Below, piece after piece: positions 1 through 64,000 of a stretch of DNA of 64,000 nucleotides. Source of the stretch: Lophium mytilinum (Eukaryota); the NCBI GenBank assembly GCA_010093605.1, contig MU004193.1, positions 1,495,520-1,559,519 of the forward strand, in the 5' to 3' direction. Numbering within the stretch: the stretch's first letter is position 1; each line of letters starts with the position of its first letter. The translations under genes and the position numbers were made by a program. The notes under the pieces are model-generated. The model saw only the letters and a program-made list of their open reading frames with translations, ran no database searches and was not told the origin of the DNA.

Positions 1-1449
1 TATCATTACCGGCCCACCAGATGGTCGGGTTAGCAACGATTGGGTACACACGCTCGTCGAGGGAGAGAGAGGTGGAATTGGGGTTGACGGCTGTGACGCC
101 TTGCATCCCGTAGTTCTCCATGAGCATAACGGAGGTGTTGAAGCGCGTATCGGCCGTCATTTTGGTGAAGACTTCGAAAGCTTTCCGGGCTACCGTGGCA
201 TTCCATACTGGCAGGGAGGCTCCAGCACCCAGGGCGTTGAGGTTTGCTCGGCATGCGGTACTGTTCAGATTGTTCTGGGTCACGGTGTATAATGCGACGT
301 AGTCGACATCCGTTGATACTGACGTTGAGATAGGGCCAACGGCTTTGAAAGGCGCAACATATTGCGCGGCCTCGGCCTCGTTACCCTCGTAGCCAATCGT
401 GTATGCAATTATGGGCTAGACCTGGGTGTCAAAAAAGACTGACTAGAATAGAATTGGGAAACACTGACATATTTGGCATCGATGGGCGGGACCCTGGTCC
501 AAACGCCGGTAAAAAACAGTTTCGCCGGACGGGTAGGGCTGCTGTCCTGTTCATTGATGACGGGGAGCAAAGTCTCAAGTTTGCTCTGGTCGTAGATGAG
601 CGAGTACACGGTCCAGTTGCTCGTGATGTCGTAAATGGCGAGCTTCATGCTCGTCACCACAGCGAAGTTGTGGCCTGCACCCCGTAATGCCCAGAAGAGA
701 TCTGCATGGCTGGTGTTCGAGGCCGTGAGAGCTGTTCCGTTTGCGAGAACAACATTGGCAGAGACGATGTTATCGAGCGAGAAACCGTGTTGGTTTTGGA
801 GCATGGAGTGACCACCACCCATGAGAGGGCCGATCACTGACACGCATTCGCAGAGCCCAGTCACTGTTGGTTCCTCGTCAGCAGGCGCGCACATGGGATG
901 ACAGGGACACCCTCACCTGCTTGTTTGTTATGCGCGAAGAGCTCCCTGGTAATCTCATACTGCAGAGTGCCGCCTCCCACCGTGGCAGTCTTGCCTCCAG
1001 CGTCAACTGTGGTGGTGTTCAACCTGCGCATATTAATCTGGATTCCATTCGGCAGGTTGTTGAGCGTCTTGGTCCAGCCATGGGTCCCTGCGCGCACAAG
1101 TTAGGCGCATCGCTCAGTGGCTGCTCTGGAATGACATACCGGACACAGTGAGGAAAGGAATGCCATGTTCGTGTGCGACTTGCACGGTTTTTTGGACATC
1201 ACCCTCGGTGCCAACCTCGACTACGACGTTGTAGTTGGGGTAGATACGAGGCGACGAACCCCGGACGAGCAGCTCGGCCCAATCAGGGTCATGGGGATAG
1301 ACAATCGCGGCTTTGTTGGAAAGCTGTGGCTCCAATGCCGCGCATGCAGCTTTCAGATCTTCAGCACGGGGTGTGAGTGGGTGCGCAGACACAGGAGCTG
1401 GAAGGCTGCCCAACCCCAGCCATGCGGCGAAGGCGACGAGAACGTGCAT
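1..1449 (-). CDS. Secreted FAD-linked oxidoreductase (FAD_binding_4/BBE-like), 3' end outside the window; at least 3 introns
   Basis: Signal peptide MHVLVAFAAWLGLG. Spliced segments give SGTHGW (FAD-attachment His region), ATVGGG, GPLMGGGHS..HGFSLDNIVSANVVLANG and DLFWALRGAGHNFAVVT. The frame stays open to base 1 (..PIVANPTIWWAGND). Confidence 0.9.
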
Positions 1450-2870
1450 GATGCTCCTGCGGAGAGATGGTGAAACTCAGTTGGTATCGCAGCCGCACGA
1501 CGTGCAGATGTGAAAAGGAAAAAGAGGGAGGTGAGTGGTGGGCGGCACTGGGAGCAGCTGGGGGCTCCTTCAAACTTGTGCCCTGCGCGGAAGGCCGACG
1601 CCTGAGACTACTGCGTTCCTTCGCGACGCTGTTGCAGCAACGCCGTATGGCGACTAGTGCTAGTACACGGCACGCATCGCGGGAAGCGCATCCGCGCCCA
1701 GCCTACAGTCTCCCCCATGTACGGGCGCCGCTTGTCAATGCTAGAACAAGGGTCAATTGCGCTGTAAAAAGCCTTGACCGAGCCTTGACCGGCGGCGCCC
1801 AGCCTGCATACTTCTGTGTGCAGTTTAGCGACGGTGCAGAGTGGCAGTCTCGGCAAAGCGTGGCTTGCTTTTGCAGCTTCCCACCAATATCATGGCGCTC
1901 GGTGCTTGACTCGACGTCGTCCTGCAGCATGCAGACGCTCAAATCTAGGTACGCGACCGGCGGTCGGGTTCGAGCAGGGGACATTCTTGAAGAGCTGAAG
2001 CGAGGCGAGGTGGCTGCGGGCGAAGGAAGGAGGGGCATGCAGCTTAGGTGTGATACCATAATGTTGGTAGCGATAACATCTGTACCACGTATAGCTTTAG
2101 ATTCAGATCGGGTGGGGCTTCTCGGCCTGCGATTTGGTTGGGCGGCGAGGAATGCGATGATGGGTTCTGACAAGAAAGCTCCCAGTTAATGGCAGAGACA
2201 AACCGACGGTCGTACCGTGATGAAGGATCCCCAGGGTTCGAGGTTGGTGACGGGCTGGGGACCCTGTTACGCGGCGCACCCATGGTGATGAGCTCGGTGG
2301 CGTAGAATATGTAGGTGGCACAGTAAGCTAATTAACGCAAGAACCAAGGAGAAGAATCCTTCCGAGACGCCATGAAACGGACCAATTAATGGATGCTCAG
2401 CAGGAAAGCAGACGAACGCCCGACTAACGTCATGCGGTGCAGCCAGGCAGCGTGTCGTGACAACGCGGCGCAGAGATAGGGAGTGACCGCCGTGGGGTTT
2501 GCCCAGGAGGGGTGACAGGGCGTCGCGATATGCAGTGGCCCGTGAGGCGCGGAGGACCCGGCGGGACGGATGTCCCGCCCCTAGTCGAGAGCCAGAGCTT
2601 GACTGCGGCAGCGCTCGCGTCGCCGTCGCTCGGTGGGGATGGGATTTGCGGGCCCCGGCAGCTCGAGGGGAAGGTACACATCCGCGCGCAAAACCGGGGT
2701 TTTAACTCTGAGAAACCCATGTTTTGCGCACCGAGGTGTCCAGTCCAGTCCGTACAGGGGGGAGACTGTATATCCTTCTTCCCAGGTCCTTATCATTCAG
2801 ATCCGAAGATCACCGTTGCTACAACCTCCTTCTGTTGCGAGCCTCTGATCCTGACTCCACCGTATCCATC

Positions 2871-4071
2871 ATGACTGCACAACAGAGCGGTGGCCTGCAC
2901 ATGGGCCCTCTTCAAACTACAGTCGAAGTCGTGGCCTTCGTCGCCTTTACGGGCATGGCGTGTAAGTGCAGATTCTCACCGCCGTTCGCCAGGCTCCTTC
3001 TCGCGAGCCAGGATGCTAATACTTTCTCCTCCAAGGGTTCAATGCTGTAGAGCTTCTTTTGACAATCTTCCTTTCCTTCAACCGATGGTGGGGCCGTTAC
3101 TTCACCTGTCTCGTTGTGGCCTCGGCTGGAGTACTCGTCTACCAAGTCTTTGTCTTTTTGCAGACGTTCGATCCGTCTCTGAACACCTACGCGGTGACTG
3201 CGGCCATTGACGTCGGATGGTCGTGCATGGTGACTGGACAGTCGCTCGTATTGTGGAGTCGGCTGCATCTTGTCAGCCGTAACACCTGGATGCTGCGAGC
3301 AATTCTCAGCATGATCGTCTTTAACGCCATCTGTCTTCACATCCCGCAAACTGGTTTCTCTTTAGCTGTGAGTCTACTTCGCGCTTTGTCCAAGCATGAG
3401 ACGCTGAGCTGATGATGCTTTAGGCCATCGACGCCAAAACGAATACCCTCAATCCCCTCTACAAGCCTTTTGACATTATGGAGAAGATTTCCATCTCCGT
3501 GTTCACGGCGCAAGAACTGATCATCTCCTCCGTCTACCTTTGGGAAACCGTGCGCATCCTGCGCGTCGGCGAAATGGTGCGGAAGAAATCAAATATCCGG
3601 CGGATCCAACTGCTTTTCCTCGCAAACATCGCCATCATTTCGGTCGACATCATTACCATCTCGCTCGAGATGAGTTCACTATGGGGCGTGTGGTGCAGTT
3701 TCAAGGGCTTTGGATACAGTATGAAGCTCAAGATCGAATTTGCAATTCTCACCCAGCTCCGCGAGTCGGTTAAGTCGTCGACTGAAGGCAGTAGCTCTCA
3801 CGGTGGTGGGTTCCGTAGTGCCAAGAGCGATAAGGACATTTCACTCTCAAGCCGGCCACACGCCTGGCACAGAAAGAGTGCGAAACCATCGGGGCTGGCA
3901 CTAGAAAGACGTACCTTTGATCAGATTGAGGATGAGGAGAGAATCACAAAGACAACGGAGATCTCTATCAAGCACGACGAAATTACAAAGGCAGATGCGG
4001 TCGCACACCCACAAGAATATCCACTCAGCGAAGCTTCATCCGAGGTTGGTTTCGCAACGAAAGGGAAATAG
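2871..4071 (+). CDS. Fungal integral membrane protein (multi-TM, uncharacterised family), 2 introns
   Basis: ATG at 2871; GTAAGT intron ~2962-3036 and GTGAGT intron ~3368-3423 join hydrophobic segments (YFTCLVVAS, VTGQSLVLWSRLHLV, MEKISISVFTAQELIISSVYLWET, YSMKLKIEFAILTQL) and a polar C-terminal tail. Confidence 0.85.
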
Positions 4072-7000
4072 ACCCTGATTTTGATTGACCTGGTGCGGCA
4101 ACGATGCCATTGGCTCCCATAGATTTCAGGGGTGTGGCATGCGCTATATTTATCCTTAAGGGTTGCCGCTGTGTTTTCTTAGTAGTATATTATCAGAGGT
4201 CCATGTATGTTTAGAAGCTCGAGTCTTCGAGCTTCACGATGTTACGTGGCATGCTGATTGCGACCTTTATGCCACCTCTCCCAGCGCAGAGTCGACTGCT
4301 ATTTAAGCTTGATCTTCACTGAAACACTCGACGTGGATGGTTTTTTAATGATAACGAAGAAGGACCAGTCTCAAGGGAAAACCAGGCGGTATAGGAGAGG
4401 CTACCCGGCGGTAAGACCTACTAGCGGACAGATGCGCGGCAACGGGAAAGAGGCAGGAAGAGCCTTAGGCGAGGAGGTTACGGCGCTGGGAACTACGTAA
4501 CCTAAGCAAGTACTCCTAGTACTCTTACTTAGTATAAGAATTAGAAAGAGTCAAAATATTTCTATCAACTTCTTCCGCGAAGAGGATTATTTGGATAGGA
4601 AAATCGGGAAGATTGCGCAGCAGGAGAGCAATAACGCCCTACAGCTACAGGCAACGATAGACTTTAGAGGAATCTCAACGTTGGAAGCCATCCAGAGTCT
4701 CGTCAAACGGGTGAAGACAGCGGAAGACGATGCGCGAAGGGATGCGCGGCGCAAGCGTTTAATCGATGACGTCGCGCATAAACTGGGACGTTTTGATCCT
4801 AATGACTTCGCGGAGCAAGACGAAATTCAAGGTAATTAGAGCGTGTGTGTAACGGCACAATAGGAGGATCACGAGGAAGCGTAGCTAAGGTGGTGACTAT
4901 ACGAGGTATCTATGAAGAGAGACGAAGGAGCGGAGCCGTAGCCGTAGGGGTCAGGTGCCAAGAGGCCGGGCCGACTCTCCCTCCATGGTCATGTGCTGCG
5001 CACGTGATGGAGGATTCGGAGTCGAGGCCGACGTCGCGTTGCGGCCATGACAGTGTGCGACTACTTCTCAATCAAGAGGGTTCTAATAATTATAGCGACG
5101 GACCCCTCACAGAGTAGACCCAGCTGGAGTGCTTCCTATCTGGTCCAATAACGGTCACCTGAATTAGAACCTAGGTGCGCTTTTAGCTCGTCTACTCTGC
5201 AGGGGGCCAAATTCGTGACCTAGGACAGATTTGAGGCTCCTCGCTAAAACTTAACATTTTCTAGTAGGTACATCTGAGACAGCCCCGCAGCAGGTGAGCG
5301 AAGGTGAGCAGACTGGAGCACACCTCAACCGAAGCTGAGCCGGGCCTGAGCCAACCTCACCTGCAGCGGCAGCGGACTACATGATCAGTGGGGTCAGAGG
5401 GTGTGCACATTGGGGTGGTATACCACGTAATTTGACCTGTCCAAGTCGATCCTTCAAGTACAATACTTTCAACCCGTGACATTTGGATTCTACCATCAGA
5501 TCTCATAACTAGACCCGGATCTACCTCACCACTGCCACGATACTATATTTGGATGATAGCGTGAATGCCACAAATCACGTGCAATTCGACATCCATTAGT
5601 CGAATATGCCCATAACTCCTCTTCTTGAAGCTAGCGAGATTGACCCTTTCGGTCACTTTCTAGTCTTTCAGACCCATCCCATCACCGCTGTGCCGCCACT
5701 CCAGAAATCTACTCATCTCCTCATTCGAACATGCAAGGGGCCGGATGCATTGGTCAAATTTAGACTAGTGTGTGTGTGGCTGAATGAGGCGTCACCCCTC
5801 GACGACATGCCTTCGCACCACCAGCCCTAAACACCGCCTTTTGCTATCACGAGTGCCACAGGATCATCTCTCCTCACTTTTTGAGTGCCAGTCGGACAAA
5901 GAGCCGGGTGTCCAGACACAGACCGGGTCCGCCGCCGCGTACTTCCCGTCACCTACACAGCCCACTGATGAGCGAGTCCCTTCCACCGGCCAGCATGTTA
6001 CTGTCAACCAGACCGGCTGCTGAATGCTCATGTGCTCTGTCCCTCCTCGGGGGCCCCCGACTTCGGGCCGGCGGGACCATACACCGGATATGGTAAGCCG
6101 ATGATAGCGCAAGGCTGCCATATATCTCAGCCTGGCGCACCGGAATAGCAAGAGGCGCCGTAATCGCCTTCTCCCGCTGAGGCGGCCCAGCGCTTTGTAT
6201 ATCAATAATCCGCAGTACTCTAGCACACGTCATCCCGTTATCGATGCCGTGAAGTAGGCGTTGGGCGTCGGAAAAATCCTTCCTCCGTGGCTTAGCAATT
6301 TCCTATGTCACCTGGGTAATAACATCGTAGAAGCAAGCCCTGGAATGAGGTTAGGGAGACGCTAAGGGTATGACTCCATGAACCCCTCGAGTATCGTTGA
6401 CAGCGAGTTTGGATGACGGCGCTGCGTCGAGAGCTTTAAGAAACATCTAGGAGTCGCGCTCCCTATTTCGACTCTGTAGGTACATCATGGCAGCGGCCGT
6501 TCCTGGCCCCCGCGTCTACTATCTCTTTGATCTGCAGATTAAGCCCCCTGCGCGTCAGATGCTCCAATCGGAGTGAGGCCCCAGTCGAGTGGCACCACGA
6601 CTCGCACTACATCACCAGACTCTCCGTCTGCCCCGGTGAGGAAGGCATATACTATGGAAATCCTGCAATTGACCGCTCTCAAGTCATGGGGTTTTTATAC
6701 AGCGCGCGATTGGCGCGCGCAATGCCCGTCTATAGCACTGAGGCAGTGCTAACCGCGCTTCTTCGACGTGAGGCTGCTGTGCACCGTCAAATTTTCACTA
6801 TTTTGGGCGTTGAAGCGACCATAGTCTTCCTCCTCATGGGCATTTGGTTTGATAGCTTCATCGCAAGGCATTCACCATGTTTCCGCCTCTTCAGGCTACT
6901 CTCCTCGCGCCAGGGCGGCGAGGAAGCACGGATTTTCAGGTATCATTCTCCTTTTTCTGGCATCGACATTTGAAGTTTCTGCTTCTTAGACGCCCTCAAC

Positions 7001-7590
7001 GTCGTCTTTATATACCCCCTTCTCTCACCGCAGAATGCATCCTCACCCACCTCACTCCATCTTTCAGCTGCTATTACAACCCGTTTCCCGATCTGCTCAG
7101 GCTTTCTTCTCACCGAACGCTCGAAACTCTCCCGTTACGTTTTCCCGTCGATAGATTTATCCTAGGATCCAGCGCCGCTGTGTTCGCCGTCTTCAGCTTG
7201 CAGTTTCAAAGCCCTTCGTCTTTCCTCAGGCCCCATAGTCACATCCTCCAAGCGTGTCATCCCAAGTCAACCCGATTGCAGCGGTTCCCTACTGCACCAC
7301 TCACCGGCATCTCTCTGGCATTCCAGTACCCAACGCTCTCCTAGATAGCCTACGGCGTCGTCTATAAGCGGCTAAGCTACATTTTCGTACCTCTCACAGC
7401 TTCCGCTCTGCCTCAAGTCTCCGTGGCACTGGACCTTTTCCATCTGCCGGTTTCCTCTGCGTACGTTCGCTATTTACGGTCACCGTAAGCGGAACTCGCT
7501 CGCCAGTCTCACCAAGAAGAAGAATCCTGAGTCCTCGTCTCCAAGCCGCTCCAAGGCATCCTCTTCACTCATCCTGTCCCAATCGTCATC

Positions 7591-8010
7591 ATGGCAGACC
7601 GTGTCCCTGCAGATCTATGGGTCTGCTGCCAGTGCAACACAGGCAACACCATTAGCATCCACGCCGCTTGTCCCGCACCCTGCACTCATGTAAGGTGCGG
7701 GTCCTGCAAGAACCCTGGGGATGCTTACACCGCTGCTCCTGGTCTCTTCCCTTCCATGAACTCCCTCAACTATGACTCTGCTCCGGGATCTCTGAGAGAG
7801 TCTCCCGTTCTTGCCCATTTTACCTATGCTCAGCCACCCAAGAACGCTTTCTGTCCTGCTGTTGTCCCCATCTTCGCCGCTCCAATCTTTACAGTTCCTG
7901 GAGACATGTGGAAGTGCTGTGCCTGCGGGGGGGAAAACCTCTCCGACAATGCCCCTGAACGCTGCCCTCTGTGTTCTCACTTTAGATGCTCGGATTGCGA
8001 GAATCTCTAG
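7591..8010 (+). CDS. 139-aa protein with two WxCCxC..N..CP..CxHxRCxxC motifs (probable double zinc-binding modules)
   Basis: Good start context (gtcatcATGG); the same Cys/His motif occurs at the N- and C-terminus; pyrimidine-rich leader upstream. Confidence 0.8.
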   Translation: MADRVPADLWVCCQCNTGNTISIHAACPAPCTHVRCGSCKNPGDAYTAAPGLFPSMNSLNYDSAPGSLRESPVLAHFTYAQPPKNAFCPAVVPIFAAPIFTVPGDMWKCCACGGENLSDNAPERCPLCSHFRCSDCENL

Positions 8011-9050
8011 TGTAACATGTCTAGCGCGTTCTCTTCGGCTGTATCGATGGTGCCCTTCTCGCAACCTGCCAAGACAACGCCTTATCATCCGAATTGCCTT
8101 CGGATACTCGCATCGGATGATCCCTGTGCGCATAACGCCCTGCTTTTCTTGAGTTCTCTACCCTCCATGTCTTCCAGTTCCCCCACTGTCGTTACCATCA
8201 CTTCCCGTAGTTTCTTGTCCATGTTTTCCTTTTAAGATACCCTAGACTGCTTTTATCTCCTTTCCCGCCTCTAGTTTCTTCCTTTGCAACGTAACGGTCT
8301 CCCCCTAGTGTCTTCTATTCCCGTGCTCCTTTTGTTCTCTTCTTACTGGTTCTGAGGTCTTGTTTCTGCTTTAGCGTTAGACATTTTTATGATACCCTAG
8401 ACACTGGCACTGGCTGGAGTTTGCGTTGCTTTTAATAAAAACCCCACAGTCTTTTCCGATCCTTTCCTTGCGTGGCGTGACGATACATTTTACAACCCCT
8501 GCATCTATCTGACTTCAGAAGGTACTATACCTTGATACAGCATTACCCTTTTCAACGAATCGAATATCCACCATTGCGGACTTCATGCCTAGCTCCGACT
8601 TCCGAGTATACGGTAGGCCAGGTCAAGCAATATCAGGCATAGGGCAACAGCGCATAACTTCTGCACTTCTAATTTCACGCAGCCCAGGTATGCTCTCAGT
8701 TTCCAATGCAATGCATCCTTCAGAAGCTGGATACAAAGCGGAGGTTGTTAGGGTAGCTACTCTACCTTGTCCAGGACACCGAACACCAAGAAACCCCATC
8801 AAACCAACCTTAGTCCGCATCCTATGCCCGTCTCGTTAACACAATCATGGCTGCCATTACCTCCTCCGCAATCTCAACGCTATCACCCAACACCCCGCAT
8901 CCGCATTGTACAAGTAAGACACATCTCACCTGCTTGATATAGCACATAAACGCACAACGCTGCCCGCCTCCCATATCCTTGTGAACTAACATTGTTATAT
9001 ACTCCACCCCATCAGCAGTATTGTATAGAATCCCACCTGACTCATGCACA

Positions 9051-10415
9051 ATGCCTCAGAAGCGTGCGCATAAAACAATCTTCCATCAGCCCATCCAGCG
9101 CCAAATTTCCAAACCCCACATTTCAAACATACCACAAAACGCAACATTCAAACACACCACTCTTCAAACAGAAGCACCTCTAAGAATGTTCGATTACCAC
9201 ATCTCCTCGCGTAGCGTGCCCTACGCCTACAACCCCCTCGATGGCGGACCCATTGTCCCCATCGACCATTACAACATCACCCACCGGCCACAGTACATGG
9301 GAATTCCCGTACTCTCCAAACTCCCTGAACTGACCTGCGAAATCTTCCCGTGCAGGCACTGGAAGCTCTCCAAATCCGACGGCACCACCAAACAAACCCG
9401 CGAGGAGCTCTACCTCAAAGAGCTCCTGCACCACCCTCTTCCCCGCGCTCCCGGCATCCGGGATTACGTGTTCTCAGAAAATGGCTGCGAGAACCCTGCG
9501 TGCCGTGGCGAGCCCATGGCTAGGAGGAAGCAGCGTAATTGGAAGAAGAACCACAATGGTTGGCGGCTGCTCGCTTTGTATAAAGGGGCGGAGCAGACCA
9601 TCATGGTCAAGGCCGAAGAACTTGTCCAGCGGATTCAGTTCCGGCAGGAGCTAGTACGAAAAATCCGCGATCCCAAGCTTCGGTTCTTCGTCTTTGACGA
9701 GGAACGGAGCTGGGATGAGAAGGTCTGGGTGTACCTCTGGGACGAGCTAGTGGCTGTCCAGGGGAGCCAGACGGCGATGTGGAAAGCCCTGAAGAAGGGC
9801 GAGATGGTCGTCGAGGGTGAAGGGGTTGCTGGCGCGATGCGAGATGGGCTGCGGAAGGCGGCTGAGAAGGTGCGGGTGCTGGAGGTGCTGGCACTGAATC
9901 TTCGGGAGTGGGAGGAGGATCCGGTTGATACGATCTTGCCCTTGCGGATCGAGGAGATCGGCTCTCAGCTGGATTACCCATCGCCTCTAGGTGATTGGGT
10001 AGATGAGGGGCTCGAGAAGCTGCTTACTCCAGACCCAGAGTCCTTCGAAGTCATGGACGAGAGCGGCGTCGAGGATAGTGACGATGATGATGATATCGAA
10101 ATCATCATCGAGCTTCCTGAAGAGGCAAAGATTTCAGCGAAGAAATCCGCGGCATTTGGTAGGTCCATCCTCGCTCGAAAGTTTGGAGAGAAGAAGCTGG
10201 CCGCGAGGCCAGGGCGGATCACCCCAGCAGTCCCAGAGTTCCGTCTTTTGTTCCCACTAATATGGGAGCGGAAGAACGGGAAGGCTCCTGTTGCGGTCGA
10301 GAAGCCTGTTGGGGTCAGGAAGCCCGCGAGGAAAGACTCGGGAAAGACGAGGAATAATCGAAAGAAGAAGAAAAACGCGCTCCATAAAGCGCTATCTTCT
10401 GATGTCGCCCCTTAA
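9051..10415 (+). CDS. Hypothetical protein (~455 aa), acidic patch and Lys-rich C-terminus
   Basis: Long uninterrupted ORF with biased codon usage. Start uncertain (ATG 9051 or 9187). No family recognised. Confidence 0.7.
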   Translation: MPQKRAHKTIFHQPIQRQISKPHISNIPQNATFKHTTLQTEAPLRMFDYHISSRSVPYAYNPLDGGPIVPIDHYNITHRPQYMGIPVLSKLPELTCEIFPCRHWKLSKSDGTTKQTREELYLKELLHHPLPRAPGIRDYVFSENGCENPACRGEPMARRKQRNWKKNHNGWRLLALYKGAEQTIMVKAEELVQRIQFRQELVRKIRDPKLRFFVFDEERSWDEKVWVYLWDELVAVQGSQTAMWKALKKGEMVVEGEGVAGAMRDGLRKAAEKVRVLEVLALNLREWEEDPVDTILPLRIEEIGSQLDYPSPLGDWVDEGLEKLLTPDPESFEVMDESGVEDSDDDDDIEIIIELPEEAKISAKKSAAFGRSILARKFGEKKLAARPGRITPAVPEFRLLFPLIWERKNGKAPVAVEKPVGVRKPARKDSGKTRNNRKKKKNALHKALSSDVAP

Positions 10416-11430
10416 TTTCTTGGTGGTGGTCCTGTTCCAAGGAGCCGGCGGCAGACAGGTAGGAAGGTAAATCTTTTCCCTTTCCCTGTATTGAATAGTT
10501 CAAGGCCAGATGATCAGCGTTTTCCACGTTCGGATAACGGGAGGTTAAATTCATGTAGCGTCCCGGTTTCCAGAGTCATTGAATTTCGTAACAAGAAACA
10601 GAAGAACCAAAAGAGAAATAGAAAATGTAGAAGGATGAGCTGGTCTCGTCCGTTTCAAAGCAATCGAAGTTTCCAAATGAACAGCGTGATAGTGAAACAA
10701 TATAAATGACTCTTGAGTGATCACACAGCAGAAAACCTAAAATTAGTAGTGTAAAGATCACATCAGAAGTGTCACCTTGGCCAAGGGGAGGGCTAAACCA
10801 AACGAGTTCATTCCTTCAAAGAGCTACATACACCCTCATGTTCTAAACACACGAGGAAGGTTACAACCATAGGCAGAATAACAGCGTTCTTTGTCCATGG
10901 GATTGGATGATACAAAGTTTTTGGTTTAAGGATTTAGCATCCGTTGATTGACTTGGAGGATTGAAGAGTGGGGCTTTGGGGGGGTGGGGTTTGGTTTGGA
11001 CACGCCAGGCACTGTCGCCGTGACACGTATATGGGGGGAAAGAACCTGAAGCGAGTGACCGATACTCCGCTCCGATGAAAATGCAACGGGAAAGCAAAAC
11101 TCGACTATGCACGCTCGGAGTTGGATGGATGATGACTGCAAGACAAATGAAAAAGTGGATGCCGCTCGCTTGACCAGAACCCATGATATCCGTGACGGTG
11201 TGATCCTGACTCTGAGGTGATTTTCCACTTCCCGTCACGAGTGTGATCCGCGCCAAGAAGCACCGCCGACGCTCAGGATATAGAACACAGAGCTGAGACT
11301 GGCGTTAATCAAGAGCTTTGGAAGTCCAGGATCGAAAAGACACTTGGAGAATTTTGAGAAGGCAGAGCCCGAAGAGTAGCAAGGAGAAGAACACGCGAAC
11401 ATGGACGGCCCACCCCGCCCAGTCCAAAAG

Positions 11431-13392
11431 CTACGCTCCGTTGGCAGCCTTGCCACCTCCACGAGCTTGAGTGCCGCTGGTGTGCCTAAGGTTCGGACCT
11501 GGCGGATGATTCTCGTGATAGCCGTTATGAGCGGCGTGCGCTTGCACAGCGTTCTCCACAGAAGCAAGAGCGGGAATGTCGTCGTATTCGTCGTCGTAAT
11601 ACTCTTCCTCTTGCTGGTCCAACGGTGCATTGTCGAGTGGCTGGTCGTATCGCTGATTCGGAGGCGGGTTCTGTGCCTGCTGGCTGGCGTTTGCATTGTT
11701 CTTCGCAGAATTCTTGGTCCCTTTCTTCCCCTTCCGTCCCTTCATCCTCGCTTTCTCCAGCAATCGGCGCTTCTCTGCCAAACGCTTCCGCTCTTTTCTG
11801 TCCTTTATCTCGTATTGTCGCACTAGAGCTTCCGGAGGCGATCCAAAAATGCTCTCGTACTCGCAGAATTCACATATCCAGATATCCTCTCTACTGGGCG
11901 GGTGATGATAGTTGGTATATTCCTGCTGCATCTTGCGTTGGCGAGCGGCTAAAGCATATATCTTCCCGGGTTTGCGTCTCGGCTTCCTAGGCTGCTGCGC
12001 TCCCGGCTGTGCTTGTGGCTGAGGTTTGCCTGACGAGCCTTGCTGGTTCCCGTTCATGTTGGGGCTGGTCTGGGTTCCTTGCGTGGTTCGGGGTTGGGAG
12101 GATTGGGGCTGTCCACCTCTATGTGGGCCCTTGTCTGGCGCGTTCGCGTATTCCCTAGCTTGAAGATTGTCAGGTGGTGCAAAGTTGCCATTCTGTTGCC
12201 CCGGCCAAACCATTTTATTCGCGGAGTCTGACGGTATGCTGAAGGTGAATTGGGAGTTATCGGGCGTCTTGGCGGCTTGCTGCTGCAGCAAGCTGACGTT
12301 CTCGTTCCCAGCTTGGCTTTGCTCCGCCTGAGCGTTGGCAATTGCAGCGGATATGATGCCGCCTTGCTCTGGTGGATTTCCTATAGAAAATCGTTAGCAA
12401 TATAGCAGCCATTCTACCACAAGCTTCACGTGCCTTTGCTCTGCGCACCAGCACCGTTGTAATCCCGCTTCGCACCACTGGTCGTCTTTCCTGCATTCAT
12501 GGCATTCGTGGATGTCCCCAGTACCCGACGCTCCGGTGTCCGTCCGGACCTCGCATAGCGGCCCCGTCCAGCCCCAGATATGCCCGTGCCTGAAGAAGTG
12601 GTTTGCATTGCCGAAGATCCAGAACCATAGTAGTGTCCTACTCCTCCCTCCCCATCTTCGTGTGCCGCAGGATCTCGAGCATGGGAAATGCCCATGCTCG
12701 CCATCTCCGCCGTCAGGTTGTTGTGATGTGCGCTAGTGCTTCCCATATTAGGAATCTTGCGCTTCTTCTTGTTGTTTGTATTTTCGAAAGACTCGTACCC
12801 GTCGGCAGACGATGACGCCGAGCTCGGCTTCGAAAATGCCGCAGAAGTACCCGACTTTGCCCCCAGCAGACTCCGAGAGTATGGTTGTACGCTCGGCGAG
12901 GATTGTAGAGCAGCGGCCCGGTCGTCTTCCTCCTCGTCGCTGTCTAGCTCAGAATGGTCGTGGCCACAGTGGCAGGTATGAGGTTCGTGGTCGCCACGCT
13001 GGACTCGATTCGCGGCAACCCCCGACACCTTGTCAAGCTGGCTATAGGGGAAGCTGAATAGCGGAGCAGAGCTCGGGGGCGCCGGCGGATAGACGATGGA
13101 GTCGGCTTGCTCGGGGGAGAGACGGGCGCGGAGGCGACGCTTTGGAAGAGGTCGAATCGGGCGGTCAGGGTACATGGGCGAGGTGGTGTCGGGCGAATGC
13201 TGCAGTGGTGAAGACCGAGACCACTCGTAGCCTGTGAGTGCGAGGGCAGTAGTCAGCAGGTGTCCGAACGTCTGAGCGATGAGATAGAGCGGCATGATGC
13301 CCACGGTGAAGTCAAACGCAGAGGAGAAATTCGGTTGCGCGGTTGAGGTGGTGCTGGCGGTCGAGATACGCACCCGCAGTGGCTGCTGCCAT
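11431..13392 (-). CDS. Conserved-looking fungal nuclear protein of unknown function, 2 introns
   Basis: ATG 13392; intron ~13373-13233 (GTGCGT..GCTGAC..CAG); second intron ending at 12381. Motifs PDRPIRPLPKRRLR, DGYESFENTNNKKKRKIP, GIISAAIANA, WICEFCEYESIFG, then a basic coiled coil. Confidence 0.85.
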
Positions 13393-16300
13393 GTTTACAC
13401 ACTTCCTCCAACAATCTCGGCGAACAATAATTCTACAGTGATGAATCCAACGGTGGGGGGTCTAGTCAGAGGTCTATCGGGGTCTGCTGGCAGTATACCG
13501 CCCAGCGGGAAAACAGCCAATGCAGGTCTATCCAACACTGCTCTTGCAGAAAAGGGAAGACAGGGCAGTGCGGGGAATTGTACAGTAGGTGGGAGGTGTA
13601 TAGTAGGTGCAGGTGCAGGTCGAGGTTGTGGGTTCGGGTAGGGTGTAGTGGCAGGTGGGTTGCTTGCATACAAATGATAAAATAGCTCGGTAGCTGGCGA
13701 GTTCTAATCGCTCCACGTCAACCCAGACAACAAGACACCAGGCACCGCAGCTTGAAGAGAGCAGACACGTACCTTTGATGACAGCAGATGGCAGCGGAGC
13801 AGTTTGATGTTGGTTGAGAGGATGCACAGTGCAGTGTCGCCATCCATGTCGGTTTCTAGAAGACGCAGAGGAGGCGCTAATATGAAAAGGGGATTGGTAA
13901 TAGAGTGTCTTCTCCTTTCCCATCCAATCTACGACGGCCGTGCCTCATTCACTCCTTGCAATCTCGAGTCTTCTACGTGTTATGTCTTTCTACACATTCC
14001 AGGCTTCCAGCCATCTGTCTATGGTCTTAGAGCCTTTCCATCTATACGCAGCTGTGATGGCTACCCGACTTGCTTCCGGCCAAACCGAAGTCGTCTCGAA
14101 AGATACACCTGCCGATCTCAATTCGGCCGAAAACCTCAGACAGCGTGCTCAAAGCATATCTGAAGGTGGAGGTCATTAGATGGAGATCTGAAATGAAGGT
14201 CACGGGTTTCAGGCTCGTGCTGCTAGACTTGTCGTGTTTTCAGATGCATTCCAAACGATATTTAGTCCGTTGTGTCCCTGTTTGCTTATTCTCATCCAAC
14301 AAAATCACGTTGGTGGCGTTTGCACTGGATGACCAAGCCTGTCATAGAAGCATGTTCATATCACTCAGGCACCATCCGCATGAACGAGCTGTCGGCGGGA
14401 ATAGTAGCAGCAGTCATCAGATAGAATTTTGATCAGCCTCAGCTCCCCTAGACCTGTGTGGTTTCAGGTCCACCGATTTCCAAATCGCGGTGAGCACATG
14501 TATCCTTTTCAAATAGCAGCTAAATCTCAATGCGGAGTGTTCTGCGATTGTGTGGGTATTTGTGCAACGTACGACGTGCTGGATTCAGATGACAGGTGTT
14601 CCAAGGTTGCCAGCTCGTTCGGGTATAACCATGTATTCATTTCCGTATAGACCAGATCACCCGAATACGATATTCACATCTCTATAAAGTTCCCTATCTT
14701 TGGATCGGACCTGAATTGATATTCGAAGATAATGCTAAGTTGCACGTGACTCTCGGACCGGAATAACTCTCCTCCCTTAAAAACCCAAAACGCTCCCCGC
14801 TTGCAGCTCGTCATCTTGACCCCTCAGTCTCGAAGGTCTCCTCAAGTCCTGAAACTTTGCTTTGCGAGACAAACCGAGAGCTTGATGGATCTCAGCCGAA
14901 ACTCATGCCCCTAGGTCGCCTCGACGACTTCGGGGGTGCATTGCGCATGTCCGTAAGCGTTCCGATACTGTCCCTCCACCAGTACCTGAAGCTGACATCG
15001 AGCTCTACAGGCCATCGGAGGCTCAATATGCCAGCACGTAAATAATCGATACCGATTGTGCGAAGATGACACTTGGTAGCTAGCTTCGACTTCCCTCAGC
15101 GGCATGAAAGGATTCCAGAGGAATCTCCCCGGACAAATCTCGATCAAAGAACGAATAAAGCGAACAATATAGGCACATACTGAGACTCACGGGAACAATC
15201 CCTATAGTACGCCGCTATAGGTGCCACCACGGCTATAAATGAGCGCGCACCGGTGCTGGAAGGTAACTCTTAGGCATATATACGGTAGGTTTTGCGGACA
15301 ACCGCTTCTCGAACGAATGTGACTCCGAATAGGCGGTCGTAGGTACGAGTTGTAGTGAGTGAGCTACTAAGTCTGATGGCTGTACTACATTATAGTCGTT
15401 GTAGGGGGGGTGACTCGTAGGTGCTTGTTGCTTGATCCTTTATGGTCAAAGTGACAATCTCATGGTCGTGGAGAATCGGAACTTACCAAACAACTCGGAT
15501 TTAATAGCACATTCTCATGCACTGGTCCAAACCCTTAAAGCTACCAGCGGATAAATGCCATTTAGTGTTACCATGCACGGGTTGCAACCTTCGCAAAGCT
15601 GACCGGATAAGGCGTCCGAGTCTGGTAAACGAGGGTCGTGGGAGGATTCACCCCTTCCTTGGCCTACCGGGATATCTCTGCGGATTCTGGTTCCTGATAG
15701 GCTGATGTTCTAATGACCAAGTCCGTACATTTGTAGCAAGTTGAGCTCGTGAATAATAGCGAAGTGAATAATAGCAGAGCGAACGTCGAGTGCGCAGCGA
15801 ACCACAAGATTAATATTCAAACAAGCTTTGAGAACCAGCATTCCATCCGCACATGCCCCATCGGGTCGTAGATAGCCCTCGCAAGCGCCATCTCGGGTTC
15901 GCATTACTCGGGCCAACGTTCAGACCGGCAACCAGGATTCGTCGTATCCAGCTCGGGCTCCGTGTCCTTCACCCAATCGCGCCCACAGCCACCGTCTCGG
16001 CTGGCCACGCATCCGCCCAAGCCTTCCCCGATGCAGTGATAACCCGCTGGCTTTGTCTTTAAGCGACCCGCGCGAGGATTCAAGGCGTGCGCTTAAATCA
16101 CGCCTAAAATTCACTACTATATCATGACACTCCCCACGCGCCTGAGGGGCGAGAGTTACGTCGCAAGAGCGAGCTTTGCGCATTCACAAAGAGCGACGTC
16201 ACGACGGGTTCTTCTTCTTTTCAAACGGTTACAGTGTGACGGTGACGCTCCTTCTCTTATCTATAGATAGCCTTGCAATCCGTGTTCTCTTTTCGAAGAC

Positions 16301-16451
16301 GTCAGTTTCGAGCTATTCATAGCCTTCTCCTGGAGTCTAAGCCATTCAGCCATTCAGCCATTGTTCTTTTGTACACTCACCTCAACGCTCACCATTCATA
16401 ACTCTTTTCAAATCCCACCGGCACCAGCGCTGAAGCGCATCCATCACCATC

Positions 16452-17614
16452 ATGTTGTCCCTTACTGCCACTGTTATCGAGCTCGTCGCCCGCAACAGCA
16501 GCAAACCCGACTACGCAGCGATCCGCAACTATCGCGACCACTGTACTCTCAGCACATGTAAACTGTCAGACTCATACTGGGGCTACCGGCCCTCTCTCCC
16601 CGCCAATGCCTTCTTCCTCGCCATCTTCGCCATCTCCACCGGCCTCTACCTAGTGCAAGCTCTGCTCTCCAAACGCTTCCTCGGCTTCACAATCGCCATG
16701 GTCTCCGGCTGCCTTCTAGAAGTAATCGGCTACGTCGGACGAATAATGAGCTACTACAACCCCTTCAAAGAGGTAAACCCACCCCTCTCCATTTCCCAAC
16801 CCCTCACGAACTTTACTAACCCACCCACCCCTAGCCCGGCTTCCTCATGCAAATCGTCTGCCTAACCATCGCCCCCGCCTTCATGGCCGCCGGCATCTAC
16901 CTCTGCCTCTCGCGCATCGTCATGACCTTCGGCGCCGAAAACTCGCGCATAAAACCCCTCTCCTACCCGCGCATCTTCATCCCCTGCGATCTCATCTCCC
17001 TCCTCCTGCAAGCCGCCGGCGGCGGCCTCGCCTCCTCCGCCTCCCACACCAACAGAAACCCGACTCCCGGCAACAACATCATGATCGCGGGCCTCAGCAT
17101 GCAGGTCGCGACCCTCTTCATCTTCATGATCCTCGCGACCGACTTCGGCATCCGCACCCTCAACCGCGTGCGCAGGCTGGGCAAGGAGCAGGCGCTGGAC
17201 CCGACGCACGCGCGGCTGCGCGCGAGTTGGGCGTTCCAGGGGTTTTTGGTTGCGTTGGCGTTCGCGACGCTGTGTATTTTCACGCGGTCGGTGTATCGCG
17301 TGGCCGAGTTGAGTGAGGGGTGGAATGGGCATTTGATTAAGACGCAGAAGTACTTTATTGGGCTCGAGGGCGCGATTGTGGGGTTGGCCGTGTTGGCGCT
17401 GAATGCGTTTCATCCGGGCTTGTGCTTCAGGGAAGGGTATGCTGAGAGGGCGCGGTTGGGGTTTGGAGCGCAGAAGGGGGTGGTAAAAAAGGAGAATGTG
17501 GGTGGCAGGACGTGGTATGGGAAGAAGAGGGTGGGGCGGAGCGCGGAGCAGCAGCGGGAGGAGGGAGTGGTGGGGACGCCGGGAAGTGAGGAGGAGGTGA
17601 AGGATTCTTTGTAG
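16452..17614 (+). CDS. RTA1/Rsb1-family lipid-translocating exporter-like membrane protein, intron 16773-16834
   Basis: YxPSLPAN, LEVIGYVGR, QIVCLTIAPAFMAAGIYLCLSRIV, FIPCDLISLLLQAAGGG, RSVYRVAELSEGW, FIGLEG..HPG are RTA1 motifs. Confidence 0.93.
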
Positions 17615-18007
17615 AGAGGGATCTTTGGGGTGGGGAACGTAGAGGTTCAGGAAGAGACATTTAAATACCTCGTTCCAGTATTGGAATCACTACTTCATGT
17701 GCTGTGCATGAGGACGGTATGAAGGCTTACTAGTATATACTTTTTCAATACCCCATATAAGTTAGACGCATAGGAACCAGAATTGCTCAACCTCTGGAAT
17801 TCTTAGATCGAAAACCTTGGCCAACGGGAAAGGCTTAAAAAGATAATGCTGATCGAAGTCTCCCAAACGACGCGGTTAATTTAGGACGCACGACATGCTG
17901 CAGAAATCTGCTCGGTCTACGTTTATCAAGCTGTTTCCAACCATACCGTCTAACGGCTAGTTGTCTCAAGAGTTGTAAGGGTACCTGCAGGTGGGAAAAG
18001 TTCAATA

Positions 18008-18344
18008 CAGTAAAACCTGAGTATAGAGTTTTCGGTGGATAGTGATATACTCTATAGAGTGATAAATTTCGGCTGACGGTGGAAATTTGTATGGGTATAG
18101 TAATATCCTTGGTTACTGTGGTATCACTAGTACCCTCTCACGAAAATTATACTAACCAGGGGGGTTTTTGTATGGGCGGGTGGTCCGTGGCACCTCCGAC
18201 CGTCCCCAAAGACCCCTTAATCTCGCTCTTTTGGGGGCGGATGGCTTACAAAGCGCTCACACGTGACTATTGTTACAGTGATACTCTCTGTACAGTGATA
18301 CGAAACCTCGCAAAAAACCGTATCACTATACCGAGGTTTTACTG
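18008..18344. mobile_element. 337-bp MITE, Tc1/mariner (pogo-like) type, TA target-site duplication
   Basis: Left end TA|CAGTAAAACCTGAGTATAG; reverse complement of the right end TA|CAGTAAAACCTCGGTATAG. Repeated AGTGATA/TATCACT motifs near both ends. No transposase. Confidence 0.88.
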
Positions 18345-18797
18345 TACTGCCAAGCAAAATCTGCATCTCATCAAATCTCAGCGCCACACGTACGCAGTCA
18401 TCGATCTTCTATCCAACTCTTTGTCATTTCTTACTTAGCGACCAGAATTCTATCTAGAGTCTTTACCCAACAGTCATATATGGCAGCTGTCATCGTTTTC
18501 TTCGCTATCCAGATGTTTGTGCGATCATCACATTTTATGCTTTAGATTCTCCTTACCAAAGATAAACAAATGGCCGAAATCCGCAAAAAAGCTAAATGCT
18601 TTTTCGATCAGCCTTACTGCCGATATGCGAAAGGTCAGGTGTGGGGGATGCATGCCTTCATCTTCAGCTGAGCTATGATTCGCGCATCACGCAGGACAAA
18701 CGGGCTGAGCCTTTAGCCTTGTCGGCATTTCAGGCAGCTGCTCGACTTACCTGTGTCTACGGACCTTGGTCTCTTCTCTCTGCAAATACTCCGCAAC

Positions 18798-21753
18798 ATG
18801 GATCCTCTTGCGGCGCTCGGCCTGGCTGCTAACGTTATACAATTTGTTGACTTCACGTCAAAGCTCTTCTCTCAGACCGCCGCAATCTATCGTTCGGCCA
18901 ATGGCGTGTCTGGGGAGACACAGGAGTTGATTACGATAACCACTGGACTCCAAACACTATGCGCACGTCTTGCGTCACCACAGGAATTAGGTGGTTATCC
19001 GGCCGAGGATGGGCTAATGTCTCTGGCACAAGGCTGCAAATCAGCTGGCGACGAATTAGTCGTCGCTCTGCAGAAATTGAGGGCTACAGGGAGCCACAAA
19101 AAATGGGCGAGTCTTACTACTGCGTTGATCACCGTATGGAAACAGCCTCAAATCGACGCGATGAAAAGGAGACTGGAATTGTACAAATCTCAATTAGCGC
19201 TTCAGCTCACAAAACAGACCCAAGCACTTGTTACGTATGCTCCATCCGCAAAATTTAAAATTGCTAAGGCTAAGTCGCTCACGCGACAACAGGAACCAGG
19301 GATCCTCAATTCTCCACGCATTGCGGCTGCTACAAGACGAGAATCGACGAGCTGGAACTGATTTAGCCTCCCAGATTGCTGATGTGAAGGTCGAGATCAG
19401 TGCCACGTTTTCTCGCCTAGCGAAGGAGTTCGACGCGCAGACTCAGAAACACGATTCCAATAAAAATGGAAAAGGGAAGAAGGAAAGGTCTATTTCGGAA
19501 TCTTCGCTCAATTTGTCCAACCGTGTTCGCTCTCCAAATCCGGTCAACATCACTTTGGAAACCTCCAAACTTCTAGAATTCGAAGGCACGTGCAGTAAAA
19601 TAGGGACATCCTTAATCATATTGAGAAGTCTGTGTTTCCCAACGATGAAATTCCGCCACTCAAAGATTACGGGTGCCCATCCAGGGACGTTCCAGTGGAT
19701 CTCGTTGACGCATTTCATTCCTTGGTTGCAGGCTGATGATGATGCCATATTTTGGCTTAGTGGCAAGCCAGGGTCTGGCAAAAGCACATTGATGAAATAT
19801 CTGGCAGACAGCCCTGAGACTATAGCCCAGCTCGAACGATGGGCAGATACCAGAGAGCTAGTCACAGCAAGCTTTTTCTTTTGGGTTGCCGGGAACGAAA
19901 TGCAAAAATCACAAGAAGGCTTATTACAATCGTTATTGTATCAAGTACTCAGAAAACATCCAAAACTCATCCCTACAATATTTCCATCACGCTGGAACGG
20001 ACTCACAGCTCATGATGAGCCAGAGTCACAGCTATGGGGTGTTAGAGGAACAGCCAGAGTCGAGGAAGATGTTCTAGGACATCAATGGACACGAGAAGAA
20101 CTTTTAGCCGCTTTCAAACGGTTAAACGACCATGAGCTAGCGTCCACTAGGTTTTGCTTTTTTATTGACGGGCTCGATGAGTATGATGGGGACCACTCAG
20201 ATCTCATCACCGTTATTAAGAGCTTAGTGGATACTTCAAACGTCAAAATATGCGTCTCTAGTAGGCCTTGGAACGTCTTCGAGGAGGCCTTTGGCGCCGA
20301 TCCAATACACAAAATATACTTACAGAATGTCAATCGCGATGACATTCGACTATATGTTCATTCCAACCTCGAGCAACACCCAGAATTCCGGAAGATGATC
20401 GAACGTGACCCTCGGGGCGAAGAAATCGCAAGAGAAGTGGTCGACAAAGCTCAAGGGGTTTTCCTGTGGGTCTTCCTAGTCGTCCGATCGCTAGTGGAGG
20501 GACTCCGAAACTGCGACAGGATAGTAGATCTTCAAAGAAGAGTTCGAGAATTCCCTAGCGATCTAGAGGCATTTTTCATGCAGATATTCACCTCACTCGA
20601 CAGGTTTTACCACGTCCAAACTGCACGAGCGTTTCAAGTTGCGATTGCAACACACAAACCTTTGCCCCCGATCTTCTATTGGCTGATCGACTTGGAGGAA
20701 GAGGATACTGACTATGCCATTAAATCGGAACAGCAGCCTCAAGACCTGGAAGAATTCGAGTCAAGGAACCTGAACATACAAGTGAGACTGAATGGAAGGT
20801 GCAAAGGTCTCCTTGAGGTCACAACGAACGATGAGGAAGAGCTGCTGTTTCGAGAGCAAGTGGACTTCTTGCACAGAACAGTCAAAGATTTCCTTCTGAC
20901 CAAAGATATGCAAACGCTCATGTTAAGCTGGTCTGGCACTATATTTGACGCACATCTTGCTATTTGTAGAGCCATGCTCGCTCATATCAAGACATTAACG
21001 GACGGAGACGGAACCCTTCGCCTCGACAGACCTCGAAACTCAGCATTTTTAAACCTGATTGTTGCATTTTTCACGAACGCAAGGGAAGCCGAAATAACCA
21101 GCACCTCCCCAGGCCATCTCATCATTGACCTCGTAGACGAACTACAACGAGTACTTGCACGGTTTGTGAACAAAGACGGAAGCAAACCCGAATTCATGCT
21201 GTGGGAATCGTGGGGTTTCCAGTCATTCCTAGAACTCGCCGCGTCACAGAATCTCCAGCGATATGTCCTGCTGAAACTCAATCGACAAATAGACAAGTTA
21301 TCAAAAGCCGAAAAGGCTTCCCTCCTCGCCGCTGCTCTTGCGTCTCCAAACCCCTCTGCAACTATCCCTGAGCAAACCGTCCCCGACCGCAAACTCGTAG
21401 CGTTTCTTCTCCAGCACGGCGCAGATCCAAACCATACCTTCTTCAAACATCACACCGTCTGGAGCGACTTTCTTTTTCGCACCATTCGTTCTACCTATTG
21501 GCCCAAAGACCTGATCTACGAAATCCTCAAAGACCTGCTTCTTCACCGTGCTGAGTGCGAGAAGGGCCACTGTGAAATGATGCCGGGAACAGCGAAGGGA
21601 TTTATAGTGTGTAACGGATTGGAGTCCGTGGTTAGCAAGTTCTGCCACCCTGAGGATTCCGAAGAACTGCTTTCCCTAGCCCAGAGACCTGAAAAGGGGA
21701 AGGGCAAGGGAAAGGATAGGTCTTGGTACAAGAAGCTCGTTTCCTTTCGGTAA
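18798..21753 (+). CDS. NACHT-domain STAND NTPase (fungal NLR-like) with N-terminal helical (SesA/HeLo-like) domain, intron 19235-19292
   Basis: N-terminus MDPLAALGLAANVIQFVDF; P-loop GKPGSGKSTLMK; Walker B FFIDGLDEY; SSRPW, AQGVFLWV, FLHRTVKDFL; one ankyrin-like remnant LLQHGADPN. The GTATGC..CAG intron joins the two ORFs in frame. Confidence 0.92.
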
Positions 21754-22219
21754 AGGGACTGAACATACGCTCTCGTTTCTCATCCGATGATACCACGGAA
21801 GTTCGTCAAGGCACCACCAATCGGATATGGCCCGAATCTCAGCACTCGAATTCCATGACTCGTATGATCCATATGTTGCAAGCGGAGCGTTGACACCAGC
21901 TTGGACCCTACCAAGAGGAAGCGCTGACACACCATCAATTCCATTCGATACAATTGGAGGCGCATGCTTCACCTCCAAAACTGATCTACGGAACAAGTGA
22001 ACCACAACACTTTCATCGTTCAAGTCACCACTTATCTGATCTCAGAGTGCGGTACTAGCAGTCCAAACACTTTTGATAGCATTCATGATACAGACAAACA
22101 CCATCCCAGACCGATACCCAGAGTAAGGAAATGTGTCTATATCGATACACCAACTACCTTCAGTCCATATCATCCTCCCCGTCGTCTCCTACTAATCTTA
22201 TCTGTCATACCAAGTAGAC

Positions 22220-23769
22220 TTACTGCGTCTTCTTCACACCCTTCTCTACCCCCTCGCTGTATAACCACAGCGCCACAAACGCAATCCATCCGGCCACCGT
22301 GACCCAGATGCCTCCAATCCACACCCATGCCGCGCTGATGTTCCAGCTCCGCGGCCACTCGTCGTGGGCAAAGTGGCGCACCGTAACTTGACGCTTCTCG
22401 TCTACGGACGTTAAGAACGGGCGCTTGTAGTTTACGCGGAAGTTGAAGATGCCGTGTTGGTCTGGTAGGACGAAAGAGGTACCGAAGATAGTGCTGTTGG
22501 CGGTTTGTGCGAGGGGCGTAAGGGAGAGGCGATGGAAGGGGGAGAGCATGCTAAATTCGAGTTGGACGTCGTCGGCTGTGGGGGGTACGAAGGGGGAGAG
22601 GTGCGTGGATGTGTATTCGGAGATTTCAATGGTGTAAGACTGTGTTAATCGTCAATATCAGTAACTGTAAGGGGACGGGGACAGCAAGAAGGGGGGATAC
22701 ATACCACATCCGTCTTAATACGGTAGATTCCCGGATTGTGCTCCGGCACGCCCACAGCGCTCTCATTGACATTCTTCTTTCCCTCATTCAGATAATGCTG
22801 CAGCCGTCCCACCTTCAGCACACCGGTCTCCTTGAACGTCCACTCTGACACCTTCGCCGCGAACGCCCGATTAGCTGTAGTCGTCTGTTCCTTGCTACCA
22901 ACAGCGCCGATTTTAGCATCGAACCACTCGTTCTGCAGCATCTCCACGCTCCCAACCACCGTGAAGCGAGCTGAGTTGCGCGCCTGCATCGCTGACACCA
23001 GGGATAATTGTTCGCCGACCGCGAACGGGTCTTCCACGATCTCAGCTTCATCCTTGGGGTTGTAGCTGTATGCGGAGCTCCCCGCGCGCAGAATAGGCGC
23101 GAGATGCGGAGTCGTGTTTCCAAGACCCTGTCCGACAGCGCGGGGGACAGCAATGGTGCCATCGACCTCGAAGTAGTTCTTCACATCCGCACGCAGCGCC
23201 TTCGGGGCCGGAACCAGTAGCACATCATGCTTCTCGCCCGCCGAAACGGTGTCGTAGTTAAAGTGATCGATAACGAGGGCGTTGCGGTCGGTGGGCAGGT
23301 GGATGTCGAGTTCGAGGAGCAGCGAAACGATAGCGCTTGGGGTGGGGTGGTCGGCGGAGAGGGTGAGTAGGACGTTGCCGTCCTTTTTGAGGAATTCGAG
23401 GAGGAGCTTCGGGGTGAGGGAGGGACCGAGGCCCTTAGTCTTGGGTGGGAAGAGAATGAGGTGGTCGTAGGCGCGTTCGCCGTGCTTGAAGATGGACAGT
23501 TTGTCGTTTTTGGGAGACTCAAAGGAGAGGGTATAGCTTCGACCTGGGGAGCCGTATTATTAGAATCATTCAAATACAAGGAGAGAAGAGATTGAATTGA
23601 GGAAATATTGGAATTGTGAACACTTACCTCGCAAATCATCCCAGAATTCCGAATACTTGTCCTTCTCCGCCAATTCTTCGAGCACAACGAGTAACCTACT
23701 CCCGCTCGAACTCAATGCCTGCACCGCTCCCAGCAGCGCCAGCACCAGGAAAGAAAAAAGCCAGCGCAT
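22220..23769 (-). CDS. WBP1: Oligosaccharyltransferase beta subunit (Wbp1/OST48), 2 introns
   Basis: Signal peptide; SAMQARNSARFTVVGS, WTFKETGVL, YRIK, MLSPFHRL, LPDQHGIFNFRVNYKRP, VRHFAHDEWPRSW; C-terminal TM helix plus KKxx ER-retrieval signal (VKKTQ). Confidence 0.96.
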
Positions 23770-24036
23770 GGTGACTGTAGTGTGTCGTGTGGTGTTCTTG
23801 GTCTATCCAGCCTGAAGCGGGAGACGTATGCATTGACGGAGCTCAATTTCGCCAAGCCCTCCTCGAGATCCCCGAGCTCTCGCCGACCCACTTCACCCAA
23901 ACCACCAACCTCATACCCTCACCTCCAAACTACTCCCCAAGCTCGCCACAACCTCGATTCCGCCGCGGAAACCCCCAATCGCACGCCGGTGCGTCTGCTC
24001 AACCACCCTCCCTCTTCTCCGACGCCGGAATCCGCA

Positions 24037-24355
24037 ATGTCGACCGCCGGCCCCTACTTCTTCAAGCAGCCGCTCCGCTACATGCGCTGGGCCGCCCACG
24101 AAAAGCCCGCCATCTTCTACTCGATGATCGTCGGCTCCCTGGGGCCAGTTAGTATGGTGACTGTGCCGCCGATTCGGAGGTACTTTGGGGATGAGAATGC
24201 GCCGAAGATACCGCTTACGTATCCGAGTATGTATACCTGGGGGAGGTTGGCTTGTCGAAGTTTTGAAAGGATAAGCTGGGCTAGGAGATCACGCGCTAAT
24301 GGTGTATGTAGTACCGAAAGGACCACGGCAGATTCCGGAGGGGTATGATGATTAG
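24037..24355 (+). CDS. NADH:ubiquinone oxidoreductase 9.5-kDa accessory subunit (NI9M/NDUFA3-like), intron 24227-24311
   Basis: Spliced product MSTAGPYFFKQPLRYMRWAAHEKPAIFYSMIVGSLGPV..IPLTYPIPKGPRQIPEGYDD matches my recollection of the fungal 9.5-kDa subunit. Confidence 0.9.
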
Positions 24356-24852
24356 ATGCGGGGGTGAGAGGGGACAGGCGATTGATATCACGCTGAGGTA
24401 GCACTGAGCGGCTGATAGATGGAGGGACAGGAGGATTGACTACTGTACAAACATTGCCGAGTCAGGCAGCAGCTTGGTTTGAGCTTGAATGCATCCAATT
24501 CCACCCCAACAAACCAAAGATCCAACGAAGTAGACAATTTAGTGGGGAGCCAATATCAACCAGAGACCTTTTGGCCGCCAATGGCAGAGCACCATTAACG
24601 CCGGATCAGCATTGACAAAACCAAGAGAAGACAGAACCGACAAAAGGACCAATATCAAGGTGGGGGCTTTTGATCGCTGACAACATTTGATAGACACCGG
24701 AATGAGCTCAAATGTCCAGGACAATCGCCCAAAGTCGCCTTGATCCGAACCAACAGCAAAAGAAACCAAGCAGAACAGAGGAGTTTCAACAAAACCTTGA
24801 ATGCTGAGAGGTGAGCTGATTTGCTGATGGACCAGCTCCCAGCATTCCTCCC

Positions 24853-26189
24853 CTACTCCCTAGCTCTCTTGTTGTCCGCATTAGCGTCCAAGTCCTCGTC
24901 CCAGTCGACCTCATTCTCCTCAGTTTCATTCATCTCCTCTCTCGTTCTCTTCTGCCCCAACATTGGTCCCTTCTTCACCCACGGAAAGTCGGTTTTGTCC
25001 ACGACGGTGCACGTTAGCCATGGAACGCTGTGTTTTCCCATGTCCAACGCGCTTTCGCTCTCCATTATCCCACTCTTGCTAACAGTCTCCTTGATAACCT
25101 CCTTCAGTTCCAGCAGATGGTTCTCGAACACATTCTGCCCCTTCTTCGTCATCGGGAAGTTCCGAAAGAACGGCGCAATCGTCTGCCGGCTGAGATACTT
25201 GTCTCCTGCCTCGCTCAGCTGCTTGTACAGCGCAAATCCGCCATCCTTGGCACGCAAGGTCTTTTCCTGGATGACATGCTGTATCAGCCACTGCCGGAAC
25301 AGGGACAAAGCCATCCACATCATGATGTCCGCAGCGTAGGTGTCGCGCTTCACTGGGGCCGCACCGGGCGGATGAGTGATGCCGCCGGGGTACATAACCC
25401 CCATCTGCAGCTCGAGCGCACGACGCTGACGACTAAGACGGTCAGCGTGCTTCACACACACGCGCTTGACGTCCTTCCCGAGCGTGCTCTTCTGCGTCGA
25501 GGACCACTCGTTCCAGCGACCGACGAGGTGCACGACTGCCTCCTTGAAGATGATCTCTGACGTGATGCGCACGGCGAGATCGACCCACTCGAGCGGGTTG
25601 TTGGCGATGGAGCGGAAGAGCACCTGACCCTGCTTGACGAGCGCGAGGTCGATGTTCTTGGACACGGCGGCGACGGAGCCAAGGTACTCGGCGACTTCGA
25701 TCAGGCCGACGGCGTCCTCGAGCGCGGATTGGATGCTGAAGTCGTTGAGGGTTAGCTCCTGGCCGTAGAAGGTGCCGATGATGCCCGTATAGTGGTCGAA
25801 GTACTTGGTCGGGACCTTGCCGTTCTCGTTGAGCGGGATCATGGTGCCGGAGGAGTCGCTCTGGATCAGCTGGCCCATCGTGTCGAGTTCCTGTACGTAT
25901 ACTGTGTTAGCTTCTTGTCCGAGAGCTTCTGGTCCTGCTTAGGGGGACTGCTTACGCGTGTAACTAGTCTACCAACGCTGTTGCCATTGACTCCGACGCC
26001 GCGGAGCTCGATGCGCCAGCGGATTGTCACGCCCTGCTGCTTAGCGCGCTGGCAGAGGAAGGCCGAGAGCTCTTGTGTGAGGATGCTGGCGAAGCGCTTG
26101 GAGTGGCGGGCGAGGACGCTGGAGTGGAGCGGTAGGATCTTGTCGTAGGCCAGCACGAGCTGGACGTCGGGGGCTGGGTCCATGCTCAT
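24853..26189 (-). CDS. BTB/POZ-like domain protein, 1 intron (~25953-25891)
   Basis: DVQLVL..LHSSVLARHSKRF N-terminus typical of fungal BTB domains; LIEVAEYLGS, IFKEAVVHLVGRW; GTAAGC..GCTAAC..CAG intron. Confidence 0.8.
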
Positions 26190-26925
26190 GATGGCTGTTG
26201 GCTGGCGTTGTTGTGTTCGGAAGAGAGCGAGGCAAGAGGAGTGTTGATGTAGGCTGAGAGGAGTCTGCGCGAGGTTGTGTAGGTTGGCAGGTGTGAGGAC
26301 AGCCTCGCGTCTTATGGCGTTGACGCGTCTGCACGCGACGTTTCTTCGCTAGATCGCGGGCAAGGTCAGGTGGTTGAAAGGGGACGACTGAGGAAGTGAG
26401 GTCCTGCAAGACGAAGTCGCGTGAGAAGAAATTAGGCTGGTGAGTATCAAGTTGACTTCTTTTTAGTGGAAGTAATTGCCTGAAGTTGAAGCTATGAGCT
26501 CTGTCGATGATGTGAGAGAGTGCAAGCTGCGTTATTTATATAGTGAGTTGAAGCTCTCCCGTCCGCACCGCTCTCTATCTTTCTCAGCTGGCAGGGGGGC
26601 TCAGTTCTGATTTCTGAAGAGGCACGAGAAGTCAAATATAGGAGGCTCTCGAATGCAGCCATGAATTCGTATGCTATTGATGTGGATTCTGTTCGAGACT
26701 TGAGGTTGAAGTTGCTTTTGATGTTTTGAAAAGCATGAACGGGAGCCAGTCCGTCCGATCTGGAGTTGGTTGTGGCAAGTTATTGACGAAGCCTCTGAAT
26801 CAGGTCAAGGGAACCATGGAGGCCTGGGATTCGCGGCGTAAAATGGTACACACAAGAGATCACTAGTGAGGTCCTCTCCTAAGCCCTTATATATCCATTA
26901 ATCTTGAGCGGCCCATAACGTATCA

Positions 26926-27155
26926 CGCAGCCTTTGCGCAATGGTCATTCTGGTGGATGCAGCTGTGCGTTGCCGGCGTCTTGGGTTCGATTCCCAAGGT
27001 TGTCGGAACGGAGCATATGTATTTGCACTCGATAAGAGGCTGCATGTGTTTCGTAGTGGAGGCGGGCCAACCCTGAATTAGTCAATGGGGTCCGCTACGA
27101 CGGTCAGGCTGGGGGCCGTCTGCATAGTAAGTCTTATTTTAGTTTTTGGTTTTTC
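26926..27155 (+). ncRNA. Putative Pol III unit: degenerate tRNA-like head plus structured 3' extension (tRNA-derived SINE or ncRNA)
   Basis: A-box-like TTGCGCAATGG 26934-26944; B box GGTTCGATTCC 26984-26994 within a perfect TTGGG/CCCAA stem; hairpin 27051-27100; first T4 or longer runs at 27137-27155; TATA-like TTATATAT at 26887. Confidence 0.55.
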
Positions 27156-27214
27156 TTCTCGTCGGCAGTGCGGGATAGCAGATAGAGGCCTTTGAAATCG
27201 GGTTGAAAGATCAC

Positions 27215-27990
27215 GTGTAATGTGGGGAGGAGAAAGGGAGCTCTTAACTAGACTTTTTAACATGCGAATAACTCTTAAAGCAGCGATAAAACGCATACTA
27301 AAATCGGTACTATTATTTCTAGGGAGGGATAAGTATATACTCCCTAATTTCTCTATATATACCCCCCTATTATCTAATCTTCTAATTGGCTCGGAGGGCT
27401 TAAATTACTGCTCCGGCGTATATAAGGCCGTATATAAGGCTGTACTTATAGTAAAGCTATATAGCATACCTATTTTACTATATATACTTTCTATTTTCTA
27501 TCTATAGAGGCTATTATATTACTATATATATACCTACGCGCCTAGAAGCATACTAAAATAGTTAAAACCTTACCTTATTATAGCACCTCTGCATTAAACC
27601 TAGGCCCCTTACATTACCGCCGCACCCCTCTAGCTATCCTAATTAATAACCCCCTCTATTCTATCTAATACAATGCCATCTATTATAGGAGCTTCTTAAT
27701 AGTAAGCCGCGCCGGCGCTGCCTAAGCCTAAGGCTAAGGCTTAGCGTATTATAGAGGTGTAGGATAAGAATGTAATTATAGAGAAGTAGAATTAGTAAGC
27801 AAGCTAAGCGTAAGAATAGAGCTCCGGGCGAAGTTCTGGCCCGTTCTAGCCAATTAGAAGATTAGACGATAGGGGGGTGTGCGTGGAGGAATTAGGGGGC
27901 GTGCGTGGAGGAATTAGGGGGTGTGCGCTTATTCCTCCCCTTATTTCTGGGTGTTGAAGGAGGTAGGGAGTGCTCGAAATAGTGCGCTAG
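27215..27990. mobile_element. AT/TpA-rich degenerate repeat relic, consistent with RIP-mutated transposon sequence
   Basis: Abrupt enrichment of TA/TAG/CTA and depletion of CA/TG relative to flanks; no intact ORF; element class not identifiable. Confidence 0.6.
27873..27927 (+). repeat. 22-bp minisatellite, ~2.5 copies (GGGGGYGTGCGTGGAGGAATTA)
   Basis: Direct tandem copies visible at the right end of the RIP-like tract. Confidence 0.85.
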
Positions 27991-28129
27991 GCTCTACGAT
28001 AAATTCTCATCCCCTCTTACAAGTGAATTTCAGTGTTTTTGAACTACCTTACAGCGTGTCAAGCGAAAAGCTCGTTAAAGACGTTTTTTCTGGACCTGTG
28101 ATTGTCAGATCACAGCCACATCATCACTA

Positions 28130-29283
28130 TCACATCTTACTCTGATACTCCAAAACTGCCGGCAGGTTGATCTTTCCAACTCTCAACTTGGTAAGGTATT
28201 CCTCAAATCCCTCCTCAATATTCGGGTATGGACCCATCGGAGTGATGGCATGAGGATTAATACCCGCATGGCTTTTGGTATACTATCATGCCACACACAC
28301 ATTAGCAAACAGCCTTCCTATCTCAAACATAGTTTGGTATACTCACGTTCTCTTTGATATGCCTGAAATCCGTACTCTCCTTACACCCCTCCACTCCCCA
28401 GTACATCTTTTTCAGCCAATTCGATATGACAGGGTAATCCCATCGCACCATACCCAGATTGCACTTGAAATGCTGCACATACACTACATCGAACCTGATC
28501 ACCGTCGCATACGCTCTTACGTCCAATTCCGTCATTCTGTTTCCCAGAATGAATGGCCCGCCGTTGGAAGCAATCAGTTCTTCGAGCTTGTTCAAAGCAG
28601 CGAAGACAGGCACCACACCGGCATCGTAGCCCTCCTGGGTAGTTGCAAAGCCGGCTTTGTAGACGCCCGAGTTGAGGTCTTTTTGCATCCATTCGGATAT
28701 TTGATCAATTTGTGACCGGAGCGGAGGCGGGTACAGATCTATGCTAGCCTTCTCCTCTGGAATCAATGAATTGAAAGCGGTTGGGAGCCATCTTAGCATC
28801 TCGGCTGATTCCTGTTTCGACTATGAATTAGCTCTCGCCATTCGCCACTCGCTCAGAGGGGAAGGACAAGAAGACAAACTTCTTACTCACGTTACACACA
28901 ATGCTCCCGGTTTTCTTATCCCATAGCACAGGTACGGAGTACCGCCCCTTGTACTCCCTGTCCGCCTTGAAATACACCTCATGCAGATACTGACTCCCAA
29001 AGAGGTGATCAACCGTCGCGCCCTCGTACTCGCTGTCAGACGCTGGAAACTTCCACCCCGGCCACCCCTTGTCGTCGCCCTTTGGATAAGGGAGTACGAC
29101 AGAGAGTGATATGATGGAAGTTAGGCCTTTGATATACCGAATCAGGTTCGCGCGGTGGGCGAATGGGCAGAAGAGGCCAATGTAGAGGTGATATCGACCT
29201 GCTTCGGGCGGGAATTCACCGCCGGGACTTATGGCACCGTGCCAGCCGTCTGCTGTGCCTGCTTTGTGGATTTCTGTGGTCAT
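28130..29283 (-). CDS. Glutathione transferase, Xi/omega-like class (glutathionyl-hydroquinone reductase; Ecm4/YqjG family), 2 introns
   Basis: GRYHLYIGLFCPFAHR, YKGRYSVPVLWDKK, NSGVYKAGFA, TVIRFDVVYVQHFKCN, TDFRHIKENYTKSH..INPHAITPMGP; stop at 28132-28130. Confidence 0.93.
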
Positions 29284-29773
29284 ACTCGCTGAATTTAAGA
29301 GTGTTGATGTTTGGAGGCCAAGAAGTGGGGGTTTGCAGCGGGGTAGAATAAGCGCGTGAAATGGAATGACAAGAATTTACGAGACGAGGGTTCAATAAAG
29401 AGGTGATGGAGATATAAATGGGATACTAGGATATATCACAGTTCTCACCTCGCCACGTACATGTCGGTGATGGCAGCGGCCGAACCTTAGTGAATAGGTT
29501 TAGAAGAAAAAGGTCGGCGATGGGGGCGGTGGCACAGTATCCTCAAGGTTTCTGATTAGTCGGCGCACTGAGCATTCCTTTTCCAGACTGAAAATGTGAG
29601 ATGCCTAATCGCATCCTTCAGAAGATTATATTTTCAAGACCTTTGCGATTATTGATCTTCCTGAGGACTAACATGAGTATCGCACAGATTTGGATAGAGC
29701 AAAAAGCCTCACGCCGCACAAAACCACTCCATTTTTGAAAAACTTAGTTCAGACTTGTCTCATAATTCCTTCA

Positions 29774-32029
29774 TTATATTCTCACTCCCATGGAGTCTAA
29801 TCTGACTCCCCTCTTGTCAAAACCTATCCCTTGACCAACGGGGCAGTTTGGTACATTCTCCTGCCAAGCCACCTTCGCATACGCTGGCAAGTAGCTGTTT
29901 GTTGTGAACGTCTTAGGCAAGTAGTAGCTTACATCCCCTGCTACATAACTTCCTCCTACACTGTTAAGCGCTGCTAGAATGTAGCTCTGGATAAAGTCCA
30001 AGAATATTAGGTCTACAGTTTTTGGTGTGCTACCGTCGGTTGGGAACGAGCCGTTGGCTTGCAGATCATTGGGCTGGGCGTAGTACGGAATTTTCGAGTG
30101 GACAGTATCATCGCCGTCAGTGCCAAAATCATCGGTAGTCGTGTAGCCAGGGGTGGGGGAGGTATTTTGGCGGCGAAGGATGCTAGCGCCGGGGTTGGAT
30201 CGAGCTTTCAAGCCGTCACGGTCGTGAGTGATAGGAGGATCGAGGCATATGTCTCTGTCCGCGAGGAGGGGTTCGAACCCGAAGTCTCGAGTTTCGAGGT
30301 CGCGGCGTTTCTTTTGAAAGGGGCCTGCGTTTAAGATGCCAAGGACTTGCTGGTTGATGTTAGAGTTGGTGGTCTTGAAAGAAGCTGGGAGACACTTGCC
30401 GATGCTTGCTCATACGGGACATCGGGGATGAATTGGAAAGCGTCTTTGAACGGACTGACGATGAACGAATCGTCATAAGTGAATGGGCCTTTGGCAAGAT
30501 CAAACCGTACGCTTCCGGTGTTGATGATGATCATGCGAGGGATATCCGAACGACTTTCATTGACGACCACGGTAGTCAAAGCGGTCTGGAGTAGCCCAAA
30601 GAGATTGCCATCTGCAAGAAATGGCTTGCAGAACTGGCAGTAAGATTCAGGAGCACATCCATAGAGTGATGTAAGATTCAGTGACTTCCTGGCAGACGTG
30701 ATATCCCCAGTGACTTCAACGCCTTTGGAGATATCGAACGTATGGTCTTGGCTACCCTCCGCGTGATAAGCGAAGGTAAGACGATTCCAGTCTAGGTAAC
30801 GTCTCGCGTAGCGCAAAGATGAGGGTGTCTTGGATTGGGGTAAGCTGGTGTTCAGGGGCACAGCGGGTCTAGTTGGATGCGGAACTCCGTGCGGGTTGTG
30901 CTCAGCTTTGCACGACGACGATTTAATACCGGTTATGGAGAGCCACCCTAAAGTCTCACAATATCGACCTAATAGTAGTTAGTAAACGTAATACTGATGG
31001 TTTTTCAGATTCGTAATACCTGACTCCATGCCCGTGGCCTTGTTGTCGTAGACTGTGAAGTCTCGAATGTGCGTGTGTCCTCCGAAACCCTGCACTGGAA
31101 TATCTGGACGAAGATTTCTGATCGTGCTGAAAAGAGTGCCAAAGGTAGAAGTGGTGGCGTTTGCTCTGACTGGGTTATGTCCAATAACAAGGAAAAGGTC
31201 AATTGGCTTTGGGTAGTTGATAGCATCAAGGAACCATTTCTCTTCGGTCAGGTTCTTTGCCGTAATGACTTTTGAGACGTTTGAGTTTCCCTTGAAGTCG
31301 AACAGAACGCCAAATGCCATGATGCGAAGACCTTGTCTCCATTTAGCAACTTATCACGGATTCTGAAATGGAAGGCTGAAATATACCTTGCTCGGTGGTG
31401 AAGTAACGGTACTTCTTGCCGATGTACTCATATTCACCGGTTGATGGATTAATGATCTGAACATTGCTCGTGAGGTACCTATCCCCATATCTCTTTGAGA
31501 AGTTGCTGAAAGTCTCATATGCAATCTCTGTGACGTAAAGCTCATGGTTGCCAATGGTCAGGAGATCGTAATCAATGTTCTCGAAGATGGGATTGCTGAT
31601 CTCGCCGTTGAGAGTAGTTGCATCACTCAATCCAGCGCCGTCGTGAAGATCGCCCGTATCCACGAGCAGAAGATCTACACCCAGATTCTTCGCCTTCTTC
31701 TTCATATGCTTCGTGAAGCTTACGTAATCGCCCCAGTCAGCACCGTAGTTCTGCTCCTTGATATGGCCCTCGAGCCATCCATGCGTATCAGTCGTCTGCA
31801 GGAAGTTGATCTGACCCCATTCAAGAGGCCCTTTGGGTCCTGTCGTTGCGTTCTGAGCATCAGGTTGCATTCGCCGGACTAGTGGTGTTAGTAAGGGAGA
31901 AGAGAAAGGGGGTAGAGGGGATGTACCATTCCGGGTCATCACTACATCGTGCTGCGGTCCATAGCAGCTATCGCAAGCCAATACCGCAGTCACGCCCGCT
32001 ACAATTGCAAAAGATCGGGAAAGACGCAT
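29774..32029 (-). CDS. Secreted calcineurin-like metallophosphoesterase / 5'-nucleotidase-like protein (YHR202W-like), ~4 introns
   Basis: Signal peptide; TTDTHGWLEGH, DTGDLHDG, IGNHELY, IGHNP, GGHTHIRD metal-binding motifs; NTGSVRFDL..SPF. Confidence 0.92.
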
Positions 32030-32709
32030 CTTATCGAGCGAGATTGCTAGGGAGAAAGGCGAATTAAAGACGCAGCGATCTGTCATGCGCCTTTAATAGC
32101 AGCAAGAAGGTTGTCCTACGGCAGCACAAAGGTCACTGAAAGGAACATTGCTTGGTGCATCGTGTCACGGTACTCCAGACCTTTATAGTAGATCCTATCC
32201 GGCGGAGACATGGTTCCTATGTACACGGCCCGACCACCAGGTGAGCCTCTGGATCAACCTCTTTATCTCCAAACCTTCCCCACGTGCAGACACGGTGGGC
32301 TCCGGTAATCACTCACCTGCCGAAGGCAGTTGGGCGCCGGTGTTCCTGGTTACGTTCGGTCCTTGGTTTGCCTTGGTGTGTCTTGGTGTGCAGATCTCCC
32401 CTGCATGATGACGGGGGAAGCCGAATCATTGAGAAACGTTGCAAGGCTGATGGATGAGAGCCCTGGTCTGTGCTCATTCCAACATCACCTCCTCTTTTCG
32501 CCAACTTCATCCGTCTCCTTGGACCTTCAACAGGTATACAGCCCCACTTCAACTAGATCCCAAGCTGATTTAATTTGACCGCCTAAAGGGCCTCAAACCG
32601 CGGCACCCGACCGGATATTTGCCGCCAAATTGACAGCATTTTAGGGTCAGTAGCTATCTAAACGTCTTGATCCATGTGTATATCCACCTCTATCGGCTTC
32701 GCCTAAAAC

Positions 32710-33810
32710 CATAGACACGAGTCTATTGCATCTTTACGCGTACTTCTCGGTCTATCGTGCCACCTCAAACTCCGTTGTTCATCTGTCAAAACACGTCTTT
32801 ATGCCTCATCGAGATATGTAGTCTGAAATTCATGACATCGACCATTCATTTTCTCAACATATCATAGTGCCCCAAACGGTAGCATACGTACGCCAATCTA
32901 CCCCATTTCCTATCCTTCAGATCTAGGACGTTAGGACGTCGAATCTAATACTCCCTTTGCTCATTTTCAGGGCCATTTGTGGCACCCTAACCGCGGTTAC
33001 TGCGTCACGTTTACTCCTTTACAGCGACACCACATATACGAGCTCAAATCGTCGACATTGTATAAATTTTTCCATTTGGGGTTATTGCCACCCCAGACGC
33101 CTGCGTCCAACGGGAAATCCATAGTTTTTAACCCATTGGTGATATAGAGCCTCGAATCTATGACATCTTATGCATCTATCTCTTGCCTAGGATGTGCACC
33201 CCAGACGCCTGCATTTAACGGAAAATCTGTAATTCTAGACCCTTTGGTGATTTAGAGGCTCGAATTTATGACATCTTATCCGTCTGTCTCTTGGCTAGGA
33301 TGTGCACCCCAGACGTCTGCGTCAGCTTGTAAGTCCAAGCGTGCCTACCGAGTCTAGATCTACAGTCTTGAGTCCGGCATATCTGCTGCTTGTTCCTTGT
33401 AGACTTAGGTACACCTCATGCGCCGGAATCCAATCACAAATCTATGATTTTTGATGCACTTCAGATTTGGACACTCGAGTTTTTGCATTACACGCATCAA
33501 TTATGAGTCCATTCGTAGCATCTCTGACGGTTGCATCTATGTAAGATTCTATCTCTTTAGCACTATATAGGTTTGTAGTCTCGAAGCTTTGACATCCGAT
33601 GTATATGATTTTCGGCATATTATAGCACCTTAGACGCCGGCATGCACTTGTAAGAATCCCTCTTTTACGCCTAGTCCTGATATACAACCTCGAATTTGTT
33701 ACATCCTGAGTATACCATCTTCAATAGCTCGTAGCACCTCTTACGCCGGTATCTATAAAGTAGATATCCTTTGTTCCTTGTCTGAATATTAAGCCTGTAT
33801 CTTCAACTCC
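32710..33810 (-). repeat. Degenerate tandem array of ~108-bp units (~11 copies); distant member of the 108-bp family in reverse orientation
   Basis: GACATC-like anchors at ~32728, 32834, ~32949, 33054, 33162, 33270, ~33377, ~33484, 33591, 33700, ~33797; ACCCCAGACG at 33090, 33198, 33306. Confidence 0.85.
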
Positions 33811-33988
33811 CTAAATAACTATCAAATCACGTTCTCGAGCCTTTGCAAGAGCTCAGTATCACTCAAATCAAGTCTAGTATGTGTGGCTTTTGCCTCCCGC
33901 AATCTCGCGGCGAGGACTTTCATCTCTTTTCATTGATCGTCATGATGTCGTCTCCGCTGGCCTGATCTCCGCCCTCTCCCCTCTCCCC

Positions 33989-34636
33989 CTACTCCCCCCG
34001 GATCTTCTCCCCGAACCGCCGCTCCGCCTCCGCCTCCGCCTCCCTCTCCCGCTGCCGCCGCTCCTTCTTCTCCCTCTTCTCCCTCTCCCTCCTCTCCGCC
34101 CCCCGCTGCTGCTGCAGCTGGGCCCGCACCTCGGGCGGCAGGAGCCCCAGGACTGCATAGTGCTGCTGGACGGACTCGTTCCGTCCGTCCAGCAGCTTCT
34201 GCATCGTCCCCTCCACCCGCCGCTCGAGGGCGCGGCCCCGGATCTTCTCCCAGCTCGCCTCCTGCGAGCGCTGGGCGCTACGGCCCGCCAAGGGTTTCCA
34301 CACGATGGTGGCGGCACTGTCAAAACAGTTAGCTTTGTGGTGGAATATGGGGTGTGGGGCGGGGTGGGAAGGTGGGTGGACTTACACTGCGGCGTGCGCC
34401 AGCAGCGTCTTCTCCTTCTCCTCCTCCTCCTGCTCGACGGTGGCGGCGCTGTGTTGAGGTTAGCTAAATCTGCTCGGTGACCAATAGATCCTGCGAGTGA
34501 AGGTAGAGAGATGAGTCTTGCCACACTGCCTCAGCTGGCAGGCAAGATCTCGCGGGGTGGGGGGCAGTTCGGGGGTCTAGACTAGGGCTGTGACTTACTC
34601 GGCGGGAGGGTGGCCCCCTGTGGCCTGGGTGGCCAT
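33989..34636 (-). CDS. Small three-exon orphan protein with E/R/K-rich coiled-coil tail
   Basis: Two canonical GTAAGT..GCTAAC..CAG introns (34598-34449, 34385-34317) join in frame to MATQATGGHPPAD-AATVEQEEEEKEKTLLAHAAV-AATIVWKPLAG..EKIRGE*. Confidence 0.75.
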
Positions 34637-34929
34637 AATGATGATGGTGGTGATGCCGGTGATGGCGGTGATGGTGGTTTTGAGGGTCTTTGGGTGCTCC
34701 AGGAGCTGCACGGCTGGTTCTGGTGGTGGTGCTGTGCGCGATGTAGATGTGACGGCCAAAGAGTGTGAAGTTTGGCCCGCGGATTTTGTTTTGACCTCGC
34801 GGAGTGGGCGGCCACGTGACGTGATGGCTACAGGGGCAGCAACACCATAGACAGCGAAGCTCACCCTATATGGAGCCAAAATTCACTATCACCACCTTAC
34901 ACTGGCTATACCCGAGCTCCTTGATCTCC

Positions 34930-35525
34930 TAGCTGACGTCTCCTTGCCCCCGTCAGGGGTTTCCGGCTGGCCAAGAGCTACGGCAGCCGGCGAGGCTGGT
35001 GGGCGTGATTTGCTTCCAGGAGGATGAGACTCGCCAGCTCCCTCTTCATTACGTACACGCGAAGGTACACCATCAGTATCGAAGCTGGTGGTATGACAAA
35101 CTGGTGTCTCCTTGCTGCCGCCAGGGGAATCCAGCTCATCAACGGCTTCGCCAGCCGACGAGGCTGACCAGCGAGACTTCCTTGCAGGTAGGACCAGGCC
35201 AGCAACTCCACCCTCATCGACACTCACGAGAAGTCCCACCTCCCACATCGAGGCTAGTGATACAGCAAGCTAGCATCTTCTTGCAGCGTTCAGGGGCCTC
35301 CGGCTTCAGGACAACCACGGCAGCCGGCGAGGCTGCTGGCCTTGACTTGCCTCCAGGTAGGAAAAGGCCCGCTAGATCCCTCTACCCCACACCAACACCA
35401 CGACACACCATTAACATCGCAGTTGGCGAGGCAGCAAGCTAACATCTTCTTGCCACCATCAGGGGGATCCGGCTCCAGAGCAGCTGTGCCAGCCGACGAA
35501 GCTGCTGGGCATGACTTGGTTCTCC
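34930..35525 (+). repeat. Four diverged tandem copies of a 168-169-bp unit (63-nt exon-like part plus 105-106-nt intron-like part)
   Basis: CAGCCG(G/A)CGA anchors at 34984, 35152, 35321, 35490; CAG|GGG acceptors at 34956, 35124, 35293, 35462; CAG|GTAGGA donors at 35188, 35357. Confidence 0.85.
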
Positions 35526-36343
35526 CGAGACTCGAATTGTTTTCGACATCCCCACCTCCGCTGCCTCGACGTGCCAACCGTTGCCTTGCGGACACTCGAT
35601 CCCGACGCAGCCGGCTGCAGACTCGACGGGAATATCCTCAGCAGAGATACGGTAAGAGACACACTTCTCCTTCTTCCGCCGCACGGACTCCGCACGAACA
35701 CCCACGACGAGGACGAAACGGATGGCAATCGGGTCCACAAGGATTGATAACCTCCGGCACGCGCTGGTCGAGTACGTCTGCCGTAGGCAATGGCGTCCTC
35801 GCCTTCGCAAGCCTAGATCGAAACAAATCGCAGCGCTGGTGGGGAAAGACTGAAACAAACAGAGAAGATGCCAGCCCAGGCTCAAGGGTCACCTCATGCA
35901 GGGGGTGTAAAAGAGTAGCTTCAACGGAAATAGCGCGGCGAGCGGCATTAGAAGTTACCACGTATTCAGCTCTGCATGGCAGCGATGGAGACGGTGAAGG
36001 TATTCGGAGCCGTACATCTCTAGTCTCTACCACTCTGGTCTTTGCGGTAGTTACATCTTGGTGGAATAGGCTTGGATAAGGCTATTAGGTCGATGCCTTC
36101 TTCTTGAAAGAGTCCTAGGCCTTTGCTCCGGCACGTAGACCGGGAAGTCTATGGCGGACAGGTCTCAACCGTGATACTGAGATGCTTTGGATCGAGCATT
36201 GCTGATACGAGTCGCAGTTTAGGTTAGATGTTTGAAACCGCCTCCAACACACACATGCAGAACTCGTCCAGTCAACCGCTTCGAGCTTTTCGCCACAACA
36301 CTTAGTACATCAATGACCAAAGCACTGGCCCTTCATCGACAAC

Positions 36344-37206
36344 ATGGACGACGTCGACGATATGGAGGAGCTTCTACCGGCTGTCAGAGTTGGGAATGAT
36401 GTCGAAGTTGATGTCGAGGCTGAACGTGTTGAAACGGGATATGACGAAGCCCATCCTCCTCCCCAGCTTTCGAATGGTCTCATGAAGATTACATGCGACA
36501 ACATGAACAAGCTCAAGCTCAATGATCAACCCAGCATGCCTCTGGGAGGCAGACCTTCTTCCGACGGCAGTTCCGAATTCTCTTGAGTAAGACACCAAGG
36601 CGTAGGGCGTACGAGCGTCATCTGAATACTCGGATAGATATGATTAGGCCGATGGAGCACACGAAGAGGCATATCAGGATCGCTGAATGGCGAACACTCT
36701 TCATAACTGCAATGTCCGAAGGCCAGCCCTTGTCATGCGCGAAGGACTTCGAATTCGGCAAAAGTGAGAGCGTAGATAGTGCTGCACTTAGAGACAACAT
36801 ATGGAACGCGCTTCACATCATGGATGACCACGCTCGTGGGCCTGGGTCTTACCGCAAAACTGTTCCAGTCATCAACGGTCATCAAGAGGCGGAGGAGTAT
36901 CTTGGAAGGGTAGGCATATCGCTTTCAGAGCCGTCTACCGTCGAAGCAGTTCTCAACATGCAGAATGTGGAGGCTACAGGGCCATCCAACATCAGCAGCG
37001 ATTTCCTCTTCCGCGAAGAGAAGGATTCGAGCAAGGGCGACGGAAGCGGAGGTCGCCACGGCGTCCGGGGCCTATTCGCCATAGAGGATACAGAAGACAG
37101 GGACGCAGATGGGATATCGCTGGCAAAAGGCTCGTCCTTAACTCAAGAGACTTGTCCATGTCCTAAATTTCATCCATCTCGTGCTAGCTCATCTTCTCCA
37201 ACTTGA
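36344..37206 (+). pseudogene. Possible frameshifted hypothetical gene (80-aa plus 207-aa overlapping ORFs)
   Basis: Two coding-like ORFs overlap by 4 nt at TCTTGAGT (36583-36586). No family recognised. Confidence 0.35.
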
Positions 37207-40200
37207 ATGGCTCTTGTACCTTGGTACTTCAGACGAGAAGGTCCCCTGATCTCTTCCACATGTCTTCCGGTCAGATTTACTGTTCCATCTCTTACTTCCT
37301 CATTCAATTCACATAAGGGCACATAGCCAGCATCTTGTGCATACGTCTCGTGGAGCTAGCCCCTTTCCCATCTCTTGCTTGAACGGTATCCATCTCTTGC
37401 CCAACGCCAGCGCGAGAGGAACGTCTTCAACTTTTTTCATGTTGATAGATGCATATCTCAGCATGTCATGCATGTGAAAGCGCAAGATCAATGCTTTCCT
37501 CTCCAGCAGTCCTTCGGAACCCGCATGGGGGCCTTCCTGCTGTGGGATAAGGGCGATCCTGTTTCCAGAGCTGCATGGACAAGGTTCTTTCCTCTGCGGT
37601 TTTAAACGGCGGGATACATTCCCACACTAGATGCTCACCAATCCGAAGCTTGTGTCCTTTTTTCATACTTCCATCTCATCTCTTATTTCTTGCATTGGCG
37701 CTTGGCTACCAGTCTCTTCATCTCTTCATGGGTCCGCGGTTCGATTGAGTCGTCTCTTTCATAACCGTTAATACCTAGCTTTATTTTCTCTCCGTCTTTT
37801 TCATCTGATGAATTGTCAGTCTCTTGAGGGTCTCTCCATCTCTTTCTGGTCCAGTCATTCCTCGTAGTATCTGTCTGAACGCGATGAGAATACTGATCCC
37901 AAGATCGGGGCGTTGATCGTCGTGAGCGCGAGCGCAGCATTCTTGTTTCTAGATCTGGGGAACCATGCTTCCCAGGCGCCAGTTCTTTCTCTCAGTATCT
38001 CGGCCATAGTATGCGGGGGGTCTCAGCTAGCCTGATGCCCTCCCTTCCTATATTTCGGCTTTTCATTTCCTCTGGCCATCAACCAAACGTGATTATTCGT
38101 GTGCGCTGCGGTGCGATGGGACTCGGTCGCTCAAGCGTAGCTTGAAGGCTAGGTTGCGTGTCGTTCATGGGCCTTGGGCAATGGAAAGGTGCCGCCGGCT
38201 TGGATTTTCCTTTGACATGTGCTGATCGTGGGGGCCGTTGCTTTTCTCGAGCTGCCGTGTTGTCGAGATAACGCGGTGAGTTGGGAGCGGGTAGGAGTAG
38301 GTGGTGGATAGGTCTGTCTGCTTATTGGTAGGCCAGCATGAGCGTGCTGAGTTCTCGTTCGGCGTTCGAAACTTCTGCGGAAACCAGCGATGCGGTGGAG
38401 GATGGCATACTGCTCCAAGGAAGACGTCCTCATCACCCCTACTTCCGCGAATCGGAGCGACTGAAGCTTTCGCTGTACGGCTCCGCCCCGCACATATGGA
38501 GCTGGTATCCGCGATTTCTATTGTAGCTGCGCAGCTTTCTTTGAGAAGCCGGCTTGCCGATGCGGTCTGTTGTGAGTTTGGCCTACTAGGTTGCGATGAA
38601 GTGGTCTCGGCGCAGTCGGAAGAGCGACCATGCAGTGCTCCTAGCTGAGTCACTGTCCTATCCCGCTACAAATGCCCTGACCCACATGGAGCTTGGCTCT
38701 TGTCTGTGTCCTAAGTCCAAGTCCGCCGGTGGGTCCAAGACGGCGATGGAGGCCAGCCCGGCGAGAGATGTCAGGATGGTGGATGGGGGTTTCGCGCGCG
38801 CAGAGAACGAGGAGGAGAGGTGCGGGATTGGAGGTCCTATCCGTCTAGCTGCCATATGCCACCGCAGATGTCATGGTCCGCAAAGCCTTTGCTCCTGGTG
38901 GTGGCGTGGGCATGTGGGGTGAGGGGACTGCACAGTTGGCTGTTCTTTCGCCATCCAAGTAAGGCAGATGGCCGACCGACCGCGACAGCCTGGGTGTCGT
39001 ACTGTCAAAGGCCGGCTAATAGTGTCCAGGTCTATCCAACGCTTGATCCTTGTTCGCGTGTAGGCATGAGGCTGTCGCGCGCTTCCGGCATTCGAACTTT
39101 CTTTGCGTCTTGGACGACAAGGAGAGGAGATGATCGGGCGCTCTCGATCGCTTCATTGTCTTGTCCGCGGCAAGTGTCCTGGTCCCGCATAGCGCTTGGT
39201 AACTCTCCGCGGTGTTGGCAAGAGCGCTTCAGATTTGAGGTATTCTTCGCCGAGCAGAAGGAAAGGGACGAACGGGCCGGCCGCAGGACCTCCTAACTAC
39301 TTTGCGGCTGCGCTCCCACCCAAACGACCCTAACCCGTATGGCTTTCGATGCTCGTTCGTGGTGTGGGTGTAAAGTGAAGAGGAGACTCCGGAAGGGGGG
39401 TTTCTCTGCCGTGCGAAAGACATGGAGGCGAGGAGATAGGAAGGCTATCGGGGTATCGCTGCTGAACGCATGATTCTCGCCATGACCCGCCTGTTTTAGC
39501 TACAAGTCGCGAGGCGCTGGATAAAGAGGTGGCCGTTGTGGAGGCGCGGATGGTGTCTGTCGTGGACCTGGTCGCCCACCGCTCGAAGAGAATGCGAGGG
39601 AAGAGCGCGCGCGCAACCGCGAGGGGCAACACCATTATGAGCCTGCGTCCTGTAATGGCGTCTCGTTGTAGAAGATGATAAAGGGGCCCCGAGAGAAAAG
39701 AGGAGGCAGATGAGAAGATCGTGCTCGCCTGTGGTCCTGCGCAGAAAACCAGCGAGGACGAGCATAGGCATATCGAAGGGGATAGCCCCGCAAACCCAAC
39801 CAGCGCCTCTTCCCAAAGTCGTGAAGGGAATGGTCAGAATTATCACCGTTTCTCAGGAGCTTTGTCAAAGGGGCTCAATGTTTCCTCACCAGGGGCAAAC
39901 ACTACAGCACATCTCCTGGACAATCTGCTCACGAAAACAAAGTTCGGAGCATACATAGTGCGTCTTGAGTGCTTCACGAGTTTGACCCGGTCAAGACACC
40001 GCCAGCAAGATCTCTCTGGCACGTCTACTCGAGATACAATACTCTACCATTGAGATTAGGCCTTGGACTTACCTATGTGCCATCCAAGCCACTTCGGTGA
40101 TGCTGTAAGCCTCGTAGCATCGCCATTCGTGCTTAGAGGACTCATATGTCTTACGGCTGTTGCATAGCCTGATAGCTATCACAACCAGATGCTGTCTATA

Positions 40201-40642
40201 TACAACGCACCAGGACTGGGGGAAAGCACTTATCTGCCGCGCAGAGACACGCATGTCCGCATGATACTCGATTCAGGGGCTCGAAATCCGCAGGAATGAG
40301 GGGTGAGACGCAAGGGAGGGTGCCTCAGCCTATATACACCCGCTTCCCGTCCAGATGGGATGAAGCATGGCCCGGTGGACGGGCTGGAGATGGTGATAGG
40401 CATCGCTGTGGTGTTGAGGGCTTGCTGTCGCCGTCGCCGTGGGGCTGCCTGACTCAGCAAGGGTCTCCAGTCGCTAAGCTCCATCATAAAGTTCACGTCC
40501 TCGACCGCGACAACGTCAATCCACCACCTCTCCTCCACTCCTCGACCAGGCCAATCGACTCTGCATTCATCCAGAGACGTGCCCCGAGGACTCGACACTA
40601 CTTTCCACATATATCTGCAACCGCCTTCACCGTCGCAGCACG

Positions 40643-42129
40643 ATGTCGTACCGCAACCGCAACAACCGTCAGGTACGTCTTCAGTGCGCGCAGTTCGCAG
40701 CTGGCGCAACCCACCAACCTCACATCTCGTACTTCAGCTGACCCTCCTTCTCCTCCTATAGCAGTATCAGGGTGCCTCCTCCACGTTCAGAGAGCACGAC
40801 ACCGCCTACAACGACGATGGATACTACGACGACAACAGCTACGATGACGCGGGATACGCTTTCAAGGACGCAGCAGGTCACGGCAGCAGCGCAGAACATC
40901 ACAAGGTGAGCTTCCAATCGCGCAAACACTCTTCAATTCCAACTCTGACTAATCGTGCTCAGGTCTTTCTTCCTCCCTGCTGTGATATTGCAAGCAACAT
41001 CCTTCCCTCCCGAGCGATTGTCTCCCGACGTCTGACAACGGACGAAGCTGCCTGGGAGCGTGTCACACTTTAGAAGATTCATGCTGACATCAATTCTTTC
41101 AGCAGCCTGACGAATACAACCAGGGTCCTACTCCCGACCAGCTTGACAAGTAAGTTGCCTCTACCCTCGTTTCTAAGGAACCAACTCTAACATTTCGCAG
41201 GGCAGAATGGGTCCATGACCGCTGGCAGGGTGACGATGACGGTACGTCTTCCCATAGCCATGGCCCTCCAACCATGCTGACGCCTCCCAGACCGTCCCTA
41301 CAGGAAGAACGACCGCCAGGCCTTCAAGCCTCTGGACAGCTACCAGCCCGCTCGCGGCCCGAAGACGTAAGCATCCCTTCTTCCATTACCATAACATACT
41401 AATCAATCGTGCAGTACCCCTGGCGTTCAGGTTACAATCCGTGGATTCCCCCACGATGTCTCCGAGCCCGAAGTACGCGACCTGGCCGAGAAGTTCGGCG
41501 ACGCGCTCGAGGTCAAGCTGATCTTTGACCGCATGGACCGATCTACCGGTGTTGCGCACATCACGTACAAGGACGAGGACACCGCTCGTGCTGCTGTTAC
41601 CGACATTCACGGCGCCAAGGCCTACGGCAAGCCAGTCACAGCCACCATCACGGCCCGCAACTTCGCCCAAAAGCGCTCTTTGTTCGAGCGGATCGAGCAC
41701 CCCATGGCCCAGGACCGCGACACTTCGCGCGGAAGAATGAACAATCGGACCGAGAGAGGGTACGCTGCGGGCCCGCGCAACGACACCCGGCGTGACAGCA
41801 GCAACCGCGCGTATAACAACAGCAGACGCTCCAGTGAAGACAAGGGCGCGCGGGGTGGCCGGGGACGCCCGGCGATGGACCGATACATCCCACCACACCG
41901 GGAATCGGGCGTGCTGCGGCCGCGCGCTGGCGGCAACCGCGTCGAGCGGAAGCCAGCCGCGCAGGGTCGCCGTGGTGGCCGGGCCGAGCGCCCAAAGCTG
42001 ACGCAGGAGCAGCTCGACAAGGAAATGGACGCGTATTTCGCGTCCAAGGACGCCGGAGCCGCCGCTGCCGCCGAGACTGCCCCCGCGGCCGCGAAGGCCG
42101 ACGACATGGACCTCGACCTCGAGCTCTGA
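40643..42129 (+). CDS. RRM plus C-terminal FoP/UAP56-binding-motif protein (Yra1/ALYREF/CHTOP-like), 5 introns
   Basis: Introns 40673-40761, 40906-41102, 41150-41200, 41242-41290, 41367-41414 give one frame containing WVHDRW, an RRM (FDRMDRSTGVAHITY), an RG-rich linker and LTQEQLDKEMDAYF. Confidence 0.88.
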
Positions 42130-42339
42130 TCTGAAGCCTGTTTCCTGTGTGCTGTTTACTGACTCTTCGAATCGGAAGCCTGGTGGCTAGGGTTTTGGGG
42201 TGCTAGGTGGTGCATTGAGGCGTTCCAGCGGTTCTGGCGGGTGGGTTAGCATGTGTGGAGCATAGGTGTGATTTGGGCCTTCGGGCATCGGACTTCGTTT
42301 CCTGTAGCTGAATCAAGCCTTTATGGAAACGGGATTGTT

Positions 42340-44050
42340 TGCCCCACGTGATTTGAACTGTCTGGTGTGGTGTCTTGACTACCTGGGAAATGTGTGGAGG
42401 TACTTCAGACGGCGGTAGGGAGGGGTGCGGAGGCAGTGAGATTTTGGAAGATTTGGACGTTGAGGTTTGGTAGGGGGTTGGATTTGGCGCGCGTATCACG
42501 GTATAGTTCCCACGGTATGCCAGCGTTTGAGGTTCTTCAGCAGGGTCTAATTTCTCAATGTAGGATGTAAAGTTTTCAAGAGCACGATTTAGAAGGGTGC
42601 GAGATAGTATGCTCCTTGTGATTTGAACCAACTTGTGTAGTGATTTAACTGCATGGGAAATGTGTGGAGGGACTTCAGACGGTGGTAGAGCGGTAGATGT
42701 AGGCAGCGGGATCTCGTGCGGTTTGGACTGCGAGAGTTCGAGGGCGTTGGATTTGGAGTGTGTATCACGGTATATTTATCACGGTATACCACCGTTTGAG
42801 GTTCTTCAACGAAGTCTAAATTTTCTATATAGGATGTCAAATTTTCAAGAGCATGAATCAGAGGGGTGCGAGATAGTGTGCGCCTCGTTGGTATGCCGCC
42901 GTTTAAGGTTCTTCAACGAAGTCTTATTTTTCTGCTTAGGATGTCAAATTCTGAAGAACGTGAATTGGAGGGGTGGTAGGTAGACGGCTCTAACACTTAT
43001 TTACCACCGTAGGAGGTCTTCTAACAGGGTTACGAACCGTGAGTGTAATAGGCAGCGGAATCTGGTATGATGTTAACTGTGGGGTTTCGTAGGAGGTTGG
43101 GTTTAGAGTGCATGTTACGGTAAATGGATTACGGTATAGCGCCGTTTGAGGTTCTTCAACGAGGTCTAAATTTTCTGCATATGATGTAAAGTTTCCAAGA
43201 ACGCAAATTGGAGGGGCGCGGCATGCACGCTATTCGCATCTGCTTACCACCGTAGGAGGTGCTCTAACATCTTTAAAAAGTGCTGAATAGGATGTAAAGT
43301 TTCTGAGGGCGCGAATTAGAGAGGTGGTAAATAAATGCTATTTCTTCACGTCCGCCGCTGTAAGAGGTCCTCTAACTAGGTCAAAAAATAAGGTATAGGA
43401 TGTAAAGAGCTAGAACGCGTGAATTAGAAGGGTGATATTTATACCTATTCGCCACTGCATGAAGTCCTCTAACAAGATTAATAATCATTGAAGAGGATGT
43501 AGAAAGCTAGAATACGTAAAGTTGAAGGGTAATATTGGCATCGGTCCACCGCTGTATGAAGTGCTCCAACGAGGTTAAGAAATGTCGGAGAGGATGTAAA
43601 AAGCTAGAATGTGTGAAGTGGAAGGGCGATTTCTACATCTATCCACCGCCGCGAGGAGTCCTCTAGCAAGGTTACAGAAACATAGATTAGGATGTAAAGA
43701 GCTGGAACGTGTAGATTAGAAGATGCTAGATAGAGGTGGTTTATACCTGTTCGCCGCTGCAAGAGGTCCTTTTACAAGGTTAAAAAATGGGGTGTAGGAT
43801 GTGAAGAGCTGGAAGGTGTGAAATAGGAGGGTACTAGATAGATGTTGTCTACACCTGTTCGCCGCCGCAAGAAGTCCTCTAACAAGGTTATAAAAACGTA
43901 GAATAGGATGTAAAGAGCTAGAATGCTTGAATCGGAGGGTGATTAATAGACACTGTTTACACCTGTTTGCCGCTGCAAGGGGTCCTTTAGCAAGGTCGAA
44001 ATATGAGGTGTGAGATGTAAAGAGCTAGAAGGCGTGAAATGGGAAGGTAG
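42340..44050 (+). repeat. Tandem array of ~108/97-bp units (12 or more anchors) with a 270-bp higher-order duplication at its left end
   Basis: AGGATGT(A/C/G)AA-like anchors at 42562, 42831, 42938, 43181, 43289, 43397, 43494, 43591, 43689, 43796, 43905, ~44012; recurring GCCGCTGCAAGAGGTCCTCTAACAAGGTT block. Confidence 0.95.
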
Positions 44051-44286
44051 TCATCTCGTCTGCGATAACGGGCGCTAACAACCCATCCTGCCCCTCCAAA
44101 CTTCGGAACCCCTCGCTTTCTCGGACGGCAGATGAACTCGGAACCACCATGAAGAACATTTACGCCCTTCTCGTAAACGCAATGCAGCTCTCCCACCACT
44201 TCCACGCGCTCTTTCCTACTTAACTCTTTCTCGCCTTCCCAGTTGACCTCACCAATCTTCCTCTCTTTTGACCAAATCCTCCAACT

Positions 44287-46005
44287 ATGCCTCCCACCAC
44301 TTCCCCCCTCAACGACGCCAACGATGGCCTCCTCTACGTAACAATGCAGCCCAAGCCTTCCCTCCCCCTCGCCCGCTTCCACGACTGGTACAACAACGAG
44401 CACGGCCCAGGCCGCCTGCGCCTCCCCTTCGTGCCCACGGGCTTCCGCTACCGCGCCACCGACGGCCGCGCCCCGTCCCCTGAGACCCCGGAGTGGGTTG
44501 CCGTCTACGACATCAAGGATATGGACGAGCTGACGCGGGAGACTTATACACGGCTGCGCGCGCCGCCGGTGCAGAGCCAGCGGGAGCGCGACACGATGAA
44601 GGAGATCACGATCCGGCGGCGGTTCTACGACTTTATCCCCGGCGCGGAGTGGACGGCGCCGGGGTATGTGGGGCATGAGGCGGTGGGGGAGGAGGGGCGG
44701 AAGAGGGTGCTGCTGTCGGTGCTGCTGACGCTGAGGGAGGGGCAGGAGGCGGAGCGGGAAGAGAGGTTGGGGAAGTGGTATGCGGAGGAGGATGTGGGGT
44801 TGTTGCAGAAGGTGCCCGGGTGGTTGAGGACGAGAAGGTTTGTGACGAGTCGGCATGAGACGGCGGAGGGGAAGAGGGAGTTTCTTGCGCTGCATGAGTT
44901 TGAGGTGGAGAAGTATCTTGGGGAGGAGGAGTTTAGGAAAGCGGTGAGCACGGAGTGGGCGAGGAAGATTTTTGAGGAGGTGGTGGATGAGAAGAAGGTG
45001 AGGAGGGTGTATGAGTCGTATTATACGTTTGGGGCGGCGCCGAGGGACTTGGGGTGCTTGGAGTCTGAAGAGGTGGTGCCTGCAGAAAGTACGGATGGGA
45101 AGACGCGGACGACGCCAAAACAGGAGCAGAAAAGAGCGGTGATTGAGTCGTATGTCACTACGAAGGATGGAGTGGAGCTTCCGTATCGACTTGAGGGCTC
45201 ATCGGATCCGCAGGCTCCGCTTATTGTTCTCTGTAACTCGATTTTGGTGGAGATGGGGATCTGGGATGCCTTTATCGACGCATTTCTCTCGAGAGCAGAG
45301 AACAAGAAGTTTCGCATCCTGCGATATCATACGCGAGGGCGTTCAAGCAACTCCGGATCGGAGCCGGTCACGGTTGATTTGCTTGCATCAGACATCATCT
45401 CGCTCCTCGACGCTTTGAGAGTGCCGAGGGCTGCCGCAGTCATCGGTGTCAGTCTTGGAGGTGCAACAGCACTCAACGTCGGGTTGAAACACCCTGACCG
45501 AGTTGCGACATTCGTCGCCTGCGACACAAATGCCAACAGTCCCGCTGGAAACAGTAAAGCATGGGGCGAGAGAATCGCAATGGCAGAGAAGGAAGGTGCT
45601 CAAGGCCAAGGCGAAGCTGTTGTGGGAGAGGAGCTGGCCGAGGCCACGGTCAGGAGGTGGTTCGTAAAGGAAAGTTACGACGGAGGAAAGATGGAGGCGG
45701 AGATTGAGAGAGTCAAGAAGATGGTCGCGACGAACAGCCTCGCAGGCTTCAAGCACAGCGTGCAGGCACTCTTCGACTACGACCTGAGGGAGGAGATGAA
45801 GTCGTACACCGGTGAAGGCTGGGACAGCGGGGAAGGCGCGTTCCTGGTCGGTGGTGGTGATGGTGTTTTACCAAAGACGATGAAAGAAATGTCGGAATCA
45901 CTGGGACAGGGTGCACCCTACTTTGTGGTTGAGGGAGCTGGACATCTGCCCATGGTGGAGAAGCCGGAGCAGGTGGCGCTTTACGTGTCTGAGTTCTTGC
46001 ATTAG
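44287..46005 (+). CDS. Fusion of EthD-like dimeric alpha-beta barrel region and PcaD (enol-lactonase)-like alpha/beta hydrolase
   Basis: N-half FHDWYNNEHGPGRLRLP and KWYAEEDVGLLQKVPGWLRTRRF (two barrel repeats); C-half RYHTRGR, GVSLGG nucleophile elbow, TVRRWF, AGHLPMVEKPE. Confidence 0.88.
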   Translation: MPPTTSPLNDANDGLLYVTMQPKPSLPLARFHDWYNNEHGPGRLRLPFVPTGFRYRATDGRAPSPETPEWVAVYDIKDMDELTRETYTRLRAPPVQSQRERDTMKEITIRRRFYDFIPGAEWTAPGYVGHEAVGEEGRKRVLLSVLLTLREGQEAEREERLGKWYAEEDVGLLQKVPGWLRTRRFVTSRHETAEGKREFLALHEFEVEKYLGEEEFRKAVSTEWARKIFEEVVDEKKVRRVYESYYTFGAAPRDLGCLESEEVVPAESTDGKTRTTPKQEQKRAVIESYVTTKDGVELPYRLEGSSDPQAPLIVLCNSILVEMGIWDAFIDAFLSRAENKKFRILRYHTRGRSSNSGSEPVTVDLLASDIISLLDALRVPRAAAVIGVSLGGATALNVGLKHPDRVATFVACDTNANSPAGNSKAWGERIAMAEKEGAQGQGEAVVGEELAEATVRRWFVKESYDGGKMEAEIERVKKMVATNSLAGFKHSVQALFDYDLREEMKSYTGEGWDSGEGAFLVGGGDGVLPKTMKEMSESLGQGAPYFVVEGAGHLPMVEKPEQVALYVSEFLH

Positions 46006-47072
46006 ATTTAGCATTCATATAGACATCTTGGAGGAAGGGTCTCTCGAGGATTCGATATTCACAGAAACCATCTCTCGCAAGGTTTGGCTCCCGTAAGAGC
46101 CGCTTATCCAAGTTCCCTGTTCGTCTAAACCTCGGAGCAGTAGAATTGAAGAATGTGGAGCATATCTAATCCTTCACAGACCAAGTCCCCTGAATCATCC
46201 CTTCAACGGCAGTCTCCACATCAGAAGTGAGGGCTGCCATCTCTAAGAACCTCAACATGACTGCTACACAGCAAGATGTTACTCGACACATGTCCATCTA
46301 CCCCGCCATGACCATCCATTGTTTCACTCTTCAATGTTTCAATTCACCCCGCACACGCCAACACGCCTAAAACACTCGGCAATGCTTAGCGAAGCTTGAG
46401 CACGGTCCAAACATACCATAGTACGCAGCGCCATCTCCCCTGCTCCAATCGCGCCCAGCCTTCTCCGCAAATAAAGGCGTCTCCCGGGCTCCGAGGGTGT
46501 GCAGGAAGCACGTTCGTCATGTGAGTGCGCCGCCGCGCCGGGGTCGTCCATGAGCGAAGGGTGTGAGCCTCGCCGCAGCGCGTAGGGAATCTATTCCCAG
46601 AGAGCGCTTCGAGTAGAGATCTGCCAGCCGCCGACTTCTTCACCTTGTTGAGAAGGCCGCAAGCCAAGAGGAGGGACGGGTATGCATCCAAGCGCGCGTC
46701 AGAGTGAAGAGGGGAGCGGATTTGCAGTCCGCGTGGCCCAGGGTAAGAGCGGGCCAACAACAGGCTTAGTCTAGCACAGCAACGCAACGCAAGCTGGGTG
46801 GCTGGTTCTGTGCCATGTGTGTTAGTGTTTTCCTTGACCTCATCGCCGCCCCCGGGGCGATCCCTCGCGCCTGTCAGCCAGCCCGGATGTCTTATTCTTG
46901 TTCTGTCGTGTCGTAAGCCGTGCCGTGTACCTGCGTCTTACACTCTTACAACCTCACGCCTCACTCTCGCTTTCTATCACCCGTCAGATCTGACTCCTTG
47001 GTGAAGCTGCGGGTTGACTACGACGCTCGTTTGTGAGAACCTTGGTCGCTGAAGAAGTCGAGTGGGAATCAG

Positions 47073-48729
47073 ATGGCGTTTCTACGGAAAGCGGCGCATG
47101 CGCTGCTTGCGCTCAGCCTCGTTGGTAGGACAGTAACGCCCGTTGCTGCCATTACTTTGGATCCGACGAACTCTGGTATGTCTGCTCATACACTGTCAGC
47201 TCATCTCTTTCTCGAACCAATACAACATGTCAACTGCATCATTTCAAAAAAGACATTACACAACATCAACATGAACGATGCAGCCCAACTAACACATCCG
47301 AACCACAGACTCGATCAAAAGCGCCGCCAAAATAGTCGCGAAAGATCTCATGGGATACTACGCGACAGGCTCGACTGGTGCGGTCCTTAGCGGTATCCCC
47401 GGCTTGCTCACATACCCACCTTACTACTGGTGGGAGGCTGGCGCCATGTTCGGGCAGATGGTGGAGTACTGGTACTACACCGGCGACGACACATACAATG
47501 ATATAGTGTCGGCGGGGATGCAGAACCAAGTCGGTGTTGCGCGGGACTTTGTGCGTTCCCCAGCCTTCCAACTCGACGTTTCAAAGAACACATCTAACGC
47601 TGATACGTGCCGCAGATGCCCGCCAACCAGTCGAAAGATGAAGGTAACGACGACCAGCTCTTCTGGGCCTTCGCCGTCATGTCCGCAACCGAAGTCGGCT
47701 TCCCGAACCCTGCGGCCGACAAGCCGCAATGGCTCGCGCTGGCCCAATCCGTCTTCAACCAGCTCACAACCCGCTGGGATACCTCGCTGTGCGCCGGCGG
47801 GCTGCCCTGGCAGATCTACACCTGGAATCAGGGGTACAACTATAAGAACACCGCCGCGAACGGAGGACTCTTCCAGCTTGGCGCCCGGCTGGCGAAATAC
47901 ACCGGCAACCAGACATACGCGGACTGGGCAAATAAAGCGTACGACTGGCTTGCGAGCAGTCCGCTGATTACCGCCGATCTGCAGGTGTACGACGGAAGCA
48001 ACAGCCTGCAAAACTGCACCGACGCAGATCGGCTGCAGTGGTCGTATAACTACGGCATAATGATTGGAGGAGCTGCCTACGTTCGTCGTCCCCCAAACCC
48101 CCCTCCCTCACCCCCAAACTAACCGGGCAACCCAGATGTACAACTACACCAACGGCTCCACCATCTGGCAAACGCGCCTCACCGGCTTCCTCACGCACGC
48201 CGAATCCGTCTTCTTCCCCACCGCCTACGGCTCGCAAACCATGGTCGAAGTCGCGTGCGAAGTCACGCAGAAATGCGACGTCGACCAATGGAGTTTCAAA
48301 GCCTACCTCGCGCGGTGGATGGCCATTTCCGCACAAATCGCGCCCTTCACCGCCGCCAAGATCACGCCCTTGCTGCAAGCCTCCGCGAAGGCGGCCGCGA
48401 CGCAGTGTAACGGCGGCACCGACGGGACTGAGTGCGGCTCGCGCTGGTTCCAGGATACGTGCGACGGCAACGTGGGGGTAGGGCAGAGCATGAGCGCGCT
48501 GAGCGTCATCCAGGCGAACCTGATTGCGAGCGCGAAGGCGCCGCTGAGTGCGGATACGGGGGGGACGAGTAAGGGGAATCCGGCGGCGGGGACGGGGGGG
48601 AATGAGGGGAGTGCGAAGACAGGGTTGAGTGAGATTACGACGGCGGATAAGGCGGGGGCGGGGATTGTGACGACTTTGGCCCTCATAGCGGTTTTGGGGG
48701 GTGGGTGGTTCTTGGTTAGTGGCGATTGA
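47073..48729 (+). CDS. GH76 alpha-1,6-mannanase/transglycosylase (Dfg5/Dcw1-like), 3 introns, C-terminal anchor
   Basis: Signal peptide; YYWWEAGAMFG, EGNDDQLFWA (catalytic DD), CAGGLPWQI, WSYNYG, SFKAYLARWM, ITTADKAGAGIVT hydrophobic tail; introns 47176-47308, 47551-47615, 48081-48136. Confidence 0.95.
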
Positions 48730-49164
48730 GGGGTAAGAGTGAAGGTTTGTGATGTGTTAATGATGGGTTGGGTTAGGTTTTGCGTTTGGGCGTTTTTCGG
48801 GTTTCTCTCTCGCGCGCACTCCTTGGGGGCGCGCGAGAGGGTCGGGTTGCCTGCTCTTTTGCGCCCGCGGTGGGTTCTTTGTATATATTCATATCTCATG
48901 TCCAAGGAGATAACCTCCAGACGTCTTCGATGAGTTGAAGGAAGCAGGTATGCTTCGGCTTTTATATTGAAACGCACCATCGTAACCAGAATTGGTATCC
49001 CGTCCTTCCCTTAAAGCTCGTTAGAGAGCTAGGTAGCTGTCAATACAAAGTTACACATGTCGTTGAAACCAAGCCGTTGCCCAGGAGCGCTCATCGCTGC
49101 CAAGGGGGTGCCGGTGCCTGGGCGCCGAGTCGTAGGGCGGGAGGCGGGAGGGTGGGATGGTGGG

Positions 49165-49686
49165 TCATAGCTCTTTAGAAAAGTTCAAATATTTTTGACC
49201 GAGCTAGAGGACCTCTTACAGTGGTGGACAGGTGTAGATAGCGCCTACCTACCGCCGTGCTGATATATGTAGTTTGGCTCTTTCAATGGATCTTGTGTTT
49301 TTTGACCTTGTTAGAGGACTTCTCGTGGCGGTGAACGAGTGGAGATAGACCCCTATATAGCACTTTTCTTATTTACAAAGCCTAGCTCTTCACATCCCAT
49401 TCCACTTTTTTCAACGTCTTTAGAGTACCTCCTGCAGTGGTGAGCAGGTGTAGATAGCGCTTATCTAACAACCCTCCCAGCTTACGCGCTCTAGCTCTTT
49501 ACATCCTTTCCTACGTTTCATAACTTCGTTGGTGGAACCTCCTGCAGTGGTAAACAGGTTCTACCTAGCATCATATCAATTCACATAACCTAGCTCTTTA
49601 CATCCTGTTCTACGTTCTACAACTTACTTGGAGGACTCCTTGCGGCGGCGAGCAGGTGTAGACAACGTCTTTACCACTACAGCATA
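49165..49686 (-). repeat. Five reverse-oriented copies of the 108-bp family unit
   Basis: TAGAGGACC-like anchors at 49205, 49312, 49421, 49530, 49629 (spacing 107, 109, 109, 99); CTAGCTCTTTACATCCT is the reverse complement of the 43-kb motif. Confidence 0.93.
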
Positions 49687-50863
49687 CTACAACATCATGG
49701 ACCTACCAGCGTCGCTACCGCTATGGATGGATTCCACCTCCGGCCACTTCCTCGAAGGCAGCAGCTCCGCCAATAAAGGTTCTTCGCTGCCCAGAACGTT
49801 ATCGAAGAACGCCGAGGTAATCGCCGTTTGGATATGCCACATCCGCGAGCTGTTGATCGTACCCACCAATGTGGTATTAACGCGTCCCCTCAAGTGGAGC
49901 AGCTCATGCCATAGCCCGACGTCCGAGAAGTCAAGATGGTGGGTGCCGCTGACCCTCAACTCCTCCCACCACGCGGTCTGGTTTCCTTCGAACCACTACC
50001 CGCTGAGACCGTAGATAATGTCATCGTAGCCGTGCTGGCCGTCGCGGAGCATCAAAAAGGGCTTCGCGACATCGACGGTGCCGCCGAAGAGAGTGTCAAT
50101 GAAGGCACCGTCATAGTTGATCTCGGCGATCACAGCGTCGTGGCGAGACACCACGGCGGTGCCAACGCCACCTTCTGTGGAGAATCCGAAGTGCATTTAG
50201 GTGGATGTATTGAAGGGAGCGCGGGGCTCTTCGACAAGAGGCGGGGAGACCTGCAGCAGGGCGTCGAAGTCGGTTTTGTAGTTTCAGTTGACTTTGTAAA
50301 GAAGAGTGTCCTTGGCCTAGTCGTACTCAATCGGGAACCCGTACACGCTGCCACCTCCGTATGGTCTCTTCAAGAATGGTAGCTCTCCCGGGTGGTCGAT
50401 GCATAGAACAGTGGAGCCTTGCGAAGCCATATCTGAAGTGATCATGGTGTTAGACGAGCAGGGCATACCAGCTCCTGGAGAGAATAAGATTGTTGGGTAT
50501 CTGCGTGCGCCCCGTAGGACCGGGAAGAACGGGCGGCTGCAATTGGAGATGAGTCCATAGTTTCTGCAACTCCCCATTCGGGATCCCCCATCCTTGCTCA
50601 ATCAGTCTGGCTAGCTCGAAGTCCATATACTTCGAAGAGGTCTCGGCGGTTGGCGGTCTGTTAGTCCGATGCAAGACATTCACCACGATGAATTCGCCGG
50701 TGTTATTTGACCCTTTCGGCGCCAGAGAGTGGTCATGAGTGGTGTGCTTGAACATATGCTGTGTCTCTCCGACATGGTAAATGCCAGATGGCTTCGGGAA
50801 GAACACTTTGCCGCCTGCGGCTACAACCGCGACGAAGATTGTTATAAGCACTACCAACAGCAT
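49687..50863 (-). pseudogene. Pseudogene of a secreted PAF-acetylhydrolase-like alpha/beta hydrolase
   Basis: PKPSGIYHVG, YPTILFSPGAG, DMASQG..IDHPGE, GTHHLDFSD motifs; frameshift near 50510; in-frame stops at 50319-17, 50286-84, 50199-97, 49998-96; nucleophile elbow reads GFSTEG. Confidence 0.88.
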
Positions 50864-51009
50864 GACGAGACTTCAGAAAGATTATGAGCAACAGTTACGG
50901 ACCTCTCGGTATGCCCTTGTTGTTCTTATTATTGGTAGCGGATCCTACGGGTGAGGACAGTTAGTGACCTGCCTCATTAACTACTTGCGTGATCGTACTG
51001 TAGACTTGG

Positions 51010-51407
51010 CAATCGGAGTGGTTAATGATTTCTTCGAGAGTTGTCGATTCGGTTTGAAGCGTCGTTGAGACGTCTTCTTCTTCAATGGGTCTTACGAAGA
51101 TGATTTATCACTCTGATGGGTCGTCCTCGCCGAGGGCAGGCTGTGGAATAGCGATCGGGTACCATATACTACAGTCTACAGCCACACGAATGAAGAGTGA
51201 GGCGTGCAGGTCTGCCTTCCAAGGCTGAATGGAATTCGGCAGGTGGGAACATGACGGAGCGTGATGATACGGTTAAGGGAATAGGTATGGACGTGTGCTT
51301 AGTGTAAAGGATAGCTAATTCAGACAGGCAACTCCGACCGAACGTCTCCGCTTCCACCTTCTTTTCCTCGCAAACTCCAGTTCACCCCAACACCTAGCCA
51401 TTATAGC
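51010..51407 (+). repeat. Dispersed ~370-400-bp repeat, copy 1
   Basis: Shares ordered blocks TGTCGATTCGG..TTGAAGCGTC, CAGCCACAC, GTCTGCCTT, CGGCAGGTG.GAACAT, AGGCAACTCC.ACCGAACG.CTCCGCTTC and CATTATAGC with 62668-63067. Confidence 0.9.
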
Positions 51408-51784
51408 ACTTCTGTGCATGACACGCATACTCACGTGGGGTTCGCGTTTTACTCAGGAGGGCTATCAACACCATCTTGAAAAGCCTTTTGGAACAGGAAC
51501 TCCAGGTCTCAGCTCCGCTTTTCTTTTCTTTTTACTTCAGAGTATCGATGTAGTAACGTAATATCAAGACTCTTGAATTTCACGCTGTCTCGAATCCTAT
51601 TTAGGTAAGAGGACCTCGAGGTCAGTATTGAAAAGTGCGCGTGCTCTGCTAAGCCCAAGTAAAAACTCATTACACAATATTGTGCAGTACCCGGGACCAT
51701 TTGAAGTAACGGTGTATATCATTCATCAATCTTCATGCCTCTAAGAGTACGGAAAAAAGGTGGTGAGACGAACGGGACACCTCC

Positions 51785-53775
51785 TCACCAATTGATCGTT
51801 TTCAACACCCCCTTGTCCCCCTCTTGAAACTGCTGTATACTCCTAAAAGTAACGTTCGCTTGGCGTAACCCGGTATATACAATCTCGATATCACGCGTGC
51901 GCAGCGGCAATGGCATATCCTCCGCTGCCGTTAAGACTACCCGAATGTCTGACATAGGGAGCCCGACGTAGTTCAAATATGCGGTTTCTTCCATCATCAT
52001 CGATTCTCGTGCTATCCGCCCTGCTAGCACGCTATCCCATAGTCCCTCACGCCGCGGGTAGTTCAGAAGAAGCGCTATGGCCTTTCGCCGGAGTATGGGG
52101 TGGCGGGAGCGAAAGGCGACGAGGAAGAGCGAGATGACGACGCCGAAGCCGACCGTGAAGATCGGGCGTTGGGAGGGCTGGGTAGCGCTGGACACATACG
52201 CGAGCTTGGAAACGAGAGCGTCGTACGGGGGTGATGTTGGTATGGTAGCGGAAGGGTAGAGCGGCACTGGCCCGCCCTGCTCTGCGCCTAACAGCTGACT
52301 TGAGATATCAACCATGGCAATGAAATGTGGCTCACAGCGATCCCACGCCATCTCCGCGAGCGTGGATTGCAGCTGAAACATAGTCGAGAACGCGGCGATG
52401 TCATTGCGGTGCAGGTTGAGCGCTAGGACCGCTTTGTGCTCTTCTGTGCTCAGCCGGGTCGTTGGGCGACGGAGGTATTCTTCGAGCACCTTGTCGCCTA
52501 GTTCTATCCTCTCCATGAAGCCATTGAACGTGTATATCACGGCTTCCACGGCTTCTGGTGTAGTCGGTGGCTGGAGGTCGAGGCTTTGGAGGAAAGCGAG
52601 CACTGCGTTGAAGGTTCCCTCGATGTAGTAGCGTATTTGCGGGAGAGACTTGAACTCCAACGGGATCGTATGCGGGTCGGCGTTAGGTATAGGCTCCCAG
52701 GACCTGATGTCTTTGTCGCTGATCATGCCGCGCGCATGGATGTCGAGGGTGACAAACATGCCTCGTAGCGACTCCATGGATACTGGGTGGGTTTGCTCGT
52801 CACAACTAGCGTTCTGCGGGATGCTGTCGGCCTCTCGTAAGAGTTTCAGTCCCCCACGGAGATGTTCCATAGCTTCAGAGTTATGGCCTTGTATGCTGGC
52901 AAAGCACATGAACAAGACGCATGCAGTCATCGCGTTTATTCGGTCCATTTTTGACATACCGCTCGAGCCTGAGTGTTTCACGATCTCTTGGATCGAGCGG
53001 TTGCATTGCTTCAGTCCAAACCGCAGAGTCTGGTCTGATACATCGTCAGGTAAGACAGGAAGGGTGCAGCCAATAAACTTCTGGTGGAGAGCACCAAGCG
53101 CAGTTACAGCGTATCGGATAGATTGGTGTTCATTTGCTGCCAAAAGAAGGTCTTGAACCCAGAAAGTTGAGTCGAAGAATCCTGCCATCTCAGGCGCGGT
53201 ATAGAGTTGGAAGAACTTCAGACTCCGGCTCTCAGCTGATGTTTCAGATGCAAAAGCGGGATCCATGAAGGCTGCTGGTGTTGATCTGGCATATCCAGGG
53301 AGAAGGCTTGTTGATAACCGGGTCGATTTGGGGGGCCTTGCAGCTCTCACGACGGCTTGGCTGTCTTGCTTCTGGGCCTTGGGGGGTTCATATCCATCGC
53401 ATTTTCGTCCAGTAGACGTACATCGCTTGCAATCAGGTTTGTCTTCATCGCACTTCACGCGTCGGATGCTAGAATGCGTCAGATAGGTATACTTGCGGAG
53501 GGGCCATTGGGAGATAGGGCGCACCTATCCATCAGGCAGTCTCGGAGCGTATGGCGTACTATGATGCTAGAAGAAGATGTTACTTACCGACAAGTAATGC
53601 ATCCGGTCTTGACTTTTGTTTTCCAAACTTTTTTGCGGGGTTTTCCGGATGTCCCTTCACTCCTTCTGGTGTCATTGGTGTCTTTGGTGTCAGCCGTGTC
53701 ATTGGTGTCGTCGGTGTCATTCGCGTCGTTCGAGCCATTCGTGGCGATGGTCCCGTAGTTCTCTTTGCCACCCAT
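51785..53775 (-). CDS. Zn(II)2Cys6 fungal transcription factor, intron 53587-53469
   Basis: Spliced [36 protein letters not shown] cluster; FFDSTFW, RHPILRRKAIALL..PRREGLWDS C-terminal motifs. ATG 53775 is the nearest in-frame ATG. Confidence 0.93.
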
Positions 53776-54930
53776 CCTGTTTGTGGAATCACAGTTCGCG
53801 TATAGAGCACAGTAACTGCATGCAGCAACACGCCCAGCAAATTGGGTAATCGGTGGAAGCTCAAAACGTGGGTGGTGATGGATTTCTTCCAAGATTGAAC
53901 GATCAGGCCAATCAGGACCACGTTGGGCTAGCCATGCTGGAGGCCTAAACGAGGAGGCTGCAGAGGTCTAACAGGACAATGAACAGTCCAGGACACCAGA
54001 AGCAGGTAGCGAAGTTCCCTTCTCAGAGCTTACCACCTTTCAAGGCAGAATTGTGGGATTACTTCCGTGGCTGTAAGTGCTGTTGTCGTGTATTTTATCT
54101 TACGCCATATAAAAGATAGATGTTACAGCCCCAATAGCTTAGGAGGGGGCGGACGTCAGATTGTGTTGGTGTTGGATGTCCTAGACGTGAAGCTAAACCA
54201 CGGAGCGGACTGAGCTTCAAAGATGCCGGCTGCACCGTACTTCTTAAACGAACCGACCAATCCGAAGCCGAGCTGGCGTGAGCACAACAGGGACGCTTCG
54301 CTCGATCCTGCCTTGGCAGCTGTCAGCACGTACGTTTTCGCATCACTTAACACAGACTACTCCGATACCCAGCACTTCGAATCCTGGCCTCTACTCCACC
54401 GAAGCCACTGATTTTGAGATAGTGTATATTGAGGAAGCTTAGTGCTTAGGAATCAGGTTAACAGTCATTAAAGATGTGTCAATGGAGAATCCTCCTTCCC
54501 TCTACCATCACTTCGACAGCGTTCAAGATGCTCCAAAAGCGACTGCAATCCATGGGCTGATACCAGGGCTCCGACGGAAAGCACTTGTTTCACTGGACTC
54601 CAGCATCATGTCGGGTCCTCCATGACAGTGTATCCACCCGCCTCAGCCCTATTTCCAAGCACGTGGTGGGCTTAGCCTTATCCCCACGGCCTCAAAACCG
54701 ACACCCATATGCCCCACACTATCTACACTAGCCCAGGAACACGGAACTCATTCGCTGTATCGTTTATGCTGCCCTGTTGATCAACGCTCCTCTTTCGACG
54801 CCATGATGCAATCAATGAGGCTGACGCGTACCTGTCTCTACTTTATAGTCTAGCTTTTTGCTCTTATTCTTGTTCTTCTCATCCATTCTATCACCTTTGG
54901 CCTATTTCAACCTATCTTGTGAACGCAACT

Positions 54931-56811
54931 ATGAAATCATTCTCTTCCTTATCCAATCTGCTTTTTCTTGCTTGGCTGGCTGTCATCGCAACCGCACAAA
55001 CCGACAAGAATGCATTGCTACGAGGCCCTGTCTTCCCGACGCCTTCCCGCCCAGACTCGTCAAAATCCGTCCAAGCAGCTCGGGAAGCATTCCCCAAGGT
55101 TCTCAACGAGGCTTTGAGCACGGGACTACTGGACAACTCTACAACATCCTTCTCTATCAACGTGTTCTCGGCCTCCGATAACAAGACTTTGTTCTCATAT
55201 CACTTCGAAGCACCAGGCCTCAACGGGTCTTTACCTTCAGGGCATTTGAATGATGACACTATTTATCGCATCGGTAGTCTCTCCAAGCTTTTCACGGTGT
55301 ACACACTTCTCGCAAAGACTGGATTTGCGGATTTCAACCAACCCATCACCAAGTACATTCCCGAGCTTGCAGCTACAGACACGAATAGCACGTTGAACGA
55401 GGCACAATGGAGCGATATCACGGTTGAAGCGCTGGCAAGTCAGTTGTCAGGCATTACGCGAGATTGTAGGTTTTGACACTGGCGTATGCTCCTGGACGTG
55501 TGCTAAAACCTCAACAGACGGACTCGGCGACCTCGCTAACCTCCAAACTCTGAATGCAACTGCTGTCGGTCTGCCGGCCAACTCGGATGCTCCTGTGTGC
55601 GGTTTCGGCACCGGATTCTTGAAACCTTGTAGCAGAAAAGGTAACTCTAAATCTCTCCAATTTTATTTAATCCATCGCTAACGATGTTAGAATATATCAC
55701 GGGCCTCCTCTCCCAACCCCCTCTCACTTCAACGTATAACACACCGATCTACTCTAATGCAGGCTTCGCCCTCCTCGGCCTCATCATTGAAAGTATCACC
55801 AATCAGACTTTCTCGGCCGCCTTCGACACCGCGATCCTCCAGCCCCTCAATCTTAGCCGCACCTCCATTCTCTCGCCCAACGACACTAACATAATCGTCC
55901 CCGGCGGTCTCGAAGAAAGCGACTTCCTCCCGGACTTAGGTGTCGAAGACCCAGCTGGTTCTTTCTTCTCTACCCCTTCTGATCTCATGACCTTGGGTCG
56001 CTCAATCCTACAATCCACCCTCATCCCCGCTGCCCTAACTCGCCGCTGGATGCAGCCACACGCCACTACCTCAAACCCCCTCCACCTCGTCGGCGCTCCC
56101 TGGGAAATTTTCCGCACAGCTATCCCTATCTCCTCTACAACAAACACGACGAGACTTGTAGACCTCTACACCAAAAGCGGAGACGTGCCTAATTACGCCT
56201 CCGCACTCGCTCTCGACGCCGATCACAACATCGGCTTCAGCATCCTCGCCGCCGGCAATCAAACCACAGCCCAACGTGGCGTGCTCGCCTCCCTTCTTGC
56301 TAACACCTGGATTCCCGCGCTCGAAGCCGCCGCAAAGGAAGAAGCAAACGCGACATACACCGGCACCTACACCAACGCGAAGACGAACACATCGCTAGAA
56401 ATCGCGATCGATGATGACCGCCCCGGCCTCAACATCGTCAGCTTCGTTGCCAACGGCGTCAATTTTACGGACTCGATCCTCGCGTTCAACGGCGTCACAC
56501 CTGAGGAAGCCGCGGCTGCGGGAATAGAAGTCAGTATCCGGCTTTATCCCTCCAGTCTTACTGAAGGCGACCTTGTCGGCTTCCGCGGAATTGTGGAGAT
56601 GTTGCCGTATAGTCCCTTGTCGACGATAGCGCCGTTTGACACGTGGGGTGATGCGTGGCTTGCTGTGGATGGGACGACGTATGGGGCGGTGGGTATTGAT
56701 GATTATGTGTTCAAGCTTGGAGAGGCGGGAAGCAATGGAGAGAGAGAGGCCGTAGAGATAAGGCCAAGGGTGTTGAGGCAGGATGTGGGGAGGGCTGTCA
56801 AGGGTGTGTAG
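54931..56811 (+). CDS. Secreted serine beta-lactamase/transpeptidase-fold hydrolase, introns 55466-55517 and 55641-55690
   Basis: Signal peptide; YRIGSLSKLFT (SxxK), PIYSNAGF (YxN), GAPWEI, YTKSGD. Confidence 0.93.
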
Positions 56812-57069
56812 TTCGGATCCGTATGATGGCGAGAGTGGTGCTGATATGGGCCAGAACACACGAGTCGGATGATCCAGAAAGGGTTGGATCCGGAGTATTG
56901 GGATTGACCGCTGTTATGTCCTTTCCAAGGAGGTCGGAAACACGAATACGGCCTTTTGACAGTGAGCCGGTATTCTCAGGAAGTTGCATGGTAGTCGGTT
57001 TTAGAGCGTAGATATATAGAATATAATGCAAAGAGTCAGAATTTATCAATGAGAAAAGTGTTCTCTAGG

Positions 57070-57260
57070 TACTATTCGCCCTTGTTTACCACTACATAAA
57101 GTTTCTCAGCATACTGCGAGCGATTTGGATCGAGTGTAAGGATCCAGTGCCCATGGTTCAGATAGGGGTAATTCGGGGTCACTTGCACGTGTATAGCGCT
57201 GTGTAGAGTCCTCCGGCCTATTGTGTGCACATCGAACGGGATGGAAAGAGTTGGACACCA
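57070..57260 (+). repeat. Two strongly diverged copies of the 108-bp family unit
   Basis: CTTGTTTACCACTACATAAAGTTTCTC (anchor 57099) and GAGTCCTCC (57206) are 107 bp apart; each is followed 36 nt later by the TGTAA/TGGAAAGAGTTGGA block, the same spacing as in the 43.46-kb unit. Confidence 0.65.
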
Positions 57261-57275
57261 TAGATTAGATGAGCT

Positions 57276-58139
57276 CTACGCCATTAGGCCTCCATCGATA
57301 ATCTGAACAGTTCCAGTAATATATGTCGACCCATCACACAGTAACCAGGAAATCAAACTCGCCACCTCCTCTGGCTGCCCTTTCCTTTTAATCGGAGCGT
57401 TGTAGTTCCCCGGAGCGCCCCTGATGCGCTCCGATTCGCGGTGCATTTCAGTGTCTATAATCCCACTGCATCGAAATCATCAGCGCCTTCAACCCTCAGA
57501 GCAGCATAGAAGTCGAACCTACGGTGCAATACAGTTCACCCTAATCCCTCGATCCGCCACTTCTTTCGCCGCGGACTTCGTCAACCCAATCACCCCATGT
57601 TTGCTCACCGTGTATGCAGAGTTCTTCGCAAACCCGCCGAGTCCCGCGATACTCGCCGCATTCACGATACTCCCTTTATTCTTCATCTCCCGGATTTGCG
57701 CACGCATACAGTACATGACGCCCGTAATGTTCACATCCATAACGAACTTCCAGTCCTCGTCTTTCAGGTCTTCCACGCGGTCGATGTTGATGCTTTTCGG
57801 AATCACGCCCGCGAGATTGGCCGCTCCGTCTAGTTTCCCGAAGGTCTTGACGACGTCGGCGATCCAGGCATCGACTTGGGCGCCGTCGCGTACGTCAACC
57901 ACAGTGGACATGATGGTGCCACCGGCGGTTTTGATGTCGGAGGCGGCGGTCTTGAGGTGGGCTTCATTGAGGTCCATGATGGCTACTTTGGCACCCTGGG
58001 AGGCAAGTAGGGTGGCGGTTGCGAGGCCGATGCCCGAGGCGGCGCCGGTTATGGCGATGACTTTGTCTTTTACATTGAAACTGGGGGCGGTGTGCGTGAA
58101 GTCTTTGGCGGTTTCTGTTCCTAGGAGGTCGACGGACAT
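57276..58139 (-). CDS. Classical short-chain dehydrogenase/reductase, intron 57522-57466
   Basis: TGAASGIG, NLAG, IVNAAS, YTVSK (YxxxK), GIRVNCIAPGIIDT, GQPEEVA..YITG..IDGG. Confidence 0.95.
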
Positions 58140-59752
58140 TTTGATAGACGCGCGTTGTCAAGCAAGCTGGATGACCTTGTGTAGGTGAGAGCCTTGTTGA
58201 GGAGCGTTCGATGTTTGGAAGGGGTGGAGGATTAGAAGACAGGTTGAGTACTGGGAATTCGGAGGAGTTATGTACCCAAAAGGCCTGGCAACACCCAGGT
58301 GCACCACTCGGTATAGAGCAAGCCTTCAAGATCTCGCGTTTTCCGGGACATCGAGTCTTTGTTCAGTTGAGTGTTGGTAAATATGAGGAACTGACGAATG
58401 AAAGGCAAATCCGGGGAACGCTTCCCCGCAACCCCCCACATTTCGCTTGATCTTGTCCGAAGCCGTGTCTACATCGTATCCACCTCGAACTCATGGCCTT
58501 CGGAAGATAATTGAAAAGGACTGACTTTTAGTTGTCCAATTCGAGAGATTGATAATCAAATTCCGGGTACTGTTCTCCGAATGGGTTTTAAAAGCCTCGC
58601 ATTAGCACTTGCCAGCACCGAAACATAAGTCTGGCCACTCTTGCAACTACCTGGCGTAGCTAGCTTAGGCTTTGGAGAACTGAACTACGATGTAAGCTTG
58701 ACCGCAGTGGATTAGAGAGTACTTCTCAGCCCACTGCACTTACGTTAGCTATAGCACTCTTTGCAGTGGTTTTTCGATAGCAAGAGTGTGGCTAGAGAAA
58801 GCAGTATATCCATGTCCTTAGATTCGGGAGCTACTACTGTATTTCGACAGTGTGGGAGCTTTGAAAGTTTGGATGGCCTGCGTGTTAGAGGTGAAGTCGG
58901 AAGAGACTTGCAGGTTTGAGCTATATAAGCTTTTTCCGATAACTTCCCAGCCCTGAAATGCTCCACGAGGTGGATAGAATGGGCTAGAGTCTTGCCTACG
59001 TGTCCTGCGAAGTTCATCAGGGTGATGCGATGGAGACTAGGCTACCTTTTGTGTGGTTCGTGGGCTGCTACTTGGGTCACTCCTAACAGTAGCATTGGGT
59101 GAGCAAGGATAGAGCGTACGGACTAGAAAGCTTGTGCGCTTAGGGTGTAGATATTCCGGCACAATGTAGAGGTCAATATAGTCTAATTTAGAAACGTTTT
59201 GAGTGGCTAGTGAAGTGTTGGCTGGGGAACTGCTGAAGGTGGTATCGAGGGAGCTAGATTAGGCGCCTGAGGAGAACTCCATATCGATTCCTAGATTGAC
59301 TTAGATAAGAAACGGCGTTCCGGAAAACCATATCGGGATAACTTGCCTTCTATTCCTCAACCTATTGTTGTTCTCATCATATTTCTTATTTCTTTCTTTT
59401 CAAGGTTGATTCTCCACAGTCACACAATCCCAGCCACTCCCCTGCAGCCACCCGCATATGCCAAGCACCATCCCGGCGGACGTTCTCGAACCAGGGTCTC
59501 AATCTTGGATCAGACGCGAAGTGACGCAATGTGGTGGTAACAGTAAATGAAGGCATAAACCTGCCCCACGAACTTCACGATAAAAGGTTATCGAAACTCT
59601 ATCCCAAACAGCAAGCTCTCCAATATATCTCTTGGACAATCAATAGAACTTTCGGTAGAAAACCCCAACCGCTGCGTCGATCCACAAAGCCGATGCTAAC
59701 CTCATCAGAATACAACTCCGCCAATATCCTAAAGATATAAATTTGGCCTACG

Positions 59753-60097
59753 ATGTCCTTCCCAATCCTCTTTACAATCGACGGCGTTTCCCGTCACGAA
59801 GTCGTTCTCATCTCCCGCAGCTCCGACATCAAGCAGCTCAACAATCTGATCACGAAGACCGCCGCCGCGTCCCCGAACTGCTCGGAGTGGGGTTCCAAAT
59901 TCAAGAAGCAGGACGAGAGCGGGCCAAAGGAGCATATCACGGAGTTCAAAATCCAGTGGGCGACTGAGGGAAGGGATATGAAGTTCTGGCCTCCGAGCAC
60001 TGTGATTACGGGAGAGAACATTGAAGCGGTGTTGGCGATGGTTGAGAAAGGCGCGGGGAAAGATGTGTTAGTTGTTAGTATGGCGAAGGGAGAGTAG
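59753..60097 (+). CDS. Hypothetical 114-aa protein
   Basis: ATG start, coding-like codon bias, upstream TATAAA at ~59736; no family recognised. Confidence 0.7.
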   Translation: MSFPILFTIDGVSRHEVVLISRSSDIKQLNNLITKTAAASPNCSEWGSKFKKQDESGPKEHITEFKIQWATEGRDMKFWPPSTVITGENIEAVLAMVEKGAGKDVLVVSMAKGE

Positions 60098-60139
60098 TAG
60101 GGGGGTTTTGATTACTATTTTCCGCTTTCCAATCCGCGT

Positions 60140-60295
60140 GTTCTAGCTCCTTGATCCTAATCCACGCTTTTGACCCTTCAAAGAACTCCTTGTAGCGGTG
60201 AAAATAGCGCTTATCTAGCACCCTTCCAGTTCCCTTAGTCTAGCTTTTTACATCCAATTCCACGTTTCATAACATTTTTAGAGGACTCTATCGGT
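60140..60295 (-). repeat. ~1.5-2 reverse-oriented copies of the 108-bp family unit
   Basis: CTAGCT anchors at 60143 and 60240 (97 bp); ATAGCGCTTATCTAGCACCC and CTAGCTTTTTACATCC..ACGTTTCATAAC..TAGAGGACTC match the 49.45-49.54-kb units. Confidence 0.88.
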
Positions 60296-61385
60296 AGCTT
60301 GTCCCAAGTTCGAAGATCCTTGGTAATTTCGTGCTACCTTTCCTCGGAGGGCTCTTCAAATGGTTTCATTACTAGCGTGTCGCTCCCCGAGAATCGGCAA
60401 CTTGCACTCTTTTCTCCTGACGAGTTGTACTTTTCTACCTTTCTGAAATGTCGTCACAATGGTTCGACAACCATGATCCGAGGCTTCCGGGTTTGATCGT
60501 TTGGAATACCGCTATCAGTGATATCACTTTTCATCATATTTTCGGTGCCGAGTTGAGAGGCGATTTATGCTAGGGCACCGTGCGCACCACATCGAAATGG
60601 CCACAACTCACCCAAACCTTCATTATGGATCATTATGGAATTCGGTAACTTGAGATACACCAAGAGGCTTTACTCGGATTTATTATTCGTTAGAAAGGTC
60701 TCTTCAAGGCCGCGCGAGATGTGTTTGTCCAAGTGTGGTGTGTACACTGCGCAGTATTTTCGGTCTTATATTGTAATTCGGCCCCGAAGGGCGGCTCCGC
60801 GATCGTTGAATCGATCTACAGTACAAGGGTGTGAGGCGGATCATTTCCAGTAAGCGGAGTGATAAAACGTCTCGGCCTATTTAATGTGACAAAAAATTCC
60901 TTACGCTAATATAATTCGTGTAGAAGACATTTTTTGATTGGATGATCATAGGCGGCGGCCTATTGTTCCCAAGATACCTCAGTGCCGCCTTGCTTATCGT
61001 GGCCTTACGCCACTAAGGGACCATATAGCTAGTCAAGATCTGTATACAAACGTAGTGTATCAATGATTGTTTTGATGAGCTTCGATGACTGGAGCTTTTC
61101 TGACCCACTTCTAGTACGTTCGTGATCCCCACTTGAAGGAACTTTCGATACGTTTGTTCCATGGGTATCCGCGTGCCACCCATGCAGGATCGAGAATACC
61201 ATGTCGGCTGCGAGGTAAACCTATCGATCATTTCGACGTCACCTCAGAAGACTGTGTTGGGAAGAATGGCCTTGTCGAAGGCGAGGATTCTTATAAATTC
61301 TGCGATGGGTACCATCAAAATGTCGTATCCATCTATTCCCAAAACTTCCTTTGACTTTCCATCCATCAAGTAGCCTATCAGCAAC

Positions 61386-62498
61386 ATGCAGCACACTCTT
61401 CAAACCGGCCTCGCCGCCGGAATGTCCGCCGTCTCTGGCATCCACACAGGCAACCAAACGAAGCCGAACCCTGTTTCCTCATCTTTCGATGGCCTTGCGG
61501 CCGTAATGCCAGAGGATTGGATACCTACTAGCGATACTCGTGTCACCTACAAGGGAAAGAATGGCGATGTCCAAGCCTCAACACTGTGCATCGGCGCTTG
61601 GCCATGGGGAGATACTGCGACCTTCCACTGGAAGCCTGAGGAAGAGCCCGCCGTGCACGCAGCATGGAAGCACTGTGTGAGCAAAGGCGTGAACTTCATC
61701 GACACCGCGCAAGTCTACGGCACAGGCGAGAGTGAAGCGATCTGCGGGCGCGTGCTTGCAAACATGCCCCGCAACGACTTCGTTATCCAAACGAAGTTCT
61801 ACGTCGTTCCACAGCTGACGGACCTCCTCCATCCGACGGAAGCACCGCTCTTGAAACTCAAAGACAGTCTCAAAAACCTGAATCTCGATTACGTGGACAT
61901 CTATCTCGTGCACGGGCCGATCCACATCCAATCTATCGAGCGAATCGCTAAGGGAATGGCCGAGTGTGTGGATCAGGGACTGGCAAAATGTATCGGTGTG
62001 GCGAACTATAGTGCCGAGGATATGATCAAGATGCAAGAAGAGTTGGCGAAGTATGGGGTCCCACTGGCAATCAATCAGTGTGAATTCTCGGTCTTGCGTC
62101 GCCAGCCGGAAATATCCGGGCTATTGAAAGCTTGTAAAGAGCGTGGCATCGTTTTCCAGTCATACAGCTCCCTCGCCCAAGGCCGACTCACTGGAAAATA
62201 CACAAAAAAGAATCCGCCGCCTGTGACGCATCGTTTTTCTTCATACGATATGGCGGATGTTGAGCCTGTGCTCGAGACACTGAGAAGAATTGCAGACAAG
62301 CGAGGCGTAAGTCTCACTGCCGTGGGACTCAATTACAATCTGTGCAAAGGGATCACTCCGGTGGTTGGAACTAGGAAGGAACAGCAGGCGATTGATAATT
62401 GTCAAGCGCTAGGGTGGCGGCTTTCGAATGAGGAAATCAAGGAGATTGATGCTGTCAGCTTTGAGGGGCATACGACGAGTTTGTGGCAGCAGGGCTGA
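61386..62498 (+). CDS. Aldo-keto reductase
   Basis: IGAWPWG, NFIDTAQVYG (Asp/Tyr), IQTKF (Lys), VDIYLVHGP (His), IGVANY, YSSLAQGRLTGKY, ALGWRL. Confidence 0.95.
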   Translation: MQHTLQTGLAAGMSAVSGIHTGNQTKPNPVSSSFDGLAAVMPEDWIPTSDTRVTYKGKNGDVQASTLCIGAWPWGDTATFHWKPEEEPAVHAAWKHCVSKGVNFIDTAQVYGTGESEAICGRVLANMPRNDFVIQTKFYVVPQLTDLLHPTEAPLLKLKDSLKNLNLDYVDIYLVHGPIHIQSIERIAKGMAECVDQGLAKCIGVANYSAEDMIKMQEELAKYGVPLAINQCEFSVLRRQPEISGLLKACKERGIVFQSYSSLAQGRLTGKYTKKNPPPVTHRFSSYDMADVEPVLETLRRIADKRGVSLTAVGLNYNLCKGITPVVGTRKEQQAIDNCQALGWRLSNEEIKEIDAVSFEGHTTSLWQQG

Positions 62499-62667
62499 GA
62501 AATAGAAGCAGATATGATTGAAGGAGATATGATGGGAGCAGACATGGCAGATACAGATGGTGATGAAATTGATCCCAGAGACTTTCTAAGAACCGTGCCT
62601 CTCCAAAATGATGAACGCATAGAATAGGCTAATCTCGCGAAGCTAAGTTAGAGGTGATCATCGTAAT

Positions 62668-63067
62668 AGTCAAGGCGGTCAATTTTCTATGCACGAAGGG
62701 CTGTCGATTCGGCTTTGAAGCGTCATTGAGAGGTCTCCTTCTGCGACGGGTTTCGTGGAGTTTGATTGATCAATCCACCCTTGTAAGGGGCCGAACGCAG
62801 GTTGGGGACTAGCGTTTGGGGCCATCTCTTCCGCTGCAGCCTGCAGCCACACAGTCATCGAGGCTTGCAAGTCTGCCTTGTATTGCGGCAGGTGAGAACA
62901 TATTCGGGCGTGATAGTACGATTGAGGGAAAAGCTATGGAGATATTAAAATACTGAAGTTTAATGGATAGACATTTGAAATAGGCAACTCCAACCGAACG
63001 GCTCCGCTTCTCCTTTATTTTCGTCGTAGGCTCATTCCATCCACCCTTAACATCTAGACATTATAGC
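62668..63067 (+). repeat. Dispersed ~370-400-bp repeat, copy 2
   Basis: Same ordered blocks as 51010-51407, same orientation. Confidence 0.9.
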
Positions 63068-63458
63068 CTTTCCAAATGTCAGCCTTCCCCGACATACCCT
63101 GCTTGGTCTAACCAGCGCCAAAAGCCCTCAAGTACCCTGGAAGTACTCAAAGCCACTATGAAGGACATTCGCTCCGTTTCTCGAGCCTTGCAGCCTTCTC
63201 TTTCAGATCAAAAGCTTCTATGCCCATGTAGGATTGGCCTTCTCAGCCTCGCAGCCCTCGCAGCCTTCTCATTCGACTGCGCCATGCAAAGCGGGCAGCC
63301 AAGTCGCCTGAATTCCTGTTATGCCTCCACGTTTAAGCCAAAGACTGTGGGGAGCCCCCCAAGTCCTCAGCCTGCGTTCCAAAGTCTAATACTCAACACC
63401 CGTCCCACTTTCAGTAGGATTAGCACGCACATAAGCTCAAAGTAGCAAAATAAATACC

Positions 63459-64000
63459 ATGGGCCCACTATCTCCTCTCCGTACTTCGCATTCCAGACCT
63501 GAGATAGAGGACTCCAAGCAACTCCACGCGGTTCTCTATTCTGATGAGCATTTTAGCCTTTCGTCTTCATTTGATCTTCTCGATACAGGAAACATCTCAG
63601 TGCCTTGGATGACAAAGGTTACAGACGAGGATCTTCGTAACAACATAGTGTGTGCCAAAAAGACAAATGCGAGGACTTCCAGAACTAGAGTCTTGTATGT
63701 TCAGCGACTGTAGCACAAAGGTTCTACATCAAAGGTTTCCTGACCAAGAACCTACTCTAGTTTTCTGAGTATGCAAACTCATAACAGCAACTCACGACGC
63801 CTCAACATATCCGCCTCCAGTTTTCGAAGCATCGTAGAGACGTTTGCCATTCCCCGCACCTTCGTTCAAGGCATCTTCAAGGACATGATATGGGATGGCA
63901 ACGGATGCTTTCTTAGCCAAGCTCAAGATGGACATCCAGAGAGATTCGGTACGCATAACCCTTATCCCACGTTATCCTAAGAAAGAACTGAGCGAGCCCT
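63459..64000 (+). CDS. Partial hypothetical protein (possibly fungal CorA-like family), runs off the window
   Basis: GTATGT..TAG intron ~63695-63760 joins two ORFs in frame (RVF-FLSMQTH..LNISASSFRSIVETFAIP); a second donor GTACGC at ~63949. The family guess is weak. Confidence 0.55.

Follow-up and report, generated by a model that had tools for sequence, protein, structure and literature searches.

We confirmed a family of non-coding tandem repeats, with a unit of about 108 bp arranged head to tail, at five intergenic loci within 28 kb of a 64-kb stretch of DNA (the window, by which we mean the whole of the sequence analysed). The sequence of this family is new and its kind is ordinary: with slightly better than even confidence, we interpret it as an ancient minisatellite family of euchromatin that expanded by unequal exchange, is now decaying and is incidentally transcribed. 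The new evidence includes a spliced RNA over its largest array (array A) and the presence of another array (array D) inside the 3′UTR of a gene, where it is also found in a contig from a related species. We do not think that the repeat is needed for anything.

The window is nuclear DNA of a filamentous ascomycete, as indicated by the domains of its ORFs (fungal Zn2Cys6/Fungal_trans_2, NACHT-NLR, GH76, OST48, RTA1 and similar) and by the GT..AG joints of 48-133 nt which contigs of a public run carry in its genes. A look-up of its OST48 piece also points to Ascomycota. The entire 64 kb yields neither a tRNA nor an Rfam match at curated thresholds. The genes next to the arrays are ordinary and in part housekeeping ones, coding for an RRM export factor, a GH76 protein, hydrolases and a transcription factor.

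The repeat unit and its five arrays

An earlier note on this DNA had described tandem arrays at five intergenic loci, present in both orientations and comprising some 30 units over 28 kb, with periods of 97-98 and 107-109 bp. Tandem Repeats Finder, repeat seeds and a unit profile agree on these arrays and recover the same periods, along with a 269-bp higher-order form. Tandem Repeats Finder reports periods of 269 bp (42348-42885), 107 bp (42783-42975), 97 bp (43397-43707) and 108 bp (43688-44049 and 33089-33320). Exact seeds recur in array A at spacings of 97, 97, 97, 108, 108 and 108 bp, and also of 269, 107, 243, 108 and 108 bp, and in array B at spacings of 109 and 99 bp; seed-and-extend comparison links array A in inverted orientation to 49.2-49.7 kb and 60.2 kb. 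A profile started from seven units and iterated with nhmmer over the 64-kb window (cut-off E<=0.05) recovers 24 units, the best at E=9e-24: 15 in A (42448-44051, plus strand), five in B (49193-49675, minus), two in C (57026-57217, plus), one in D (60169-60255, minus) and one in E (33620-33707, minus). The same profile gives no unit match at E<=0.05 in 1-32 kb of the window. A profile built from array E only finds seven units at a spacing of about 108 bp between 32761 and 33705; six of these are additional to the 24 general-profile matches, and hence the total comes to about 30. Our consensus agrees with that of the earlier note, and the strand on which the unit is read there is G-rich (GC skew +0.27 over 42-44 kb). 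Tandem rows, 24 profile matches and stop codons in every frame together define a head-to-tail non-coding unit whose similarity is above chance.

The independence of the more divergent arrays was assessed with a profile of 18 units that excluded those of E and C according to the round-one list. It still matches array C (E=3.2e-7) and array E (E=3.9e-4), the latter through one unit accompanied by two in-register matches below threshold, and the E profile in its turn gives in-register sub-threshold matches in the left part of A. The membership of array C in the family is solid, and array E is probably a distant relative that is weakly tied to the other arrays, with further decayed units likely to be present on either side of its significant stretch.

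Array A displays the richest internal anatomy (Table 1). Its three adjacent 97-bp units have an 11-bp deletion in common, they are followed by three 108-bp units, and each of the two copies of its 269-bp higher-order repeat comprises about two and a half diverged units. Such adjacent sub-families, which would arise from local unequal exchange, bear out the tandem amplification that had been proposed from the sequence.

Table 1. Positions in the window of the repeat arrays, the constituent parts of array A and the transcript crossing it
Feature	Position	Strand	Description
Array A	42340-44051	+	largest, about 16 units; tandem-repeat and profile evidence
Part of array A	42340-42878		269-bp higher-order repeat, two copies
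Part of array A	42879-43396		mixed 107/243/108-bp units
Part of array A	43397-43687		97-bp deletion variant, three copies
Part of array A	43688-44011		108-bp units, three copies
Part of array A	44012-44051		40-nt partial unit
Spliced transcript through array A	42798-44033	-	one 1179-nt RNA-derived contig, identical to the window
Intron of array A transcript	43062-43118	-	57 nt, GTAACA...TTAAC...CAG
Array B	49168-49675	-	5 units; profile evidence
Array C	57026-57278	+	2 units and a partial one, strongly diverged
Array D	60115-60292	-	one full unit between two partial units
Array E	32525-33765	-	distant sub-family; 7 significant units at about 108-bp spacing in 32761-33705

We also looked for copies elsewhere. 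In a public run (X1, the likely source run), among the pieces listed at 80% likeness or more, none lies as a second one on B, C, D or most of A, a result of little weight at a threshold below which copies as diverged as the units of the window would fall. The summed depth of this run at the arrays equals that of the single contig spanning them (154.2 and 167), the exception being the bin at 42335-43001 (169.1). A 17-nt degenerate motif of the unit has at least 119 single matches in metagenomes; none of 80 such loci fits the unit profile at E<=0.01, and the matches are therefore attributable to chance.

Age and decay of the units

Pairwise identity is 62-82% among the units of the right part of A, B and D, and 40-61% between these and the units of C, E and the left part of A; the units of B are 63-70% identical to each other and no nearer to each other than to A units. 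The maximum-likelihood tree of the units is star-like, with only 2 of 16 inner branches well supported, both of them within clades of the left-A sub-family (99/98 and 95/95). Its terminal branches measure 0.2-0.4 in B and D and 0.05-0.19 in the right part of A. With this identity of 40-82% and such a tree, the units are old; the pattern is that of an early burst and subsequent decay, any later duplication being local and confined to the large array A.

The earlier note had described conserved blocks alternating with variable stretches. For this, we counted parsimony changes per column on the unit tree and compared their dispersion with a Poisson expectation. For 14 core units (84 columns) the dispersion index is 1.01 (p=0.45); it is 1.30 with 20 units (p=0.027) and 1.36 with 19 units over 86 columns (p=0.017), the unit phase of this last set having been rotated to keep the suspect block away from the alignment end. 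There are slightly more unchanging columns than expected (14 versus 8.2, p=0.035; 6 versus 2.6, p=0.05), and most of them fall in GGATGTAAAGAG and around GT-C.T. Thus, a mild excess of unchanging columns does exist, but with an index of 1.0-1.36 changes are spread nearly evenly along the unit, and the signal of conserved columns looks faint. The claim that the unit bears a palindrome is likewise overstated: the motif AGAGG-T-CCTCT, with its 1-nt loop, exists, but is perfect in just 1 of 19 units and has at most one mismatch in 5 of 19. The CCGCCG core is eroded by transitions in most units. The earlier note had reasoned that uniform divergence without block conservation would mark an ordinary decaying satellite; the near-uniform divergence seen here brings the family close to that, although the faint block signal remains.

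The scatter of changes between units also bears on whether repeat-induced point mutation (RIP) has shaped them. The index TpA/ApT resembles that of RIP in A, B and D (1.16-1.71) and does not in C and E (0.86). Changes relative to the consensus are without direction (135 GC>AT, 151 AT>GC), with 286 transitions and 167 transversions, and C>T rates are 0.26 at CpA, 0.26 at CpG, 0.18 at CpT and 0.07 at CpC. With a dinucleotide index that is mixed across the arrays and changes that are undirected, the units show no clear RIP signature.

On the interpretation that we favour, an ancestral unit of about 108 bp would have been amplified head to tail through unequal exchange or replication slippage. Short pieces of several units would then have settled, at an early date, in a number of intergenic sites close by. 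Their route can no longer be read from the sequence; the candidates are circular repeat DNA that was excised and inserted again, a carrier element since lost, or an older array that broke up. Afterwards the copies would have drifted in a near-neutral fashion, with array A alone acquiring younger local duplications, and they would be transcribed wherever they fall in transcription units, leftwards in A and within the 3′UTR in D. Neutrality is judged here from the comparison of units with one another within the window, and the excess of unchanging columns in GGATGTAAAGAG and GT-C.T counts against a reading by decay.

The units are neither coding nor a structured RNA

A coding repeat is ruled out, as stops break every frame on both strands and the family includes units of 97 bp. 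Stops likewise interrupt every frame of the spliced RNA of array A. The longest open stretches of the array lack a start codon and have no Pfam match, and, for a 102-aa open frame of the array, none of 127 word-sharing candidates, all from near its length band, reaches E<=0.01.

Nor do the units fold in a conserved manner. RNAalifold z-scores range from -0.79 to +0.07 against column shuffles on both strands and in two phases, and these alignments reveal no covariation. An Rfam search over the arrays gives no match at the gathering score, and in its permissive mode a single chance match (E=3.3) over A and none over B; a tRNA search is also empty. We thus reject an origin from a snoRNA, tRNA, SINE or 5S RNA. 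Neither a fold with compensatory changes nor a known family that would mark a structured non-coding RNA was found, and the processed RNA units that the earlier note had put forward are not borne out.

Transcription of arrays A and D

Two of the arrays are represented in RNA. A public run (X3) contains 86% of the sampled words of 42340-46100 in contigs that are identical to the window and that carry intron-sized GT..AG or CT..AC joints, on which ground we take them to be RNA-derived. The lack of X3 cover over array B and the array within C is not a sign of silence; likewise, the missing cover over array A in the run of a related species (X4) carries no evidential weight. One X3 contig comprises the segments 42798-43061 and 43119-44033 of array A at a depth of 42.9, and the ends of its joint, CT..AC, place the transcript on the minus strand. 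The excised intron resembles the other confirmed introns of the window in size and signals. Hence, array A is read leftwards into a spliced RNA without an ORF.

On one side of array A lies the 3′ end of an RRM/FoP gene, with an RNA contig that stops at 42304; on the other lies an alpha/beta-hydrolase gene, its 5′ end facing the array, with an RNA contig that starts at 44137 and the ATG at 44287. The array A contig ends at 44033, leaving a gap of 104 nt to the hydrolase mRNA contig, which starts on the opposite strand, and from this layout we infer divergent transcription out of one promoter region; array A is probably transcribed from a divergent promoter that it has in common with the hydrolase gene. 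As this arrangement fits a single bidirectional promoter, it points to incidental transcription.

Array D starts 18 nt past the stop (60097) of a 118-aa plus-strand ORF, within the transcript of that gene. A plus-strand X3 contig with a GT..AG intron at 59654-59707 spans 59708-60251, and array D thus lies within the 3′UTR. The X4 contig of the related species has a D unit at the same place, with 43 mismatches and 10 gaps over 59708-60254, a comparison of 547 nt that takes in coding sequence as well. Small insertions in the X4 contig coincide with an 8-nt deletion of the D unit of the window relative to the family. Therefore, D predates the split of the two organisms. The small gene itself (59741-60097, plus strand) has no Pfam match and is both conserved and expressed in the contigs of the related species.

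These transcripts permit a different reading, in which the repeat acts at the RNA level: array A would yield either a repeat-built, spliced lncRNA or small RNAs, with the dispersed copies in UTRs as targets, in a fungal parallel to euchromatic satellite transcripts. The RNA over A is properly spliced and not rare (its contig has a depth of 42.9, that of the transcription-factor gene nearby about 5, contig depth being a poor measure of expression), and both of the two transcripts, that of A and that of D, present the same C-rich strand of the unit, the complement of the earlier consensus. These two facts count against simple decay; the spliced transcript, the common strand and the location of D in a 3′UTR are what a function in RNA would lead one to expect. 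However, the units have no conserved secondary structure, covariation or Rfam family, at 40-82% likeness they are too diverged for most small-RNA pairing, and the layout at array A fits transcription from a divergent promoter. We consider an RNA-level function highly improbable.

The arrays and their neighbouring genes

A comparison of the five loci shows no shared placement relative to genes. The two largest arrays, A and E, each lie 5′ of a gene and are co-oriented with it, E being about 0.5-1.7 kb upstream of a minus-strand gene for a secreted protein of the 5′-nucleotidase type. In contrast to these, B, C and D are found at the 3′ ends of genes and outside promoters. Array B starts 12 nt past the stop of a minus-strand gene with a faint likeness to PAF-acetylhydrolase (its stop-to-stop frame ends at 49687) and lies between convergent genes, with the 3′ end of the GH76 gene on its opposite side; array C has a beta-lactamase-family gene (plus strand) on one side and a short-chain dehydrogenase gene (minus strand) on the other, both with their 3′ ends towards it.

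The 5′ location and co-orientation of A and E may be chance, yet they count against a reading by decay and have a place in a further alternative, namely that each unit is a module to which a protein binds and that the arrays, as multimers of it, work as upstream or insulating elements and tune their neighbours, perhaps via a Zn2Cys6 factor. A gene for such a factor is present in the same neighbourhood (51.8-53.5 kb), the modest excess of invariant columns includes the low-change GGATGTAAAGAG and CC..C.G with CCG triplets, A and E precede genes and keep one orientation towards them, and a depth of 343 is reached by the contig of the hydrolase mRNA beside array A. Against this, B, C and D do not lie in promoters, the palindrome is not kept (1 of 19 units perfect) and the CCGCCG core is eroded in most units, the dispersion of changes is near Poisson, and contig depth says little about expression. 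The array of binding sites offered in the earlier note draws little from changes per column that are this close to Poisson (1.01; 1.30-1.36), and we regard it as distinctly unlikely that the units serve as binding modules.

A bolder form of these functional readings would be a euchromatic satellite restricted to this domain and retained for its activity, exerted either via the spliced repeat RNA of array A or via a protein reading GGATGTAAAGAG. All five loci cluster in 28 kb and the other 32 kb of the window has none, a distribution that is unusual for dispersal at random and counts against mere decay of scattered copies. We hold such a retained satellite to be highly doubtful. If true, it would couple the genes of a neighbourhood of about 28 kb, with its hydrolases, reductases and Zn2Cys6 factor, in expression or chromatin state; with its units in the promoters and 3′UTRs there, the family would parallel, in a fungus, the euchromatic satellites that modulate genes in beetles and flies. 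Conserved arrays that regulate the genes around them would matter much more than a decaying repeat; the present evidence is not in favour of this.

Possible origins of the five loci

Relatives of the unit are indeed found at five separate sites in both orientations and with unrelated flanks, as the idea of a mobile satellite has it, but nothing points to the Helitron or MITE carrier that had been suggested along with it. The 600-bp flanks of the five loci have nothing in common beyond a 20-nt chance match, which also rules out a segmental duplication. There are no terminal inverted repeats (TIRs), the inverted pairs that involve the arrays being solely arrays in opposite orientation, and none of the 146 ORFs of at least 110 aa in the window has a transposase, reverse transcriptase, Rep/helicase or recombinase domain. 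The absence of TIRs, a transposase and a usable ORF thus agrees with the earlier note, and an autonomous element carrying the same unit, which it had envisaged, is not among these 146 ORFs. RNAalifold finds no stable or conserved subterminal hairpin in the units, and the phases in which the arrays start vary between loci. By eye, A, C and D may end in one phase at their 3′ side, an impression confined to these three arrays. The arrays lack the marks both of a Helitron/Helentron, given the flanks, the fold and a palindrome perfect in 1 of 19 units, and of a MITE with TIRs and target-site duplication, given unrelated flanks and inverted pairs that are array against array. The mobile-satellite idea is neither shown nor excluded by this.

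The arrays might still be the relic internal tandem repeats of a non-autonomous transposon of the Helitron/Helentron, MITE or foldback type whose ends have decayed. Such an origin would explain why the arrays are short, lie apart from one another in both orientations and have unrelated flanks; the genome does have a MITE-like element with 57-nt inverted ends (27342-27897), and such carriers are described in animals, for instance the Helentron-borne arrays of the oyster (PMC7492417). It is at odds with the lack of TIRs, common termini or shared flank modules at the five loci, of a stable subterminal hairpin and of any Rep/helicase, DDE or tyrosine-recombinase domain in the 146 ORFs, and with start phases that differ among loci. 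We judge it unlikely.

Alternatively, one long ancestral array could have been split by local inversions and insertions with no dispersal at all. The loci are confined to 28 kb and occur in either orientation, and the units of B are equally far from each other and from A units. On the tree neither B nor D forms a clade, a topology that is nonetheless compatible with a single origin per array. Moreover, the arrays are separated by ordinary, partly housekeeping genes and several independent rearrangements would be needed. This break-up of an array appears very unlikely.

Introner-like elements are known from Dothideomycete fungi, and the consensus unit, read on its G-rich strand as GTAAAG ... 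CTAAC ... N22 TAG, resembles them in its intron-like length of about 105 nt. Unlike them, the units are tandem and intergenic, the CTRAY branch site is kept in 5 of 19, the 5′ site lacks the +5 G that is present in 8 of 10 confirmed introns of the window, and splicing occurs on the other strand. The D transcript runs unspliced through its unit, and the intron of A is on the opposite strand and at another site. We therefore rejected an introner origin.

Comparison with known systems

To our knowledge, satellite-type repeats are scarce in the gene-rich parts of filamentous ascomycete genomes. A search of the literature by title and abstract listing found no fungal family of this kind, and four 13-nt motifs of the unit led to a single, unrelated zebrafish paper. 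The family is thus a small addition to the catalogue of fungal repeats.

The 1.688 X-linked repeats of Drosophila are a euchromatic satellite-like family near genes. Satellite-like repeats near genes are likewise described for the TCAST-like elements and the euchromatic tandem-repeat families of Tribolium (PMC3411249, PMC4675708, PMC5844308). The present family resembles those of beetles and flies in its short arrays of one to a dozen units, a monomer of at least 100 bp, a location in gene-rich DNA, the occurrence of both orientations, a position near or inside transcription units and the transcription of some arrays. In the beetle and fly families the copies are young and alike, and there is a parent satellite that is large, homogeneous and heterochromatic, whereas the fungal family has no known parent array, an identity of 40-82% and all of its seen copies within 28 kb.

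In the Pacific oyster, tandem repeats reside on non-autonomous Helentrons (PMC7492417), and elsewhere the flanks of arrays suggest satellite dispersal (PMC5139131). The five loci resemble arrays borne by Helentrons, Helitrons or MITEs in being dispersed short arrays of satellite-like monomers; they differ from them in having no conserved ends, hairpin, TIR, target-site duplication or shared flank.

Like minisatellites and VNTRs, the family has non-coding units set head to tail and variant sub-arrays within its arrays, and its growth is put down to unequal exchange or slippage; it is unlike a VNTR, which normally occupies a single locus, in being present at five. The second occurrence of array A, in the X3 RNA contig, is identical in sequence to the window.

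The repeats in CYP51 promoters that confer azole resistance in Aspergillus fumigatus and Penicillium digitatum are tandemly duplicated promoter enhancers. Arrays A and E are like these in that the CYP51 repeats consist of units of roughly 30-130 bp upstream of a gene. The CYP51 repeats are young and near-identical, have a known binding site and concern one gene, whereas the arrays here are old, diverged and mostly outside promoters.

The family is of modest practical use: for annotation, the intergenic arrays described here serve as a warning, as they are neither genes nor transposons. They also provide one clear case of a tandem repeat that was taken up, whether by exaptation or by simple inclusion, into a 3′UTR and into a non-coding transcript that is spliced.

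Other features of the window

Several further features of the window deserve mention. The MITE-like element at 27342-27897 is AT-rich and about 560 bp long, and its 57-nt inverted ends are 81% complementary; a 22-bp tandem repeat lies at its right end (27873-27927). It resembles a non-autonomous DNA transposon of the MITE type and is unrelated to the 108-bp family. Just beyond array E, 34931-35526 holds four copies of a GC-rich direct repeat of 168-169 bp (71-74% alike), with overlapping open frames on both strands, no Pfam match and a spacing that is not a steady multiple of 3. Between this repeat and array E, the very GC-rich segment 33878-34530 (about 60%) has low-complexity open frames rich in Pro, Arg and Leu on both strands, again with no Pfam match.

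The alpha/beta-hydrolase ORF next to array A (44272-46002, plus strand) has about 300 N-terminal residues without a domain match before the hydrolase fold, and a 403-aa open frame antisense to it is probably spurious. At the GH76 gene (47444-48490), contigs of both the source run (X1) and the RNA run (X3) show joints of 441-855 nt whose ends are not GT..AG; these probably stem from paralogous GH76 genes elsewhere in the genome that align piecewise.
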